Shown: positions 1 to 64,000, counted from the stretch's first letter. The stretch: DNA of 64,000 nucleotides from an uncultured cyanobacterium (GCA_963710605.1 CAVQBA010000006.1:832001-896000); one strand, 5' to 3'. A program made the numbers and translations. Notes: generated by a model from the letters alone, not told the origin.

Positions 1-446
1 GATATTATCTTGATTTAGATTGGTGGGTATTAAATTGGCAACCTCATCGTCAACTTCAACAATTAGTTAAAGATTTACATACTGTATATCGTTCTCAACC
101 TGCTCTTTATACCAATGACTTTAACGAAAACGGTTTCCAGTGGATTGATTGTAATGATGCAGGTCGTAGTGTGCTAACATTCATCCGTCGAGATCAATAT
201 ACTCACGAAGAAATAAGCGTCGTTTGTAATTTTAAACCACAAGTTTATGAAAACTATTGGTTAGGTATTCATGAAGAAGGAGAATATGAAGAACTAATTA
301 ATACTGATGACCTGAAGTATGGTGGTAGCGGTGTCAGTAATAAAAATCTGTCTAGTAAGCAATGGAATGACGCTCCTTGGCGATATGCTCTAGAAATTAG
401 AGTACCTCCTTTATCAGTTTCCATGTTTAAGAAAAAGAAAAAATAA
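1..446 (+). CDS. glgB: 1,4-alpha-glucan branching enzyme, C-terminal part (gene starts before the window)
   Basis: Frame open from base 3: LDWWVLNWQPHRQLQQLVKDL...PALY...GFQWID...VVCNFKP...INTDDLKYGGSG...VPPLS, typical GH13 GlgB C-terminus. Confidence 0.9.
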   Translation, partial: YYLDLDWWVLNWQPHRQLQQLVKDLHTVYRSQPALYTNDFNENGFQWIDCNDAGRSVLTFIRRDQYTHEEISVVCNFKPQVYENYWLGIHEEGEYEELINTDDLKYGGSGVSNKNLSSKQWNDAPWRYALEIRVPPLSVSMFKKKKK

Positions 447-651
447 CTATATTTATTAATAGCTAATTATTAGTAAATTATTTGGTCAAAGATAAGTTTA
501 AAAGTTACATTTTAGATTTGTCTTTGGCTTTGTTTTTAGAAAAATTAGAATAAATTTGACTTTGAGTATTACTACTTTAATCAAACGCAAAAAAATATCA
601 GATCTAATAATTATCAACTAATTAACAAGAACGATATTAATATAATTAAAC

Positions 652-972
652 ATGAATTTATTATTTGTTTGTAGTAAAAATAAATTAAGAAGCCCAACCG
701 CAGAAGTCGTTTTTTCTGAATATACAGATATTGAGGCGATCGGTGCGGGGACGAACAAAGATGCCCCAACTACCATCAGTGCAGATTTAATTGAGTGGGC
801 AGATCTGATATTGGTAATGGAAAAAAAGCATCGTAGTAAAATCACTGCCAAATTTAAAGATATATTAAAAAATAAAAAAATAGTCGTTTTAAATATTTTA
901 GACAAGTATGATTTTATGGATTCAGATTTGATAGAGATTTTAGAAAAAAGAGTTTTCAAACATCTTAACTAG
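652..972 (+). CDS. Low-molecular-weight protein tyrosine phosphatase family protein
   Basis: LFVCSKNKLRSPTAE (CX5RS P-loop); WADLILVME. Confidence 0.85.
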   Translation: MNLLFVCSKNKLRSPTAEVVFSEYTDIEAIGAGTNKDAPTTISADLIEWADLILVMEKKHRSKITAKFKDILKNKKIVVLNILDKYDFMDSDLIEILEKRVFKHLN

Positions 973-1022
973 TTTCTCAGACAAATAGGATCTAAAAATT
1001 ATCAATTGTTAATTGTTAATTG

Positions 1023-2456
1023 TTACACTAGCCAAAATAAACCAACTAAAGTCAAAATCATTACACCAATTAAGTTATCAATTTTCTCCAAATTACGAGG
1101 TAAATTAATCATCGCTTTTTTCACAAATACTAAATAAATAATTATTCCTACAACCATTTTGGCTAAAGCCTTAGTGATATTAGGAATATTATAAGTACTT
1201 AAATCGATGAAATTACCGAGTATGATAGCAGTTAATAATAATATTATCGCTAACCAAAAACCATTATCTTGAGTCGTTTTTTCGGTAGATGAATGAGGTT
1301 GAAAAATAAATCTCGCAAAACAAATAGCTGTACCGATTGCGGCGATATTCATCACGATCGATTTCCATAAAACTAACCCTTTAAGTGCTAACGTTTTAGT
1401 CACAAAACCAGCAAAAAAAGGTATGCCGATATTAGATAAACTAGCAATAACTAAACATATCCAAAGTGAATTAGCTATTTTTGTCTGTTGTAATTTTTTT
1501 AAATCACGAGTAGGTAATGCACCCGACATTAAAAACAATGATGATTTGACTATACCGTGACTAAAAGCATAAATTCCCGCAGTTGCTGGTGTCGCTAAAA
1601 TAAAACCTAACTGAGAAATAGTGCTTAAAGCAAACATTCTTTTAATATCTTTTTCAAAAATAGCGTAGGTGACACCGAATATAGCAGTAGTTGCCGCTAA
1701 GATGGTAATAACCATATCTAATTGATCTATTAATAAAGATAAGCGAATTAAGGGATAAATACCTGTTTTAATCACGATACCAGAAAGCATAGCAGAAACA
1801 GGAGTATCTACAGAAGAATGAGTTAAGGGTAACCATAAACCAGAGACGAAGATTCCCCCTTTAACTAACAATGCTACTACAATAAGTGCGATCGCTTCTG
1901 GTGGAGATTCTTGCAATCCTTCAAATTCAAAAGAATGATGCGCTTGATATTCTAAAATAGTACCCACTAAGTAAAATAACATCGCCGTGTTACTAATTAA
2001 CAGGTAACGCAAGCCAATCCAAATTGAAAAATTGCTCCGAGGATAAACAATTAAAAGAAAAGAAGCGATACTAATTACTTCTAATGCAACATAAAAACTA
2101 ATTAAATCGTTACCAATAAAACAAGCACTAACACTACCATAAAGTACCATCAGAATCGTGTAAAAAAAAGCCTTCTTTTGTTTTTGCCAACAGTATAAAG
2201 TAACTGCGGTGGTAACAAAGCAATTTGTCAGGATTAAATATCCGCTAAGACTATCAATTAGTAGATTAACTCCAAAACTATCTCTAAAAGTAATGCTTAC
2301 TTTAGTATCAGTTAAAAGTAACCAACAAGGATAAATTGTAGTTAAAGATAAAGTTATAATTGCTAGATAACGATCGATTTTTGGGAACAAGTAAATAGTA
2401 AAACCACTCACAAAAGGTAAGGTTACCCAAATTAAAGTCCAAGTATTTATAGTCAT
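1023..2456 (-). CDS. mrpD: Mrp/Mnh cation:proton antiporter subunit D-like (NADH-quinone/MrpD family)
   Basis: Multi-TM protein with DLISFYVALEVISI, K-G...WLPLTHS, TPVSAMLSG, ALSTISQLGFI, FSHGIVKSSLF motifs. Confidence 0.8.
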   Translation of the reverse strand: MTINTWTLIWVTLPFVSGFTIYLFPKIDRYLAIITLSLTTIYPCWLLLTDTKVSITFRDSFGVNLLIDSLSGYLILTNCFVTTAVTLYCWQKQKKAFFYTILMVLYGSVSACFIGNDLISFYVALEVISIASFLLIVYPRSNFSIWIGLRYLLISNTAMLFYLVGTILEYQAHHSFEFEGLQESPPEAIALIVVALLVKGGIFVSGLWLPLTHSSVDTPVSAMLSGIVIKTGIYPLIRLSLLIDQLDMVITILAATTAIFGVTYAIFEKDIKRMFALSTISQLGFILATPATAGIYAFSHGIVKSSLFLMSGALPTRDLKKLQQTKIANSLWICLVIASLSNIGIPFFAGFVTKTLALKGLVLWKSIVMNIAAIGTAICFARFIFQPHSSTEKTTQDNGFWLAIILLLTAIILGNFIDLSTYNIPNITKALAKMVVGIIIYLVFVKKAMINLPRNLEKIDNLIGVMILTLVGLFWLV

Positions 2457-2902
2457 CGTGATTTAAGTAATAAAATGGTAACTAAGAAATAATTAATAAT
2501 GTTAAGACGAAGAAAATAAGTTTGCTCAAACTAATTACTAATTGTTAATTAATAATTGCTTTGATAAATTAAACACATCAAAACGACCTCAGATGGTAGG
2601 TGAGCAATAAAACTATCTTCAATCTTTTTCATATTTATAAAAATCTATTAAATATAATTAGGTTATAGATCATAATCTATATTAACCGATTAAGGATCAT
2701 TGAAAGAAGGATAAATATCTATCTAAGTTAATAACATTTAATCGAAAAGATTAAAAAAAATTATCGCTAAAAGATTAATTGCAATCGTGTGTTTTTTTTG
2801 AGTAGTGATCAAAAAAAAAGAAACTCAATCAACTTGATTGGGTATAGGTAGGTAAAATATAAATAAATATTTTCATAAATAAAATAGAAAGGAGAATAAA
2901 AC

Positions 2903-3625
2903 TTGTTAACTCTAGGAGTAAATATTGACCATGTAGCGACCATTCGTCAAGCAAGACGTACAGTAGAACCTGACCCCGTAGCCGCGGCGGTATTAGCCGA
3001 ATTAGGTGGTGCTGATGGTATTACTACTCATCTAAGAGAAGATAGACGGCATATAATCGATCGAGATGTACGCATTTTAAGAGAAACTGTACGTACTCAT
3101 CTCAATTTAGAAATGGCACCGACAAAAGAAATGGTTGAAATAGCACTAGAAATAAAACCAGACTATGTCACTTTAGTACCCGAAAAAAGAGAAGAAGTTA
3201 CTACAGAAGGCGGGATTGATATTCTTAAAAACTTAGATCATTTTACCTCGATAGTCGATCGATTACAATCTGCTGATATTCCCGTAAGTTGGTTTATTGA
3301 TGCCGATACAGCACAAATTGAAGCCGCCGCTAAAACCCAAGCTCAATTTATTGAATTACATACAGGTAAATACGCTGATGCCCAAAACGAAACTATTCGT
3401 CAACAAGAATTAATCGCCCTTGAAAAAGGAACAATTGAAGCAATAGACTTAAAACTAAGAGTTAATGCAGGGCATGGTTTAACCTATTGGAATGTTTATC
3501 CCGTTGCTTGTATTGAAGGAATGGAAGAATTAAATATCGGACACAGTATCATTAGTCGGGCTGTTTTAGTCGGTTTAGAAAGAGCAGTTAAAGAAATGAA
3601 AAGTGCGATGAATAACCAAGTTTAG
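2903..3625 (+). CDS. pdxJ: Pyridoxine 5'-phosphate synthase
   Basis: [47 protein letters not shown] start after AGGAG RBS. Confidence 0.97.
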
Positions 3626-3716
3626 CTCACAATTGACAATTAACAATCAACAATTTATGCTGAGCTTGTCGAAGTATTAACAATTGAATTAGTAAAAAAT
3701 AACCAAAAATTAAATT

Positions 3717-4052
3717 ATGACTACCTATTATTATTTACTTGCCAGTGAAAATTTTTTGACTAGCGACAAGGAAAACTTACACGAAATACTAGAAGAAAGA
3801 GTTAGATTTTATCAAGAAAAAAATAGAGAAATTGATTTTTGGTTTATCAAACAACCTGCGTTTTTAGAAGCACCTGAATTAAAGGAAATTAAAGCACAAT
3901 GCCCACAACCAGCCGCAGCGGTTATCTCTTTAAATTCTCAATGGATTACCTTTTTAAAATTACGTTTAGAATATGTAATCACAGGTCAGTTTGAAGCACC
4001 TTCTGAAACGATTTCTGAGCCTTTAGCATCTTTAGCTACCACCAACAACTAA
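3717..4052 (+). CDS. ycf54: Ycf54, Mg-protoporphyrin monomethyl ester cyclase accessory protein
   Basis: YYYLLASENFL, E-L-ER, IDFW..QPAFLEAPEL, ITFLKLRLEYV. Confidence 0.92.
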   Translation: MTTYYYLLASENFLTSDKENLHEILEERVRFYQEKNREIDFWFIKQPAFLEAPELKEIKAQCPQPAAAVISLNSQWITFLKLRLEYVITGQFEAPSETISEPLASLATTNN

Positions 4053-4230
4053 GGTAGGAATTGGGAATAGGGAATAGAATAGGGAATAGGGAATAGGTAA
4101 TAGGGAATAGGTAATGGGTAAAAAAATAACTTTTAACTCTTAACTCTTAATAATTCTCACCGAATTCTCACCGAATAATTGCTCTAAGAGCAAGAATTCA
4201 TCTCCATTCTCCATTCTCCATTCTCAATTT
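4052..4230. repeat. Short tandem 6-7-mer repeats (GGGAATA-like, TTCTCCA-like) between convergent genes
   Basis: gggaatag/ggtaatag run at ~4062-4118 and ttctcca x3-4 at ~4201-4226; STRR-like cyanobacterial repeats. Confidence 0.7.
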
Positions 4231-4773
4231 TCAATTCCCGACAGGCGTGCCATCTAATTGGTCTAATTCAGCACTATTACCCAAATCCATCACTTCAATA
4301 TCCCATTGACCACGACGAGAGGTTTCAAAGACGACATAACGACCATCTGGACTAATTTTAGGGTTTCTTAACCAACTACGATAACCTTGAGTTAGTAACT
4401 GAGTTTGCTTGATAGCTCGATCGTATAAAAATATGTCAGGACGACCTTGAATACTAGAAACATAGACAATATATCTGCCTGTACGACTCAAACTAGGGCT
4501 ATCTGTAATCGCATTAGACGAATTCAAACCAGGTAAATCAACAAACGACTTTTCTTGCAAATCATATAACAAAATCTGCCTACGCCCATAACGATTAGAA
4601 ACCATCGCTAACCAACGCCCATCACCACTTAAAGAAGGTTGTTCGTCATTATAACGACTGTTTAGCCCCGTGGAAACAGAGATTGTACCCGAAGGGCTAC
4701 AACTAGAAATTAATAGGCTAAAACCTAAGAGAAAGAAAGACAAAAATAACTTTCTCATCATACTATTAATCAA
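4231..4773 (-). CDS. TolB-like (PD40/WD40 repeat) lipoprotein
   Basis: Lipobox-like ISSC; repeats PSLSGDGRW, PSLSRTGRYIVY, PKISPDGRYVVF. Confidence 0.85.
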   Translation of the reverse strand: MINSMMRKLFLSFFLLGFSLLISSCSPSGTISVSTGLNSRYNDEQPSLSGDGRWLAMVSNRYGRRQILLYDLQEKSFVDLPGLNSSNAITDSPSLSRTGRYIVYVSSIQGRPDIFLYDRAIKQTQLLTQGYRSWLRNPKISPDGRYVVFETSRRGQWDIEVMDLGNSAELDQLDGTPVGN

Positions 4774-4908
4774 TCACCATAAAAAATAATCAAAAATAAT
4801 CAAAAATAATCAAACTAACTAAGAGCCAAAAAAGTCGAGTTCAGCCAAAGTACTGTCAATTATTTACCTTAGCATCAGTTAGTAATTATAATCATTGTTA
4901 TCGTCTGG

Positions 4909-5766
4909 TCAATCGTTACTTGGTGGTGTTGGATCATCAGTTTGAGCAGAAAAAGGTTGATAATCAACATACTCTGTACCTACATTAGAAACGATATCAT
5001 CTGCTGATTTAGGGCGACGTTTAGATGAAGATGGTCTTCTATTTGGTGATTCTGGACGACGAGGTTTTCTGTCGTAATCACGGTTATTTCGGCTATCTAC
5101 ACCACCGCCATCTTCCCAATCATTAGAATTATCTTCCCAAGCTACATCAACATTAGTTGGGCGACGACGAGGATTGGTGCTAGGAGGGCGAGTAGGACGG
5201 GTTGAGCGAGGGCGTTGTTGTTGTTGTTGATCTTGAGGATATTCTTCTTCATAGACACTACTGGCACTAGGACGACGACGAATATTTTCATCTTCATAGC
5301 CACCACGACGAGTATTACTACTTCTGACTGCTGTACCTTGCAAACGACGACGAGGAACAGCTTGTGGATCGTAGTCATAGTCATAATCGTAGTCATCTTC
5401 ATAACCAACTTCTGGTTGATCTTCTAATTCAGCACGATAAACACGACTTACAGGACGTTTTTCATCAACATAATTGGAATTTCTACCTCTAGCTTGCTGA
5501 GTTGCTAATCCTCGTAAACGAATACTTTCGACAGCAAAGAAAATCGCACTCCCTGCTAATAAAAGTTGACTAAATTGTAAAATAGGATCTAAACGCCAAC
5601 CATGCCACAGCAAGATACCACCACACAACAAACCCACCGCCGCAAAGAAAATATCATGATCTTTAGAGACTTCTGGGCGTAAAGAGCGTAATAAGTATAA
5701 ACCTGCTCCTGCTAAGGCGAGAACAATACCTAAGATACTAGCTGAGTTAAAACCAAAATTAACCAT
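4909..5766 (-). CDS. ycf66: Ycf66 family protein
   Basis: N-terminal RPEVSKDHDIFFAAVGLLCGGIL..GWRLDPILQF followed by R/P/D-rich low-complexity tail. Confidence 0.92.
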   Translation of the reverse strand: MVNFGFNSASILGIVLALAGAGLYLLRSLRPEVSKDHDIFFAAVGLLCGGILLWHGWRLDPILQFSQLLLAGSAIFFAVESIRLRGLATQQARGRNSNYVDEKRPVSRVYRAELEDQPEVGYEDDYDYDYDYDPQAVPRRRLQGTAVRSSNTRRGGYEDENIRRRPSASSVYEEEYPQDQQQQQRPRSTRPTRPPSTNPRRRPTNVDVAWEDNSNDWEDGGGVDSRNNRDYDRKPRRPESPNRRPSSSKRRPKSADDIVSNVGTEYVDYQPFSAQTDDPTPPSND

Positions 5767-6043
5767 TACAAATAATACCTAAATTTTTTTATTTTTCTAT
5801 CTTAACGAGATTTTACACTAGCTACTTATTTAATCGTTGACAAAAGGCAAAAATAACTATGTACAGCGAATAGAGCAAGGATGATTAATAATTTTTTGGG
5901 TCAATTGTCATACTTAACGTGTTGTAAGCATGACAATTAATTTTATTGTAAGTTACTATATCGGGCGTTTTATCGATCGCCTATTGTTTTAAAGATACCC
6001 AAATTATAGAAGGGACAAAATAAATAACTATATGGAGTGATAC

Positions 6044-6160
6044 TTAACGATTAATTTTATCGGCTTGGCTAACCGCAATTAAACCAATAGTGACTGGGAT
6101 TACTACGATTACAGTACCCCAAAGCAAACTCCAAAGAAAATTAGCCAAAGAAGCTGTCAT
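6044..6160 (-). CDS. psbX: Photosystem II protein PsbX (38 aa, absent from the ORF track)
   Basis: Hand translation MTASLANFLWSLLWGTVIVVIPVTIGLIAVSQADKINR; lies between ycf66 and YggT as is usual in cyanobacteria. Confidence 0.93.
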   Translation of the reverse strand: MTASLANFLWSLLWGTVIVVIPVTIGLIAVSQADKINR

Positions 6161-6250
6161 GATGTTTTTATACCTTTTATACTAAAATTTATCACTATCA
6201 TTTTACATTACAATAGAGATGAATTTGTGTTGAAGTTAAAGAAGTGATTT

Positions 6251-6556
6251 ATGAGTTTGACAATTGTTTTGAGTGTAATGCTCGGTCTTTTACTATTTTC
6301 GATGACAATTTTGTTTATTTTTCGGATTGTTTTAACTTGGTATCCGCAAGTTGAGATGGGTAAATTTCCTTTCGTTTTAATTTATTTACCGACTGAGCCT
6401 TTTTTGGTACAGACACGTAAGCTTATTCCTCCTTTAGCTGGGGTTGATATTACACCGATTGTTTGGGTTGGTATTTTTAGTTTATTAAGAGAAGTTTTGT
6501 TAGGGCAACAAGGAATTATTACAATGGCGATTAGACATAGTAACTCTGTCGGATAA
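6251..6556 (+). CDS. YggT family membrane protein
   Basis: RIVLTWYP...PTEPFL..TRKLIPPLAGVDITPI. Confidence 0.9.
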   Translation: MSLTIVLSVMLGLLLFSMTILFIFRIVLTWYPQVEMGKFPFVLIYLPTEPFLVQTRKLIPPLAGVDITPIVWVGIFSLLREVLLGQQGIITMAIRHSNSVG

Positions 6557-6634
6557 ATTAAGTAACAAGTAACAATTAACAATTATTTATCTGTTATCTG
6601 TGGGAATATTAGTTTAAGGTAAAATTTTTAATAA

Positions 6635-6991
6635 ATGGATACGATCGAAGTTAGAGGTATTCGTGGTTACGGTTATACCGGATTTTTAGCAGAAGAAAGA
6701 GTTTTAGGGCAATGGTTTGAAGTCGATTTAACTCTTTGGGTAGATTTAAAAACTTCAGGTTTGAGTGATGATTTAAAAGATACTTTAGATTATCGGCAGG
6801 CAATAATGATCGTCAAAGACGTGATTACAACTGCTCAATTTGCCTTAGTCGAAAAGTTAGCCGAGGTAATTGCTCAAAAATTGTTAACGTTTGATACGAT
6901 CGCACAAGTTAAGGTTAGATTATCTAAACCTGCACCACCGATTCCTGATTTTAGTGGTTCAATTGTGATTGATATTACAAGAAGCAAATAA
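6635..6991 (+). CDS. folB: Dihydroneopterin aldolase
   Basis: GYTG...EERVLGQWFEVDL, DLKDTLDY, LVEKLAE, KPAPPI. Confidence 0.93.
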   Translation: MDTIEVRGIRGYGYTGFLAEERVLGQWFEVDLTLWVDLKTSGLSDDLKDTLDYRQAIMIVKDVITTAQFALVEKLAEVIAQKLLTFDTIAQVKVRLSKPAPPIPDFSGSIVIDITRSK

Positions 6992-7236
6992 ATGTTGCAA
7001 TAATTTAAATAGTTGTCAAATTCTGATTAAATTTGGGTAAGCTAAAATGTAGTCAAGCAAACGCAAAATATGTATCACGATCGATAAAGTAAAAACTTAG
7101 TCATTTATTTTCAATGTGAAATAAGTCTATTTAGTTTATCCGTTGTGGACAAAAAAATTTTGAGCAAATACCAGCGGTTAATTTAATTTACTGCTATTTT
7201 CAAACTTATTTACTTTATGATAGGGAGGTTCACAAT

Positions 7237-7449
7237 ATGATTTATAAATTTATCGGGATTAGCTATGTTATTTGGGCATATTTAAATCAACCGGTAACAA
7301 CTTCTAAAAAAAGAGATTCTGTTTGGAAATTTAAGCGTTTTTTGTACTTATATCAGATTAGATTACTCGAAAACTGTTGGCGACAAGATACTTTGAAAGT
7401 ATCTAAATATAGAAATTTAGGACAAGACGAATATACAGCAGAAAATTAA
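7237..7449 (+). CDS. Small hypothetical protein
   Basis: 70 aa ORF with GGAGGT RBS; WAYLNQP...LLENCW pattern resembles small cyanobacterial hypotheticals. Confidence 0.6.
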   Translation: MIYKFIGISYVIWAYLNQPVTTSKKRDSVWKFKRFLYLYQIRLLENCWRQDTLKVSKYRNLGQDEYTAEN

Positions 7450-7773
7450 TAATTAAATACCAATTATCGATTTTTAATCATCATAATAATTTTAAAAATA
7501 ACTATCTTAATCTTTATTAAAGTTGAATATAATTGTCTTAAATACTAATAATATAACTTAACTCTTGATCAAAGTTTTATCATTTATTTAGTTTATTTTT
7601 GGGTTTATAAAATATGTTTTTTTAAGTCGTAAATTAATATAATTATCTAATTTAAACGTAAGTCTTTTTCTCCGTCGATGTCAATACTCATACTGACAAC
7701 TAGTTAGTTGGTTTAGTGACATACTCCCACACCAAATTCAAAATTATGGTGTGGGCTTCCAACCCCATAAGGG

Positions 7774-9027
7774 TTATTGGCGTTTTATAGTCAGGGAGAT
7801 GCCCAGCCCGACTTTTTTAATTAATAAAGCACTATTATAATCACGATCTATAGACTCTCCACAATAAGAACAATCATGCCATCTGTCTGACAAAGTTTTA
7901 GGTACTTTATTTAGACAATTATGACAATGTTGACTCGTCCCTTTTGGATTCACCTTAATTATTTTACAGCCTACCTTTTTCGCTTGCTGATTGAGAATAT
8001 CTACAAATTGTCCGATTGCACAGTCCGAAAAACTTTTATTTAATCCAGATTTTGCACTTTGACCATTTGGCACATACCGATTATTTATTTTTTTAGGCTT
8101 GTTTTTACGTTTGAGATTAGCAATATTTAAGTCTTCAGCAAATATTACATCTGCAATTGAGCATAATTGTTTTGCTATTTCATAATGGCACTGCTTACGT
8201 TGTCTGGCTATCTTCTGATGTAGCTTTGATATTTTCTTTTGGATGAGTCTTTTAATCTTCTTTCCAATTGATTTATCTGCTTTTCGTTTTTGAAGATTCG
8301 CCAGCTTTGCCTCTAACTTGCGATAGTGTTTTTGTGGTAAAACTTGATTACCATTTGAATCCACGTAAAGTTTTTCTAACCCCAAATCAATACCCACCGA
8401 ATTACTCTGATTGGGAATAATTTCTGGCTCAAATTCTGGTACTGTTTTGTCTTCCACACTGAAAGTAATATAGTAACCATCAGCTTTTTTGGTAATAGAA
8501 GCAGTCTTTAATTTGAAACCTTCGGCGATGGATTTATGACAGATAAATTTTACTTCCCCAAATTTAGGCAAACTTACTTTGCTCCCTTGGATGCAATCAG
8601 GCTTTAATTGAGGAAATGTTATTGTCCTATATTGTCTTTTATTTTTAAACCTTGGTTTCCCCGCTCTTTTGCCTTTACAATCGCCTTTAACAAATCGATC
8701 GAAAGCTAATTTTACTCGTTTGATAACATCCTGTAATACTTGCGATTGTAATTCTTGATACCAAGGTCTATCTTTTTTTAGTTGGGGTAAAGTACGTTTT
8801 TGACTATAGTAATCAGGGTTATCTCTTAATTCTATCGGAGGTAGGCTACAAGATATTTGACAAAAATCACCTAGAGGTAAAACAATACCATTACGATTGT
8901 ATTGCCACCAAGCAAATCGATCGGCTAACAAGTAATTATACTGACATCTAGCCATGTTTAACCACCTACTAATAGTTTCTTTTTGCTTAGTGTCCAGAAG
9001 CAATTTGTATTGGTATGCTTTTCTCAT
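7774..9027 (-). CDS. tnpB: RNA-guided endonuclease TnpB
   Basis: KAYQYKL N-terminus, RuvC motifs GIDLGL, AEDL, DRDYNSA; zinc finger CHNC...CSYC. Confidence 0.95.
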   Translation of the reverse strand: MRKAYQYKLLLDTKQKETISRWLNMARCQYNYLLADRFAWWQYNRNGIVLPLGDFCQISCSLPPIELRDNPDYYSQKRTLPQLKKDRPWYQELQSQVLQDVIKRVKLAFDRFVKGDCKGKRAGKPRFKNKRQYRTITFPQLKPDCIQGSKVSLPKFGEVKFICHKSIAEGFKLKTASITKKADGYYITFSVEDKTVPEFEPEIIPNQSNSVGIDLGLEKLYVDSNGNQVLPQKHYRKLEAKLANLQKRKADKSIGKKIKRLIQKKISKLHQKIARQRKQCHYEIAKQLCSIADVIFAEDLNIANLKRKNKPKKINNRYVPNGQSAKSGLNKSFSDCAIGQFVDILNQQAKKVGCKIIKVNPKGTSQHCHNCLNKVPKTLSDRWHDCSYCGESIDRDYNSALLIKKVGLGISLTIKRQ

Positions 9028-9076
9028 ACTGACTTTATCTATTACACTATAATTAGTGTATCTTTAAAATAAAATA

Positions 9077-9499
9077 GTGTCAAGCAAATATAACGATTTA
9101 ATATCAAGTGGCAGAAGTGTCTCTAGTTTAAAGGCACATTTAGTGTTAACTAGTAAATATCGAAAAAAAATTTTCAACAAAGCAATGCTTATCAGGTTAG
9201 ATAAGATAATACAAGACCTTTTGAGCAAATGGGGGTGTAAATATATCGAGATGAATGGAGAAGAAGATCATGTACATTTGTTGTTTCAATATACTCCTGA
9301 TGTACAGTTGAGCAAGCTAGTGAATAACATGAAAACGGTAACTAGTCGATATTTGAGGAAAGAATTTGAACCTAGATTAAGCAAATTTTACTGTAAGGCA
9401 ACTTTGTGGAATGGTAGTTATTATTTATCATCTTGTGGTGGTGTTACTATTGAGACTTTAAAAAAGTATGTAGATAGTCAAAATAGACCAAGCACCTAG
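9077..9499 (+). CDS. tnpA: IS200/IS605 Y1 (HUH) transposase TnpA
   Basis: HLVLTSKYR, EDHVHLL (HUH), LWNGSYY, KKYVDSQ (catalytic Tyr). Confidence 0.95.
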   Translation: MSSKYNDLISSGRSVSSLKAHLVLTSKYRKKIFNKAMLIRLDKIIQDLLSKWGCKYIEMNGEEDHVHLLFQYTPDVQLSKLVNNMKTVTSRYLRKEFEPRLSKFYCKATLWNGSYYLSSCGGVTIETLKKYVDSQNRPST

Positions 9500-9626
9500 A
9501 CTGCGATTCATCTCACGCTAATTTAACTAGGTTTTTTTTGAAAATTTAGCGTGAGGCTTCTCGCAGAAGAAAGCTAAAATCATTTCTAAAGGTTAATTTT
9601 TTAACTGATGATTCAGAGTATCTAAA

Positions 9627-10211
9627 TCAACCAAAAGAATAGTTATTTTCGCTTAATTGTTCGTTTTCAGTCTTAACAAAGTCGTAGTAATCATCTAAAA
9701 GTTGAGACATTAAACGATTTTTAATCCGCATCAATACTCCTTTAAGCAAACTGTTACCTGTAGTTTGTAACAATGCTTGAGGAGTTAGCCATAGCGGTGG
9801 TGGTAAGTCAATTTTGACAGTTAAATCAGCTTTTCCTTGTAAATAAATTTTATTGTCTGCGGTTTGTACAGGGGTTAGTTTACCTTTAAGAGTAAGGTTA
9901 AAACGACGATTAATATATTCTAATCCCTTAATTTCACACGAGACAGAATCAACATACACATTTCCTGAAGCACCAGACCAAACTTTAAGAGTTGCGATCG
10001 GTTGAAAATTATAAGTATCAAGAAAACTAAGGGGACGCATTTCTAAGCGATAACAATCATCCCCTAAATCGGTCATTAATTTTTTGTCGGCGATCGCTTT
10101 TACTAATCTAGAAGGTTGTCGTAGATAGTGTTGTATCGGAATAACCTGCGGTTGTACTTCTAAATTAACGCTTTCTTCAGCCTGAAAACAAACTTGTGTA
10201 TTATTCCACAA
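9627..10211 (-). CDS. DUF1997 domain protein
   Basis: IQHYLRQPSRLV, YRLEMRPL, LQGKADL, LPPPLWLTP...TGNSLL..VL..IK.RL. Confidence 0.85.
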   Translation of the reverse strand: MWNNTQVCFQAEESVNLEVQPQVIPIQHYLRQPSRLVKAIADKKLMTDLGDDCYRLEMRPLSFLDTYNFQPIATLKVWSGASGNVYVDSVSCEIKGLEYINRRFNLTLKGKLTPVQTADNKIYLQGKADLTVKIDLPPPLWLTPQALLQTTGNSLLKGVLMRIKNRLMSQLLDDYYDFVKTENEQLSENNYSFG

Positions 10212-10571
10212 AATCTTAAATTCCTTTGATGGTTTTGGATAATGTAACGAAACTTAATAATTATCAAGAAATATGATCAAAAAGATCAATAACTTAATAA
10301 AGATCGATATTTTTTATTATACACAGCAAAGGTCGGAGTTAATAGTTGATAATCAACTTCAATACATTTATCAATAACGAGTGCTGTAACCGATTGTTAA
10401 AGATATTTGAGTTAAATTAAATCAGTTGTGCTTAATAGCTTATTTTTGTTGAGTTTTGCTTTTTTCAATGTATCGTTTATAAAGCAAGTTTTTTCAAGGC
10501 ACAATCCCACCCGACAAATCTGATAAACTACCGAGATTGTAGGATGGGTTAAAAGAGGTTTAAATGTACAT

Positions 10572-11739
10572 TTATTTGTGCATAGCCTTAGCCAACTCAG
10601 CCGCTACAGGAGGGCGAGAAAACTGAGGAGGTGGCAACTCACCATTACGTAACATTTCTCTTACTTTAGTACCTGAAAGGTGAATACGCTCATCTTTAGT
10701 CGCAGGGCTAGTTTTAGAAGTCGCCATTTGTTCTGTACGAGTACAATAAAAAGCGTGTTCAAACTTCATTGGTGTAATACCCATTTCTTCAGGTTTGAAC
10801 TTATCAAAAATCAACTGAGCATCATAAGTACCATAATAGTCACCAACACCCGCATGATCTCTACCAACAATAAAGTGAGTACAACCGTAGTTTTTACGAA
10901 TTAAAGCATGGAAAATCGCTTCTCTAGGTTCATGCGTAACGCATCGCTGAAGGATTAATAGCTAAGATAACTCTTTCTTGAGGGAAGAATTGATCCATCA
11001 TGATTTCGTAACAACGCATTCTGACATCTGCGGGAATATCATCACTTTTAGTCGCACCAACTAATGGATGTAAAAATAAACCATCAACTGTTTCTAAAGC
11101 ACATTTAATGATATATTCGTGTGCACGGTGAATAGGATTACGGGTTTGGAAACCAACCACAGTCTTCCAACCTCTTTCGACAAAAAGTTTACGTGACTCA
11201 GCAGGATCGATTTGATACTTAGGAAATAAGGGGTCAGCATCTCTTTCTAGTAACCAAACTGGACCTGCTAGATTGATTTCACCTTGATCGTAAACAACTT
11301 TAACACCAGGGTGTTTTTCATCATCAGTGCCGTAAACGTTATTTGCTTCATGAGCTTTGTTGTAACGGTATTTTTGAGTTAATTCTAAAACACCAACAAA
11401 ACGACCATCAGCATCGTCTAAACGAATCCAACTACCTTCTTCTAAGGGAGCGGCTGTTTCTTGGCTTACACAAAGCGTAACAGGTACAGACCAAGGTAAG
11501 TCGTTAACTAAACGCATTTCCTCAACTACTCTTTCGTAGTCGTCTTGCTCCATAAAACCATTAAGGGGGCTAAAACCACCGATCGCAATCATGACTAAGT
11601 CAGAGACTGCACGTTTATCTAGTTGTACACGGGGTAATTTGTCTGCTTGGTCTAAAAACTCTTGTTTTTCAGCACCAGAAGCAATACGATTAACTAAAGT
11701 CCCGCCATGAGCTGGGATAGTTTCGACAGCAGTACTCAT
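10572..11739 (-). pseudogene. sat: Sulfate adenylyltransferase with a +1 frameshift near 10930 (possibly a sequencing error)
   Basis: [18 protein letters not shown] then frame change to [29 protein letters not shown]; span 1168 nt = 3n+1. Confidence 0.92.
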
Positions 11740-11904
11740 AAAAATTTATTCTAAATTCAATCAATATATTCAGGTCTTATCCTACCAAGCAACATTACAA
11801 TTGACAATTGCGATGATATCCTGTGTAACTCGAAAGATGGATATAGAATGTCCACCAACAAAACAATTAAATTAAATTTTCGTTTGATAAATAGCGATAA
11901 TATT

Positions 11905-12945
11905 ATGCAATTACAACGTCTTTGGCAAACTTTAACTTTTTTTGAGGTTATTCCTTTTTTAAGTTGTCTGCGTCAGTTTTTTAGTGGTAATCAATCAACA
12001 CAATCTTCTACTCGATCGAATATGAATTATATTTTACTTATTGACAATAATAGCGATTTTGCTCAAAAAACCATCACCGATTTAACTAACCGTATTACTA
12101 CTAATAATCTTCGTATCGTTACAACTAATTCTAATTTGGCTACTAACGAATCGGTAGAGATAGTAAATTCAAAACTCGACGAGCAAAACTTGACAGCAGG
12201 AGTCTTAGAAGGAGTAGAAACGATCGTCTCTTTTCCTCAAGCTAATATCGATCGATTTATTGAAATGGTGAATCGTAATCTCAACCCTAGTGAAATGATT
12301 CTCTGTTACTTTGAACAACAGAATCAAGATTTAAGTAATCTTTGGGGGGCAGTCGATGATGTTGTTATGGGTGGAGTGAGTGATAGTAGTTTGAGATTAA
12401 AAGAAAAAACAGCTCTTTTTACAGGAATTGTTTCTACTGATAATAATGGTGGTTTTGCCTCAGTGAGAACAAAAAACTTTAATCCGCCTTGGGATTTGTC
12501 TGCTTATCAAGGAATTAGATTAAGAATTCAAGGTGACGGTCAGCGATACAAATTTATTACCCGTTGTGAAGGTAAATGGGATGGTGTAAGCTATTGTTAT
12601 TCTTTTGATACGATCGCTAATGTCTGGATGACGATCGATGTACCTTTTAGTGATCTAATACCCGTATTCAGAGCAAAAACTGTATCCGATGCAGGGCAAT
12701 TTGATTCTTCTAAAGTATATGCCTTACAACTGATGCTGAGTAAATTTGAATACGATGGTGGTTATAATCCTAGTTTTCGTGCTGGTGCGTTTTGTTTAGA
12801 AATTGAATCAATTAAAAGCTACGGTAAGGAAGATTCACCGCAATTAGTTTTGATGGGTGATGTAAATACATGGAATAGTTATTCGACGAACACCAATTTA
12901 TTGAAAGTTTACGCCGAGCAAGTAGAAGACTTAGATATGATTTGA
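11905..12945 (+). CDS. CIA30 family protein
   Basis: WGAVDDVVMGGVS, VSTDNNGGFASVR, GDGQRYKF, LMLSKFEYDG; start may be 11848. Confidence 0.88.
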   Translation: MQLQRLWQTLTFFEVIPFLSCLRQFFSGNQSTQSSTRSNMNYILLIDNNSDFAQKTITDLTNRITTNNLRIVTTNSNLATNESVEIVNSKLDEQNLTAGVLEGVETIVSFPQANIDRFIEMVNRNLNPSEMILCYFEQQNQDLSNLWGAVDDVVMGGVSDSSLRLKEKTALFTGIVSTDNNGGFASVRTKNFNPPWDLSAYQGIRLRIQGDGQRYKFITRCEGKWDGVSYCYSFDTIANVWMTIDVPFSDLIPVFRAKTVSDAGQFDSSKVYALQLMLSKFEYDGGYNPSFRAGAFCLEIESIKSYGKEDSPQLVLMGDVNTWNSYSTNTNLLKVYAEQVEDLDMI

Positions 12946-13163
12946 GTGAATAATTAATTAAGTTTAGTTGATTTTGTAGGGAAAGGTTAAGCCTTGAAAA
13001 CTTTGAGGCATAAACGATCGCTCAAGAAAGTGAAATCCAACAACCGACGTTAAAGACGTAACTTGATTGATAATGGGTTACGGCTAAATTATTAATGAAT
13101 AGTTGAAGTTGGTAATGAATAATTACCTAACCCATCCTACGACTAATTATTAATTATCAATTA

Positions 13164-14297
13164 TTAGTTGTACCATATATTTTCTATTTGAGTAATCATA
13201 TTTTGAGCTTCAACTTCTAATTCATTCGGTGAGGTAGAGTTGAGTAAAGCGGTGACATGACCGAGTTTTCTTCCTTCACGAGACTCTGTTTTGCCATACC
13301 AATGGACAAACGCCCCTAATTCTTCGATTGATTTTCGTTTAGTTAAATAATCATCTGTAGAAGATTCGTAACCCAAAAGATTCACCATCACCGCCCCTGA
13401 AGATTTTAAATTGGTGTTTCCCAAAGGTTTACCCGTAATCGCTTGTAACTGCATCGCAAATTGAGACGTTTGGCAAGCATCAAGGGTGTAATGTCCAGAA
13501 TTATGAGTACGAGGGGCAATTTCGTTAATTAGTATGTCTCCTGAGGTGGTGAGAAATAACTCGATACCTAAAACACCGACATAATCTAAACTTTCGACTA
13601 ACTTAGTAGCGATCGAATTAATATAATCTACTTGATTCAAATCTAACTCGGTTGGTGCGATTACCCAACGACAAACTTGATTGTGTTGATATGTTTGTAC
13701 GATCGGAAATATTTTGATTTCTCCTGTCACACTACGAGCTACAACTACCGCTAATTCTCGATCGAAATTAACAAATTCTTCAATTAATAAAGCAGTCTCT
13801 TTAAATTTAGCTAAAATATTATTTAACTCATCGATCGAATCTACAATGACAGTACCTTGTCCATCATAACCATGACGACGAGCTTTCAAAACTAAAGGAA
13901 AAGAAAAATTATTAAAATCATCATCGTGATTGTAAGCCGAAAATTGAGGTACGGGTAAATTATTTTCCACAAAAAAACAACGTTGCTCGTATTTATCTAA
14001 TAAAGAAAGCAAACTAGAGACACGAGGATAAAAACAAACACCTTTATCTGCTAATTTTTGTAATTGGGCTAAATCAACAAATTCATTTTCAAAAGTAATT
14101 ACATCGCAATGATGGGCTAACTCCGCTGTAGTGGTATATGAATCTACTTCTCCATAAATAACCCCTGTCGCTAAATCTACCGCCGAATCTTCTTCACTCG
14201 GGGTTTGCACCCATAATTGAATATTTTGGGCTGGGGCAACTTGTGCCATCATCCATGCTAACTGCCCACCACCTATCACCCCGACTTTCTTTTTCAT
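13164..14297 (-). CDS. purK: 5-(carboxyamino)imidazole ribonucleotide synthase
   Basis: GVIGGGQLAWM, ITFENEF, GYDGQG, NEIAPRTHNSGH, WYGK...GRKLGHVT. Confidence 0.96.
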   Translation of the reverse strand: MKKKVGVIGGGQLAWMMAQVAPAQNIQLWVQTPSEEDSAVDLATGVIYGEVDSYTTTAELAHHCDVITFENEFVDLAQLQKLADKGVCFYPRVSSLLSLLDKYEQRCFFVENNLPVPQFSAYNHDDDFNNFSFPLVLKARRHGYDGQGTVIVDSIDELNNILAKFKETALLIEEFVNFDRELAVVVARSVTGEIKIFPIVQTYQHNQVCRWVIAPTELDLNQVDYINSIATKLVESLDYVGVLGIELFLTTSGDILINEIAPRTHNSGHYTLDACQTSQFAMQLQAITGKPLGNTNLKSSGAVMVNLLGYESSTDDYLTKRKSIEELGAFVHWYGKTESREGRKLGHVTALLNSTSPNELEVEAQNMITQIENIWYN

Positions 14298-14490
14298 CTT
14301 TTGCTACAATTACTAAATTCGGTCATTGTTACTTTGAGATTTTACCAAATAATGGAACGAAGATTATAATATAGTGTGAAGAATACTTTGGCTGATGCTC
14401 AGTCTAAATAAAAGAGGAAAACGAAAAAATGATTTTAACATTATTCATTATTAATTATTTTCGTTAGCAACATATTCAAGACAGGAAAAA

Positions 14491-15132
14491 ATGGAATCGA
14501 TATTAGCTGAAGCTTTTGATACATATAACCGTTACAGTGGCTGGATTGTTTGGAATTTATTTTTAGCATTCATTCCTTTAGTGCTAAGTGTTTGGTTGTT
14601 TTTAAGAAACTCACGAAAACGATTGTTTCCTTGGTGGATAACCTATATTATCTTTATCCTATTTTTACCTAATGCCGCTTATTTACTCACCGATATTATC
14701 CATTTGATTGACGCTATTCGAGGTAACTATTCTATTTGGGTTACTACCTTGATTTTTATTCCTTTACACTTATTAGCTATTTTTGCTGGGTGGGAAGCTT
14801 ATGTTATTTCGGTGATTAATCAAAGTCATTATCTACGCAGACAAGGTGCTAGAAAATTTATTATCTGGAGTGAATTACTTACTCATGCTTTATCAGCACT
14901 TGGTATTTTTCTTGGTCGATTTCGTCGTTTTAACAGTTGGGATTTAGTCACTAAGCCCGATGTTTTGTTTATGTCTGCTATTGGCGACTTAACTAGCCGA
15001 AAACCTTTATTAGTTATTATGATAACCTTTATTGTCTTGACTGTTTTATATTGGTTAACTAAACAAGTGACATTAGGATTAATGCTACGTCTAAAACAAT
15101 TTTTATCTAGTCTCGAAAGAAAAAATGGCTAA
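14491..15132 (+). CDS. DUF1361 membrane protein
   Basis: WNLFLAFIP, FLPNAAYLLTDIIHL, LGRFRRFNSWD. Confidence 0.88.
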   Translation: MESILAEAFDTYNRYSGWIVWNLFLAFIPLVLSVWLFLRNSRKRLFPWWITYIIFILFLPNAAYLLTDIIHLIDAIRGNYSIWVTTLIFIPLHLLAIFAGWEAYVISVINQSHYLRRQGARKFIIWSELLTHALSALGIFLGRFRRFNSWDLVTKPDVLFMSAIGDLTSRKPLLVIMITFIVLTVLYWLTKQVTLGLMLRLKQFLSSLERKNG

Positions 15133-15375
15133 GAGCAAATTAAAATTGATTAAACCAAAATATGTAGTTAAAAACTGTATTCAAGAAAACAGCAAAAAAA
15201 GTAGATAATTATTAAGACAAGGTATTCCTTGTCTCGACGTTTACCTACTTTCTGTATTATCTTGCTTAAGTTAAAGGTTAGGATACTCGATCGTTTCATC
15301 TTCACAAAAGAAAATACGATCGATTACTACTTTGCCTTTAAAGCAAAAAACGGATGTTGCCATTTCTTTTAATAA

Positions 15376-15449
<74 letters not shown>

Positions 15450-15718
15450 ACGGTATTTACTAGTATAACCAGTCTTTTTGTTTTTGACAACCCTAATTTT
15501 AAAATAGCTCTTTTGAAAGTATTTTTGAACGAAAAATCAAAGGGCACTCGTGCAAAGGTAATTTAAAAAATAGCACCGTTACTATCATTAAAATCCAATA
15601 CACCATTGATTTTTTTAGTAAATAACAGACACACACATCATAGGGTATGACCGCAATTATCAAAAACCAGCGTAAAATAGATGGAGTTATTCGATTATTT
15701 AGTTTTACTGATTTACTC

Positions 15719-16618
15719 ATGACAATACTGTCTCCTGATATTATTCAAGAAGCCGAAAAACTGACCGAATCTACATCTGTCGATTTATTTGAGCAAATCA
15801 AGTCGATTGCAATAACTACTCCTTTAAGTAATAATTCGATCGAGACGAGTTATGTTGTAGTGGGAAATGAAGATAATCCCCCGATACTTTTATTACATGG
15901 TTTTGATAGCTCATTAATGGAATATCGTCGCTTGTTACCTTTATTGAGCGAAAATTATCGAGTATGGCTAGTTGATTTATTCGGTTTTGGTTTTACCGGG
16001 CGTCAGGTTAATATTCCTTATTCTCCTGCTAGTATTAAAACACATCTGTATAGTTTTTGGACACAAACTATCGCACTTCCAGTTATCTTAGTTGGTGCAT
16101 CTATGGGGGGTGCAACTGCTATTGATTTTACTCTCACTTATCCATCTGCGGTTAGTAAACTAATTTTGTTAGATAGTGTTGGTTTGACAAATCAACCAAT
16201 TATGAGTAAATTTTTGTTTCCGCCTTTAGGTTTTTTCGCCACCGAATTTTTAAGAAATCTCAAAGTTAGACAAAGTATAAGTAAAAATGCTTACTTCGAT
16301 CGTGATTTTGCCAGTGTTGATGCTTTGCGATGTGCCGCCTTACATTTACTCTGCGAAAATTGGAATCTTGCTTTAATCTCCTTTACTAAAAGTGGTGGTT
16401 ATGGCTCATTTGCCGAGAATTTACCCAAACTAAATTTACCAACTTTGATTTTATGGGGCAAGCAGGACAAAATTTTAGGAATCAAACCAGCGAATAGATT
16501 TCAAGAATTAATACCTCAAGCTAAATTTGCTTGGATAGATGATTGTGGACACGTGCCTCATTTAGAAAAGCCAGAAATTACTGCTCAACAGATATTGAAT
16601 TTTGTTCCTGCTAATTAA
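15719..16618 (+). CDS. Alpha/beta fold hydrolase
   Basis: LLHGFDSS, GASMGG nucleophile elbow, WG.QD, CGHVPHLE; ORF can extend to 15647. Confidence 0.9.
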   Translation: MTILSPDIIQEAEKLTESTSVDLFEQIKSIAITTPLSNNSIETSYVVVGNEDNPPILLLHGFDSSLMEYRRLLPLLSENYRVWLVDLFGFGFTGRQVNIPYSPASIKTHLYSFWTQTIALPVILVGASMGGATAIDFTLTYPSAVSKLILLDSVGLTNQPIMSKFLFPPLGFFATEFLRNLKVRQSISKNAYFDRDFASVDALRCAALHLLCENWNLALISFTKSGGYGSFAENLPKLNLPTLILWGKQDKILGIKPANRFQELIPQAKFAWIDDCGHVPHLEKPEITAQQILNFVPAN

Positions 16619-16700
16619 AACAGATCAAGGTTTAAAAGAGATTTATCTTGCTTTTATGAGAAACAATCGTTATAATGATATATGCAAGTAAAATGCAATT

Positions 16701-16771
16701 GCGGGTATAGTTTAGTGGTAAAACCATAGCCTTCCAAGCTATTGATGGGGGTTCGATTCCGCCTACCCGCT
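16701..16771 (+). tRNA. tRNA-Gly (TCC)
   Basis: GCGGGTA..TACCCGC acceptor stem, anticodon loop CTTCCAA, GTTCGATT T-loop; one G:G mismatch in T-stem. Confidence 0.93.
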
Positions 16772-17170
16772 TAGTCAAGCTAAATTATTTAGGATAGTTT
16801 TGAATTTTTGAAAGTAAAAACTCGAAAAAGTAATTAAGACAATATAAAACAAAAATAACCATCCAAAGCGTCTTTAAGCTTCTGGATAGGTTTAGTTTTT
16901 TCTGCCTGTATGTATAGACTTATATTCTTTTCCAAAAATAAGTCATCACTTTGCTATTTTAGAAAACGATCGTTCAAAATACAATTGATATTTTCTACTC
17001 TCTTTCTCAGGGCGGATTAAGAAGAGATAGGAAAGACGAGTGAGGGGTTGATAATAAGCAAAAAAAGTATGTGTAATCATCAACTCATTTAGCTATAGTT
17101 GTTTTTTTCTCTTCAATATAAATATAATACGGTTTGACCATAATTCTTACTCCAAGATACAAAAGAAAAA

Positions 17171-19066
17171 ATGATTTATTTAATGCAAGTTAGTTTTGGT
17201 GCTACTTTCTTAGCGGTTAGTCTTGGTTTAGGCGGTAAACTACTTAGTTTGTGGAAATCTTCAACTAACTCAAATTATTTACCATTTATCTTAATTCATT
17301 TTTATGGTTTTATCTATCTAGCAACCATAACTGTTGTTTACTCAACATTATTATTTGTCTTCGGAATTTATTTGCCTAATTGGGTTACTTTACTAATTTT
17401 ATTTTTACCTTTATTAATTGCCATTAGCAAACTGGGCATCTCCCATAAATCGATTAGTTTACCCACAGTTTTACTTTCTTTTCTCTCTCTATGGTTTTGT
17501 ATGTTTTTAGCTGGATTACCCTATTGTGGTAATTTGACGGCTGATATCGGTTATTACTTTCCTGCTAATGACAACCATGATATATTTGCCTATTTAATTC
17601 GAGCTAGTTTTCTTTCATCAAATATTAGTCATTTACCCTCAACTCTTAATGGTATTCCGATGGAAGAATTCATGTTGAATATTTCCTCAAAGTTTTCAGC
17701 CAGTTATATTCTCTCATTTTTATCGGTACTCTCAAAAGATTATGGATTAGTATCAGGAATGGGTATAGTGTTTGTCAAAGGATTACTGATTCATCTACTA
17801 TCTTTTGGGCTAAATCGTTCGCAAATAAAAGATTTAAAGTCTTGGTTGATAGCGATTATTATTGCTCTTCTGCCACTGGTGACTTGGTTACAGTCTTGGT
17901 ATTATCTCTCGCAATTATTTTTTATTTATGCTTCAATTTTGATAATCTTGGTTGATTGGCAATTATCTAAAAATCTTGGTAAAGACAATATTTTGTCGAT
18001 GATTGTCATTTTTATTTTGGCAATATATTTTACTCTTATGTATCCTGCCGCTATTTTTCCTTTATTATTAATTATTTCAATAGAATCAATTATCTCAAAC
18101 AGAAAACTAAATATTTTTGCTAAACAAAGAAAGATGATTCTACTACTTAGCCTTAGTTGTTTGTTTATTATAGGGATAAGTTTTTTTAAATATACTGAAC
18201 TTAATACACATATTACGTTTGATTATTTTTCTGTTTCTTATTTATCTTTATTAGGACAAATTTGGCAAGATAATTCTAATTTACAAGTCTTGTGGCAAAG
18301 TAAAGATATCGGTTTGAAAAATCAGTTTATAGGTTTATTTAGGGATGTTATCTATTTATCGATCGCTTTTTTTACGGTTAAAAAGTTTGTTTTTCATAAG
18401 TACTTTTTACAAATTAATTTGATTATCAAAGCTTTAATTACTAGTTGGCTATTTTATCAGTTGATTTTTTTTCTTTCTGATGCAAATTATAGAGCATTCA
18501 AATTCGGGTCAACATTTATAACTATTTTTAGCTTACTATTATTATCAACATTTTTAATTACAGCCAAAGATAATATTAGACGTTTGATTATACCAATTTT
18601 ATTGTTATTTTTAGCGATAAACTTTATTCCTTTTTTTAACATCAAATGGAATAATTCTTTTAGCAAGGAAGAAGTGAGAGTCGTGAATGAAATGATGAAA
18701 TCTACCAATAAAATAATTATTAGTGATATACCAAAGTATTATGTAAATATGATGCTGACTTTGAAGATAGAAAAAAGAGACTTATATATTCTAGGAAATA
18801 GCTATTATATTTATCAATTAAATTCTAATGATCAATTATGTTATCACGCTGATCAAGAGCAGATAATTGTTTATTATGAAGATGATTCACCCACTGCTAA
18901 CATAATAGAAGCTGATCAAGTTATTAGCGATCGTTTTTATTCGGCTGAACTTGATCGACAAAGCTGTTATGATTGGGCTTCACAGTATCCACAAATAACT
19001 AATAAAACAGCTCCAATTTATCAAAATGAGCAAAATATCGAGACTTTGTTTCAAAAGATATTTTAG
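17171..19066 (+). CDS. Polytopic membrane protein, possibly a GT-C-fold glycosyltransferase
   Basis: Many TM segments, acidic loop motif NDNHD after the first TMs, soluble C-terminal tail; very AT-rich. Confidence 0.5.
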   Translation: MIYLMQVSFGATFLAVSLGLGGKLLSLWKSSTNSNYLPFILIHFYGFIYLATITVVYSTLLFVFGIYLPNWVTLLILFLPLLIAISKLGISHKSISLPTVLLSFLSLWFCMFLAGLPYCGNLTADIGYYFPANDNHDIFAYLIRASFLSSNISHLPSTLNGIPMEEFMLNISSKFSASYILSFLSVLSKDYGLVSGMGIVFVKGLLIHLLSFGLNRSQIKDLKSWLIAIIIALLPLVTWLQSWYYLSQLFFIYASILIILVDWQLSKNLGKDNILSMIVIFILAIYFTLMYPAAIFPLLLIISIESIISNRKLNIFAKQRKMILLLSLSCLFIIGISFFKYTELNTHITFDYFSVSYLSLLGQIWQDNSNLQVLWQSKDIGLKNQFIGLFRDVIYLSIAFFTVKKFVFHKYFLQINLIIKALITSWLFYQLIFFLSDANYRAFKFGSTFITIFSLLLLSTFLITAKDNIRRLIIPILLLFLAINFIPFFNIKWNNSFSKEEVRVVNEMMKSTNKIIISDIPKYYVNMMLTLKIEKRDLYILGNSYYIYQLNSNDQLCYHADQEQIIVYYEDDSPTANIIEADQVISDRFYSAELDRQSCYDWASQYPQITNKTAPIYQNEQNIETLFQKIF

Positions 19067-19119
19067 CAAATTTAAATCGAATAACTGCAACAATTAATCA
19101 CTAATTGATTAAGCAATAA

Positions 19120-19968
19120 TCAAAAATTTCCCTCAGCGACTTGAAATACAGTTAAACCTAAACTACGCCACATATCAACTACTTGATTACGATCGTCGAG
19201 AATAAATTTGATATTATATTGAGGACGAATTAATTGTTCGTATATTTCTTGCTTGATGATTGAATCTTTTCGCATATCACCAGATGCGCGCATATACAAA
19301 GCCGTATAATTAACTTTATATTCTCGTAACCATTTTTGGGTTAATTCTTTACCATCATCTGTACGCCCAGATAAAATGATAATTTTGGCACTATCTTGCC
19401 ATTTTGCTACGGTTTCTAAAACAGGTTGGTTAGGTAAATCTCGATCGCATTTAGATACATCAAAAGGACTTCGATCGCCCATTAGTGCTAAAGTACCATC
19501 CATGTCAACAATAATAGCATCTTCAAGTTCAGGGTTGTATTCTGGTAGTGCAGTTGGTTTAGCCACGAATTGATAATACATATTTAAAATGACATCTTTA
19601 CCCACAGAATTTGTTCTTTTTAAATCTCTTTTAATACATTCTTCTACAGGCACATCTAAAAAAGAATTATCTACTTTTACTTCTGCTTTACCTTTAACTA
19701 ATTGGCTAATTTGTGCAATATGAGTACTAAAATTGGTATCATCAATAATGACGTGTTTACCTTCTTCTAACGCCATTAAAATAATTTGATTTCTTAATTT
19801 AATAATAAATTTTTCGTTACTTTTCGTCCAATGAGAAGCATGACACATTTCTCTAAGCAAATCTTTATTTACTCGTAGCCAACGCCCTTTTTCTTTTAAT
19901 AACAATTCTTTGGCATAAGTTGATTTTCCTGACGCAGGTAAACCTTGTAAAATCACAACTTTCTTCAT
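19120..19968 (-). CDS. T4 PseT-like polynucleotide 5'-kinase / 3'-phosphatase
   Basis: N-terminal P-loop GLPASGKS, NKDLLR, IIDDTN; C-terminal HAD DMDGTLA, SGR, MR..D.RKD, DDRNQVVDMWR. Confidence 0.92.
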   Translation of the reverse strand: MKKVVILQGLPASGKSTYAKELLLKEKGRWLRVNKDLLREMCHASHWTKSNEKFIIKLRNQIILMALEEGKHVIIDDTNFSTHIAQISQLVKGKAEVKVDNSFLDVPVEECIKRDLKRTNSVGKDVILNMYYQFVAKPTALPEYNPELEDAIIVDMDGTLALMGDRSPFDVSKCDRDLPNQPVLETVAKWQDSAKIIILSGRTDDGKELTQKWLREYKVNYTALYMRASGDMRKDSIIKQEIYEQLIRPQYNIKFILDDRNQVVDMWRSLGLTVFQVAEGNF

Positions 19969-20100
19969 TATTTCTTTACTCCTAATTACTTTTTATTTTA
20001 TATCTCAATTACGATCGTTTTAATCTTACTTCCCTTGTAATGAATTACAAAGCTAACAGATATCATTTAATAAATTAAACTCAGATTAAATAACCATAAT

Positions 20101-21210
20101 CTAATTATCAATTGATGAAGAATTATTACCACTTAAATCAATATTTTCTATCTCTAATAATTGCTCTATTTTAGGTAAACTAGTTTTTATTAAAGCTTCT
20201 TTTATTGTCGGCGATTTTTTTGCTCTCAGGGCAAACAAAACACCACTATAAGGTAAATGTTTAATTGACATGGCAAAATCTTTTTGTAACTCGATCGAGC
20301 TATATTGATTATAATCAGTTTCTATTTTTTTGACTAATTTATCATACTTACTTTCAATTTCTTGATAATAATCTTGCCATTCAGGATAATAACTCAAAAA
20401 TTCATCACCTTCATGATTAACAATAATTGATAACATTTTACGAGTCGAAAAACTCGATCGAAAATGAGCCATTGCTACATATTGAGATGATTTCACCTTC
20501 ACCCGACGAAAATCATCATCACAAATTACATAACCTTCAGCTTCGATTGGTGGCAATTTTTCCGCTGAATTAACAATATCTTGCCAATTAGATAAAGAAA
20601 AAGTTTTAACTAAATTAAAACCATATTTTTCTGCCCAAGATTGTGGTTTTTCTTCTTGTAAAGTCGAGATATTTCTTACTCCGTGTAAAACCAAATTATT
20701 AGTTAATTGTTGCACCACAATTCGATTATAAGGAGTCATTAATTCAAAGACAAAACAATAGTCTTTTTCTTCAGGTAACGTATAACCTAACTCATGCCAA
20801 ACTCGCCAAAATAAATCAGCAAAACTAAATTTAAAACCATTAACCTCACCGCTACCATCAGCCGTACCACTAGATTGTACTTGCCATTGACCATCATAAT
20901 AGTAAAGTACCATCAAAGAGCCATCTAATTTATCATAAACGATCGCACTCTCCCAATCGATTGTTGAGGCATTAATTTCACCATAATTAAAAAATTTGTC
21001 ATAAGCATAAGAAACAACCTGCCAATTTTCTTTTTCATTCAGAATAATTCCTCGGCATTGTTGAGCCACAATTTCACTCATCGGTGATTCTATTTGCGAA
21101 TATTTAAGACAGACTAAATGAGGATATTTTTGGTGGCGATTTACTTTGATTTTATACTCTTCCTCTAATTTTTCTAATCCATTTTCTCGTAAATATTTTT
21201 GTAATTCCAT
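20101..21210 (-). CDS. T4 Rnl1 (RnlA)-family RNA ligase
   Basis: CRGIIL, KFFNYGE, motif I KLDGS, FELMTPYNRIVV, EGYVI, VKVKS..Y. Confidence 0.88.
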   Translation of the reverse strand: MELQKYLRENGLEKLEEEYKIKVNRHQKYPHLVCLKYSQIESPMSEIVAQQCRGIILNEKENWQVVSYAYDKFFNYGEINASTIDWESAIVYDKLDGSLMVLYYYDGQWQVQSSGTADGSGEVNGFKFSFADLFWRVWHELGYTLPEEKDYCFVFELMTPYNRIVVQQLTNNLVLHGVRNISTLQEEKPQSWAEKYGFNLVKTFSLSNWQDIVNSAEKLPPIEAEGYVICDDDFRRVKVKSSQYVAMAHFRSSFSTRKMLSIIVNHEGDEFLSYYPEWQDYYQEIESKYDKLVKKIETDYNQYSSIELQKDFAMSIKHLPYSGVLFALRAKKSPTIKEALIKTSLPKIEQLLEIENIDLSGNNSSSIDN

Positions 21211-21230
21211 CTTTTTTATTAGTTAACTAT

Positions 21231-21338
21231 TATAGCAATTGTTAGTATTATGAAGCACATATCGATCCCCCTAAATCCCCCTTATTAAGGGGGACTTACT
21301 ATTTTTTGTTGTACCTCGTAAGTATGGGAAAAGCTATA
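21231..21338 (+). mobile_element. Miniature inverted-repeat element, copy 1 (108 bp)
   Basis: Ends TATAGCAATT...TGTACCTC...AAAGCTATA with internal CCCCCTAAATCCCCCTTATTAAGGGGGACTT palindrome; related copies at 49915 and 57155. Confidence 0.7.
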
Positions 21339-21742
21339 ACTATTAATCTTATTCTTTTTGTTAGTCTCAGAAATAAAAGTTTAAATACTTCATAAAAAGC
21401 AAAACTAATTAAACTAAATTAATAAAAAATATCTATTCTTACTTTACATTTTTTAAAACTAACATTAAAAAAAACTTATAAAAGTAGCCTTGGCTTACTT
21501 TCTATCCAATAATTAATAATTTTACATAAATTTATTTTTTATTTTGTTATTTACTTTTATAATTTTTGATGAAGAGATAGTTTTAGAATTTTGAGTTCTT
21601 ATAATATTGTTTGACATTGAGCCTTAACTAAAAAAACTAGATTGTAAGATTTTAACTTACTAGTTAACTCGTCAATTCACGATCGAACAATATTTTAAAT
21701 TATCTTGTCATTCAACCAAATTAGATTAACATTCTTACGCCA

Positions 21743-24103
21743 ATGATGTTTGTAAATTCACTGGATTATTTATCAGTATCGACAGTTAAAATTGAATCAA
21801 TACCTAATAATTTATTTGTTGAAAAATATACTAATGTAATTTCAGTCAATGATACTAATTTCAATCATAGTCTAAATATTTCTCATTCAAACGAGGCAGA
21901 AATACTTAATTATTGGCTTAGTTTTTCACAGGAGGATAATTTATCAAATCAATTCTCACAAGTCAGTATAGACGCTATAGCTACAAATACACAAGCTTCT
22001 TTTACGACTCAAGACACGACAGAATATGATAGTTTAATTATTCAAGTACAATCAGAAGTACAAGATAGTTTAACGAGTTTTGTTAATCAGGAAAATTACG
22101 ATTGTCTCATCACTAATACTTTTGATAATCAATGGAATTCTCATGACTTAAAGTTATCTATCAATAATTATTTACAAGGAATCGATACACCTAAAATACA
22201 AATTATTACGACTGATGACGAGCAAGTTTTAAAAGGGGCTTTTAGCGTTAACAATAATACTATTTACTTAGAACAAGGCTTTTTGCAGGAAAACATTAAT
22301 CAAGTTACTATCGTTAAAGATGTTTTGATTGAAGAATTAGGACATTTTTTCCAAAGCCAAAATAGCGATGTAGATATAGAAGGAGATGAAGGAGAATTAT
22401 TATCAAATCTAGTTACCGATAAACCATTAACTGATGCCCAAATAGCCGAAATTAAGCAAGAAAACGATCGACAATTAGTCTTAATAGATAAGCAACTTTT
22501 ACTAATCGAAAAAGCATCATTAGCAGGTACAGAAGAATTAGTTACAGTCGGGGAAGATTCTGATACTATTATTCAAATTCCTGAGGCTGAAAATCGATCG
22601 TTTCCACTGATTTTTAATTATGGTAAAATTGAAGGCACTTATCAAAACGAAATAGGTGTTTTTCTTACCGATGAAAATGGTAATGTAGATGGAGTAGCAC
22701 CTACAGAAGCTAACTATACCGAAACAGTTTTAAATAGTAGTAGTCGGCAAATCATTTTTAATGGTGATGACACCACAGGTAATTGGCGAGAAATAGAATT
22801 TGTAAGTGGCTCGAATTTGGCTTTTTATCTAGTCTCCAATGATAGTAGTCAAGCTTATTTAGATGCGGTGAATAATAATGCGACTGAAAAACCCGATGTC
22901 TTTTTCTCAATTCAAAATGCTAATGATGATGGTTTAAGTTACGTTACCAAGCAAGATTTAGGGGCAGGTATTTGGCAATTAAATTGGGAAGACTTGTTAG
23001 GAGGAGGAGATTTAGATTATAACGATGTCGTTTTTACTGTCAATCAAAAAGGAATCAAAGCACCAGGGAATGAAAGTCAAACCACACCACTTCAAGTTGA
23101 GTTTGCTTCTAGTCAAGCCGATTATAATAACGAAATTGGTTTATTTTTAGTTGATGATGCGGATGGTACTATTAATGGAATTGCCCCTGGGGATAGTGGC
23201 TATGTGCAACAAGTTTTTCAGCCTGATAATTTTGAAGTAGTTTTTACCCAAGGAAATCCTAACGGTAGCAGAGATTTAGATTTAGAAGGTGGTCAATATA
23301 TCGGTTGGTATCTCATCAGCGATAATACTACTGCTGAATTTTTACAAACTAATCCAGACAATAATCCTAATGGCGAGACGGTTGCTTTTTTCTCTTATGC
23401 TCAAGCTAATCCAGATGAGTTATATTATTTAAACTACAATTCTAGTAGTCAATTAGCATGGGAAGATATGTTAGGTGGAGGAGATTTAGATTACAATGAT
23501 TTTGTCTTCAATTTCAATTTTGGTACTCCTAGAGATATAACTACAGATATAACAATCGCTGTTGAAGATGTATCGATTGAAGAAGAAAATGAAGGAGTAA
23601 AACAAGTCCAATTAACGGTAACTTTATCACAAGAGGCTTTAGAAACAGTTACGGTAGATTATGCCACTAGCGACGATACTGCTATAGCAAATCAAGATTA
23701 TCAACCTGTCAGTGGTAGTTTGAGTTTTGCTCCTGGGGAAGTAGAAAAAACGATTGCTATTTCGATTTTAGGAGATGTGATTGATGAAATAGATGAGTTA
23801 TTTAATTTTGAATTGAGTAATGCTGATAATGCAGTCATAAGCGATGGAATTGCTGAAGTAACGATTATTGATGATGATACCGATGACACATCTGTTGGTA
23901 TTACTGCGGATATAGCTAATGATACTGGAATTGATGATGACGATCGGATTACATTCAATCCGACTATCAACGGAGAAACTGAAAATGCGACTACACTTTT
24001 GGCTAGTTTTAATGGAGACGAATTTGTCGATTTAACTGAGATTTTGACAGCGGATGGTAATTTTACTTTAGGTATAGAGCAATACTCTCGTTCTAACCAA
24101 TGA
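21743..24103 (+). CDS. Rhs/adhesin fragment 1: EELGH-motif N-terminus, two DUF4114-like repeats, Calx-beta domain
   Basis: IEELGHF; WEDLLGGGDLDYND and WEDMLGGGDLDYND; VTVDYATSDDTA..DY...G.L.FAPGE.EKTI. Confidence 0.7.
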   Translation: MMFVNSLDYLSVSTVKIESIPNNLFVEKYTNVISVNDTNFNHSLNISHSNEAEILNYWLSFSQEDNLSNQFSQVSIDAIATNTQASFTTQDTTEYDSLIIQVQSEVQDSLTSFVNQENYDCLITNTFDNQWNSHDLKLSINNYLQGIDTPKIQIITTDDEQVLKGAFSVNNNTIYLEQGFLQENINQVTIVKDVLIEELGHFFQSQNSDVDIEGDEGELLSNLVTDKPLTDAQIAEIKQENDRQLVLIDKQLLLIEKASLAGTEELVTVGEDSDTIIQIPEAENRSFPLIFNYGKIEGTYQNEIGVFLTDENGNVDGVAPTEANYTETVLNSSSRQIIFNGDDTTGNWREIEFVSGSNLAFYLVSNDSSQAYLDAVNNNATEKPDVFFSIQNANDDGLSYVTKQDLGAGIWQLNWEDLLGGGDLDYNDVVFTVNQKGIKAPGNESQTTPLQVEFASSQADYNNEIGLFLVDDADGTINGIAPGDSGYVQQVFQPDNFEVVFTQGNPNGSRDLDLEGGQYIGWYLISDNTTAEFLQTNPDNNPNGETVAFFSYAQANPDELYYLNYNSSSQLAWEDMLGGGDLDYNDFVFNFNFGTPRDITTDITIAVEDVSIEEENEGVKQVQLTVTLSQEALETVTVDYATSDDTAIANQDYQPVSGSLSFAPGEVEKTIAISILGDVIDEIDELFNFELSNADNAVISDGIAEVTIIDDDTDDTSVGITADIANDTGIDDDDRITFNPTINGETENATTLLASFNGDEFVDLTEILTADGNFTLGIEQYSRSNQ

Positions 24104-24212
24104 CTTACCTAATGGAGAATATACAATAGAGTTTAAAGCTAGAAATGATACGGGAGAAGAAGAAACAACTACCGTTAGTTTTACCCTCGATTTAAGCACA
24201 CCTGATGTTAGT

Positions 24213-26426
24213 TTGAGTTTAGCCCCACAAAGCGATACAGGAGAGCAAGGAGACAAAACAACTACAGAATATAAAGTTGATTTAACAGGAACTACAGAGC
24301 CGGGGTTAGAGGTAATTTTAGCCGAAACTCAAGAGATTATAACTGCTGATGAGAATGGTAATTTTACTTTCACTGATGTAGATATTTCGAGAATAGGAGA
24401 AACTAATTTTAATGTAGTGGTAGTAGATGAAGTAGGAAACCAAAATCGAGTCAGAGAATTTGTTACTAGAGAAGGGATAAATACTGCACCTGAGATTATT
24501 AGCACTCCTGAAACTGTTTTTGATATTGAGACAAATTCTATTTATACCTATCAAGTAGAAGCAGAAGATATTGATGGAGATACTCTCAGTTATGACTTAG
24601 CAGAATCGCCTTTTGGAGCAGAAATTGATGATAATGGTTTATTAACTTTTGAATCCGTTACCGAATTTTTATTACCTAGTTATGAATTTACGGTACAAGT
24701 TAGCGATGGTAGAGGTGGTGTTGATACTCAAACTTTTACAGTAGAAATCTTAGCTTCTGCTAATTTAGGCACAATTAAAGGTACTAAATGGGAAGATAGT
24801 AATGGTGATGGTATTTTCGATGGTTCAGAATCAGGTTTGGCAGATGTAACTGTTTATCTCGATACTAATAATAACGGTGTTTTAGATAACAACGAACCTT
24901 TTAGAATCACAGCAGAAGACGACACTAATACTCCCAATATTGATGAAACAGGACAATATGAATTTAATAATCTTGAAGCGGATACTTATATTGTTCGAGA
25001 ATTAATTCCCGAAGGATTTGAGCAAACATTTCCTGGTAGTGAAACGGCGATAGGAGATGGTTACGCCGATATTGTACTTGATTACTTTAATAGCGGAACG
25101 GGAACATTTCAACAACCTTATGGAGCGAATAATGCAGGAGATTTTCCTGTATTAGTTCCTGAAGATATTATTTTAGGTAGTGATACACTGGGTGCACTTT
25201 CTCTTCCTACAGGTTCATTCGTTACGGTAGGCTTTACTGACGAAATCATTATTGATGGTTTAGGAGATGATATTTTCATTCCTGAAGTAGGTGAAGCAGG
25301 AGAAAGGGCAGAAGTATTTGTTAGTTCTGACCTAGAAAACTTCACTTATATAGGAATTGGTAATGGAGGTATTACTTCTCGTTTCGATCTTGCTTCTATT
25401 AATTTTACAGAACCTGTTCGTGCCATAAAAATTGTCGGGTTAGATAATAGAGGTTCTAGCCCTGGATTTGATGTAATAAATGTTCAAGGTTTACCTGGTA
25501 GTGTTACTAGTCTAAATTATCATGTTGTTGAATTAGAAGCAGGAGAAGTCGTTGAAAATATTGATTTTGGTAATCGTTTAGTTGATACAACAGGAAATCA
25601 AGCTCCTGAATTTACTAGTAATCCTATTGTCAATGGAGTTGTTGATAACGAGTATCTCTATCAACCCACTGCGATCGATGCTAATAATGACGAACTAACA
25701 TTCTCGATCGTTGAAAGTCCAGCAGGAATGATAATCGAAGCAGAAACTGGGTTATTATTATGGACACCAACAACGGCACAAATCGGCGATATTACCGTCA
25801 CCATTCAAGTTACCGATACGGGTGGCTTAAGTGATACTCAAACTTTTGTTATTGCGGTAGTCGATCGGGTTACTAATAATAATCCTATCTTTATCAGCGA
25901 AGCAATTACCGATTTTACTTTAGGCATACCAAATACTGCCGTAGGAGATGTAACCCCCGAATTATTATCTCTGAGTCTTGGTAGTGGCGAAACGATAACC
26001 GAATCAGTCTCTATAACCTTACCTACAGGAGGAACATCAACAGGTGGACAAGCTGATATAGTCTTTGTAGTAGATGAATCTGGTTCGATGGATACGGAAC
26101 ATCAATGGCTTACTAATATGGTATTAGAGCTAGATGAAGCCCTGACAGAGCAAGGTATTACCGATAATCGTTATAGTTTGATTGGTTATACCAATAATAC
26201 TCGAATATTCAATTTAGCTTCTCAGGCAGAAGTATCTATTTATGCACCCGATAATCAATTAGTTGCTAGTGGTACGTTTGCAGATATTATTGAAAGCAAT
26301 GAAGTAGAGATAAATTTGGTTGATGGTACTTACACTGTTGTTATCAGTCAAATTGGTGATAATGTGTCTGTTGAGTATGATTTTACAGCTAGTCTCTCCG
26401 ATATTGAATCCGTTGCTTTGGATTAA
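24213..26426 (+). CDS. Rhs/adhesin fragment 2: Ig-like/cadherin-like, SdrD B-like, N-half of vWA
   Basis: NTAPEIIS..YTYQVEAEDIDGD; GTKWEDSNGDG; DIVFVVDESGSM (MIDAS DxSxS). Confidence 0.7.
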   Translation: MSLAPQSDTGEQGDKTTTEYKVDLTGTTEPGLEVILAETQEIITADENGNFTFTDVDISRIGETNFNVVVVDEVGNQNRVREFVTREGINTAPEIISTPETVFDIETNSIYTYQVEAEDIDGDTLSYDLAESPFGAEIDDNGLLTFESVTEFLLPSYEFTVQVSDGRGGVDTQTFTVEILASANLGTIKGTKWEDSNGDGIFDGSESGLADVTVYLDTNNNGVLDNNEPFRITAEDDTNTPNIDETGQYEFNNLEADTYIVRELIPEGFEQTFPGSETAIGDGYADIVLDYFNSGTGTFQQPYGANNAGDFPVLVPEDIILGSDTLGALSLPTGSFVTVGFTDEIIIDGLGDDIFIPEVGEAGERAEVFVSSDLENFTYIGIGNGGITSRFDLASINFTEPVRAIKIVGLDNRGSSPGFDVINVQGLPGSVTSLNYHVVELEAGEVVENIDFGNRLVDTTGNQAPEFTSNPIVNGVVDNEYLYQPTAIDANNDELTFSIVESPAGMIIEAETGLLLWTPTTAQIGDITVTIQVTDTGGLSDTQTFVIAVVDRVTNNNPIFISEAITDFTLGIPNTAVGDVTPELLSLSLGSGETITESVSITLPTGGTSTGGQADIVFVVDESGSMDTEHQWLTNMVLELDEALTEQGITDNRYSLIGYTNNTRIFNLASQAEVSIYAPDNQLVASGTFADIIESNEVEINLVDGTYTVVISQIGDNVSVEYDFTASLSDIESVALD

Positions 26427-26522
26427 AAATTTAATACAGTCATAACGGGTAATGTCGAACCAGACGTAGAAGAAACTTATACTTTTACTGCCCCTGCGGG
26501 TACTCAAATAGTATTTGATGGT

Positions 26523-29500
26523 TTGAGTTCAACTTTTAACGATATTCTTGCCCGATTGGTAACTCCAACAGAGGAAAATATATTTAATCGCATTCGTTTT
26601 AATCAAGATAGTAATGCTTTTGTTTTACCAGAAAATGGCAGTTATTCTTTAGTTGTTAATGGCGGTAATAGCGGCGGCGATTATAGTTTCCAACTTTTAG
26701 AATTGGGCTCTTCTGCGAATAACATCGATTTAGATACTCAAGTAACAGGCTCAATTGATAATGCTTTGGAGACACAAATATTACAATTTGAAGCCACTTC
26801 AGGACAAAATATTTACTTTGACTCTACTGATAATAATTTTTTGAGTGCTAATGTTTCAGTTTATGGGGGAGGAAATAAAATATTAGGTAATAATTCTAGC
26901 TTGAGAGATTTCATTTTCGATATTCCTAGCGATGGAATTTACAATCTCATTATTCAAAGTAATACTGAAGAAGTAATTAATTATGATTTTACTTTGGTAA
27001 CACCAGAATTACAACAAGCAAGTATCGAAATTGGTGAGACAACTACAGGTAATTTAGCCGAAGCAGGAGAAAAAGATTTATATTTAATTGAAGGTACAGC
27101 AGGGCAAAGAATTTGGTTTGATGGTTTAGCCTCTGATAGCTTTTTTGATATTGATGCTGATTTATTTAGTATTGATGGAAAGCAAATTCTCAATAATACA
27201 AGATTAAATCAAGATTCCAGTCCTATTATTTTGCCTACTTCTGGTACATATTCTTTAGTTGTTAGCGGGGGTGATGTAACTGGTAATTATAGCTTCCGTT
27301 TACTAGATTTAGATGATGATGCTATTAATATAAACACCCAAGTTGAAAATCAGACAGAAATTGATATTACTTTAGAAACAGGTTTAGAAACAAAACTCTA
27401 TCAATTTGAAGGCACAGCAGGACAACAACTTGTTTTTGAATCAATCTCAGCTTCTTCCTTTTTTACTGATGATTGGCAAATTAATGGCGTAGATAACGTT
27501 CAATTAAATCGAACACCAATTAACAATGATTTTGTCGTAACTCTACCTGCTAACGGCATATATACTCTACTGGTTGATGGTAGTAATAGTAATCTTACTG
27601 ACTTTACTTTTAAAGTTTTTGAACAAACGATTGAAGAACAAAACATTGCCTTAAATACAACTATTTCAAGTAGTTTAGCTAATAATGGCGAACAAGATAT
27701 TTATCGCTTTACTGGTAACGCAGGACAAAGAATTTGGTTTGATGGTTTAATTGCTTCTGACACTTCTAATATTAATGTCGATCTTAGTACTCCTACAGGT
27801 CAATCGCTTATTAGTAATCAAGATGTTGATGATGACTCGAATATGTTAATTTTACCTGAGTCTGGGACTTATACCATTACGGTAACAGGTGATAATGTCA
27901 CGGGTGATTATAGTTTCCGAGTTTTAAATCTAAGTGATGCCGAATCGATCGATTTAGATGAAGATATTAATGCTACTAACGATTTAGCTCGAAGTACTCA
28001 GTTATATAGTTTTGATGGTAGTATTGGGCAACAACTGTTAATTGATATGGTTGATGTTGATAGTATTTTCAACGGTAGTTGGCGTTTGTATGGTGCTAGT
28101 TCTGATGAAGCGATTGCTTCTGATAATCGTTTAGAAGATTTCAATGTTACTTTACCTGTTGATGATACTTATACTTTGGTCGTTTTAGGTAGTACTAATG
28201 ATTCTTTTGAATATACTTTTAATATTAACGATGTTACTATCTCTTCTAATATCAACCCTAGTGGATTTAATACGATTCAAACAGGTACATTAGCTACTGT
28301 TGAGGAAGAAGATATATTTACCTTTGATGCGGTGGCAGGTACTCGCTTTGTCTTTGATGGTTTGACTTCTGATTCTTCAAGCATCCGAGCAAGATTAACT
28401 TCCCCCGATAGCACTCAACTTTTTTCTAGTGTAAGATTAACCAATAATTCTAGTGAACTAACTTTACCTGAGTCTGGTACTTATTCTTTAACCGTTAGCG
28501 GTGCAGTAGGTGATTATAGTTTCCGTATTCTCGATCTTAATGAAGCTACAACTATTCCCCTTGATGAGGTATTTAACGGTAGTATGACTCAAGGTAGTGG
28601 GATTGAAGTATATGAGTTTCAAGGTACAGCAGGACAACAGTTATACTTTAACGGTATTTCTTCTACGGGTTCAGGAGATTGGCGATTATATAGCCCCGAT
28701 AATCGAGAAATTGATACCAGTCGCTTAACAAGTAATTTTGAAGCAACTTTACCTAGTAATGGTACTTATAAAGTCTTAATTGATGGACAGGATTCAAATC
28801 CTTTTGACTTTAGTGTAGAGATTGTCAATACAGAAATTCAATCCTCAACTATTAGTATTGATGAAATTGTTACTGATTCTTTAACTAAACTGGGTAGCAA
28901 GCATATTTACAGCCTTGATGGCACAGCAGGGCAAAGAGTATTATTTGATGGTTTGGGTTCAACTATTTTCAGTTTTGGTAGTGCTACGGCTGTTTTAAAT
29001 AGTCCTTCTGGCGAGCAAATAATGAGTAGTACCCGTACTTATCAAGATTCTGACTCATTTATCCTACCCGAATCGGGAGAATATTCTTTAGTAGTCAGTG
29101 TAACGAATGAAGCGGATGATTATAGTTTCCGTTTGCTCAATCTCGATAATCCTACTATTACTAATATTGCTTTAGATACAGTAATTGAAGATTCGATTGC
29201 GACTGATTTTGGCACCCAACTTTATCAGTTTACTGGTACAGCAGGACAAGAATTATTCTTTAATGGTTTAGATAATAGTGAACCTGTAACTTGGAGGGTT
29301 ATAGGAGCAACCAATGGAGAATTAGCAGACCAATCTTCTTTCCGAGATTTCAAGATAACTTTACCTTACGATGGTATTTATACACTTGCCATTGACAGCG
29401 ATAATAATAATCCTGTTGATTTTAGCTTTGAAATTGTCACTCCTAATTCTTCGGTTTCAACTATTGATTTGAATGAAGTTGTTACAGGAGAATTAAGTAA

Positions 29501-32500
29501 ATCAGGTGAAACAGATATTTATCAATTTACTGGTACAGTTGGGCAGAGAATCTTATTTGATGGTTTAGCATCTTCTGCCGATGAAATAGAAGTTTCTTTA
29601 ATTACGCCCACAGGTAAAAGTGGTTTTAGTAGTTTTCCTAATCGTTTCGATCTAAACGAAAATTCCGATACTCCTCTTACACTATCAGAAGCAGGTACTT
29701 ATTCTTTAATTGTTAATAGTGGTAATGGTAGTGCGGGTACTGTTACTGGTAACTATGGTTTTCAAATACTTGATGTTACTAATCAATTGAGTACAAATAC
29801 AAATACCACAGGTATATTTAACACTCTTAATGAATCTCAAGTCTTTCAATTTGAAGGTATTCAAGGACAAAAATTAGCTATTACTCCTACTGAAGGTGTA
29901 TTTGGTACGGCAGAACAATTATCTAATGCTACTGCTTTCTTGAGTACTGGTCAAGGTTTGACGGAGGATGGTTATTTGGGAATTGATAGGGCTTTGAATT
30001 TACCTTTCCGTCAAGGTTCAGCAGTAAATATTATTTTAGTTACGGACGAAGATCGAGATATAGCTGATGAGTCTTTGAATTTTGAAACTATTTTTAACGG
30101 TTTAGATGAGCAAAATTCTCTTCTTAATGTCACTATTAATGGTACTTTTTTAGATGGTGATGGTAATACGGCGTTGGGTGTAGATTCTGATGGTATTGCT
30201 TATATTGCTGATGGTACAGGAGGTTTTACTACAGCATCAGGTGGGGCGTTTGGAGAAGTAGGCAATAATCCAGATAGTACAGATCCTTTTAATTCTACTC
30301 AAGCAGATTATGTAGATTTAGCTTGGGATATTGGTGGAGCGGGATGGGATTTGAATCAGTTGAGAGAAGGTGGTGATACTGCAATATCTTTTACTGAAGC
30401 CTTTGTTAGTGTTAAAGCTCAAGAAATCGGCGAACAACTAGCGATCGATCTTTTATTCCCTAACAATAACATTACGGTAGAAAACTTAACAGGACAAGTA
30501 TTTGGCATTAACCCCAACGAAACCGCTACCTTTGAAGTTGAAATTACAGGAGATGGATTAGCTAGTAGTACTGAAATCTTATTTGTTCGCCCCGATACTA
30601 ACTTTGTCTTAGGTTCAATTCCTGTCGTTATTAATCAAAATTACATTTATTTAGCTCAAGCGATCGATCCCGATGGCGATTCTTTAACTTATAGTTTGGT
30701 TAATGCCCCTGATGATGCAACGATCGATGCTGATACTGGACGTATAGCTTGGAATCCTCCTGATGTTGGTACTTATGACTTTGAAGTAGCCGTAAGCGAC
30801 GATCGAGGTGGAGAAACAACTCAAACCTTTACCGTTGAAGTTGTGACAGTCGGTGCGGATAACAACGCTCCTGAAATAACTTCTACTGCCCCTAATTCGG
30901 CTAGAAACAGCGATCGATTTACTTATCAAGTCACAGCAACTGATGCTGATAACAATAGTTTACTTTACTTATTAGATTCTGCTCCCGAAGGCGTAGCGAT
31001 CGACTCAGACACGGGTTTATTAACTTGGACTCCTACCGAAACTCAAATTGGCGAACAAACGATCGTCATTAAAGTTTTAGATGGTAATGGTGGCTCGGAT
31101 AGACAAACATTTGATGTCACTGTTGCTGAAAATCAAGCCCCTGTATTTAATACTAATCCCGTTTTAATTATTAACGCCGAAGAGTTATATCAATATGATG
31201 TCGATGCGATCGATCCAGAAGGCACTGATGTTACTTATAGTTTTGGTAATAGCGTACCAGCAGGTATGACGATCGACTCTGATACGGGGTTAATTGAATG
31301 GACACCGACTAGCGAACAAACAGGGCGTTTTCCTGTCACTATATTTGCGATCGACGCTGACAATCAAAGAGCGTTACAGTCATTTATTTTGAATTTAGGA
31401 GGAGATAATGGTGGTGGTTCTGGAGGCGGTACGGGTGGCTCTGGGGGCATTACTCCTACTGGTACGGGTACTGGTAATTTAACTCAAGATTCTCCCATCG
31501 TTAATTTTGGTTACAGTAATACTTTAGTCAATCCTGGTGAAGAGATTTCAATTCAAGTTCAAGCGATCGATGATGTAGCTATTACCAGTTTACAATTATT
31601 AGTCGATGATAATCCCGTAACCTTAACTCCTAATAGTTTAAATAATGGAGCAATTAACACCGCAACCTTACAATTTAGTCAACCAGGTGTTTATGAAGCT
31701 GTAGCTATCGCTGAAGATGGTGATGGTAACACTGGTAGTAAAACGATCGAACTTCGTGTATCAGATCCTAACGATACCGAAGCTCCTGAGATAGAATTAG
31801 ATACAAGTTTTATCGATCCTTTAAATCCTGTTATTACCGAAAAAACTGATATTATTGGTTCGATTAGTGATGATAATCTCCAATTTTATAAATTACAAAT
31901 TGCTCCTACTAGCTTAATTGACTTAAATAATTTAGGTGAAAACGATCCTGATTATATTACGATCGCTGAAGGTACAAATAATATTGATGGTGTGATTGGT
32001 ACGATCGATCCTAATCTTTTCCGTAACGATACCTATTTTATTCGAGTCTTAAGTTTTGACGTTAATGGTCAAGGTAGAGTAGAAGGTGTAATTCTCAGCA
32101 TCGATTCACAAACTAAACCAGGTGAATTTAGTCTTGACTTTACCGATTTAACTGTACCAATTGCAGGAGTACCGATCGAAATTACTCGTAGTTACAGTAG
32201 TATCGATGCTAATATTGAAGGTGATTTTGGTTACGGTTGGCAAATTGGTTTGGGTGATGCCAGTATTGTTGAATCTTCCCCCGATGGCAGAGATTTAAGT
32301 GATGCTAATAATATTATCTTTAATACTGCTAATACCTTCTCTGTAGGTACAAGAGTCACATTAAACACCCCTGATGGACGTAGAGTTGGCTTTACCTTCG
32401 ATCCTGTACTTTCTGGTACTCCATTTTTCTTCGGTACACTTTATACACCTAGTTTTACTGCCGATGCAGGTGTATTTGCTACTTTAGAAGCAGAAGATAG

Positions 32501-35500
32501 TTTAGATAGTGTGATTATTAAAAGTGATGGTACGGTAGGAGCACCATTGTTTACTTTCTTGGGTTACAATCCCACAATTTACAGATTAACTACCAGAGAT
32601 GGTACAGTTTATCGTTACGACCAAAATGAAGGTTTAATTGATATAACCGATCGTAATGGTAATCTGATTACTTACAACGATGATGGTATTGTTAGCTCAA
32701 CAGGGGCAGAAATTCAATTTATTCGTGATGCCGAAGGGCAAATTACCGAAATTATCGATCCCGAAGATAAGTCTTTAGTTTATAAATATGATACTCAAGG
32801 TAATTTAATTGGTTTTGTCGATCGTGAAGAAAACGAAACTACCTTTAAATACGAAAGCGATATACCCCATTATCTCACCGAAGTTGTCGATCCATTAGGT
32901 AGAACAGGTGTTCGTACTGAATATGAAAATGGTCAAATTAGTAAAATCTTTGATGCTGATGGTAATGCCCTCGATATTAACTATGATTCTGCTTCTTCTA
33001 CTCAAACGATAAACGATCCTTTTGGTAATACTACCACTTTAGTCTTTGATGAAAAAGGTAATGTGATTACTCAAATTGATGCTGAGGGAGGTAGAACCGA
33101 AAGAACTTATGATGATGATAATAATGTATTAACCGAAACTGACCCTGAAGATAATACAACCACTTATACTTATGACGATCGAGGTAATATTCTCACAGTA
33201 AAAGATGCCGAAGATAACATCACCACGACTACTTACAATGACAATAATGATATTCTCACCGAAAAAGATGCCGAAGATAATATTACTATCAACAGATATG
33301 ATGAATTTGGTAATCGTCGTGAAAGAGAAGATGCTCAAGGTAATATAACTGAATATGATTATGACGATCGAGGTTTGTTGACTGTTATTACCGATGCTCA
33401 AGACAACGAAATTATTTTTACCTATGATGATTTTGGTTTTGTCAGAAAGTTAGAGTCTCCTGATGGTTCGGAATATACTTTCACCTACGACAATTTAGGT
33501 AACGTTACTTCTGTCACTAACGATTTAGAACAAACCTTTACTTTCACTTACGATGACGAAGGCAGACAAACTAGTGTTACTAATCCTAAAAACGATACAA
33601 GTTTCACTGAATACAACGCCGCAGGAGATGTAATAGTAGAAATTGATGAGTTAGAACGACGTACTGAATTTAATTATAACGATCGAGCTTTATTAATTGA
33701 AACGATTTTCCCTGACAATACTCCTGATGATTTAACTAATAATCCTCGTATCTTAAATAGTTATGACGCATTAGATCGATTAATTACCACTACCGATGAA
33801 TTAGGCAGAATAACCTACTATGAATATGATGCTCTTGGTCGTTTAGTTGAAACCATTTATCCTGATAATACGCCTGAAGATTTGACTGATAATCCCTCAA
33901 TGAAAATGGAGTATTATAGTGATGGCACAATCAAAGCAGAAATTGATGAGTTAGGTAATCGTACCGAATTTGAATACGATAAAGCTAATAATTTAATTTT
34001 GGAAAGAGATGCTTTAGGATTTGAAACCGAATTTGAATACGATAAAGTAGGTAATCAAAGAGCGATAATCGACGCTAATAATCATCGTACCGAATTTGAA
34101 TACGATCGTTTAGGACAATTAGTTAAAACTATCTTTGCTAATAATACCGAAGAAAGACGCTTTTATAACAGTTTAGGTTATCTGATTGAAATAATCGATC
34201 CCGAACAAATGAAAACGATCGATGATGAAAGACTTAGCACTGAATACGAATACGATGCCCTCGGCAGACTAACTAAAGTTATCAATGCCATTGGTGGTGA
34301 AACTGAATACATCCTCGATACGGCAGGTAATATTATCGAACAAATCGATGCTAATGGTAATACAGTTACTTTTGGCTATGACAATTTGAACCAAGTAATT
34401 TCGACTACCTTACCATTACAAAAACTAGAAAATGGACTATTAGTCGATAATACAGCCACCACCACTTATGATAAAGTCGGCAACATTAAAACCATTACTG
34501 ACTATAACGGCGTAGTCACTACCTTTAATTACGATGCCCGTGATATGTTAATCTCTCGTAGTTATTCCGATGACACTCCCACCGAAACCTTTACCTATAC
34601 TCTGACAGGGCAATTAAAAACCGTAACCGACAACCGAGGTACAACTACTTATAACTATGACGAACGAGATCGCTTACTATCCCGTACCGAACCCGATGGA
34701 CGTACCATCTCTTATACTTACGATTCCGCTGGTAATATTCTTACTTTAATTACTGCTTCTGGCACAACTGTTTATACTTATGATGCTCTCAATCGGATTG
34801 ATACGGTTGAATCTGCTGATGGTGGTATTACAGACTATGATTACGATCGAGTTGGTAATTTAATTGAAACTACCTTACCTAATGGTGTCGTCGAAAATCG
34901 TAATTATGATAATCTCGATCGTCTCATCTATCTAGAAAATGTCAATGGTAATAATGTTATTTCTAGTTATGACTATACTCTCGACAATGTTGGTAATCGT
35001 ACTCGGATTGAGGAAGAAGACGGCAGAATTATAGAATATGAATATGATGCTCTCTATCGTCTCACCAAAGAAACCGTTACCGATCCAGTCAATGGCAACT
35101 ATACGATCGAATATGGTTACGATGCGGTAGGTAATCGCCTCCAGAAGATTGATTCACTCAACGGTACGACTACCTATATCTATGATGATAACGATCGTCT
35201 TCTCAGCGAAACTACGGGGGATGTGGTAACTCAATATCAATATGATGATGCAGGTAATTTGACTAGCGTTATTGTGGATGGAGAAACGACTCAAACCCTA
35301 GAATGGAATGCCAAAGGCGAGTTAACGGCGGTGGAAGTCATTGAAAATGGCGAAACAGGTAGAACAGAGTTTGAATACGACCAGAATGGTGTCCGAGTAG
35401 CGGTTACTGTTGATGGCGAAGAGACTCGTTTCTTAATCGATAACAATCAACAACTGTTTGCTCAAGTAATTGAGGAATATTTAGTTAATGGTGAGGTTAA

Positions 35501-36110
35501 CAACTCTTATACTCATGGTTTAGATTTAATTTCTCAAGATGATGGTACAGACAGAGTTTACTATCAAGTAGATGGTTTGGGTAGCACTCGCAATATTACC
35601 GATACTAATGGTGATGTGCTGGTCGAATATACTTTTGATGCTTATGGTAATTTAATTAGTCAGGTTGGCGATAGCGAGAATAATTATTTATTTACTGGTG
35701 AGCAATTTGATAATGAAATAGGCTTACAATATAACCGTGCCAGATATTATGATGCTTCTACAGGAAGGTTTATTTCACGCGATCCTTTTGAAGGGTTTAA
35801 TGATTTACCTGTTAGTTTACATGATTATTTGTATGCTAATGTAAATCCCGTGAATGCGATCGATCCTAGTGGGGAGGTTACTACGTTAGAGTATGCTATT
35901 CTGGCAACTTTGATTGTTGGGAAACAATTTGCTGCTAGCCAATTGTGTCCCACTTTTACATTCGGTGCTGCAACTGCCATAATTGATTTGGCACTTGCAA
36001 TTATTTTCGTTCATTATAAAGTAGCAACAGTGTTAGCTCTTGCCATATCTGGTGTTACATCAAGTTATCTTTTGGGAGCTGGTGCTCTTTGTGCCGGGCT
36101 GAGAAAGTAA
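26523..36110 (+). CDS. Rhs/adhesin fragment 3: PPC-like repeats, C-half of vWA, Ig-like domains, YD repeats, Rhs core, hydrophobic tip
   Basis: Repeated GTAGQRIxFDG...LPESGxY; many YDxxGN/YDxxGR repeats; FTGEQFD...YNRARYYD...GRFISRDP...YANVNPVNAIDPSG. Confidence 0.9.
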   Translation: MSSTFNDILARLVTPTEENIFNRIRFNQDSNAFVLPENGSYSLVVNGGNSGGDYSFQLLELGSSANNIDLDTQVTGSIDNALETQILQFEATSGQNIYFDSTDNNFLSANVSVYGGGNKILGNNSSLRDFIFDIPSDGIYNLIIQSNTEEVINYDFTLVTPELQQASIEIGETTTGNLAEAGEKDLYLIEGTAGQRIWFDGLASDSFFDIDADLFSIDGKQILNNTRLNQDSSPIILPTSGTYSLVVSGGDVTGNYSFRLLDLDDDAININTQVENQTEIDITLETGLETKLYQFEGTAGQQLVFESISASSFFTDDWQINGVDNVQLNRTPINNDFVVTLPANGIYTLLVDGSNSNLTDFTFKVFEQTIEEQNIALNTTISSSLANNGEQDIYRFTGNAGQRIWFDGLIASDTSNINVDLSTPTGQSLISNQDVDDDSNMLILPESGTYTITVTGDNVTGDYSFRVLNLSDAESIDLDEDINATNDLARSTQLYSFDGSIGQQLLIDMVDVDSIFNGSWRLYGASSDEAIASDNRLEDFNVTLPVDDTYTLVVLGSTNDSFEYTFNINDVTISSNINPSGFNTIQTGTLATVEEEDIFTFDAVAGTRFVFDGLTSDSSSIRARLTSPDSTQLFSSVRLTNNSSELTLPESGTYSLTVSGAVGDYSFRILDLNEATTIPLDEVFNGSMTQGSGIEVYEFQGTAGQQLYFNGISSTGSGDWRLYSPDNREIDTSRLTSNFEATLPSNGTYKVLIDGQDSNPFDFSVEIVNTEIQSSTISIDEIVTDSLTKLGSKHIYSLDGTAGQRVLFDGLGSTIFSFGSATAVLNSPSGEQIMSSTRTYQDSDSFILPESGEYSLVVSVTNEADDYSFRLLNLDNPTITNIALDTVIEDSIATDFGTQLYQFTGTAGQELFFNGLDNSEPVTWRVIGATNGELADQSSFRDFKITLPYDGIYTLAIDSDNNNPVDFSFEIVTPNSSVSTIDLNEVVTGELSKSGETDIYQFTGTVGQRILFDGLASSADEIEVSLITPTGKSGFSSFPNRFDLNENSDTPLTLSEAGTYSLIVNSGNGSAGTVTGNYGFQILDVTNQLSTNTNTTGIFNTLNESQVFQFEGIQGQKLAITPTEGVFGTAEQLSNATAFLSTGQGLTEDGYLGIDRALNLPFRQGSAVNIILVTDEDRDIADESLNFETIFNGLDEQNSLLNVTINGTFLDGDGNTALGVDSDGIAYIADGTGGFTTASGGAFGEVGNNPDSTDPFNSTQADYVDLAWDIGGAGWDLNQLREGGDTAISFTEAFVSVKAQEIGEQLAIDLLFPNNNITVENLTGQVFGINPNETATFEVEITGDGLASSTEILFVRPDTNFVLGSIPVVINQNYIYLAQAIDPDGDSLTYSLVNAPDDATIDADTGRIAWNPPDVGTYDFEVAVSDDRGGETTQTFTVEVVTVGADNNAPEITSTAPNSARNSDRFTYQVTATDADNNSLLYLLDSAPEGVAIDSDTGLLTWTPTETQIGEQTIVIKVLDGNGGSDRQTFDVTVAENQAPVFNTNPVLIINAEELYQYDVDAIDPEGTDVTYSFGNSVPAGMTIDSDTGLIEWTPTSEQTGRFPVTIFAIDADNQRALQSFILNLGGDNGGGSGGGTGGSGGITPTGTGTGNLTQDSPIVNFGYSNTLVNPGEEISIQVQAIDDVAITSLQLLVDDNPVTLTPNSLNNGAINTATLQFSQPGVYEAVAIAEDGDGNTGSKTIELRVSDPNDTEAPEIELDTSFIDPLNPVITEKTDIIGSISDDNLQFYKLQIAPTSLIDLNNLGENDPDYITIAEGTNNIDGVIGTIDPNLFRNDTYFIRVLSFDVNGQGRVEGVILSIDSQTKPGEFSLDFTDLTVPIAGVPIEITRSYSSIDANIEGDFGYGWQIGLGDASIVESSPDGRDLSDANNIIFNTANTFSVGTRVTLNTPDGRRVGFTFDPVLSGTPFFFGTLYTPSFTADAGVFATLEAEDSLDSVIIKSDGTVGAPLFTFLGYNPTIYRLTTRDGTVYRYDQNEGLIDITDRNGNLITYNDDGIVSSTGAEIQFIRDAEGQITEIIDPEDKSLVYKYDTQGNLIGFVDREENETTFKYESDIPHYLTEVVDPLGRTGVRTEYENGQISKIFDADGNALDINYDSASSTQTINDPFGNTTTLVFDEKGNVITQIDAEGGRTERTYDDDNNVLTETDPEDNTTTYTYDDRGNILTVKDAEDNITTTTYNDNNDILTEKDAEDNITINRYDEFGNRREREDAQGNITEYDYDDRGLLTVITDAQDNEIIFTYDDFGFVRKLESPDGSEYTFTYDNLGNVTSVTNDLEQTFTFTYDDEGRQTSVTNPKNDTSFTEYNAAGDVIVEIDELERRTEFNYNDRALLIETIFPDNTPDDLTNNPRILNSYDALDRLITTTDELGRITYYEYDALGRLVETIYPDNTPEDLTDNPSMKMEYYSDGTIKAEIDELGNRTEFEYDKANNLILERDALGFETEFEYDKVGNQRAIIDANNHRTEFEYDRLGQLVKTIFANNTEERRFYNSLGYLIEIIDPEQMKTIDDERLSTEYEYDALGRLTKVINAIGGETEYILDTAGNIIEQIDANGNTVTFGYDNLNQVISTTLPLQKLENGLLVDNTATTTYDKVGNIKTITDYNGVVTTFNYDARDMLISRSYSDDTPTETFTYTLTGQLKTVTDNRGTTTYNYDERDRLLSRTEPDGRTISYTYDSAGNILTLITASGTTVYTYDALNRIDTVESADGGITDYDYDRVGNLIETTLPNGVVENRNYDNLDRLIYLENVNGNNVISSYDYTLDNVGNRTRIEEEDGRIIEYEYDALYRLTKETVTDPVNGNYTIEYGYDAVGNRLQKIDSLNGTTTYIYDDNDRLLSETTGDVVTQYQYDDAGNLTSVIVDGETTQTLEWNAKGELTAVEVIENGETGRTEFEYDQNGVRVAVTVDGEETRFLIDNNQQLFAQVIEEYLVNGEVNNSYTHGLDLISQDDGTDRVYYQVDGLGSTRNITDTNGDVLVEYTFDAYGNLISQVGDSENNYLFTGEQFDNEIGLQYNRARYYDASTGRFISRDPFEGFNDLPVSLHDYLYANVNPVNAIDPSGEVTTLEYAILATLIVGKQFAASQLCPTFTFGAATAIIDLALAIIFVHYKVATVLALAISGVTSSYLLGAGALCAGLRK

Positions 36111-36317
36111 ACTCGATTGTTATTTACTACAACTTATACTCCAATTAAAAACAATTGTATTGAGTTAATTGAATAAAACTTATGAAGGTCAATAATTCTC
36201 ATAATAATAAACAGGATTAGCACGAGCGTCGATCTTCTAGGGAACGGTTGACAATGGAAGCCCAACACCAATCATAAAATCAATGACGATCGTTCTTTGA
36301 GTTACGGTAGCCTGTCG

Positions 36318-36638
36318 GGTGTATCGATCGAGTGCGATGCTTTAAATCTCGCTTTCTTGTTCCCCCCTTGAGTAAGGGGGGCTAGGGGGGATCTAGTCTT
36401 ACTTAAAAGTAGGAGCGATCGTTTTATAGGATGTATTGACTGAGTGCGATCCCCCTAAATCCCCCTTCAAAAGGGGGACTTTCTTCTTTCTACTTTTCGG
36501 GTTGTTTATTTAAGTTTTTTCTTTCTCCTTGTTCTTCCCTTATTCAAAGCAGACTTTCCTCTATTCTCTTGTTCCCCCCTTACTTAAGGGGGGTTAGGGG
36601 GGATCTAGTCTTACTTAAAAGTACGATCGATCGTTTTT
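36318..36638. repeat. Composite palindromic repeat unit 1 (BIME-like)
   Basis: Alternating orientations of CCCCCTT-N-AAGGGGG hairpins with linker TTACTTAAAAGTAGGAGCGATCGTTTTA; homologous to units 2 and 3. Confidence 0.85.
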
Positions 36639-36699
36639 ATGAAGATGGAGGGCGATTTATTTTATAAGCTAAAATAAACTTAAAAAAGGAAAAGCTATA

Positions 36700-36918
36700 A
36701 TGTCAAACACCCTTCAATTTGGTCAAGTTTTAGAAATGATTGATAATCTTTCCACCGATGAACAGGATGATTTAATTAATATTATTCGACACAGACAAAT
36801 TGAGAAAAGACGAGAAGAAATTGCCCAGAATATTAATCAAGCCCGTCAAGACTATCAACAAGGAAAAGTATTAGGAGGAAACGTTGATGATATTATTGCT
36901 GAATTAAACAATGATTAA
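36700..36918 (+). CDS. Putative antitoxin (72 aa) of TA cassette 1
   Basis: Small acidic helical protein overlapping the downstream toxin start; paralog of 38103-38321. Confidence 0.75.
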   Translation: MSNTLQFGQVLEMIDNLSTDEQDDLINIIRHRQIEKRREEIAQNINQARQDYQQGKVLGGNVDDIIAELNND

Positions 36919-37195
36919 ATTAATTCTCACCTCATCTTTTAAACGAACTTTCAAAGCGATTATCAAAAGAAAACCATACTTAAAGCCTAAAATCGAATCC
37001 AAACTTAAATTGTTAGCTGAAAATCCTTATAACCCCATATTACGTACTCATAAACTTAAAGGAAAGTTATCAGGGGCTTGAGCTTGTACCGTTGAATATG
37101 ATTGTCGTATTGTATTTTGTTTTGAGCAAAATAAAGACACCTTAGAGGAAGAAATCAATCTAATTGATATTGGAACTCATGATGAAGTCTATTAG
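36911..37195 (+). pseudogene. RelE/YafQ-like mRNA interferase toxin with in-frame TGA at codon 57 (37079-37081)
   Basis: Hand translation MIKLILTSSFKRTFK...NPYNPILRTHKLKGKLSGA*ACTVEYDCRIVF...IDIGTHDEVY; the stop aligns with Trp in the paralog. Confidence 0.85.
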
Positions 37196-37575
37196 TACGA
37201 TCGTCTTTCTTGTTCCCCCTTTACTCAAGGGTGGCAATGGGAAAACCTAGTTTTACTTAAAAGTAGGAGCGATCGTTTTATGGGATGTATTGATTGAGTA
37301 CGATCGCCCTTCAAAAAGGAGACTTTCTTCTGTTTCTTGTTCTTCTCTTACTCAAGGTGGGCAATGGGGTGTATTGACTGAATACGATCCCCCGCTCATC
37401 CCCCTTAAAAAGGGGGACTTTCTACTTTTTATTGATTTGCGTTGTTTATTTAAGTTTCTTCTTTCTTCTTGCTCTCCCCTTATTCAAAGGAGACTTTCCT
37501 CTATTCTCTTGTTCCCCCCTTACTCAAGGGGGGCTAGGGGGATCTAATCTTACTCAAAGGGAGCTAGAGGAGATC
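37196..37575. repeat. Composite palindromic repeat unit 2
   Basis: Begins TACGATCGTCTTT directly after the toxin stop; colinear with 38600-39012. Confidence 0.88.
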
Positions 37576-37917
37576 TAACCCTTCAATAACATCAACAACA
37601 CCCTCTAAATTACGTAAAACATCCTCATTAGTAAACCGAATTACCCTTAATCCATAACCTTCTAAAATTTCCGTTCTTTTTCGATCGTATTCAATAGCCT
37701 CTTCAGTGTAATGCGTCTCTCCATCTACTTCAATTACTAACTTTAACTTAGGGCAATAAAAATCAACAATAAAATTATCGATTGGGCGTTGACGATGTAC
37801 TCTAAATTGAAAAGTTCTTAAATAATCAGACCAAAGTTTTTGCTCCGCTTTAGTCATCTTTTTTCTTAATTCTTTGGCTCTAGCAACAAGGTTTTTGTTA
37901 TATGGTAAATATTGCAC
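37564..37917 (-). CDS. DUF559 (Vsr-like) endonuclease domain protein
   Basis: LPYNKNLVARAKELRKKMTKAE..LW, RQRPIDNFIVDFYC, IEVDGETH, D..RT..L...GLRVIRFTN. Confidence 0.92.
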   Translation of the reverse strand: MQYLPYNKNLVARAKELRKKMTKAEQKLWSDYLRTFQFRVHRQRPIDNFIVDFYCPKLKLVIEVDGETHYTEEAIEYDRKRTEILEGYGLRVIRFTNEDVLRNLEGVVDVIEGLDLL

Positions 37918-38102
37918 CTTAGATAAGGGGGGCTTTTTAATTTATTTTATCTTTTGTAATCAGTGTACGATCGATCGTTTTTTCTAAGCATTGAAGAGCG
38001 CTCGTGGTTTGTGGATGAGAAGAGGGCTGAAATTATCGATATTGTCAAGAATTAAATCATGATAAAATACAAGAAATAAAATTTTTCAACAATTGACAAA
38101 AT

Positions 38103-38321
38103 ATGCTCAAAAGCTCATTATTTCAGCAAGCAATCGAAACTGTAGAAAAATTATCTTTAGAAGAACAACAAATACTAATTGAAACGCTTCAAAAAAGACT
38201 TTCTCAAGAACGTAGAACGCTCCTCAATGAAGAAATGAAAGAAGTTCATCAGGAAGTAAAAGAAGGACAAGTAAAATTTGGTTCGGTTGATGACTTTTTA
38301 GAAGAATTAGATCGGCAATGA
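38103..38321 (+). CDS. Putative antitoxin (72 aa) of TA cassette 2
   Basis: FQQAIETVEKLSLEEQ..LI...R...G.V.FGSVDDFLEEL; ATGA overlap with toxin. Confidence 0.78.
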   Translation: MLKSSLFQQAIETVEKLSLEEQQILIETLQKRLSQERRTLLNEEMKEVHQEVKEGQVKFGSVDDFLEELDRQ

Positions 38322-38599
38322 AAATAGCTTGGACACCCAAATCAATGAGAGCTTTTAAAAAAATAATTCGCAAGAATCCACAACTAAGAACACTAATTGA
38401 GATAACGTTACGACAATTAGTAAAAGATCCATTTCACCATAGTTTACGCACTCACAAACTTCAGGGTGATTTCTCTGAAACTTGGTCTTGCTCTATTAAT
38501 TACAGCTATAGAATAATTTTTGAATTTATAGAAAGCTCTAATGAAAAAGAAAAAGCAATACTATTAGTTAATTTAGGCTCTCATGATGAAGTTTATTAG
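38318..38599 (+). CDS. RelE/YafQ-like mRNA interferase toxin
   Basis: DPFHHSLRTHKLQG...WSCSINYSYRIIF...LGSHDEVY. Confidence 0.88.
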   Translation: MKIAWTPKSMRAFKKIIRKNPQLRTLIEITLRQLVKDPFHHSLRTHKLQGDFSETWSCSINYSYRIIFEFIESSNEKEKAILLVNLGSHDEVY

Positions 38600-39012
38600 T
38601 ACGATCGTCTTTCATGTTCCCCCCTTACTCAAGGGGGGCTAGGGGGGATCTCGTTTTACTTAAAAGTAGGAGCGATCGTTTTATGAGGTGTATTGACTGA
38701 GTGCGATCGCCCTTCAAAAAGGAGACTTTCTTCTGTTTCTTGTTCCTCTCTTACTCAAGGTGGGCAATGGGGTATATCGATCGAGTGCGATCCCCCTAAA
38801 TCGCCCTTAAATAAGGGGGACTTTCTTGTTTTTACTTATTAGTCTTGTTTACTTAACTTTCTTCTTTCTTCTAATTCTCCTCTTACTCAAAGCAGACTTT
38901 CCTCTATTTTCTTGTTCCCCCCTTATTTAAGGGGGGCAATGGGGGGATCTAATCTTACTCAAGGGGGGCAATGGGGGGATCTAATCTTACTCAAGGGGGC
39001 TAGAGGGAATCT
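38600..39012. repeat. Composite palindromic repeat unit 3
   Basis: Begins TACGATCGTCTTT after the toxin stop; includes a tandem duplication of AAGGGGGGCAATGGGGGGATCTAATCTTACTC. Confidence 0.88.
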
Positions 39013-39071
39013 AACCCTTCAATAACATCAACAACACCTTCTAAATTACGTAAAACATCATCATTAGTAAA
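39000..39071 (-). pseudogene. 3' remnant of a second DUF559 gene
   Basis: Near-identical to 37564-37635; translates FTNDDVLRNLEGVVDVIEGLDSL*. Confidence 0.85.
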
Positions 39072-39152
39072 AATGCAGAGCATTTAATGGAATCTATTAA
39101 ACAAGTTAAATCAGCAAATAAATCAGTGAAAAAGTAAATTGATTCATCAAAA

Positions 39153-40478
39153 TTAATCAATAAAAACGATCGCATCTTCACCTAAAACGATCGTAATATC
39201 CGAACTTAAATCACCTGTAGAAGAATATTCTAATTCACCAAAACCCAAACTCTTCTGAACTTGTTTGGCTGAAGTGCTATCTCCTTTTTGAACAATAATT
39301 TGTGTAGTTTCAAATCTCGGTAAATTACGCCCACTTTGATAAACATTACGATAACCTTGCTCGGACAAAATCGAAATGAATTTTTGACTTAACTGAGGAT
39401 TATCAGTACTATTTTGTACCGCTATTCGAGAACCTAATGCTAATCTACTATTAGTCGATACTGAGCTACTATCGATAAATTCTTCGATCACATTCGCTTT
39501 TTTGTTTCGATCGATTATCCAATAACTAGCATTGTATTCCCCCGGACGACTTCCACGCCCTGGCAGAGTTAACATTCTTAGATTTTGCTTTTCTAAGCCT
39601 AAAGAAAAACTCGCCAAACCAACAACTTCTGAATTAGTTAAATTAGTATCAATCTCATCTTGTAACACAGACCATATCCTAGGTGTTCTCCAAGCATTTA
39701 AAGGAGACTGTAATTTTTTTTGTAAAGCTTTGAGTAATACTTGTTGTCTTTGTATTCTACCGATATCACCCAAGCCATCACTACGATAACGAACAAATTG
39801 CTCAGCTTTGTTACCATCAAGATTTTGTTTACCTTGTTTTAAATCTATATATAACCCCTGAGTTTTGTCAGTATATTTCATATCAAAAGGCACATATACT
39901 TCAACACCACCGACAGTATCAATTATTTTACTAAAAGCAGTACTCGTTACTCTAATGTATTTATCTACAGTAATTCCGGCAAAATTATTTTCAATCACCT
40001 CAATAGTGTAATCTACACCACCATTGGCATTAGCACTATTAATTTTTTTTAATGTACCCCTAGGGTATCTTACTAAGCTATCTCTAGGGATAGAAAGCAC
40101 TTTGATTGAGGAATCTTTAGGGTTAACTCTGACTAACAACATCGTATCGCTACGCCCAGAAAACTTAAGCTCAGGATTATCTTCAGAATTAGGCACTTGA
40201 TCAATCCCCATTAATAAAATATTAACAGGTCGATCGATATTTCTCATCAACAATCCACTCAAACCTGCTCGTCTGGTATCATTAATTTTTTCTGCCATAA
40301 TCCGTATATCGACGGGTAAAGGAGTTTTTAAAGCAACAGTTGTACCTAAAAATGCCGACACGGCTGCGGTAATGGTAAAACATCCTCCCCAAACAAAACC
40401 TTGAATTAAAGGAGAAGTATTTTTTTTCATCGATGAAAATTTACCTATTTGTTTAGAGTTAATAGACTCACGTGCCAA
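39153..40478 (-). CDS. LCP (LytR-CpsA-Psr) family protein with LytR C-terminal domain
   Basis: NILLMGID, GRSDTMLL, LSIPRD, KINSA, FVRYR.D..GDIGRIQRQQ; start may be ATG at 40430. Confidence 0.92.
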   Translation of the reverse strand: MARESINSKQIGKFSSMKKNTSPLIQGFVWGGCFTITAAVSAFLGTTVALKTPLPVDIRIMAEKINDTRRAGLSGLLMRNIDRPVNILLMGIDQVPNSEDNPELKFSGRSDTMLLVRVNPKDSSIKVLSIPRDSLVRYPRGTLKKINSANANGGVDYTIEVIENNFAGITVDKYIRVTSTAFSKIIDTVGGVEVYVPFDMKYTDKTQGLYIDLKQGKQNLDGNKAEQFVRYRSDGLGDIGRIQRQQVLLKALQKKLQSPLNAWRTPRIWSVLQDEIDTNLTNSEVVGLASFSLGLEKQNLRMLTLPGRGSRPGEYNASYWIIDRNKKANVIEEFIDSSSVSTNSRLALGSRIAVQNSTDNPQLSQKFISILSEQGYRNVYQSGRNLPRFETTQIIVQKGDSTSAKQVQKSLGFGELEYSSTGDLSSDITIVLGEDAIVFID

Positions 40479-40586
40479 TTTAGTTTCTAAATATTACAAT
40501 TTTTTTTTCGTTTTAACCATTAATATTGATAGCATACTCTTTAGCGTTTTGTGTATAGATCAATCGATTTATTTTTTTATTTAATT

Positions 40587-41651
40587 ATGAGTAAAACATT
40601 TGTTCCTGTAATTTTAGCTGGTGGTAAAGGAGAAAGATTTTGGCCGTTAAGTCGTTTACAACGCCCGAAACAGTTTTTATGTCTTGATGGTAGTGGTGAT
40701 AGTTTATTACAAGCAACAGCCGAGCGATTATTAACTTTAGCTGGTGGCTGGGATAATTTATTGGTGATTACTTCACAAATTTTAGCTGATGGTATTCAAG
40801 CACAATTACCTTCATTACCTTCGTCTAATATTTTAGTTGAACCTATAGGTAAAGATACAGCACCTGCGGTGACATGGGCAAGTTTAGCGATTCAAGAGCG
40901 TTATGGTGATGATGCGATCGCCGGTTTTTTTCCTGCTGATCATTATATTGGTAATCAAGAACAATTTGAAACTATAATCAAAAATGCCACCGATTATGCA
41001 AACCAACAAAAAGCGATCGTCACCTTAGGCATCAAACCAGATTATCCTTCAACTGGTTTTGGTTATATCAAACAAGGCACAAAACAAAATGAGCAAGACG
41101 AATTAGGTATTTACAAAGTCGATCGTTTTACGGAAAAACCAGAGCAAAAAACCGCAATTGAATTTATCGCAGAGGGTAAATACAGTTGGAATAGTGGGAT
41201 GTTTATTTTTCCCGTCGGTACAGTTTTAAAAGAATTAGCCACTTATGCCCCCGAAATATTAACACCTTTACAAGAAAAAGGAAGTACTGCTTATCATGAC
41301 TTAGATAAAATTAGTATTGATTACGCATTGATGGAAAAAACCGATCTAGCTTACGTTATTCCTGCTGACTTTGGCTGGGATGACTTAGGTGACTGGAATG
41401 CCTTAGAAAGACTTTTAAATAGTGATAGCGATGATAATATCGTTATTGGTAATCATGTAGGGTTAGACACTCACAAATCGATTATTCATAATAGCGAAAA
41501 AGAAGAAATTATTATGACGATCGGGTTACAAAATGTAGTGGTGGTCAGGGATGGGAATGCTACTTTAATTGTTGATAAAAGTAACACTCAAGACATAAAA
41601 AAAGCCTTGAAGAGATTACAAGAGAAAAAAGATAGCCAAAAATATCTGTGA
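40587..41651 (+). CDS. manC: Mannose-1-phosphate guanylyltransferase
   Basis: VILAGGKGERFWPLSR..RPKQF, EP.GKDTAPA, PADH, WNSGMF, ISIDYALMEK, WDDLGDW. Confidence 0.92.
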   Translation: MSKTFVPVILAGGKGERFWPLSRLQRPKQFLCLDGSGDSLLQATAERLLTLAGGWDNLLVITSQILADGIQAQLPSLPSSNILVEPIGKDTAPAVTWASLAIQERYGDDAIAGFFPADHYIGNQEQFETIIKNATDYANQQKAIVTLGIKPDYPSTGFGYIKQGTKQNEQDELGIYKVDRFTEKPEQKTAIEFIAEGKYSWNSGMFIFPVGTVLKELATYAPEILTPLQEKGSTAYHDLDKISIDYALMEKTDLAYVIPADFGWDDLGDWNALERLLNSDSDDNIVIGNHVGLDTHKSIIHNSEKEEIIMTIGLQNVVVVRDGNATLIVDKSNTQDIKKALKRLQEKKDSQKYL

Positions 41652-41715
41652 AAAAAGCTCTAAGCTATACTCTATTAATTATATCAACTATCAACTATCA
41701 ACTATCAACTATTAG

Positions 41716-43527
41716 ATGGATATATTTAGTCATTTCTCTCCTATCTTGCTAACTCTAGGAGTCTTAGTTTTAGCATTAGTTGCCTTCATTAACGAATGGT
41801 TACCTGTTGATATAACCTCTTTATCGATCGCTATTATACTGATGGTATTAGGGTTAGTCTCACCAGAAGAAGGAATAGCAGGTTTCGGTAATAGTGCCAC
41901 TATCACAGTGATGGCAATGTTTATACTAAGTGCCGGATTGACTAAAACAGGTATTTTGAACTTAGTGAGAGATTTTTTGATTCTACGGGGGGGCAAACAT
42001 CCTACTAGACAAATTTTTACTTTAGGGATGATAGTAGGTCCAATTAGTGCCTTAATCAATAATACCGCCGTTGTCGCTATTTTTTTACCGATCGTTGAAC
42101 AATGGAGTAAACAAACCAAAATATCAGTTTCCAAACTCCTAATACCTCTTTCTTTTTCAACAATATTAGGCGGGATGATTACTTTACTTGGTACATCTAC
42201 TAATATTTTAGCTAGTGGTATGGCTAAACAATTAGGTTATCCTGAATTTACCATTTTCCAATTCACTAAATTAGGTTTACCCATTTTTTTTATTGGTTTA
42301 ATTTATCTTGCTTTTGCCGCCCCCTATCTTTTACCTGCACGTAAACCCGCAGGAGGAGAATCACTAAGTGAAGATTACGAATTAAAAGAATATGTCAGTG
42401 AAATGATTATTGTGCCTAACTCAAGTTTAATTGGGCAAACTTTAAGAAGTAGTCAAATTCAACGTAAATTTGACCTTGATGTTTTAGAAATCATTAGAAA
42501 TGATGAACATTTCCCACCACCATTAGCTAATAAAGTTTTAAATGTAAAAGATATTTTACTCGTTAGAAGTAGCGGTACTAATTTATTAAATATTAGAGAC
42601 GAAAAAGGAGTAGAAATACTCGCTGATTTTAAATTTAATTCTCGTAAATTAGAAAATGATTATAACGAGCAAGAAGAAAAAGTAGCTGAAGTTTTGATTT
42701 TGTCTAATTCTCGTTTGATTGGTTCAACTTTAAAAGATTTACGTTTTCGACAACGTTATAACGCCACCGTGTTAGCGATAAGAAGAGGGCAAGAGTTAAT
42801 CCGAGAAAGATTTGGTAAAATACCGCTCAAGTTCGGTGATTTATTGTTAGTACAAGCACCTAAAGAAAGTTTTATTGGTTTACAAACTACCAGAGAATTA
42901 TTAGTTTTAGAGGAGAAAAATATTGAGAGTTTAAGAACAGATAAAGCTACTACTGCTTTAACTATTATTGTAGGAGTTATCTTAGTTTCTGCCTTGGGTA
43001 TTTTACCTATTTTAGTCACAAGTTTAATGGGCGTTGTTTTGATGGTAATTACAGGATGTCTTAAACCCGGCGAAATTTATGGTTCTGTTAGATGGGATAT
43101 AATTTTTTTATTAGCTGGATTAATCCCTTTAGGTACGGCGATGAATAATTCTGGTACTAATCAATGGTTAGCAGATAAATTATTATCAGTTGCGGGAAAT
43201 TTATCGGGATATTGGATTTTATTCTTATTTTATTTGGCTACCACAATTTTGACAGAAGTTTTATCTAATAATGCGTCAGTAGTTTTAATGATTCCGATCG
43301 CTGTTAAGGTAGCTGAAACGATCGGGCTTGAACCTTTATCATTCATGTATGTTGTTACTTTTGCCGCTTCTAATAGTTATCTCGCCCCAATTGGTTATCA
43401 AACTAATACGATGATTTATGCCCCCGGCGGTTATCGGTTTTTCGATTATACTCGTGTGGGTTTACCTCTTAGTCTGATGTTGATGATATTTACTCCTCTA
43501 CTAATAATCAAAATATATGGTTTGTAA
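41716..43527 (+). CDS. SLC13/DASS-family permease with TrkA-C domains
   Basis: SALINNTAVV, GGMITLLGTSTNIL, two TrkA-C repeats, TEVLSNNA, PIGYQTNTMIY.PGGYRF. Confidence 0.9.
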   Translation: MDIFSHFSPILLTLGVLVLALVAFINEWLPVDITSLSIAIILMVLGLVSPEEGIAGFGNSATITVMAMFILSAGLTKTGILNLVRDFLILRGGKHPTRQIFTLGMIVGPISALINNTAVVAIFLPIVEQWSKQTKISVSKLLIPLSFSTILGGMITLLGTSTNILASGMAKQLGYPEFTIFQFTKLGLPIFFIGLIYLAFAAPYLLPARKPAGGESLSEDYELKEYVSEMIIVPNSSLIGQTLRSSQIQRKFDLDVLEIIRNDEHFPPPLANKVLNVKDILLVRSSGTNLLNIRDEKGVEILADFKFNSRKLENDYNEQEEKVAEVLILSNSRLIGSTLKDLRFRQRYNATVLAIRRGQELIRERFGKIPLKFGDLLLVQAPKESFIGLQTTRELLVLEEKNIESLRTDKATTALTIIVGVILVSALGILPILVTSLMGVVLMVITGCLKPGEIYGSVRWDIIFLLAGLIPLGTAMNNSGTNQWLADKLLSVAGNLSGYWILFLFYLATTILTEVLSNNASVVLMIPIAVKVAETIGLEPLSFMYVVTFAASNSYLAPIGYQTNTMIYAPGGYRFFDYTRVGLPLSLMLMIFTPLLIIKIYGL

Positions 43528-43917
43528 AAAGTTAAAAGTTAAAAGTTAAAAGTTAAAAGTTAAAATTTATTACTTCTTACTTATTAGTTGTTACTTCTCT
43601 ATTTTCTATTTCCTAACCTAAATACACCTAATTCATCAATAGACATCTGGGAGAAAAGATTTTTTATTTACTCTATCGTCAACGGGCTTGAACCCTGATT
43701 TTGACAATTATTGGAGATTTATAACCAATATTCACTCTTAAGGTAGTTTTACTTTAATAACATTTTGATTATCATATGAGCTAACTGTATATTAAACATT
43801 AAGTTTTAAATATCAATTAGGATTTTCTCTATGCTTGTTTTGCTTATTAATTAATTTTTATACTCAAAACTTAAGAGAAATAGACAATTAATTTTTTAGT
43901 AACAAAAATATTTAGCT

Positions 43918-44832
43918 ATGGAACTAATCATCATATTCGTTATTTTGGTAATTTGGAGTTTTATCGAACCTCGTATCATGCTTAATATCTTTCACGAAAG
44001 AGCGGAAATTTATAATTTACCTGAATCGTGGCGAGGAAGACGAGTTGCTTTTATTACCGATTTACAGATTGGGTTATGGTTTGACAATCGTAATATGGTA
44101 CGTCGGTGTGTTAAAAAAATCATCAAAGCTCGTCCTGATGTAGTTTTAATTGGAGGTGACTTTGTTTATCGTACAGATACTAAGGGCAAAGCAAAAATAC
44201 AAGCTGTAGTCAATATACTTAAACCTTTAATAAAAGAAAATATTCCTGTTTATGCGGTATTAGGCAATCATGATTATGATATGTGTTCAAAGTCAGCCAA
44301 ACCAAACATGGAATTAGTTAAGCTTTTGACTGATGGATTAGAGGATTTGGGGATTAAAATATTAAATAATGATTCTGTTGCTTTAACATTACCTAATAGT
44401 GAAGAAGTTTTGTATATCGTCGGTACAGATTCACGCTGGGCAGACAGAGATTCGGCTAAAGATGCGTTAAGTAATGTACCGATTGATAGCCCTCGTATCG
44501 TTCTAATTCACAATCCCGATACTTTTGAACTATTTCCTGCTTATACAGCTCCAGTTGCGATCGCAGGGCATACCCACGGCGGACAAATTAGTGTACCAGG
44601 AAGACCAAAATATTCATGGTTAAGTCTATCTCAAAAAGATAAAATTTTTGCCGATGGTTGGACTGATGAATATGGTGAGGAAGGTAATCGACTTTATATA
44701 AGTCGGGGAATAGGCATGAGTATTGCACCCATACGTTTGTTTTGCCCTCCTGAAATTACTTTGTTTACATTAGATACTCCTACTCCTGAAGATTCTCCTG
44801 TTGAAGCTCTAATGGATCAGAAAAATCACTAA
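43918..44832 (+). CDS. Metallophosphoesterase (YkuE-like)
   Basis: TDLQ, GGDFV, LGNHD, HNPD, GHTHGGQ, SRGIG. Confidence 0.9.
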   Translation: MELIIIFVILVIWSFIEPRIMLNIFHERAEIYNLPESWRGRRVAFITDLQIGLWFDNRNMVRRCVKKIIKARPDVVLIGGDFVYRTDTKGKAKIQAVVNILKPLIKENIPVYAVLGNHDYDMCSKSAKPNMELVKLLTDGLEDLGIKILNNDSVALTLPNSEEVLYIVGTDSRWADRDSAKDALSNVPIDSPRIVLIHNPDTFELFPAYTAPVAIAGHTHGGQISVPGRPKYSWLSLSQKDKIFADGWTDEYGEEGNRLYISRGIGMSIAPIRLFCPPEITLFTLDTPTPEDSPVEALMDQKNH

Positions 44833-45056
44833 TTATATAGTAAAGGACACTCGGACAAAGGATAAAGGTGAAACTCTTATAGAGTATAAGTTTTGTCTGT
44901 AAGTTATGTCTTTACTAGCTCGTTGTGTGCGATCGTCAAATATTCTGAGGAGCGATATTTTGATCTGTTAAGTTTATAAATCGATCGTTAAATTCAATTA
45001 AAATTAAGATTAAAATAAAACAGAAGTAATTATCTCATCAATTAAAATAAAAAATC

Positions 45057-46304
45057 GTGACTGTCACACCAATTAAAACTAATCAGAGCAACTATAGCCA
45101 AGTACCTGACTCTTTCGGACGTTTTGGACAATACGGCGGTAAATACGTTCCAGAAACATTAATGCCCGCCCTCACCGAACTAGAAAATGCTTATAACCAA
45201 TATAAAGAAGATGCTGATTTTAAACAAGAATTAAATTCATTACTCAAAGATTACGTAGGCAGAGAAAATCCGCTTTATTTTGCCGAAAGACTAACCGAAC
45301 ATTATGCCAAACCAGACGGTAGTGGTGCACAAATATATCTTAAAAGAGAAGACTTAAACCATACAGGGGCTCACAAAATTAATAACGCCCTTGGACAAGT
45401 TTTACTCGCCAAACGGATGGGCAAAAAAAGAGTAATTGCCGAGACAGGTGCGGGGCAACATGGAGTAGCTACAGCGACTGTTTGTGCTCGTTTTGGTTTA
45501 GATTGCGTCATTTATATGGGTGTAGAAGATATGGAGAGACAAAAACTTAATGTCTTCCGTATGCGTTTATTAGGGGCAAAAGTTGAGCCTGTTAGTGCGG
45601 GTACGGGTACACTTAAAGATGCAACTTCTGAAGCGATTCGTGATTGGGTAACAAATGTCGAACATACTCATTATATCTTAGGTTCGGTCGCTGGTCCTCA
45701 TCCTTATCCGATGATGGTGAGAGATTTTCATGGTGTGATTGGTGTCGAAACTCGTCGTCAATGTCAAGAAAAATGGGGAGGCTTACCCGATATTTTAATG
45801 GCTTGTGTTGGTGGTGGCTCAAATGCGATCGGTTTATTTTATGAGTTTGTGGATGATGCTTCTGTACGTTTAATTGGTGTAGAAGCCGAAGGAAGTGGTA
45901 TTGCTAGTGGTAAACACGCCGCTACTTTAACTCAAGGTAGTCCGGGTGTATTACATGGAGCGATGAGTTATTTATTACAAGACAATCAAGGACAAGTTAC
46001 TGAAGCTCATTCTATCAGTGCAGGTTTAGATTACCCTGGTGTTGGCCCTGAACATAGTTATCTTAAAGATGCCGATCGGGCTGAATACTATAGTGTGACT
46101 GATGCTGAGGCTTTGGAGGCTTTTCAATTATTATGTAAGTTAGAAGGAATTATTCCTGCTTTAGAAACTGCCCATGCTTTTGCTTACTTAGAAAAACTTT
46201 GCCCAACTTTAGAAGGTAGCCCTCGTATTGTGATTAATTCTTCTGGTAGAGGTGACAAAGATGTCCAAACTGTGGCTAAAAATCTAGAAGGAATTGATTT
46301 GTAA
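45057..46304 (+). CDS. trpB: Tryptophan synthase beta chain
   Basis: [53 protein letters not shown]. Confidence 0.98.
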
Positions 46305-46308
46305 TAGC

Positions 46309-46466
46309 TATACCTTGAACTGAAGTTCAAGGCTCAATAAAATCGTTTAATGAATTAAACTTTATTTTGAGTTCATTGGGTGCAAACCGTCTTGGTGGAA
46401 GTTCATTCGGCTATAGTTCATTTTAATGAACGCAATCTCTTAGCCTTGTCAATTTATTGCAAGGCT
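46309..46466. repeat. REP-like short palindromes
   Basis: CCTTGAACTGAAGTTCAAGG and TAGCCTTGTCAATTTATTGCAAGGC; the latter recurs identically at ~50349-50373. Confidence 0.6.
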
Positions 46467-46594
46467 TGTTGCTTTGAGTTGGTTCGTTATCCTTTAATTG
46501 AAATTCAAGGCTAGTTGTTTTTGATTCGATCGTTATCTTTGAATAGTTGAATTACGCTATTATTTAGTTGATTGATAGTTTGGAGGTTTGAATT

Positions 46595-47137
46595 ATGGTT
46601 TGGCAAATCACTACGAAAGAACTTTTGGCTCGGTATTCTGCTGGAGAAAGAAATTTTGCAGGGGTTGATCTTAATCCTAGTTGTAGCATGGGTCGTGTGG
46701 TCAAATTGAGTCAATGGGATTGGACTAGTAAGAATATCTTGAATTTGCAAGAAATTAATCTGCGAGGAGCCAATTTGTTTTGTGTTGAACTTAGTCGGTG
46801 TAACTTGAATAGTGCCGATCTCTTTGGTGCTTGTCTTATGTATGCAGGATTGGCTTTTTCCGATCTGAGTAATGTTAATTTGCAAGGGGCTAATTTGTGT
46901 GGTTCTGTTATGACTGGTGCGGATTTGACTGGAGCTGATTTGAGGTATGTTGATCTCAGTGGAGCGGTTCTGATCGATACCGATCTCACTAATACTGTGA
47001 TGGATGGAGCTATGTTTATCGACACTAACCTTACTGGTTCTAAAGGAGGAGCCCCCTATGATGATGGTTGTCTCATATGGCGAACTATTCTTAGTGGTGG
47101 AGACATCGATGAAGGACCTTACTTCAACAACAGGTAA
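46595..47137 (+). CDS. Pentapeptide repeat protein
   Basis: ELLARYSAGERNFAGVDL N-terminus and A(D/N)Lxx repeats. Confidence 0.9.
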   Translation: MVWQITTKELLARYSAGERNFAGVDLNPSCSMGRVVKLSQWDWTSKNILNLQEINLRGANLFCVELSRCNLNSADLFGACLMYAGLAFSDLSNVNLQGANLCGSVMTGADLTGADLRYVDLSGAVLIDTDLTNTVMDGAMFIDTNLTGSKGGAPYDDGCLIWRTILSGGDIDEGPYFNNR

Positions 47138-47201
47138 GCTAGAAAACTTTGAGTCATTTAGCAAAAAAGATATTACAAAGCCAGTTACAGTAAATACTAG
47201 T

Positions 47202-48935
47202 CTATTTACTAATCATTTTTTTTCTAGCTTCGGCAGTTTCGAGTAAAGAATCGGCAAAAGCGATCGCATCATCAGCACTATGTCCACCCGTCAATTCAGC
47301 TAATTCATCTCGACGACGATCGATATTTTCTAATGAGCGTACATCCACAATCGTCCGTAAATTTTGACCATCAGTTGATTTAACTAATCGTTTTTCGACA
47401 CGGAAATGATTATCCGCCATTGCCGCCACTAAAGGTTGGTGAGTGACACATAAAACTTGATAATTTTTACTTAACTGATGTAACTTATCAGCGATCGCTT
47501 GAGCGACTTTACCCGATACACCTGCATCAATTTCATCAAAGATTAAAGTCTTACAATTATCTTGCAGAGGTGAAAAACAAGACTTGAGTGCTAACAGAAA
47601 ACGACTCATCTCCCCACCACTGGCTGTCATCGCTAAAGGTTGTAAATCTTCCCCCGGATTAGAGCTAAAATAATATTCAACTCGATCGGCACCGACTAAA
47701 TGAGGTTTGACTGGTATTACACGACATTGAAATTGTACCTTCGCCATCCCTAATGGTTTGAGTTGCTCTGTTAATTGAGATTGTAGTTTTTCGGCGGCTT
47801 TTTGTCGTTGTTGAGTTAGTTTGTCGCAAAGAACTAGCAACTTGTTATGATAAGTTAAAAAGCGTTTTTCTAATTCATCGATCGATTGCCCTTCATCAGT
47901 TAGCTCCACTAATTCCTCTTGCAAGTCATGATGATATTTGATTACATCCGCCAAATTATCGCCATATTTACGGCAAATACGCTTTAAGAGTCTGATTCGC
48001 TCTTCTATCTCTTCTAGACGGTCAGGATCGGCTTCTAACCCCGAACCATAACTATAAATTTGTTGCCCTGCTTCCACAATTTGATTTAAAGAATCTTTAA
48101 TCATATCAAGAATAGGAGCTAATTCTTTATCGTAACTAACCATATCAGTTAGTAAACCCTCACTTTGCCCAATAATATCGGCGGCGGCAGTATTATCTTC
48201 TTCGTTTTGATATAGTAGCTGATAAACTTGATAACTAAGTTGTTGCAAATCGACGACATGAGTAAGACGATCGCTTTCTATTTCTAATTTAGGTAACTCA
48301 TCCGCATCTTGTAAATGGACTGTATTTAATTCCTGAATTTGATGTTTAATCAAATCTAACCTTTGTAATCTTTGTTGCTCGGATTGCCGACGAGATTCGA
48401 GAATTTGCTCGGCTTTTTGGGTTTGTGTAAAAGAATTGGCGACTAATTCTCTTTGACTAATTAACTTATCACCACCATAGGTATCTAATAATTCTCTTTG
48501 GATATTACCTGAAAGTAATTGCCCCGTTTCTCCTTGAGCGGTAATTTCCAGTAATTTTTCTCGTAACATAGTGATAATCGGTTTATTAACTAAAACACCA
48601 TTAACTCGACAACGAGAACGAAAATTATTATCTTTACCAACAGTTAGTACTCGACTACAAATGAGTGTACCATCTTGTAGAGATTCGATTTCTTGATTTT
48701 CTAACCATGTTTCTAAATCTTGATTAATTTGAAAACTAGCTTCAACGATCGCTTTTTTTTCGCCACTACGAAGCATTCTTTGGTTTGCCTTTCCGCCTAA
48801 GACGACATCGATCGCATCTAGGATAATTGATTTACCAGCACCTGTCTCTCCTGTCATGACATTCAAGCCGTTACCAATATCTAATTCTAAATGTTCTACC
48901 AAAGCAAAATTATCGATTCTAATAGAAATTAACAT
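47202..48935 (-). CDS. recN: DNA repair protein RecN
   Basis: TGETGAGKSI, ASGGEMSRFLLALK, LIFDEID.GVSG, QVLCVTHQP. Confidence 0.97.
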   Translation of the reverse strand: MLISIRIDNFALVEHLELDIGNGLNVMTGETGAGKSIILDAIDVVLGGKANQRMLRSGEKKAIVEASFQINQDLETWLENQEIESLQDGTLICSRVLTVGKDNNFRSRCRVNGVLVNKPIITMLREKLLEITAQGETGQLLSGNIQRELLDTYGGDKLISQRELVANSFTQTQKAEQILESRRQSEQQRLQRLDLIKHQIQELNTVHLQDADELPKLEIESDRLTHVVDLQQLSYQVYQLLYQNEEDNTAAADIIGQSEGLLTDMVSYDKELAPILDMIKDSLNQIVEAGQQIYSYGSGLEADPDRLEEIEERIRLLKRICRKYGDNLADVIKYHHDLQEELVELTDEGQSIDELEKRFLTYHNKLLVLCDKLTQQRQKAAEKLQSQLTEQLKPLGMAKVQFQCRVIPVKPHLVGADRVEYYFSSNPGEDLQPLAMTASGGEMSRFLLALKSCFSPLQDNCKTLIFDEIDAGVSGKVAQAIADKLHQLSKNYQVLCVTHQPLVAAMADNHFRVEKRLVKSTDGQNLRTIVDVRSLENIDRRRDELAELTGGHSADDAIAFADSLLETAEARKKMISK

Positions 48936-49204
48936 GAACTAATGAACTATCCAAGGGTTACGTCTAGTCTAACTTAAAAATAATGATGAAGGATGAAAGA
49001 AAAAGAATTCGGAAAAAAAGAAGATAAAAGAAAGGATAAAAGAGCAAAAATGGGGCATGAAAATAAAAATTAAAAAGTATCCATTGTCAATTCTTAATTC
49101 TCAAGTAAGTCTCTTTTTTCCTACTTTTGAGATTGACTATAGATAAAAAGTCGGTATAATAAGCATTGTAGGTAGCTTTTCTTTTCAAACCTACGATGTG
49201 CTAA

Positions 49205-49840
49205 ATGCAAATTATCCTTAGTGCAGTTCAAACTTCTTTGGCTAAAGCATGGATTACTTTCTGTGGCGATTTAGATTGCGTCAACGTTTATCAAGGCTCT
49301 ATTCTTGATGTCGAATGTGATGCGATCGTTAGTCCAGCAAACAGTTTTGGCTTTATGGATGGAGGTATCGATGGAGTATATATGGATTACTTTGGCAATG
49401 AAATCCAACTTAAAGTTCGACGACAAATATTCGACCACCATCATGGAGAACTTTTAGTCGGAGACGCTACTATTGTAGAAACCGATGATGATAAAATTCC
49501 TTTCTTGATTGCCTCACCTACAATGAGAGTACCGATGATTTTAAATGAATCTGTAAATCCTTATTTAGCCGCAAGAGCAGTTTTTTTGCTGGTTAAGCAT
49601 GGTAAATTCAAGACTGGTAAATATAAAGGAGAATGTATTGCCGATCGTGTCAAAGTAGTTGCTTTTCCAGGTTTAGGTACAGGAGTAGGTAGAGTAGGTT
49701 TCAATACCTGTGCGCGTCAAGTACGTGAAGCAATTAACGATGTTGTTTTGGAACAATATACAATGCCAAAGTCATGGGCAGAAGCTAGTGAGCGACATCA
49801 ACTGTTGTACACCGATCGTCCTCGACGCTTGCAATATTAA
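49205..49840 (+). CDS. Macro domain (ADP-ribose processing) protein
   Basis: DAIVSPANSFGFMDGGID, SPTMRVP, FPGLGTGVG. Confidence 0.9.
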   Translation: MQIILSAVQTSLAKAWITFCGDLDCVNVYQGSILDVECDAIVSPANSFGFMDGGIDGVYMDYFGNEIQLKVRRQIFDHHHGELLVGDATIVETDDDKIPFLIASPTMRVPMILNESVNPYLAARAVFLLVKHGKFKTGKYKGECIADRVKVVAFPGLGTGVGRVGFNTCARQVREAINDVVLEQYTMPKSWAEASERHQLLYTDRPRRLQY

Positions 49841-49914
49841 GTTCTAGCAATTATTTATAAGTAATACCAGTGTTTATGCACGAATCACCTCAACACAATT
49901 AAATAAATACAAGT

Positions 49915-50207
49915 TATAGCAATTATCTCCATAATGAAGTATAAAGATAGCCCCCTCTATCCCCGCCCCCTCTATCCCCGACCCCTCTGCCTATCGGCAT
50001 CTCCCCTTTCAAGGGGAGACTGGGGGAGGTTTAAGGATGCTTCGCTTTTTGTCTTGGTGAGCGTTCCCGTCTTGGTGAGCGTTCCCTTGCGACTTGCCGT
50101 CGTCGCGGGGTCTCACCGCTTGCGTCTTGCGCCGACGCGGGTTCTCACCGCTTGTGTGGGGGACTTGAAAATAATGAATGTACCTTATAACGATGGTAAA
50201 CACTATA
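49915..50207 (+). mobile_element. Miniature inverted-repeat element, copy 2, with nested GC-rich inserts
   Basis: Ends TATAGCAATTATC...TGTACCTT...CACTATA; internal tandem CCCCCTCTATCCCCG x2 and GTCTTGGTGAGCGTTCCC x2. Confidence 0.65.
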
Positions 50208-50465
50208 TAAATATTCAAAGGAACTTAATGTAACTAACTCAGAAGAAAAGCAGAAACTAATTACGATCGATAAATATAGTTAATTAAAATAAGAATGAGA
50301 CAATTTGAAATTTCTTTCTTTGAGTTTAATTTATTAAACGGTATTTGTTAGCCTTGTCAATTTATTGCAAGGCGAATTTGAGATTAATTTATACTATTAT
50401 TTATACTGTATAAAATTTAATTTAAACAAATATAAAAGAATAATTATTTCGATTAAAAAAAGAAG

Positions 50466-51548
50466 ATGATAAATATTGCCAAACATAATAAATTACTTAA
50501 AGGATATAAATTTATTGACTTATTTGCTGGTATTGGTGGTTTTCATTATGCTTTAAAATCATTCGGGGCAGAATGTGTTTTTGCTTCGGAAATTGACCAG
50601 AAAACAGCCGAAATTTATTATCTAAATCATAAATTAAAACCAGAAGGAGATATTACTAAAATCAACGAGCAAAGCATCCCCAAGCACGACATTTTGTGTG
50701 GTGGATTTCCTTGTCAGGCTTTTTCTATCTCTGGCAAACAAAAGGGATTTGAGGATACTAGAGGGACTTTATTTTTTGATATTGCTCGTATTGTCGATTA
50801 TCATAAGCCAAAAATTGTTTTTCTAGAAAATGTTAAAAACTTTGTTAAACACGATCGAGGTAAAACTTTAAATACCGTTCTTAAAACTCTTGAAAATCTT
50901 AATTATAAAGTATTCTATAAGGTTTTAAATACGAGTAATTTTGGTTTACCACAAAATAGAGAAAGAGTTTATTTAGTTGGATTTAATAACGATCGTTTTC
51001 ATCAAATCAATTTTTCTTTTCCTGCTCTAAACCTCGTTTCATCCTTAGAAAATTATTTAGAAGTTAATCCTCAAAATGGTAAAGTTATCGATCGTGATGA
51101 CATTCATATTTATAAAGAATTCACGCCAACTACAAACATATTTGGTGAAATAGATTTACCCAACAAACCCATCCAAATTGGAAAAGTAAACAAAGGAGGG
51201 CAAGGAGAAAGAATCTATCACCCCAAAGGACACGCTATTACTTTATCAGCTTATGGTGGTGGTGTTGGTTCAAAAACTGGATTGTATAAAATTGATAATA
51301 AAATCAGAAAATTATCTCCTAGAGAGTGTGCGAGGATTCAAGGATTTCCTGAAGATTTCATTTTTCCTAAAAGTGTCACTCAAGCGCATAGACAATTTGG
51401 TAACAGTGTTTCGATTGATACCTTACAATTTATTATTGACGAAATATTAAAGACAATTCAAGACAATGACAAACGATCGACAAAAAGGCTCTCAAACAGC
51501 ATTGAATGGATTCAAAAACGAGAAAGATATAGTTCAAAAATTCAATAA
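50466..51548 (+). CDS. DNA (cytosine-5) methyltransferase, M.HhaI-like (predicted GCGC)
   Basis: FIDLFAGIGG, GFPCQAFSISGKQKGFED.RGTLF, ENV, Q.RER; target-recognition region GGQGERIY...AITLSAYGGG as recalled for M.HhaI. Confidence 0.92.
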   Translation: MINIAKHNKLLKGYKFIDLFAGIGGFHYALKSFGAECVFASEIDQKTAEIYYLNHKLKPEGDITKINEQSIPKHDILCGGFPCQAFSISGKQKGFEDTRGTLFFDIARIVDYHKPKIVFLENVKNFVKHDRGKTLNTVLKTLENLNYKVFYKVLNTSNFGLPQNRERVYLVGFNNDRFHQINFSFPALNLVSSLENYLEVNPQNGKVIDRDDIHIYKEFTPTTNIFGEIDLPNKPIQIGKVNKGGQGERIYHPKGHAITLSAYGGGVGSKTGLYKIDNKIRKLSPRECARIQGFPEDFIFPKSVTQAHRQFGNSVSIDTLQFIIDEILKTIQDNDKRSTKRLSNSIEWIQKRERYSSKIQ

Positions 51549-52213
51549 GAGTGCAAAATGATATTGAAGCTCAATATTGGTTGAGTCTAATGGAGTACGA
51601 TATCAAAGAAATAGAATATGTGAAGGCAATTATCTTATCAGGGTATAAAACAGATGTTCAAGTACAAATTTCAGTAAAATTAAAAGAAGCTATTGATGTT
51701 GAGAATATACAAGTCAAACTGGTAAGTAATTTAAAAGGATTTAATCAGATAGATAAGAGGTGGATTGATAAATACATTGAGATGTGGGCAATACCATTGA
51801 ATGTTTCTACTTTATTAAAACAATATACAGGAGAAATTTTGCCTATAATTCAAAATCCAAAAGATGAAAGAAGAACTTTTGCGAATGAATTTAGTCAACA
51901 AGACCAAAAAATATTACTTGATTGGTTGAATAACAATAAATCGCTGATTGTTAGTGATATTTTAAAAGGAAGAGGTAAATTTGCGGCTGAGTGGATGTTA
52001 GTGGCACAAAAAGTCGAAGACTCTGCAAGATGGATTTTGAAACCGATGAATTATTGCTTAAACTTTTTTGGAAATGGAAAAATAGAAATAACAAATAGAG
52101 GCAGTTTTAAAATAGGAAGAATTACGATGCAAAGAAAAGGAGGAGATGGAGGTCGGAAAACGGCTCAAATGCTACAATTCAAAATTAATCCAGCAGAATT
52201 ATTCGATGAATAA
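51466..52213 (+). pseudogene. HinP1I-like type II restriction endonuclease with a +1 frameshift near 51549
   Basis: N-part GSQTALNGFKNEKDIV from ATG 51466, then NIQVKLVSN.KGFNQIDK, KGRG.FAAEW, QRKGGD.GR.TA.MLQFKI.P; span 748 nt = 3n+1. Confidence 0.85.
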
Positions 52214-52312
52214 AACCTACTGTATAACGAAGTTACCAATCATTAATAGATAGTAATAAATCACGATCGATTTTACTATTATTACTATTTAAGATCGTTA
52301 TCCTCCCAAATA

Positions 52313-52945
52313 TCATTGTGATAAAGTCGATCGATATATGTCTTTTTGAAGAGAATGTATCTGTTTGTTATTTATTCGATCGATAATATATTGTTTTGCC
52401 ATATATTTAGCCTCTAAAAACCATTGTTTTTCAGTTTCTTGTACCTCCCAAACTTCGGAGTATTCTTCTGCTAATTCATACGAATGAGCTACATGACACA
52501 TCAAATCGGTTAAACTATCGTAACGAATTGACCAATCTTCGCATTCATGATCTAACATTCTCATAGGATGATAATTGCTATCTTCGCAAACAACAGTTAA
52601 AAAAACGCCATTCTCCGCCCAGTTTTCAAAAATGGGAAAGCTATTCTCAAACCAGTATATTTCTTCCATTTCATTGTAATGTATGTCTCTCAACTATTCG
52701 TCGTAGGCGGCAAGAGCAAATTCAAATGACAAAAAATCATAATTATTAAAAATAAATTTATTTACATATCCGTTGTGCCATTCATAAAGTTCGTACACTT
52801 CATTTGGTATCTCAAAAGGTAATTGTTTGATTTGTTCTTTAATTAAATCTCGGTTAATTCCTGGTGCTAAATTATTAGCCTGTATTGAAATATTTAAGGA
52901 TAAGAATGTGTCTATTTTTTCTAAGGCTTCAGTTAGTTTTGACAT
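52313..52945 (-). pseudogene. SMI1/KNR4 (SUKH) family protein interrupted by an in-frame TAG (52694-52696)
   Basis: LAPGI...LPFEIPNEVYELYEWHNG; the two ORFs abut in the same frame. Confidence 0.8.
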
Positions 52946-53462
52946 TTTAATTTATTTTTAATTTGTATTATGTTAAGTCGCCCCAATTAATTAAAAGTCA
53001 GAAAGATTAAGCTTGTAGTGAGGGCTTAAGCCCTTATCCTAACAGCTTTTTATACCCCTAAAGGGGTAACGACAAACTTTTTTTTAGGTAAAGCTACTTA
53101 GTCGCTAATCGATCGTAATTAATAAGTAAGGGCTTATGAGAGTTGTTACAATTAATTGATAAGGAGAATTCAACCCGTCACCCCCGAGCAATTGATCGAG
53201 GAAATACTTTCGTGACATATGTCTTATTACGTTCAAGTGCGTTTGTTCGAGAAGCTAAGAAAATTGCGATCGTACTTGTAAAAACTAAACAACCAACTGG
53301 ATCAGGATTACTAATTTTTAATGTTCGAGGGCTTTGAAACTGATAGTTTATAAATCTCAGCTTATGATATATAGCTTTTTGATAACTAAAACTTATGCAA
53401 TATTAAATAAACTTATATTTAATCACCCTTGTCATAAGTAAAAAATATCACTATACTAGTAA

Positions 53463-53786
53463 GTGTTAAGCAAAACTAATCAATTAATCAGTAAGATGAT
53501 GTTAAATTACAATCTATCAAATTTAGTAAAATCGCCTTTAAATACTATCAAAACAAGACTAATAAATTTAGAAATTAGTACGAAAGAAACCGCAGAAAAA
53601 ATAGTTAATTTAATTCCTAATACTTGTCCATTTGCTAAAGATATCACAATTTTTGGTCTTCTAATCTTCACTATTCCCCCACTATGTAAACTCAATCCTT
53701 TCTACGACGATTTAATGATGTTACGTTTTCGTGCTTTATCTTTTCTTTGTGAAATAGGAGAAGATATTAGCCATTATTGTCAATAA
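53463..53786 (+). CDS. 'Mo-dependent nitrogenase C-terminal' domain protein
   Basis: IPNTCPF...IPPLCKLNPFY...LRFRAL..L...GEDIS.YC; start uncertain. Confidence 0.85.
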   Translation: MLSKTNQLISKMMLNYNLSNLVKSPLNTIKTRLINLEISTKETAEKIVNLIPNTCPFAKDITIFGLLIFTIPPLCKLNPFYDDLMMLRFRALSFLCEIGEDISHYCQ

Positions 53787-54005
53787 AATTGCTTTTTTAC
53801 TTTTAAAATATGTCTGACTAATACCAATTGAGTTATAAGTATATGTTATTAATTATTCGAGATGATTTGAATACGATCGCTAAATGAATTTATGGTTACA
53901 TAGTACTGTGTCAGAAACGTTTGAACTCCTCAAGGTTGGATTTCTCTACGATACATTATAAGAGAGAAACCTAATAACCAACCCCGATCGAGTATCAACT
54001 AATTA

Positions 54006-54854
54006 TCAGCCTAATTCAAAAGTAGTAACACCAAAAATTTGGTTAACAGGCAAATCAGGAATTTCTTGGTTATACATTCTAGCGGTTTCAAATACCATCT
54101 TTAAACCATATTTAGCTACCAAAGTTTTTGCATCAGGATTAACTTCAGGTATATCTAAATAAATCGGTTGTTTTGGTTTGACTGCGGAAATTAAACCAAT
54201 AAAAATGTCTTCTGCTACAGTTAAATTATCCGCAAATAAGGGTCCTATTTTATACCCTGTCTGACAAACTCGAATCATACCGTAACCAAGAAGCCGATCG
54301 TTTTTAACTATACCTAATACTTTGTTTTCAGGTTGAATTAGCCAAGATTTCAAAAAAGCACTTCTATCGTCAGGGAAAAAAAGATAATCGTATTGATTAA
54401 TCGTTTCTGGGGAAAAAGAAGCTAAATCAATCACATTAGGATTAACAGGTAGTTGTTGAGAGATACCTTCATAACGAATATTACTATAAGCTAATTTAAA
54501 ACCCGATTTCTGATAATTATTTTGTTGGGCAACTACACCATCAAGCCCAACATTTCTTCCCGACAGATGTTTTAAGGCTTCATTCCAAATTTGGATACCG
54601 TAACCTTGCCCCCGATAACCTTCTTTGACAATATAAAAACCAATAAAACCGAAACTATCACCATATCTTACCGCAGAAATAGTAGCGATCGGTTTATTAT
54701 TAAGTAAGCCTATCAAAAACCCTTCTTTGTCTGCTTGATAAAAACATTGAGCATCATATAAACCTGGATTCCAACCTTCACGACTTGCCCAGTCAACCGC
54801 AATATCTATTTCAGCACGAGACATTACCCTAATTTGATAATTATTAGTATTCAT
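54006..54854 (-). CDS. GNAT family N-acetyltransferase (two-domain, YitH-like)
   Basis: WASREGWNPGL.D, GFYIV...RGQGYG, GLDGVVAQ, KIGPLFAD, VFETARMY. Confidence 0.88.
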   Translation of the reverse strand: MNTNNYQIRVMSRAEIDIAVDWASREGWNPGLYDAQCFYQADKEGFLIGLLNNKPIATISAVRYGDSFGFIGFYIVKEGYRGQGYGIQIWNEALKHLSGRNVGLDGVVAQQNNYQKSGFKLAYSNIRYEGISQQLPVNPNVIDLASFSPETINQYDYLFFPDDRSAFLKSWLIQPENKVLGIVKNDRLLGYGMIRVCQTGYKIGPLFADNLTVAEDIFIGLISAVKPKQPIYLDIPEVNPDAKTLVAKYGLKMVFETARMYNQEIPDLPVNQIFGVTTFELG

Positions 54855-55079
54855 TGGCGTTAGTGATGAAGGTTATCTTGTTATCTTAATTCTACGATCG
54901 AATTTTAATTGACTATATTTATAAATTTAAAAGAATACTCGTTTCTTTAATTTGACATATTTATAGCTTCTGCTACTTTCGAGATACGATGAAATCCCGC
55001 CGAACTATACTGATAGCTACAACCCTTTGAACTTGTTAGTTCTTTTACACCTATTTTTTAGCTAATTGTTTTTGATCAT

Positions 55080-55630
55080 CCCGATCGCAACTTTAGCCTA
55101 AATTACAAGAATTTTATTGATTGTTCCAAATTGAGGATTTCCTGATTCGCAAAGAGTTGTTTTAAACTTTCTCTTTCTAAATCAGTATTTTTAGCAACTT
55201 GATTAAATCCACCATTCGCTTTGACTACTTCTTTGAAAGCAACGTTTTAGACGTAGGTAATCCATCTTTAAAGCTCCTCAAATACCGTTCTAAATCTTGG
55301 TCTTGTAAATTGGTTTTAAGAAGTTTTGATATGTCGTTTTGATTTCATTTTATTTTCCTCCCAAAGATTAATTATTTTTTGAGGTTTAAAGCTTGATTCC
55401 CTGGGATACTTTTCTATCTCTTCGTAAAAAACCTTAACAATTACAGTTCTAATTGACAAAATAGATTCTTATCCACTACTTTAATAAATTGCTTAATTCT
55501 GATACACCTTTACCGACTGGTTTGCAATCTCCAAAAGTCACCAGTCTATTTTTAACGATCGATTCGTAGCGGCGATAAAGTCTTGGATAATTTTTATTGT
55601 CTTTGATACCGAAACTACCATCATCAAAAG
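55080..55630 (-). pseudogene. Decayed addiction module (RelE/HigB-like killer and HTH antidote remnants)
   Basis: Fragments FGDCKPVGKGVSEL and AFKEVVKANGGFNQVAKNTDLERESL...SGNPQFGTINKIL amid stops and frameshifts; boundaries approximate. Confidence 0.7.
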
Positions 55631-55921
55631 TTGACAATAACCTTGACCAAAGTTTGAAGAGCGGTTTGTGGACCTATTAATTTCGTTTGGTTTCATTATT
55701 TAATTGAATCCCAAAGATACAGTCAACCAAATATTAATACAATAATTTTAAATTGAAGCAGAAGATAAACTACTTTTGTTTAATAACATTTAATTAATTA
55801 GATTTATCAACGAATTTTTATGTTATCATCGTCGTGATGACTACTGTAAAATAACTATTATTGTTACTAAATCAAGTAGATAAATAACCTTTATCGTTGT
55901 CTTTTACACCTAGCTCGCTCG

Positions 55922-56929
55922 TTAAAGTTTAATATTATTTAATTGAGAGCGAGGATTTTCTTTACTTATTTGCTGTATTTTTTCGTAATATTCCTTCTCT
56001 AGCTTAGTGACATTTTTAGGAGTTGCGATCGTGATTCTAGCAAAAAGATCGCCATTTTGTCCTTTTGGGCTACTCCAGCCTTTGCCTTTAAGTCGTAAAG
56101 ATTGTCCGTGACGAATACCTGCGGGTATCTTCATCGAGACATTACCTTCAGGAGTTGGAATATCTACTTCTCCACCTAAAACTGCTTCTGTTGGAGTTAT
56201 TGGCACTTCACAAACTAATTTATCATCTTCCCATTGAAAAAACTGGTGTGGAGTTAATTGTACTTTTAAATATAAATCGCCTTTTTGTTGATTTAAAGGA
56301 TTTACATTACCTTTACCCTTGAGTCTTATTTTCGTCCCGTTTCTTGCTCCTGCGGGTATTCTGGTATCGATCGTTTCTGTACCCAATTTCAGCTTAGTTT
56401 CTACACCATGATAAGCTTGAGAATAAGTTAGATTAATACTTTTTTCTAGATCGTAGTCTTTGTTATTAATTGTTTGACGGTTATTAAAATTGTTATAACC
56501 AGTACTATTATTGGTTGTTGTACGTGTATTTGTTCTAGCACCACCGCCAAATGGACGACCGAGCAAATCACCAATAAATTCGTCAAAACTACCATATTCA
56601 CCGAAATTGAAATCGTTGACATTGACATTGGTATTAAAACCTGTCCGTTGTTGCCCCGCACCTGCACCTGCCCAAGGGTTGTTACCAGCTTTATCAGCTT
56701 GTTGCCAATACTTGCCAAATTGATCGTATTTTTGGCGTTTGTCTTTATCTCCCAAGACTTCATAAGCCTCGCTAATTTCTTTAAATTTTTCTTCTGCTAC
56801 TTTGTTATCTGGATTACGATCGGGATGATATTTTACTGCTAACTTACGAAAAGCTTTTTTGATTTCGTCTGGAGAAGCACTTTTTTGAACGCCTAATACT
56901 GAATAATAATCTTTAAAATCTGTTGCCAT
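55922..56929 (-). CDS. dnaJ: DnaJ-class chaperone (J domain + C-terminal domain, no zinc finger; CbpA-like)
   Basis: [28 protein letters not shown] region, IRLKGKG, LRLKGKG. Confidence 0.9.
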
Positions 56930-57154
56930 CTCCTTTGATTTCCTCCTTTGTATCTATATTTGTTGTTTGTTTAAAAGTGCAATCAATGTCATTGACTTAA
57001 TCTAACTGACAATCTTTGTCTTGTAACTAAGTACCGTTAGCAAAAGTGATTATTCCTCATTTTATTGTAACCTGATGTTATCGGGTTGTTGATTCAATTA
57101 GACTAACCAAAAAAATTTTCTTGTTTGTAACTCAATTATCAATATTTTATAATA

Positions 57155-57355
57155 TATAGCGTTTCCCAGACTTGTGAGGTACAGTTAATGATCAATAAGT
57201 CCCCTTAAATAAAAGCGAAGCATCCTTAAATTTCCCCCTTACGAAGGGGAGGGGCTGTCACCTGAATTAATTTCAGGTGCTTGTAAGCCCCGTGGCAAGG
57301 GGGATGGGGATTTAGGGGGATTTCTTTGTATTTCAGAATGGTGATAATTGCTATA
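57155..57355 (-). mobile_element. Miniature inverted-repeat element, copy 3, with nested insert
   Basis: Minus strand TATAGCAATTATC...CCCCCTAAATCCCC[insert]...AAGGGGACTT...TGTACCTC...AACGCTATA. Confidence 0.7.
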
Positions 57356-57498
57356 TATTGACAAAAATGAGAGAAAATGCACGACAACAATCAAATAGTA
57401 TTTAGAGTGAATAACAGATTATAAGTTTGTCAGACTATCAAATAGAAAAACATAACGATCGCAAAAATTAATAAAAACCTAAAAAAACTAAAAGATAT

Positions 57499-58269
57499 AT
57501 GATTTACTGGCGAGAAACTTTAGCCGTTACTCAAAGAATTTTACGAGAGTTATTTACTAGAAAAAGAAGCTTAATATTTTGGTCAATTTTTCCGATTTCA
57601 ATTCTTTTGATTAATAGTTATATTATCGCTGAAAGAGCAAAGATAACAGTAACTTTAGCGATGAAAATATCTGCTCCTTCTAGTTTGATGGGGGCGGCTT
57701 TATTTTTTAGTTGTTTAGGTGGTACTGTAGCGACTATCGTCAGAGAAAGAGAGCAGAAAACTTTAAAACGTTTATTTATCTCGCCGATGAGAGGAATTTC
57801 TTATTTTTTAGGTATTTTTTTAGCTCATAGTTTAATTGGTTTAGGACAAACTGTTTTAATTTATGGACTTTTATTTGCTGTTGGTAAATCTATCTCAGGA
57901 TCAATCGTTTTAGGTATTATTATTATTATTTTAAGTATTATTAGTTATGTCGGAGTTGGTTTTATTTTAGGTACTCAATTAGCCAAAAGAACAGAAGATG
58001 TAAATACAGTTGTTGCCACGATCGGTGTTCCTTTATTAATTGTTGGTGGTACTTTTTTTCCTAGTTCTTTATTTCCTGATAAATTATTAGAAATTGCTCA
58101 ATTTAATCCTATTTTTCACATGAATGAAGCCTTAATTGATTTATGGGGTAAGGGCAAAGATTGGCAAGATATTCAAGGTCATTTTTGGTTTTTATTGGTA
58201 TTTTCGATCGTCATGATACTATCAGGTTGGTGGTGTTATGAACACATGGTCAAATCTGAGAATAATTAA
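57499..58269 (+). CDS. ABC-2 type transporter permease
   Basis: EREQKTLKRLFISP, GGTFFP..LFP, FNPIFHMNEAL. Confidence 0.88.
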   Translation: MIYWRETLAVTQRILRELFTRKRSLIFWSIFPISILLINSYIIAERAKITVTLAMKISAPSSLMGAALFFSCLGGTVATIVREREQKTLKRLFISPMRGISYFLGIFLAHSLIGLGQTVLIYGLLFAVGKSISGSIVLGIIIIILSIISYVGVGFILGTQLAKRTEDVNTVVATIGVPLLIVGGTFFPSSLFPDKLLEIAQFNPIFHMNEALIDLWGKGKDWQDIQGHFWFLLVFSIVMILSGWWCYEHMVKSENN

Positions 58270-58351
58270 CAACGTGAATTTCTCTTTCTACTTTTATCTA
58301 CTTTAATTATCAATTGTCAATTGTCAATTATCAATTATCAATTATTTATTA

Positions 58352-58921
58352 TTACTTATTCTTCGCTGTCCAGACTCCACCAATAAAACCAAATAAGTGA
58401 GCTAACCAAGAAACATGAGGAGTAGAAGGCAAGACACCCCAAATCATACCGCCATAGAGGAAGAATACGAGTAAAGAAAGAGCGATCGAAGCAGTATTAC
58501 GTTGGAAATAGCCTCTGAGCATCAAAAAGCCTAAATAGCCGAAGACAACACCACTCGCACCCACAGTAATTGAATTAGCTTGACCAAATAACCAGACACC
58601 TACTCCACTAAACAAAATCGAGTATAAAGAAACGACGAAAAAATCACGGGTATTTTGTAACATCACAAACCAACCCAAGATAATGAAAGGAAAAGTATTG
58701 GCTAACAAATGAGCAAAATCAGCGTGAAGAAAGGGAGAAAGAATAATTCCTCTCATGCCAATTATATTTCTAGGTACAATACCAAAGTAGTCTAAACTAT
58801 CGCCAAAATACGATTGACTGACGATTTCGATCGCCCATAACGCTACCACACAAACACCAATAATACTAAACTGTTCTTTTAATTCTTTACTTAAAGCCTT
58901 GACTTTATCTTCAGTAGTCAT
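58352..58921 (-). CDS. Rhomboid family intramembrane serine protease
   Basis: PFLHADFAHL..N, GASG, SWLAHLFG. Confidence 0.92.
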   Translation of the reverse strand: MTTEDKVKALSKELKEQFSIIGVCVVALWAIEIVSQSYFGDSLDYFGIVPRNIIGMRGIILSPFLHADFAHLLANTFPFIILGWFVMLQNTRDFFVVSLYSILFSGVGVWLFGQANSITVGASGVVFGYLGFLMLRGYFQRNTASIALSLLVFFLYGGMIWGVLPSTPHVSWLAHLFGFIGGVWTAKNK

Positions 58922-59397
58922 AATTTTGTTGATGATTTAACTATCTTCTCCATTTTATACCTTCGGAAAAGAACATCACCATAATAAACCGTTTCCATTG
59001 TCACAACTTCAAAACCACAACGGCTAAAAACAGGCTCAGAAAAAAAACTTGCTTCTGTATAAAATTTTGTAATACCAGCTTCAATACCGATGTTTAAGAC
59101 ATGATTTAAAAGTTTTGTACCATATCCTTGACGAGTATAATCTGGATGTAAATAAAGAGAGACTATATGCCCATCTTCAGTTGCTAAACCACAAAAACCA
59201 ATAATTGTTTCGTTTTGAATTAATAAATAAGTATCACAGCCAAAAATAAATTGCCAATATTTGTCTGGATTATCAGGCGTTAATGACCATGCTTTTACTT
59301 GTTCGGGAGTATATAAACTTGGTGCTAGTCTTTTTACACTATCACGATATATCTGTCTTAAACGGGGAAAATCTTTTTCTTCGGCAATACAAAACAC
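58918..59397 (-). CDS. GNAT family N-acetyltransferase
   Basis: YTPEQVKAW, LYLHPDYTRQGYGTKL, TEAS...PVF...GF. Confidence 0.85.
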   Translation of the reverse strand: MFCIAEEKDFPRLRQIYRDSVKRLAPSLYTPEQVKAWSLTPDNPDKYWQFIFGCDTYLLIQNETIIGFCGLATEDGHIVSLYLHPDYTRQGYGTKLLNHVLNIGIEAGITKFYTEASFFSEPVFSRCGFEVVTMETVYYGDVLFRRYKMEKIVKSSTKL

Positions 59398-59522
59398 AAC
59401 TTATTTATTATCGTTAATTATTTACTTTTCATTGTTAATGGTTAATAGTTAATTGTCAATTATGTTGAACAGTCTAAATTATTCAGAAAAAGAAGCTGAG
59501 CTAGTATGAGGAAAAATATATA

Positions 59523-59978
59523 ATGAGCGTCAATAAAGTAACTAAAATTATATTTATTATACTTAGTATTTATAGTGTTATTGCTATTATATTATATGGT
59601 TTATTTGTTTATATTGATTACAAAGTTTTAACGCCAGAATCAGTAAGTTTCCCAAATATCAATCAAGTTACGCACATAGAAGTTCAGGTATATCAAGAAT
59701 CTGAAATACCATCTAAACTTTATTTTTATTCGATTGAAGACAGGAAAAAAATAAAAGCAATATTATTATTTTTGAATAAACACGATAATAAATGGTCTTA
59801 TTACATTGCAACATCACCTATTTATCCTTATACTGCATCTTTTAAAAATGATGAAGAATATCTAATTTCTATTTTCCTTGGTCTCGAAAAATCTCTTGGA
59901 GTTTCTGGAGATATTGTAACAAGTATTTCATCACAACAAGAGCAAGAATTATTTCAATTATTAAATATTCCAGAATAG
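59523..59978 (+). CDS. Hypothetical protein with N-terminal TM anchor
   Basis: 151 aa ORF with GAGG RBS; no recognised motif. Confidence 0.55.
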   Translation: MSVNKVTKIIFIILSIYSVIAIILYGLFVYIDYKVLTPESVSFPNINQVTHIEVQVYQESEIPSKLYFYSIEDRKKIKAILLFLNKHDNKWSYYIATSPIYPYTASFKNDEEYLISIFLGLEKSLGVSGDIVTSISSQQEQELFQLLNIPE

Positions 59979-60105
59979 CTTTGTATTCAGAAATACTATT
60001 ATAATTTTGTTCCTAATTAGTTAAATATTCCTTTTTTAAATCACTTTACTATACTTTAATTCTTCAGACAAAATTACAAATAATATAAAATTTTTTTGTT
60101 AATTA

Positions 60106-61809
60106 TCAATTACTTTCCGTTATTCCGTGACTTTTACCTAATACCCAATGACGACGGAAATAACGATATAAAGAAGATTCTTCTAAAGATAAATAAATTG
60201 GTCTGCCATGAGGGCAAGTATGAGGATTTTTAGTTATTTTCCATTGATTAATAATATCTTCCATTTGCGATCGAGTCAAAGTAGTTCCATTCCTGACAGC
60301 CGTACGACAAGCGAGCGAAGTTTGAGCGGCATCCAAATCACATCCCCAACTTAATTCTAGTATTGCATCGATCGTGTCTTCTCTCGTTAATAATATTTGC
60401 GGAATACTTCTAATTGCCCATAAGTCTTCACCGAAACTATCTATTTCTAAACCGATATTGACTAATTGTTCGATTTGTTTTGGTTTTAATTTTGGTAAAA
60501 TAATTGGTTGTTCTAATGGTACTATTTCCCATTGTTGTTTTAGTTGTTCATATAATACTCTTTCATGAGCAATATGTTGTTCGACTAACCAAATTCCTTG
60601 ACTATGTTCGGTGATGATGTAAGTATTTCTTGATTGACCAATTATCTTCAAATCGATAAAGCCAACTGTTTCTTCCTCAGAGTTATTATCAGTTTTTTGT
60701 GTATTGTAATTATTAGATGAAATGCCAGTATTATAACTAGCTTTTGGTTCAGCCACTTTAAAATACTTCTCTACTTTTTGATTAATAAACCCTGTATTTA
60801 TATTGTTATTAGTTAATCTAAAAATATCACTGATACCTTGTTTTATTGCATCTTGCCAAAAATCAGTTTTATCGATGTAAATTTCTGTTTTCGCAGGGTG
60901 ACGATTCCAATCAATATATTGAGGCGAAATTTGTAAATTGATGGTAGCGACGGGAAAACGATTGCGGTTAAGGCTACGGTGAAAACTACTATAAATAGCC
61001 GATTCTAACTCAGGGCATTTAACGATTCTGCCATTCACGCCTATTTTAACCCAGTCTGGTCGAGGACGAGAAAGACGATCGGGTAAACCGACGACTAATT
61101 TAAGTAAAGATGATTCGTCTTGTTGATCTAAATCAATTTTTTTGTCTAATGATTTAAGATCATTGTATTCGATCGTTTTCACTAATTGAGGTAAAATCTT
61201 TTGTGTTGAAGTGCTACCACTAATTTGTAAAATCGATCGTTGATTTACCCACAACTGCCAAGTAACGTGAGGATGACATAAAGCAAATTCACCGATGATG
61301 GTTTGTATTTGTTTTAACTGTTGCTTAAAAGGCGGATTAATTTGTCTTCTTAAAGGTAGATTCGCAAATAAATTAGATACAGAAATAATTGTGCCAGGAG
61401 CGATCGCTTTCGGGTAAAATTTAACTATCTCACAATCTTCGCAAATAATTTCCCAACCATCATTCTCTACTTCCCGACTACAAATACTAACGGTTGCTAA
61501 CTGAGCGATACTATTTAAAGCTTCTCCCCGAAAACCAAGAGTTTTAATTTTCATTAAATCAGCTTGACAATCTATCTTACTTGTACTGTGTGGTTCGATC
61601 GTTGCCGACAAATCATCGGGAGAAATACCTTTACCATTATCAGCGACTTGTAAACTCCACGATTCAGGATAGATGGAAATAACAATTCTCGTTGCATTAG
61701 CATCCAAACTATTTTCAATTAATTCTCTCACCACAGAAGTAATGGAATCGATGACTTCCCCAGCGGCAATTAGTTTAATTACATTTCGAGGTAATTTTTG
61801 AATAACCAT
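60106..61809 (-). CDS. mutL: DNA mismatch repair protein MutL
   Basis: IAAGEVI, ELIENSLDA, TLGFRGEAL, EQHIAHER, ACR.A, CPHGRP. Confidence 0.96.
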   Translation of the reverse strand: MVIQKLPRNVIKLIAAGEVIDSITSVVRELIENSLDANATRIVISIYPESWSLQVADNGKGISPDDLSATIEPHSTSKIDCQADLMKIKTLGFRGEALNSIAQLATVSICSREVENDGWEIICEDCEIVKFYPKAIAPGTIISVSNLFANLPLRRQINPPFKQQLKQIQTIIGEFALCHPHVTWQLWVNQRSILQISGSTSTQKILPQLVKTIEYNDLKSLDKKIDLDQQDESSLLKLVVGLPDRLSRPRPDWVKIGVNGRIVKCPELESAIYSSFHRSLNRNRFPVATINLQISPQYIDWNRHPAKTEIYIDKTDFWQDAIKQGISDIFRLTNNNINTGFINQKVEKYFKVAEPKASYNTGISSNNYNTQKTDNNSEEETVGFIDLKIIGQSRNTYIITEHSQGIWLVEQHIAHERVLYEQLKQQWEIVPLEQPIILPKLKPKQIEQLVNIGLEIDSFGEDLWAIRSIPQILLTREDTIDAILELSWGCDLDAAQTSLACRTAVRNGTTLTRSQMEDIINQWKITKNPHTCPHGRPIYLSLEESSLYRYFRRHWVLGKSHGITESN

Positions 61810-62195
61810 AGATGATAATTAATAATGAAAATAATTAATAATTAATAATACTTCGGCTTTCGCAGAAGTTGAGCGTTGTCGAAACTCAGTATAAATGAAT
61901 AGTTGATAATGAATAATGAAGATTTATTAGTACGTTGATATTGTAGCAAAAGAATCGATCGAGGCGAATTATTGGTAATGAATTTTAATACAGTAGCGAT
62001 TGAAAAAAGCCTTTTCTATTATCGAATAATTAAGGTACAAAACCCCGCCTTAACAATGAGTAATAAATATTAATTGCGGCGTTGTTCACTCTTACCACTC
62101 TTCATTGTTCATTGTTGAAAGGGTGCATAAACAGTAGAATAGTTGTCGGATTACAACAATTATGTATTATTTTAAACCTCGATCGTAACAAGATA

Positions 62196-62357
62196 TTAGC
62201 CGATATTACTAGCAATATCATAAGCTATTACTATGAGTGAAAAGGTTTGTCCTACTTCTGCTTTTACTTCATCACTAACGGTAATGGTGATAGTATGATT
62301 ACCAATATTGTTAATAGTAAGTGTCCAACGTAAACGACCATTAAACTCATAATATAT
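62196..62357 (-). pseudogene. Remnant of an Ig-like (He_PIG/cadherin-like) domain
   Basis: Hand translation NGRLRWTLTINNIGNHTITITVSDEVKAEVGQTFSLIV; no start codon. Confidence 0.5.
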
Positions 62358-62416
62358 TTAGTTATGTTTTGCTATAATTACTAAGATCAATAATCATAAA
62401 AATAGCTTGATTTTCA

Positions 62417-63346
62417 ATGAGTCAATTTCCTCATGATGACTTTGTTAAAGAATATTTACCTGAATTAATATCTGATTACGGAGTAGTTACTTCAGGAAAG
62501 AAAATAGCTTCTCAAACCAAAGAAATAGATGTGTTTTTTCAACCCCATAAACAAGTGTTAACTGAATCTAATAACTTAGGCTTACTGGGAAAATTGTTAG
62601 ATACAACCTGCTTGTTAGAAGTTTATCGAAATTCAGTTTATACTCATCAAATAATCGAATGTGTAGGGAAGTTAGCAGATGTACAAACTTCTATCTCCAG
62701 AGAAAATAAAAAGAGCAAAGATAAAAAGAAGAATGAAGAGCAGGTAAATTTATGGATTTTAACTCCGACTTTATCAAATAAAATATTGAACTCTTTTTCA
62801 GCAAAAAGAAAAGAGGATTGGGAGGAGGGAATTTATTTTTTACCATCTGCTTTATCGACAGGAATAATAGTTGTACATCAGTTACCAGTCAACTCTAAAA
62901 CTCTCTGGTTGAGAATGTTAGGAAAGGGTAAAGTACAGGAAAAAGCCATAGAGGAATTAAATGCACTACCAAAGGATAATCAATACAGAGACAGTGTTTT
63001 AGAGTTGGTCAGTAATTTATTTACAATGCTACAATTGAATCAAGAAAAAAGGGAAGAATTGACCAAAGAGGATCAAGAATTAATTATGAAACTGTCACCA
63101 ATTTATACTGCTAGATTAAATGAGGTAAAACAAGAAGGTATTCGACAAGGAGTCGAGCAAGGTATTCAACAAAATGTTATTCGCCTTTTAAAAAGAAAGC
63201 TAGGTGAGTTATCTCCTAATCTAGAAACAAGAGTAATGAGTTTACAAATCAATGTTTTAGAAGATTTAAGTCTTGCTTTATTAGATTTTAACTCGATCGA
63301 TGACCTCATTAATTGGTTAAATGAAAACAACAAAGAATTAAAATAA
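62417..63346 (+). CDS. DUF4351 / Rpn-like PD-(D/E)XK protein
   Basis: FPHDDFVKEYL, EIDVFF, LWILTPT, IIVVHQLP...TLWLR.LGKG; C-terminal LEDLSLALLDF....L..WL. Confidence 0.85.
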   Translation: MSQFPHDDFVKEYLPELISDYGVVTSGKKIASQTKEIDVFFQPHKQVLTESNNLGLLGKLLDTTCLLEVYRNSVYTHQIIECVGKLADVQTSISRENKKSKDKKKNEEQVNLWILTPTLSNKILNSFSAKRKEDWEEGIYFLPSALSTGIIVVHQLPVNSKTLWLRMLGKGKVQEKAIEELNALPKDNQYRDSVLELVSNLFTMLQLNQEKREELTKEDQELIMKLSPIYTARLNEVKQEGIRQGVEQGIQQNVIRLLKRKLGELSPNLETRVMSLQINVLEDLSLALLDFNSIDDLINWLNENNKELK

Positions 63347-63403
63347 AAGAGCGATCAGCAATCATTAAAATTATAGCTATAAATAGTATTATCAGTAATC
63401 GAA

Positions 63404-63664
63404 TTATGCACTGAGAATTAATTGATTATCTTTTACTTCTATAGATTTTAGTTTTTTTATAATTTCGACTGTTTTAAAATCACTAATATAATTAGCTACC
63501 TTGTCATATTTTTCTAATGTAAGCTCTTCAAGTTGAATTGGTAATCCAGAATCACTATTTTTTCCTACATTAAATGAAGAACATAATGAGGAATCGACAA
63601 TCCAAATAAACGTGTATAAAAGACTTTTCATAAACAAAAAGTAGTTCTTTGTTGCTGTAATCAT
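63404..63664 (-). CDS. Hypothetical protein (possibly a fragment)
   Basis: 86 aa ORF, no recognised motif. Confidence 0.3.
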   Translation of the reverse strand: MITATKNYFLFMKSLLYTFIWIVDSSLCSSFNVGKNSDSGLPIQLEELTLEKYDKVANYISDFKTVEIIKKLKSIEVKDNQLILSA

Positions 63665-63979
63665 TTTAATTAATATTGGTAATGAATTTTAATACAGTAG
63701 CTTTTCTCGAATTTATTAGTACAATTACGTTATTCTTATGTAATTTCAAATTCTTGAACATAGGCTTTATTTATAGCTACGACTATACTTGCAGAAAAAA
63801 GAGCTTTCTATATCACTAAAAACCTAAGTTGGAAACCAAAGTCTCCTCATTACTCATTACTCATAAAAGAGTGTATTAGTAGTAGAACATTTGTCTGTTT
63901 TGCTATAATAATTATGTATTGCTTATGGTATTTTAATCAATAGCCTTAATAGCTAACAGCTTAAAACTTAGAAATATAC

Positions 63980-64000
63980 ATGAAAATTGCTGTTATTGCA
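63980..64000 (+). CDS. Possible start of a gene continuing beyond the window (MKIAVIA...)
   Basis: ATG followed by a Rossmann/GT-B-like first strand; only 7 codons visible. Confidence 0.4.

Follow-up and report, generated by a model that had tools for sequence, protein, structure and literature searches.

Anatomy of the islet between the RHS and LytR genes

The window, by which we mean the whole stretch of DNA analysed here, comprises 64,000 nt from an uncultured cyanobacterium (GCA_963710605.1 CAVQBA010000006.1:832001-896000), and all coordinates are counted from its first letter. It is carried on a contig of 946 kb (C6) in a genome of 3.93 Mb (G000). Within it, a gap of 3 kb separates a gene for an RHS-repeat protein, the last 1195 aa of which match RHS_repeat in 15 stretches (E 1e-124), from a gene of the LytR_cpsA_psr family, and this gap holds an islet of small genes and repeats.

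26523..36110, plus strand: RHS-repeat protein gene (3195 aa), an ORF; left border of the islet
36318..36638, no strand: rep0, a hairpin-repeat cluster (hairpins 36362-36381, 36460-36478 and 36574-36593) with no adjoining DUF559 gene
36621..36638, plus strand: first copy of the 18-mer GTACGATCGATCGTTTTT, closing a repeat module, with a CGATCG-bounded TTTT/G-rich micro-unit after it
36700..36918, plus strand: antitoxin AT1 (72 aa), an ORF overlapping the toxin start by 8 nt
36911..37195, plus strand: toxin T1, RelE/YafQ fold from ORF and family models, TGA-interrupted and otherwise intact; stop codon 37193-37195
37196..37575, no strand: rep1, hairpin cluster 3' of DUF559, its opening TACGATCG abutting the T1 stop
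37564..37917, minus strand: DUF559 / Vsr-like PD-(D/E)XK endonuclease gene (117 aa), in the spacer; Pfam PF04480, E 2.9e-31
37965..37982, plus strand: second copy of the 18-mer, read from the sequence
38103..38321, plus strand: antitoxin AT2 (72 aa), an ORF
38318..38599, plus strand: toxin T2 (93 aa), intact, RelE/YafQ fold from ORF and models, its start overlapping the AT2 stop by 4 nt; stop codon 38597-38599
38600..39012, no strand: rep2, second copy of the cluster, with one extra 32-nt unit
39003..39071, minus strand: second copy of the DUF559 3' end, a remnant of 69 nt (23 codons), 91% identical in amino acids and 94% in nucleotides to 37564-37635; right end of the duplicated block
39153..40478, minus strand: LytR_cpsA_psr family gene, a domain match; right border of the islet

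Synteny with a genome of the same genus (G001) is not conserved at this locus; there the LytR gene is followed by a CCA-adding-type gene, which in G000 sits on another contig.

An earlier sequence-only reading of the islet had recognised two diverged pairs of antitoxin and RelE/YafQ-like toxin, and both toxins indeed pass the RelE/StbE and YafQ models, with 41.3 and 38.6 bits for TIGR02385 (cut-off 27.9) and 38 and 30.2 bits for PF15738 (cut-off 30), T1 having been scored after reading through its TGA. The nearest solved structure to the toxins is HP0892. The pairs resemble type II toxin-antitoxin (TA) systems of the RelE/StbE-YafQ superfamily in consisting of two small co-oriented genes, antitoxin first, with an overlap of 4-8 nt; they differ in that neither AT1 nor AT2 matches any family in Pfam or NCBIfam and in that the toxin of the first pair (TA1) has an in-frame UGA. 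AT2 has 34 homologs besides itself, 65-87% identical and named either hypothetical or Ssl2920, none of them with a Pfam domain, and the antitoxin-toxin pair is kept together in 6 genomes. The DUF559 gene, which had escaped the sequence-only reading, matches PF04480 with 108 bits (cut-off 20.6) over positions 2-104 of 109 and PDB 3hrl at E 4e-15. With gene order and these HMM matches, TA and DUF559 are identified as fully as sequence permits.

Repeat blocks and a local segmental duplication

Three related repeat blocks had been reported between and around the pairs, and this description holds: rep1 and rep2 are 86.6% identical over 372 nt (E 1e-121), and rep0, rightly called a partial unit, matches the other two blocks in two pieces at 79-87%. 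The spacers are also, as had been said, much more alike than their cargo, with BLASTN giving no match between TA1 and the second pair (TA2) at E<=1e-5. The likeness begins within about 20 nt of the toxin stop codons and extends to 37635/39071, 72 nt into the DUF559 gene (94% over 79 nt), and because it runs into a gene whose second copy is a truncated remnant, the spacer is a local segmental duplication; no CGATCG lies at the right end of the duplicated block. The supposed conserved composite repeat is therefore real in that the blocks are alike, but what they represent is a locus-specific segmental duplication carrying a piece of DUF559. Genome-wide BLAST finds the composite at this locus only and elsewhere just hairpin pieces of 33-47 nt, contrary to the expectation that it would flank cargo at other sites, and its first 24 nt (one position degenerate) have no exact match in public genome contigs. 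The spacer is a duplication or conversion tract of ~0.45-0.5 kb, which starts at the toxin stop, takes in the hairpin cluster and reaches into the DUF559 3' end; its left edge lies within or beside the 20-nt tail shared by toxins of the whole family.

Could the whole arrangement stem from an old tandem duplication of a unit made up of 18-mer, TA pair, hairpin cluster and DUF559, the TA genes having since diverged while gene conversion kept the spacers alike? The repeat families of the locus are in register at spacings of 1344 nt (the 18-mer), 1403-1404 nt and 1436 nt, and the same layout, a hairpin and then, after ~27-31 nt, the 18-mer, stands ahead of both pairs; a plain duplication explains the pair of 18-mers only if they belonged to an older and larger unit with a period of 1344-1436 nt. 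The cargo argues otherwise. The antitoxins are 33% and the toxins 40% identical in amino acids, and T2 is nearer (50%) to a paralog on another contig (C7:268695) than to T1, so that a single recent duplication did not give rise to the two pairs. Each pair is also nearer to relatives elsewhere, TA1 to orthologs in other genera (86% in nucleotides) and TA2 to an ortholog in G013 (76%), and the split must thus be older than those genera, yet the non-coding spacers still match at 86%. This is the reverse of what is expected, since genes held by purifying selection (dN/dS of about 0.15-0.3 for TA1) ought to change less quickly than non-coding repeats, and with the present data placing T1 and T2 apart we regard such a history as very improbable. 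TA1 and TA2 would rather be old paralogs of one cyanobacterial family that arrived separately.

The TA1 cassette and its CGATCG junctions

TA1 is 85.5-87.1% identical in nucleotides to orthologs in two other genera (G006, G012, G015, G018), compared with 65-78% for three flanking core genes (BLASTN). Its dS is 0.30-0.61 as against 1.07-1.54 for a core gene of 603 codons in the same genome pairs, the baseline being this one gene together with the BLASTN identities of the three. The orthologs occupy different gene contexts. Taken together, these comparisons support TA1 as a discrete, compact cassette that has been exchanged horizontally between genera. A search for an empty site with the TA1 neighbourhood of G006 in five genomes of that genus (g6) returned none, the species being too diverged and the flanks unshared. 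In G000 an in-frame TGA (37079-37081) stands in place of the single Trp codon of the toxin, and one ortholog of the toxin likewise has TGA at the Trp codon. TA1 would have come in horizontally as a compact cassette, its toxin now being interrupted by UGA, with TA2 left intact. UGA at the sole Trp codon, present independently in two genera, is the only nonsense change that near-cognate read-through would revert to the wild-type protein, which hints at attenuation of toxin dose rather than loss.

The junctions of the cassettes are as the sequence-only reading described them. The 18-mer stands ahead of each TA pair and has exactly two copies in the 3.93-Mb genome, and both toxin genes end in GATGAAGTYTATTAG with TACGATCGTCTTT directly after, giving identical junctions of stop codon and TACGATCG; TAGTACGATCGTCTTT occurs only twice in the whole genome, and the same 9-nt GTACGATCG flanks both cassettes. 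The micro-unit that follows the first 18-mer resembles those upstream of TA1 orthologs. Two features temper the weight of these junctions. The last ~20-21 nt of the toxin genes are near-identical throughout the toxin family, so that a tail shared at both junctions needs no special junction, and CGATCG is 25-fold over-represented in G000 (8449 copies, 1 per 465 bp; 32-fold for TCGATCGA and 75-fold for HIP1, GCGATCGC), so that its mere presence at a junction is weak evidence. Its position is less easily dismissed: only 15 of 2146 long ORFs in G000 (0.7%) have CGATCG within 2 nt of the stop codon, and this rarity, together with its presence 2-3 nt after the TA1 stop in both G000 and G006, makes the site a part of the cassette end and not noise.

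An alternative built on this site holds that TA cassettes or small modules are inserted, exchanged and shuffled at CGATCG, maybe with the assistance of micro-repeats, as an integrase-less analogue of an integron. The low dS of TA1 between genera and the bracketing of both window cassettes by GTACGATCG fit it, and so do the ends of TA1 in the four relatives, where the conserved block begins at CGATCG on the left and a further CGATCG follows the stop (after 3 nt in G006, 11 in G012, 28 in G015 and 27 in G018). These orthologs are flanked by CGATCG-bounded units of ~24-35 nt, with variable numbers of CGATCG-NN-TTTT-G-rich units beyond the CGATCG. Families of such CGATCG-bounded TTTT/G-rich units number 23 in G018, 17 in G012, 5 in G006 and none in G015, with 11 loose matches in G000, and of the 23 matches to the unit pattern in the whole G018 genome, no fewer than 5 adjoin TA1-homologous DNA. 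In published accounts, moreover, HIP1 is connected with site-specific recombination, with excision and with a Chi-like stimulatory effect on recombination (PMC13756078, PMC4390886, bioRxiv 10.1101/2024.09.10.611283). Against this, such units make unique flanks begin at CGATCG by construction, and the proposal that cargo breakpoints coincide with CGATCG, though it stands for the ends of TA1 in relatives, fails at the right breakpoint of the duplicated block, in both of the two TA2 orthologs and at the three other TA paralog loci of G000, where the junction of stop and CGATCG is absent. Among 44 toxin-family loci of other HIP1-rich genomes, CGATCG lies within 30 nt of the stop in 8 (about 3 expected), three of them TA1 orthologs, and is lacking there in 36; the TA1 ortholog of G016 is flanked by another direct repeat, one without CGATCG; and the 15 contigs from public metagenomes that contain the 18-mer include none with a TA homolog. 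On balance capture at the HIP1 core seems unlikely to us as an account of the islet. A simple target-site duplication was also considered for the cassettes and set aside, the left flank of TA1 being repeat-like past the 18-mer and the ends of the orthologs sharing only CGATCG.

The CGATCG-bounded units recall SDR5, a small dispersed repeat of Nostocaceae described as inserting inside HIP1 (PMC4390886, PMC5861425). Alike are the hyper-abundance of the CGATCG core and the CGATCG-bounded units around TA1 orthologs; different is that the units flanking TA1 occur outside Nostocaceae, where, according to PMC5861425, no SDR-like repeat had been found. A dominant CGATCG spacing of the SDR5 kind was looked for in G000, and only the 4-nt class CGATCGATCG (151 copies) and a three-base periodicity emerged.

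The sequence-only reading had gone on to see in the islet an integron-like capture array. Integrase-less clusters of attC sites (CALIN) and chromosomal integrons often carry TA cassettes, and the islet shares with them small co-oriented cassettes, palindrome-rich spacers, TA cargo and, like CALIN, the absence of an integrase nearby, which was noted correctly: the 8 matches to PF00589 in G000 lie on contigs C1, C2, C4 and C5, with none on the 946 kb of C6. Yet attC sites are single, imperfect and 60-140 nt long, whereas the spacers here measure 320-410 nt and contain several short perfect hairpins and a gene fragment, and an opposite-strand DUF559 gene lies within the array. At the junctions (36621, 37196, 37965 and 38600) a check by reading of core motif and architecture found (A/T)GTACGATCG and not the GTTRRRY core. 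With the composite repeat unique to the locus, no tyrosine recombinase on the contig, no such core and DUF559 in the spacer, the integron-like array is not upheld. It would have been a new gene-capture system, which the evidence does not bear out.

The DUF559 gene, the hairpin family and the assembly of the islet

The hairpins of the spacers take the form C5-6 TT..AA G5-6, often with an adjacent GATC-ended C- or G-run, and belong to a dispersed family of 164-176 copies in G000. By a strict pattern the family is present in 63 of the 81 genomes analysed from the order, the richest having 324 copies; nine other two-hairpin clusters in G000 adjoin ordinary genes. In two relatives (G010 and G007), 8 and 9 hairpin units lie in frame within an open ORF for an Eco57I/MmeI-type methylase, adding peptides of PPLxKGG type, and the periods of hairpin arrays (45, ~66 and ~75 nt) are multiples of three. 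Rickettsia palindromic elements are likewise in-frame palindromic insertions, although lineage and sequence differ and the units in the window are intergenic. The final codons of DUF559 are encoded by the tail of a hairpin repeat. The locus has 8 terminator-like sites as against 2.1 +/- 1.6 in shuffled sequence, one of them the hairpin at 36460-36478, and hairpins with T-rich tails probably terminate the convergent toxin and DUF559 transcripts. Rfam at permissive thresholds gave two RAGATH-25 matches (20.7 and 17 bits against a gathering score of 49), which were treated as chance.

Hairpins go with DUF559 and not with the TA genes, an association that is strong. They flank all four DUF559 loci of G000 and all four orthologs examined with them, and they occur in the flanks of 17 of 22 stand-alone DUF559 loci whereas control windows have them in 9 of 167 cases and control loci of the toxin family in 8 of 58, none of these 8 being of the C-run/G-run type. 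DUF559 orthologs are ~80% identical in nucleotides in five relatives, and the hairpin at the 3' end of the gene is kept in orthologs. Across genomes, in counts that ignore kinship, at least 5 hairpins are found in 37 of 46 DUF559-positive but 7 of 35 DUF559-negative genomes, and copy numbers of the two correlate (Spearman rho 0.60). G085 has four DUF559 paralogs, each surrounded by an array whose hairpins have loop variants particular to it, and in G014 14 of the 79 hairpins of the genome fall in 2.3 kb around DUF559.

RAYTs were defined by their flanking REPs, and the parallel with REP/REPIN/RAYT systems lies in the dispersed GC-rich hairpins, with tens to hundreds of copies, often clustered, that flank a single-copy or low-copy gene on both sides, and in the different repeat variants carried beside different DUF559 paralogs. 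The flanked gene, on the other hand, encodes a PD-(D/E)XK DUF559 nuclease and not a Y1 transposase of the IS200/IS605 type, and some hairpin-rich genomes lack DUF559: no match at E<=1e-3 was found in G084 (a complete genome with 105 hairpins), G080 (186), G045 or G078, while that in G044 is a fragment of 42 positions. Locus enrichment, co-occurrence, paralog-specific variants, the clustering in G014 and the conserved 3'-end hairpin nevertheless allow the tentative proposal that a DUF559/hairpin system makes arrays and local duplications around itself, DUF559 being to the hairpin as RAYT is to REP, and that the TA pairs may be trapped or attracted bystanders. Nine DUF559-positive genomes with fewer than 5 such hairpins speak against it, as do the hairpin-rich genomes just named and the lack of a phylogenetic correction in the co-occurrence counts. 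A different function is also on offer, in that the Caulobacter DUF559 protein VsrA is described as a Vsr-like nuclease that acts in repair and is associated with a cytosine methylase, its gene standing alone and unlinked to the methylase gene (PMC12907096), and CGATCG is reported to be m5C-methylated in cyanobacteria (PMC4390886). The present gene is alike in being a stand-alone DUF559 PD-(D/E)XK gene, in a host rich in CGATCG; it differs in its hairpin arrays, which go unmentioned in the account of VsrA consulted (PMC12907096). We would give similarly guarded credence to the spacers themselves as arrays of a mobile GC hairpin with a DUF559 partner, a REP/RAYT-like system on a different enzyme fold, with paralog-specific variants and in-frame landing, whose arrays may act as recombination hot spots that accumulate and swap TA cassettes.

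The account that we favour, as somewhat probable, is that the 3-kb gap between RHS and LytR is a patchwork, put together without a dedicated integrase, in which a local duplication joins selfish or accessory modules of three kinds: the two TA operons, the DUF559 gene with the 69-nt remnant of its second copy, and the three clusters of the dispersed, mobile GC hairpin. The observations behind it are the anatomy, where the duplication begins and ends, that the composite occurs only here, that TA1 has diverged little at synonymous sites and that hairpins accompany DUF559; to these we add by inference a route of recombination and the terminator role. The most likely route is illegitimate recombination, or recombination through short homologies, between hairpin units, CGATCG-bounded micro-units and the conserved toxin tail, with natural transformation probably coming first. 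Several observations run against the patchwork. Both cassettes share the flanking GTACGATCG, with the 18-mer confined to these two places, and CGATCG so close behind the TA1 stop is a rare arrangement that the G006 ortholog repeats. Other cargo had been predicted between such repeats, and the prediction fails for the composite repeat and for the contigs with the 18-mer, which lack TA homologs, but in G014 clusters of the generic hairpin family do enclose a different TA cargo, an alternation of hairpin clusters and TA modules that chance accumulation does not predict.

A TA cassette that moves between cyanobacterial genera with the HIP1 core at or near its ends bears on the idea of HIP1 sites as recombination joints. 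The association of DUF559 with hairpins is, as far as the literature was searched, undescribed, and it could give a function to the widespread DUF559 proteins and a mobilising or maintaining enzyme to cyanobacterial repeats.

Anatomy of the islet and the origin of its spacers

The source genome, G000, comprises 3.93 Mb in 7 contigs with 33% G+C. In the window (G000:C6:832001-896000), two toxin-antitoxin (TA) pairs, TA1 (AT1 and T1) and TA2 (AT2 and T2), form an islet together with three hairpin-repeat clusters and DUF559 sequences:

26523-36110, plus strand: RHS-repeat protein gene (3195 aa), left bracket of the islet
36318-36638: rep0, hairpin-repeat cluster, preceding AT1
36700-36918, plus strand: antitoxin AT1
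36911-37195, plus strand: toxin T1
37196-37575: rep1, hairpin-repeat cluster
37564-37917, minus strand: DUF559 gene
38103-38321, plus strand: antitoxin AT2
38318-38599, plus strand: toxin T2
38600-39012: rep2, hairpin-repeat cluster
39003-39071, minus strand: second DUF559 copy, a 69-nt remnant
39153-40478, minus strand: LytR-family gene, right bracket of the islet

In a profile search T1 and T2 each satisfy the models for RelE/StbE and for YafQ. Neither antitoxin matched a Pfam or NCBIfam family, and the 34 homologs of AT2 besides AT2 itself are cyanobacterial and named hypothetical or 'Ssl2920'. The last ~80 aa of the RHS protein, beyond a DPSGE motif, make up a hydrophobic tail, and downstream of its gene there is no obvious immunity ORF but instead the TA/DUF559 islet.

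The sequence-only reading had described diverged TA pairs set among much more similar palindromic spacers, and this observation is confirmed, with every coordinate and motif correct on re-check of the window. Between the composite repeats rep1 and rep2 there is 86.6% identity across 372 nt, and rep0 matches both in two blocks (79-87%); the TA1 and TA2 regions give no BLASTN match at E<=1e-5, their antitoxins sharing 33% and their toxins 40% protein identity. G000 has just two copies of the 18-mer upstream of each pair, GTACGATCGATCGTTTTT, and just two of the toxin-stop junction, TAGTACGATCGTCTTT, all of them at this locus.

The proposal that the arrangement is an integron-like array with breakpoints at CGATCG, the HIP1 core, is not supported. 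Spacer similarity runs past the palindromic region, at 94% over 72 nt of the DUF559 3' end, and on the rep2 side breaks off at 37635/39071, the right limit of the duplicated segment, where there is no CGATCG. Because the similarity enters the DUF559 gene and then breaks off, the 'spacer' is a duplicated segment that joins a hairpin cluster to the end of a gene, and the second copy of that gene is truncated. On its left the segment cannot be told apart from the toxin tail: across many genomes, every member of the T1/T2 toxin family has nearly the same final 21 nt of the gene (ending CATGATGAAGTNTATTAG), a stretch that could be used as microhomology. The composite repeat is confined to this locus, with only 33-47-nt hairpin pieces matching elsewhere in G000, and its first 24 nt have no match in a collection of species-representative genomes. 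The 18-mer matched 15 metagenome contigs, none of them with a TA homolog or the repeat, and the eight tyrosine recombinase matches in G000 all lie on contigs other than C6, which holds the window. Neither the junction nor the repeats occur at the three further members that this TA family has in G000, of which two are degraded, or at the two TA2 orthologs found in relatives. The degraded loci are at C7:465757-466220 and C4:1098696-1099099; in one the toxin has an in-frame TGA at a position other than that in T1 and a shortened N-terminus, and in the other the antitoxin has an internal stop and the toxin is truncated.

Horizontal exchange of TA1

The part of the cassette idea that stands, without its integron-like mechanism, is the modularity and horizontal exchange of TA1, and its behaviour as a mobile cassette is supported by orthologs in four genomes from two other genera (G006, G012, G015 and G018). 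These are 85.5-87.1% identical in DNA to G000, as against 65-78% for three flanking core genes, and their dS from G000 is 0.30-0.61, whereas that of a 603-codon core gene is 1.07-1.54. Comparing genus g4 with genus g6 gives 0.07-0.25 for TA1 and 1.0-1.4 for the core gene. A fifth ortholog, in G016, has a dS of 1.3-1.9, which fits an older or vertical descent. Values of dN/dS of ~0.15-0.3 indicate that both TA1 genes are under constraint. Gene neighbourhoods differ among the orthologs and are often TA- and methylase-rich islets. The 11.7-kb contig G012:C122 (locus L019) is crowded throughout with small TA-like gene pairs, judged by eye from their N-termini to be PIN/VapC-like, AbrB-like, MazEF-like, BrnT-like, RelE-like and DUF4160/DUF2442-like; it also carries a gene resembling C5 cytosine methylases, and some of its modules are separated by CGATCG-bounded units.

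T1 has TGA at its sole Trp codon (window 37079-37081) and is otherwise intact. The equivalent codon of its G006 ortholog (L003/L026) is TGA too, again in an otherwise intact gene, whereas in G012, G015, G018 and G016 it is TGG. Since the G000 allele is no closer to G006 (86.1% identity) than to G012 (87.1%), the change looks independent and may be convergent. Of all nonsense changes, only UGA at a Trp codon would be turned back into wild type by near-cognate read-through. The TGA in G000 could conceivably be a sequence error, because the assembly has a frame-split gene; the TGA in G006 is independent of that assembly. The split gene, of CCA-adding/poly(A) polymerase type (G000:C4:1251253-1252462), aligns to its ortholog in another genome, G001, as three consecutive fragments with overlaps of a few bases, the look of a frameshifted gene, so that at least one gene is split over three frames; taken with a completeness of 84.9% in 7 contigs, the pattern suggests assembly indel errors or real pseudogenes.

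CGATCG at the cassette ends and the history of the islet

CGATCG occurs 8449 times in G000 (25x expectation, one per 465 bp), and TCGATCGA, given as the dominant octamer of Geminocystis herdmanii in Elhai 2015 (PMC4390886), 1206 times. A form with GATC duplicated inside the core, CGATCGATCG, has 151 copies (~145x expectation), and the distances from one CGATCG to the next have their peaks at multiples of three (21, 24, 27, 30, 33, 45, 72).

The conserved TA1 block begins at CGATCG in the four close orthologs, and the next CGATCG past the stop lies 3, 11, 28 and 27 nt away in G006, G012, G015 and G018 respectively, and 2 nt away in G000. Beyond these sites are variable numbers of short CGATCG-bounded units (CGATCG-NN-TTTT-G-rich), which form small dispersed families (23 pattern matches in G018, 17 in G012, 5 in G006, 0 in G015; 11 loose matches in G000) and resemble SDR5, described as a HIP1-inserted Nostocaceae repeat (PMC13756078, PMC4390886, PMC5861425). 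As the units are themselves CGATCG-bounded, unique flanks begin at CGATCG by construction, and the sites at the TA1 ends therefore do not demonstrate cassette movement via recombination there. A model in which HIP1 sites served as the cassette junctions is quite unlikely to be correct. A CGATCG starting at most 2 nt from a stop codon is rare (15 of 2146 stop-to-stop ORFs of at least 200 codons in G000), and HIP1 sites are described as stimulating recombination in a Chi-like manner in Synechococcus PCC 7002 (bioRxiv 10.1101/2024.09.10.611283) and as linked to excision events (PMC13756078, PMC4390886). Among the 59 of 77 returned toxin-family loci that were examined, 44 had at least three CGATCG; in these, the site lies within 5 nt of the toxin stop in 2 (0.8 expected) and within 30 nt in 8 (3.0 expected), three of the eight being TA1 orthologs, and the other 36 have none within 30 nt.

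We instead picture the islet as a probable patchwork, in which a DUF559 gene and its hairpin cluster would have been duplicated locally, with one copy later truncated and a third cluster lacking the gene, and in which the two TA operons that lie between the cluster copies would stem from different lineages and include at least one import. The joints are sited in repeats, whether hairpin modules, CGATCG-bounded units or the conserved tail of the toxin gene, from which we infer short-homology or illegitimate recombination, plausibly following natural transformation. Both cassettes are bracketed by GTACGATCG, and the 18-mer is private to the locus; a larger and older duplication with periods of 1344-1436 nt could account for this, as could a site preference.

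Hairpin repeats and DUF559 genes

Each spacer is built from clustered copies of a short GC hairpin, C5-6 TT n2-6 AA G5-6, often beside a GATC-ended C- or G-run. G000 has 164-176 hairpins by two loose patterns and 32 by a strict one; three of its 12 clusters of at least two hairpins are at this locus, including the only one with three, and the other nine adjoin ordinary genes, e.g. pilin and biosynthetic genes. The strict pattern is present in 63 of 81 sampled genomes of the order. An Eco57I/MmeI-type methylase ORF next to DUF559 contains 8 hairpin units in G010 (L069:7679-10843) and 9 in G007 (L071:7104-11066) and stays uninterrupted (1054 and 1320 aa), gaining PPLxKGG-type peptides (repeats DPPxPPLxKGG...KVPLNKG). 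These in-frame palindromic insertions, comparable to those of Rickettsia, mark the hairpin as a mobile, MITE-like element; their number differs between the two species. Eight terminator-like sites were called in the region (shuffles 2.1 +/- 1.6), seven overlapping calls on three repeat hairpins, and the hairpins may act as terminators between the convergent toxin and DUF559 genes.

Hairpins accompany DUF559 rather than TA genes. C-run/G-run hairpins flank all four DUF559 loci of G000 on both sides, and likewise four of four orthologs in relatives. The order returned 30 DUF559 loci, of which 8 with an open frame of at least 389 aa were dropped as fused proteins; one or more perfect hairpins (stem >=7, >=5 G-C) lie within 220 nt in 17 of the 22 stand-alone loci, on the upstream side in 14, on the downstream side in 9 and on both in 6; of 167 control windows drawn from these loci, 9 contained such a hairpin. 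Such hairpins flank 8 of 58 toxin-family loci (the first 64 of 77, minus five and minus one with short flanks), none of them of the C-run/G-run type. At least five strict hairpins are found in 37 of 46 DUF559-positive genomes vs 7 of 35 negative ones (medians 24.5 vs 1; Spearman rho 0.60), all uncorrected for relatedness. In G085 (L072-L074) each of four DUF559 paralogs lies in a tandem array with its own loop variants (e.g. AAAGTT and TTATGGAA; periods ~66 and 75 nt). G014 has the order four hairpins, DUF559, three hairpins, AF2212-like pair, four hairpins, BrnT/CopG pair, one hairpin; a 2.3-kb stretch around DUF559 holds 14 of that genome's 79 hairpins.

Counterexamples argue against a strict dependence of the hairpins on DUF559: at E<=1e-3 DUF559 has no match in G084 (complete, 105 hairpins), G080 (186), G045 or G078, G044 has a DUF559 fragment alone, and nine DUF559-positive genomes have few strict hairpins. 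In Caulobacter, a DUF559 protein is described as connected both with repair of the Vsr-like kind and with a solitary cytosine methylase (PMC12907096); literature searches on DUF559 showed nothing on the association with hairpins. This association is the more interesting result of the analysis, and it accounts for the 'spacers'.
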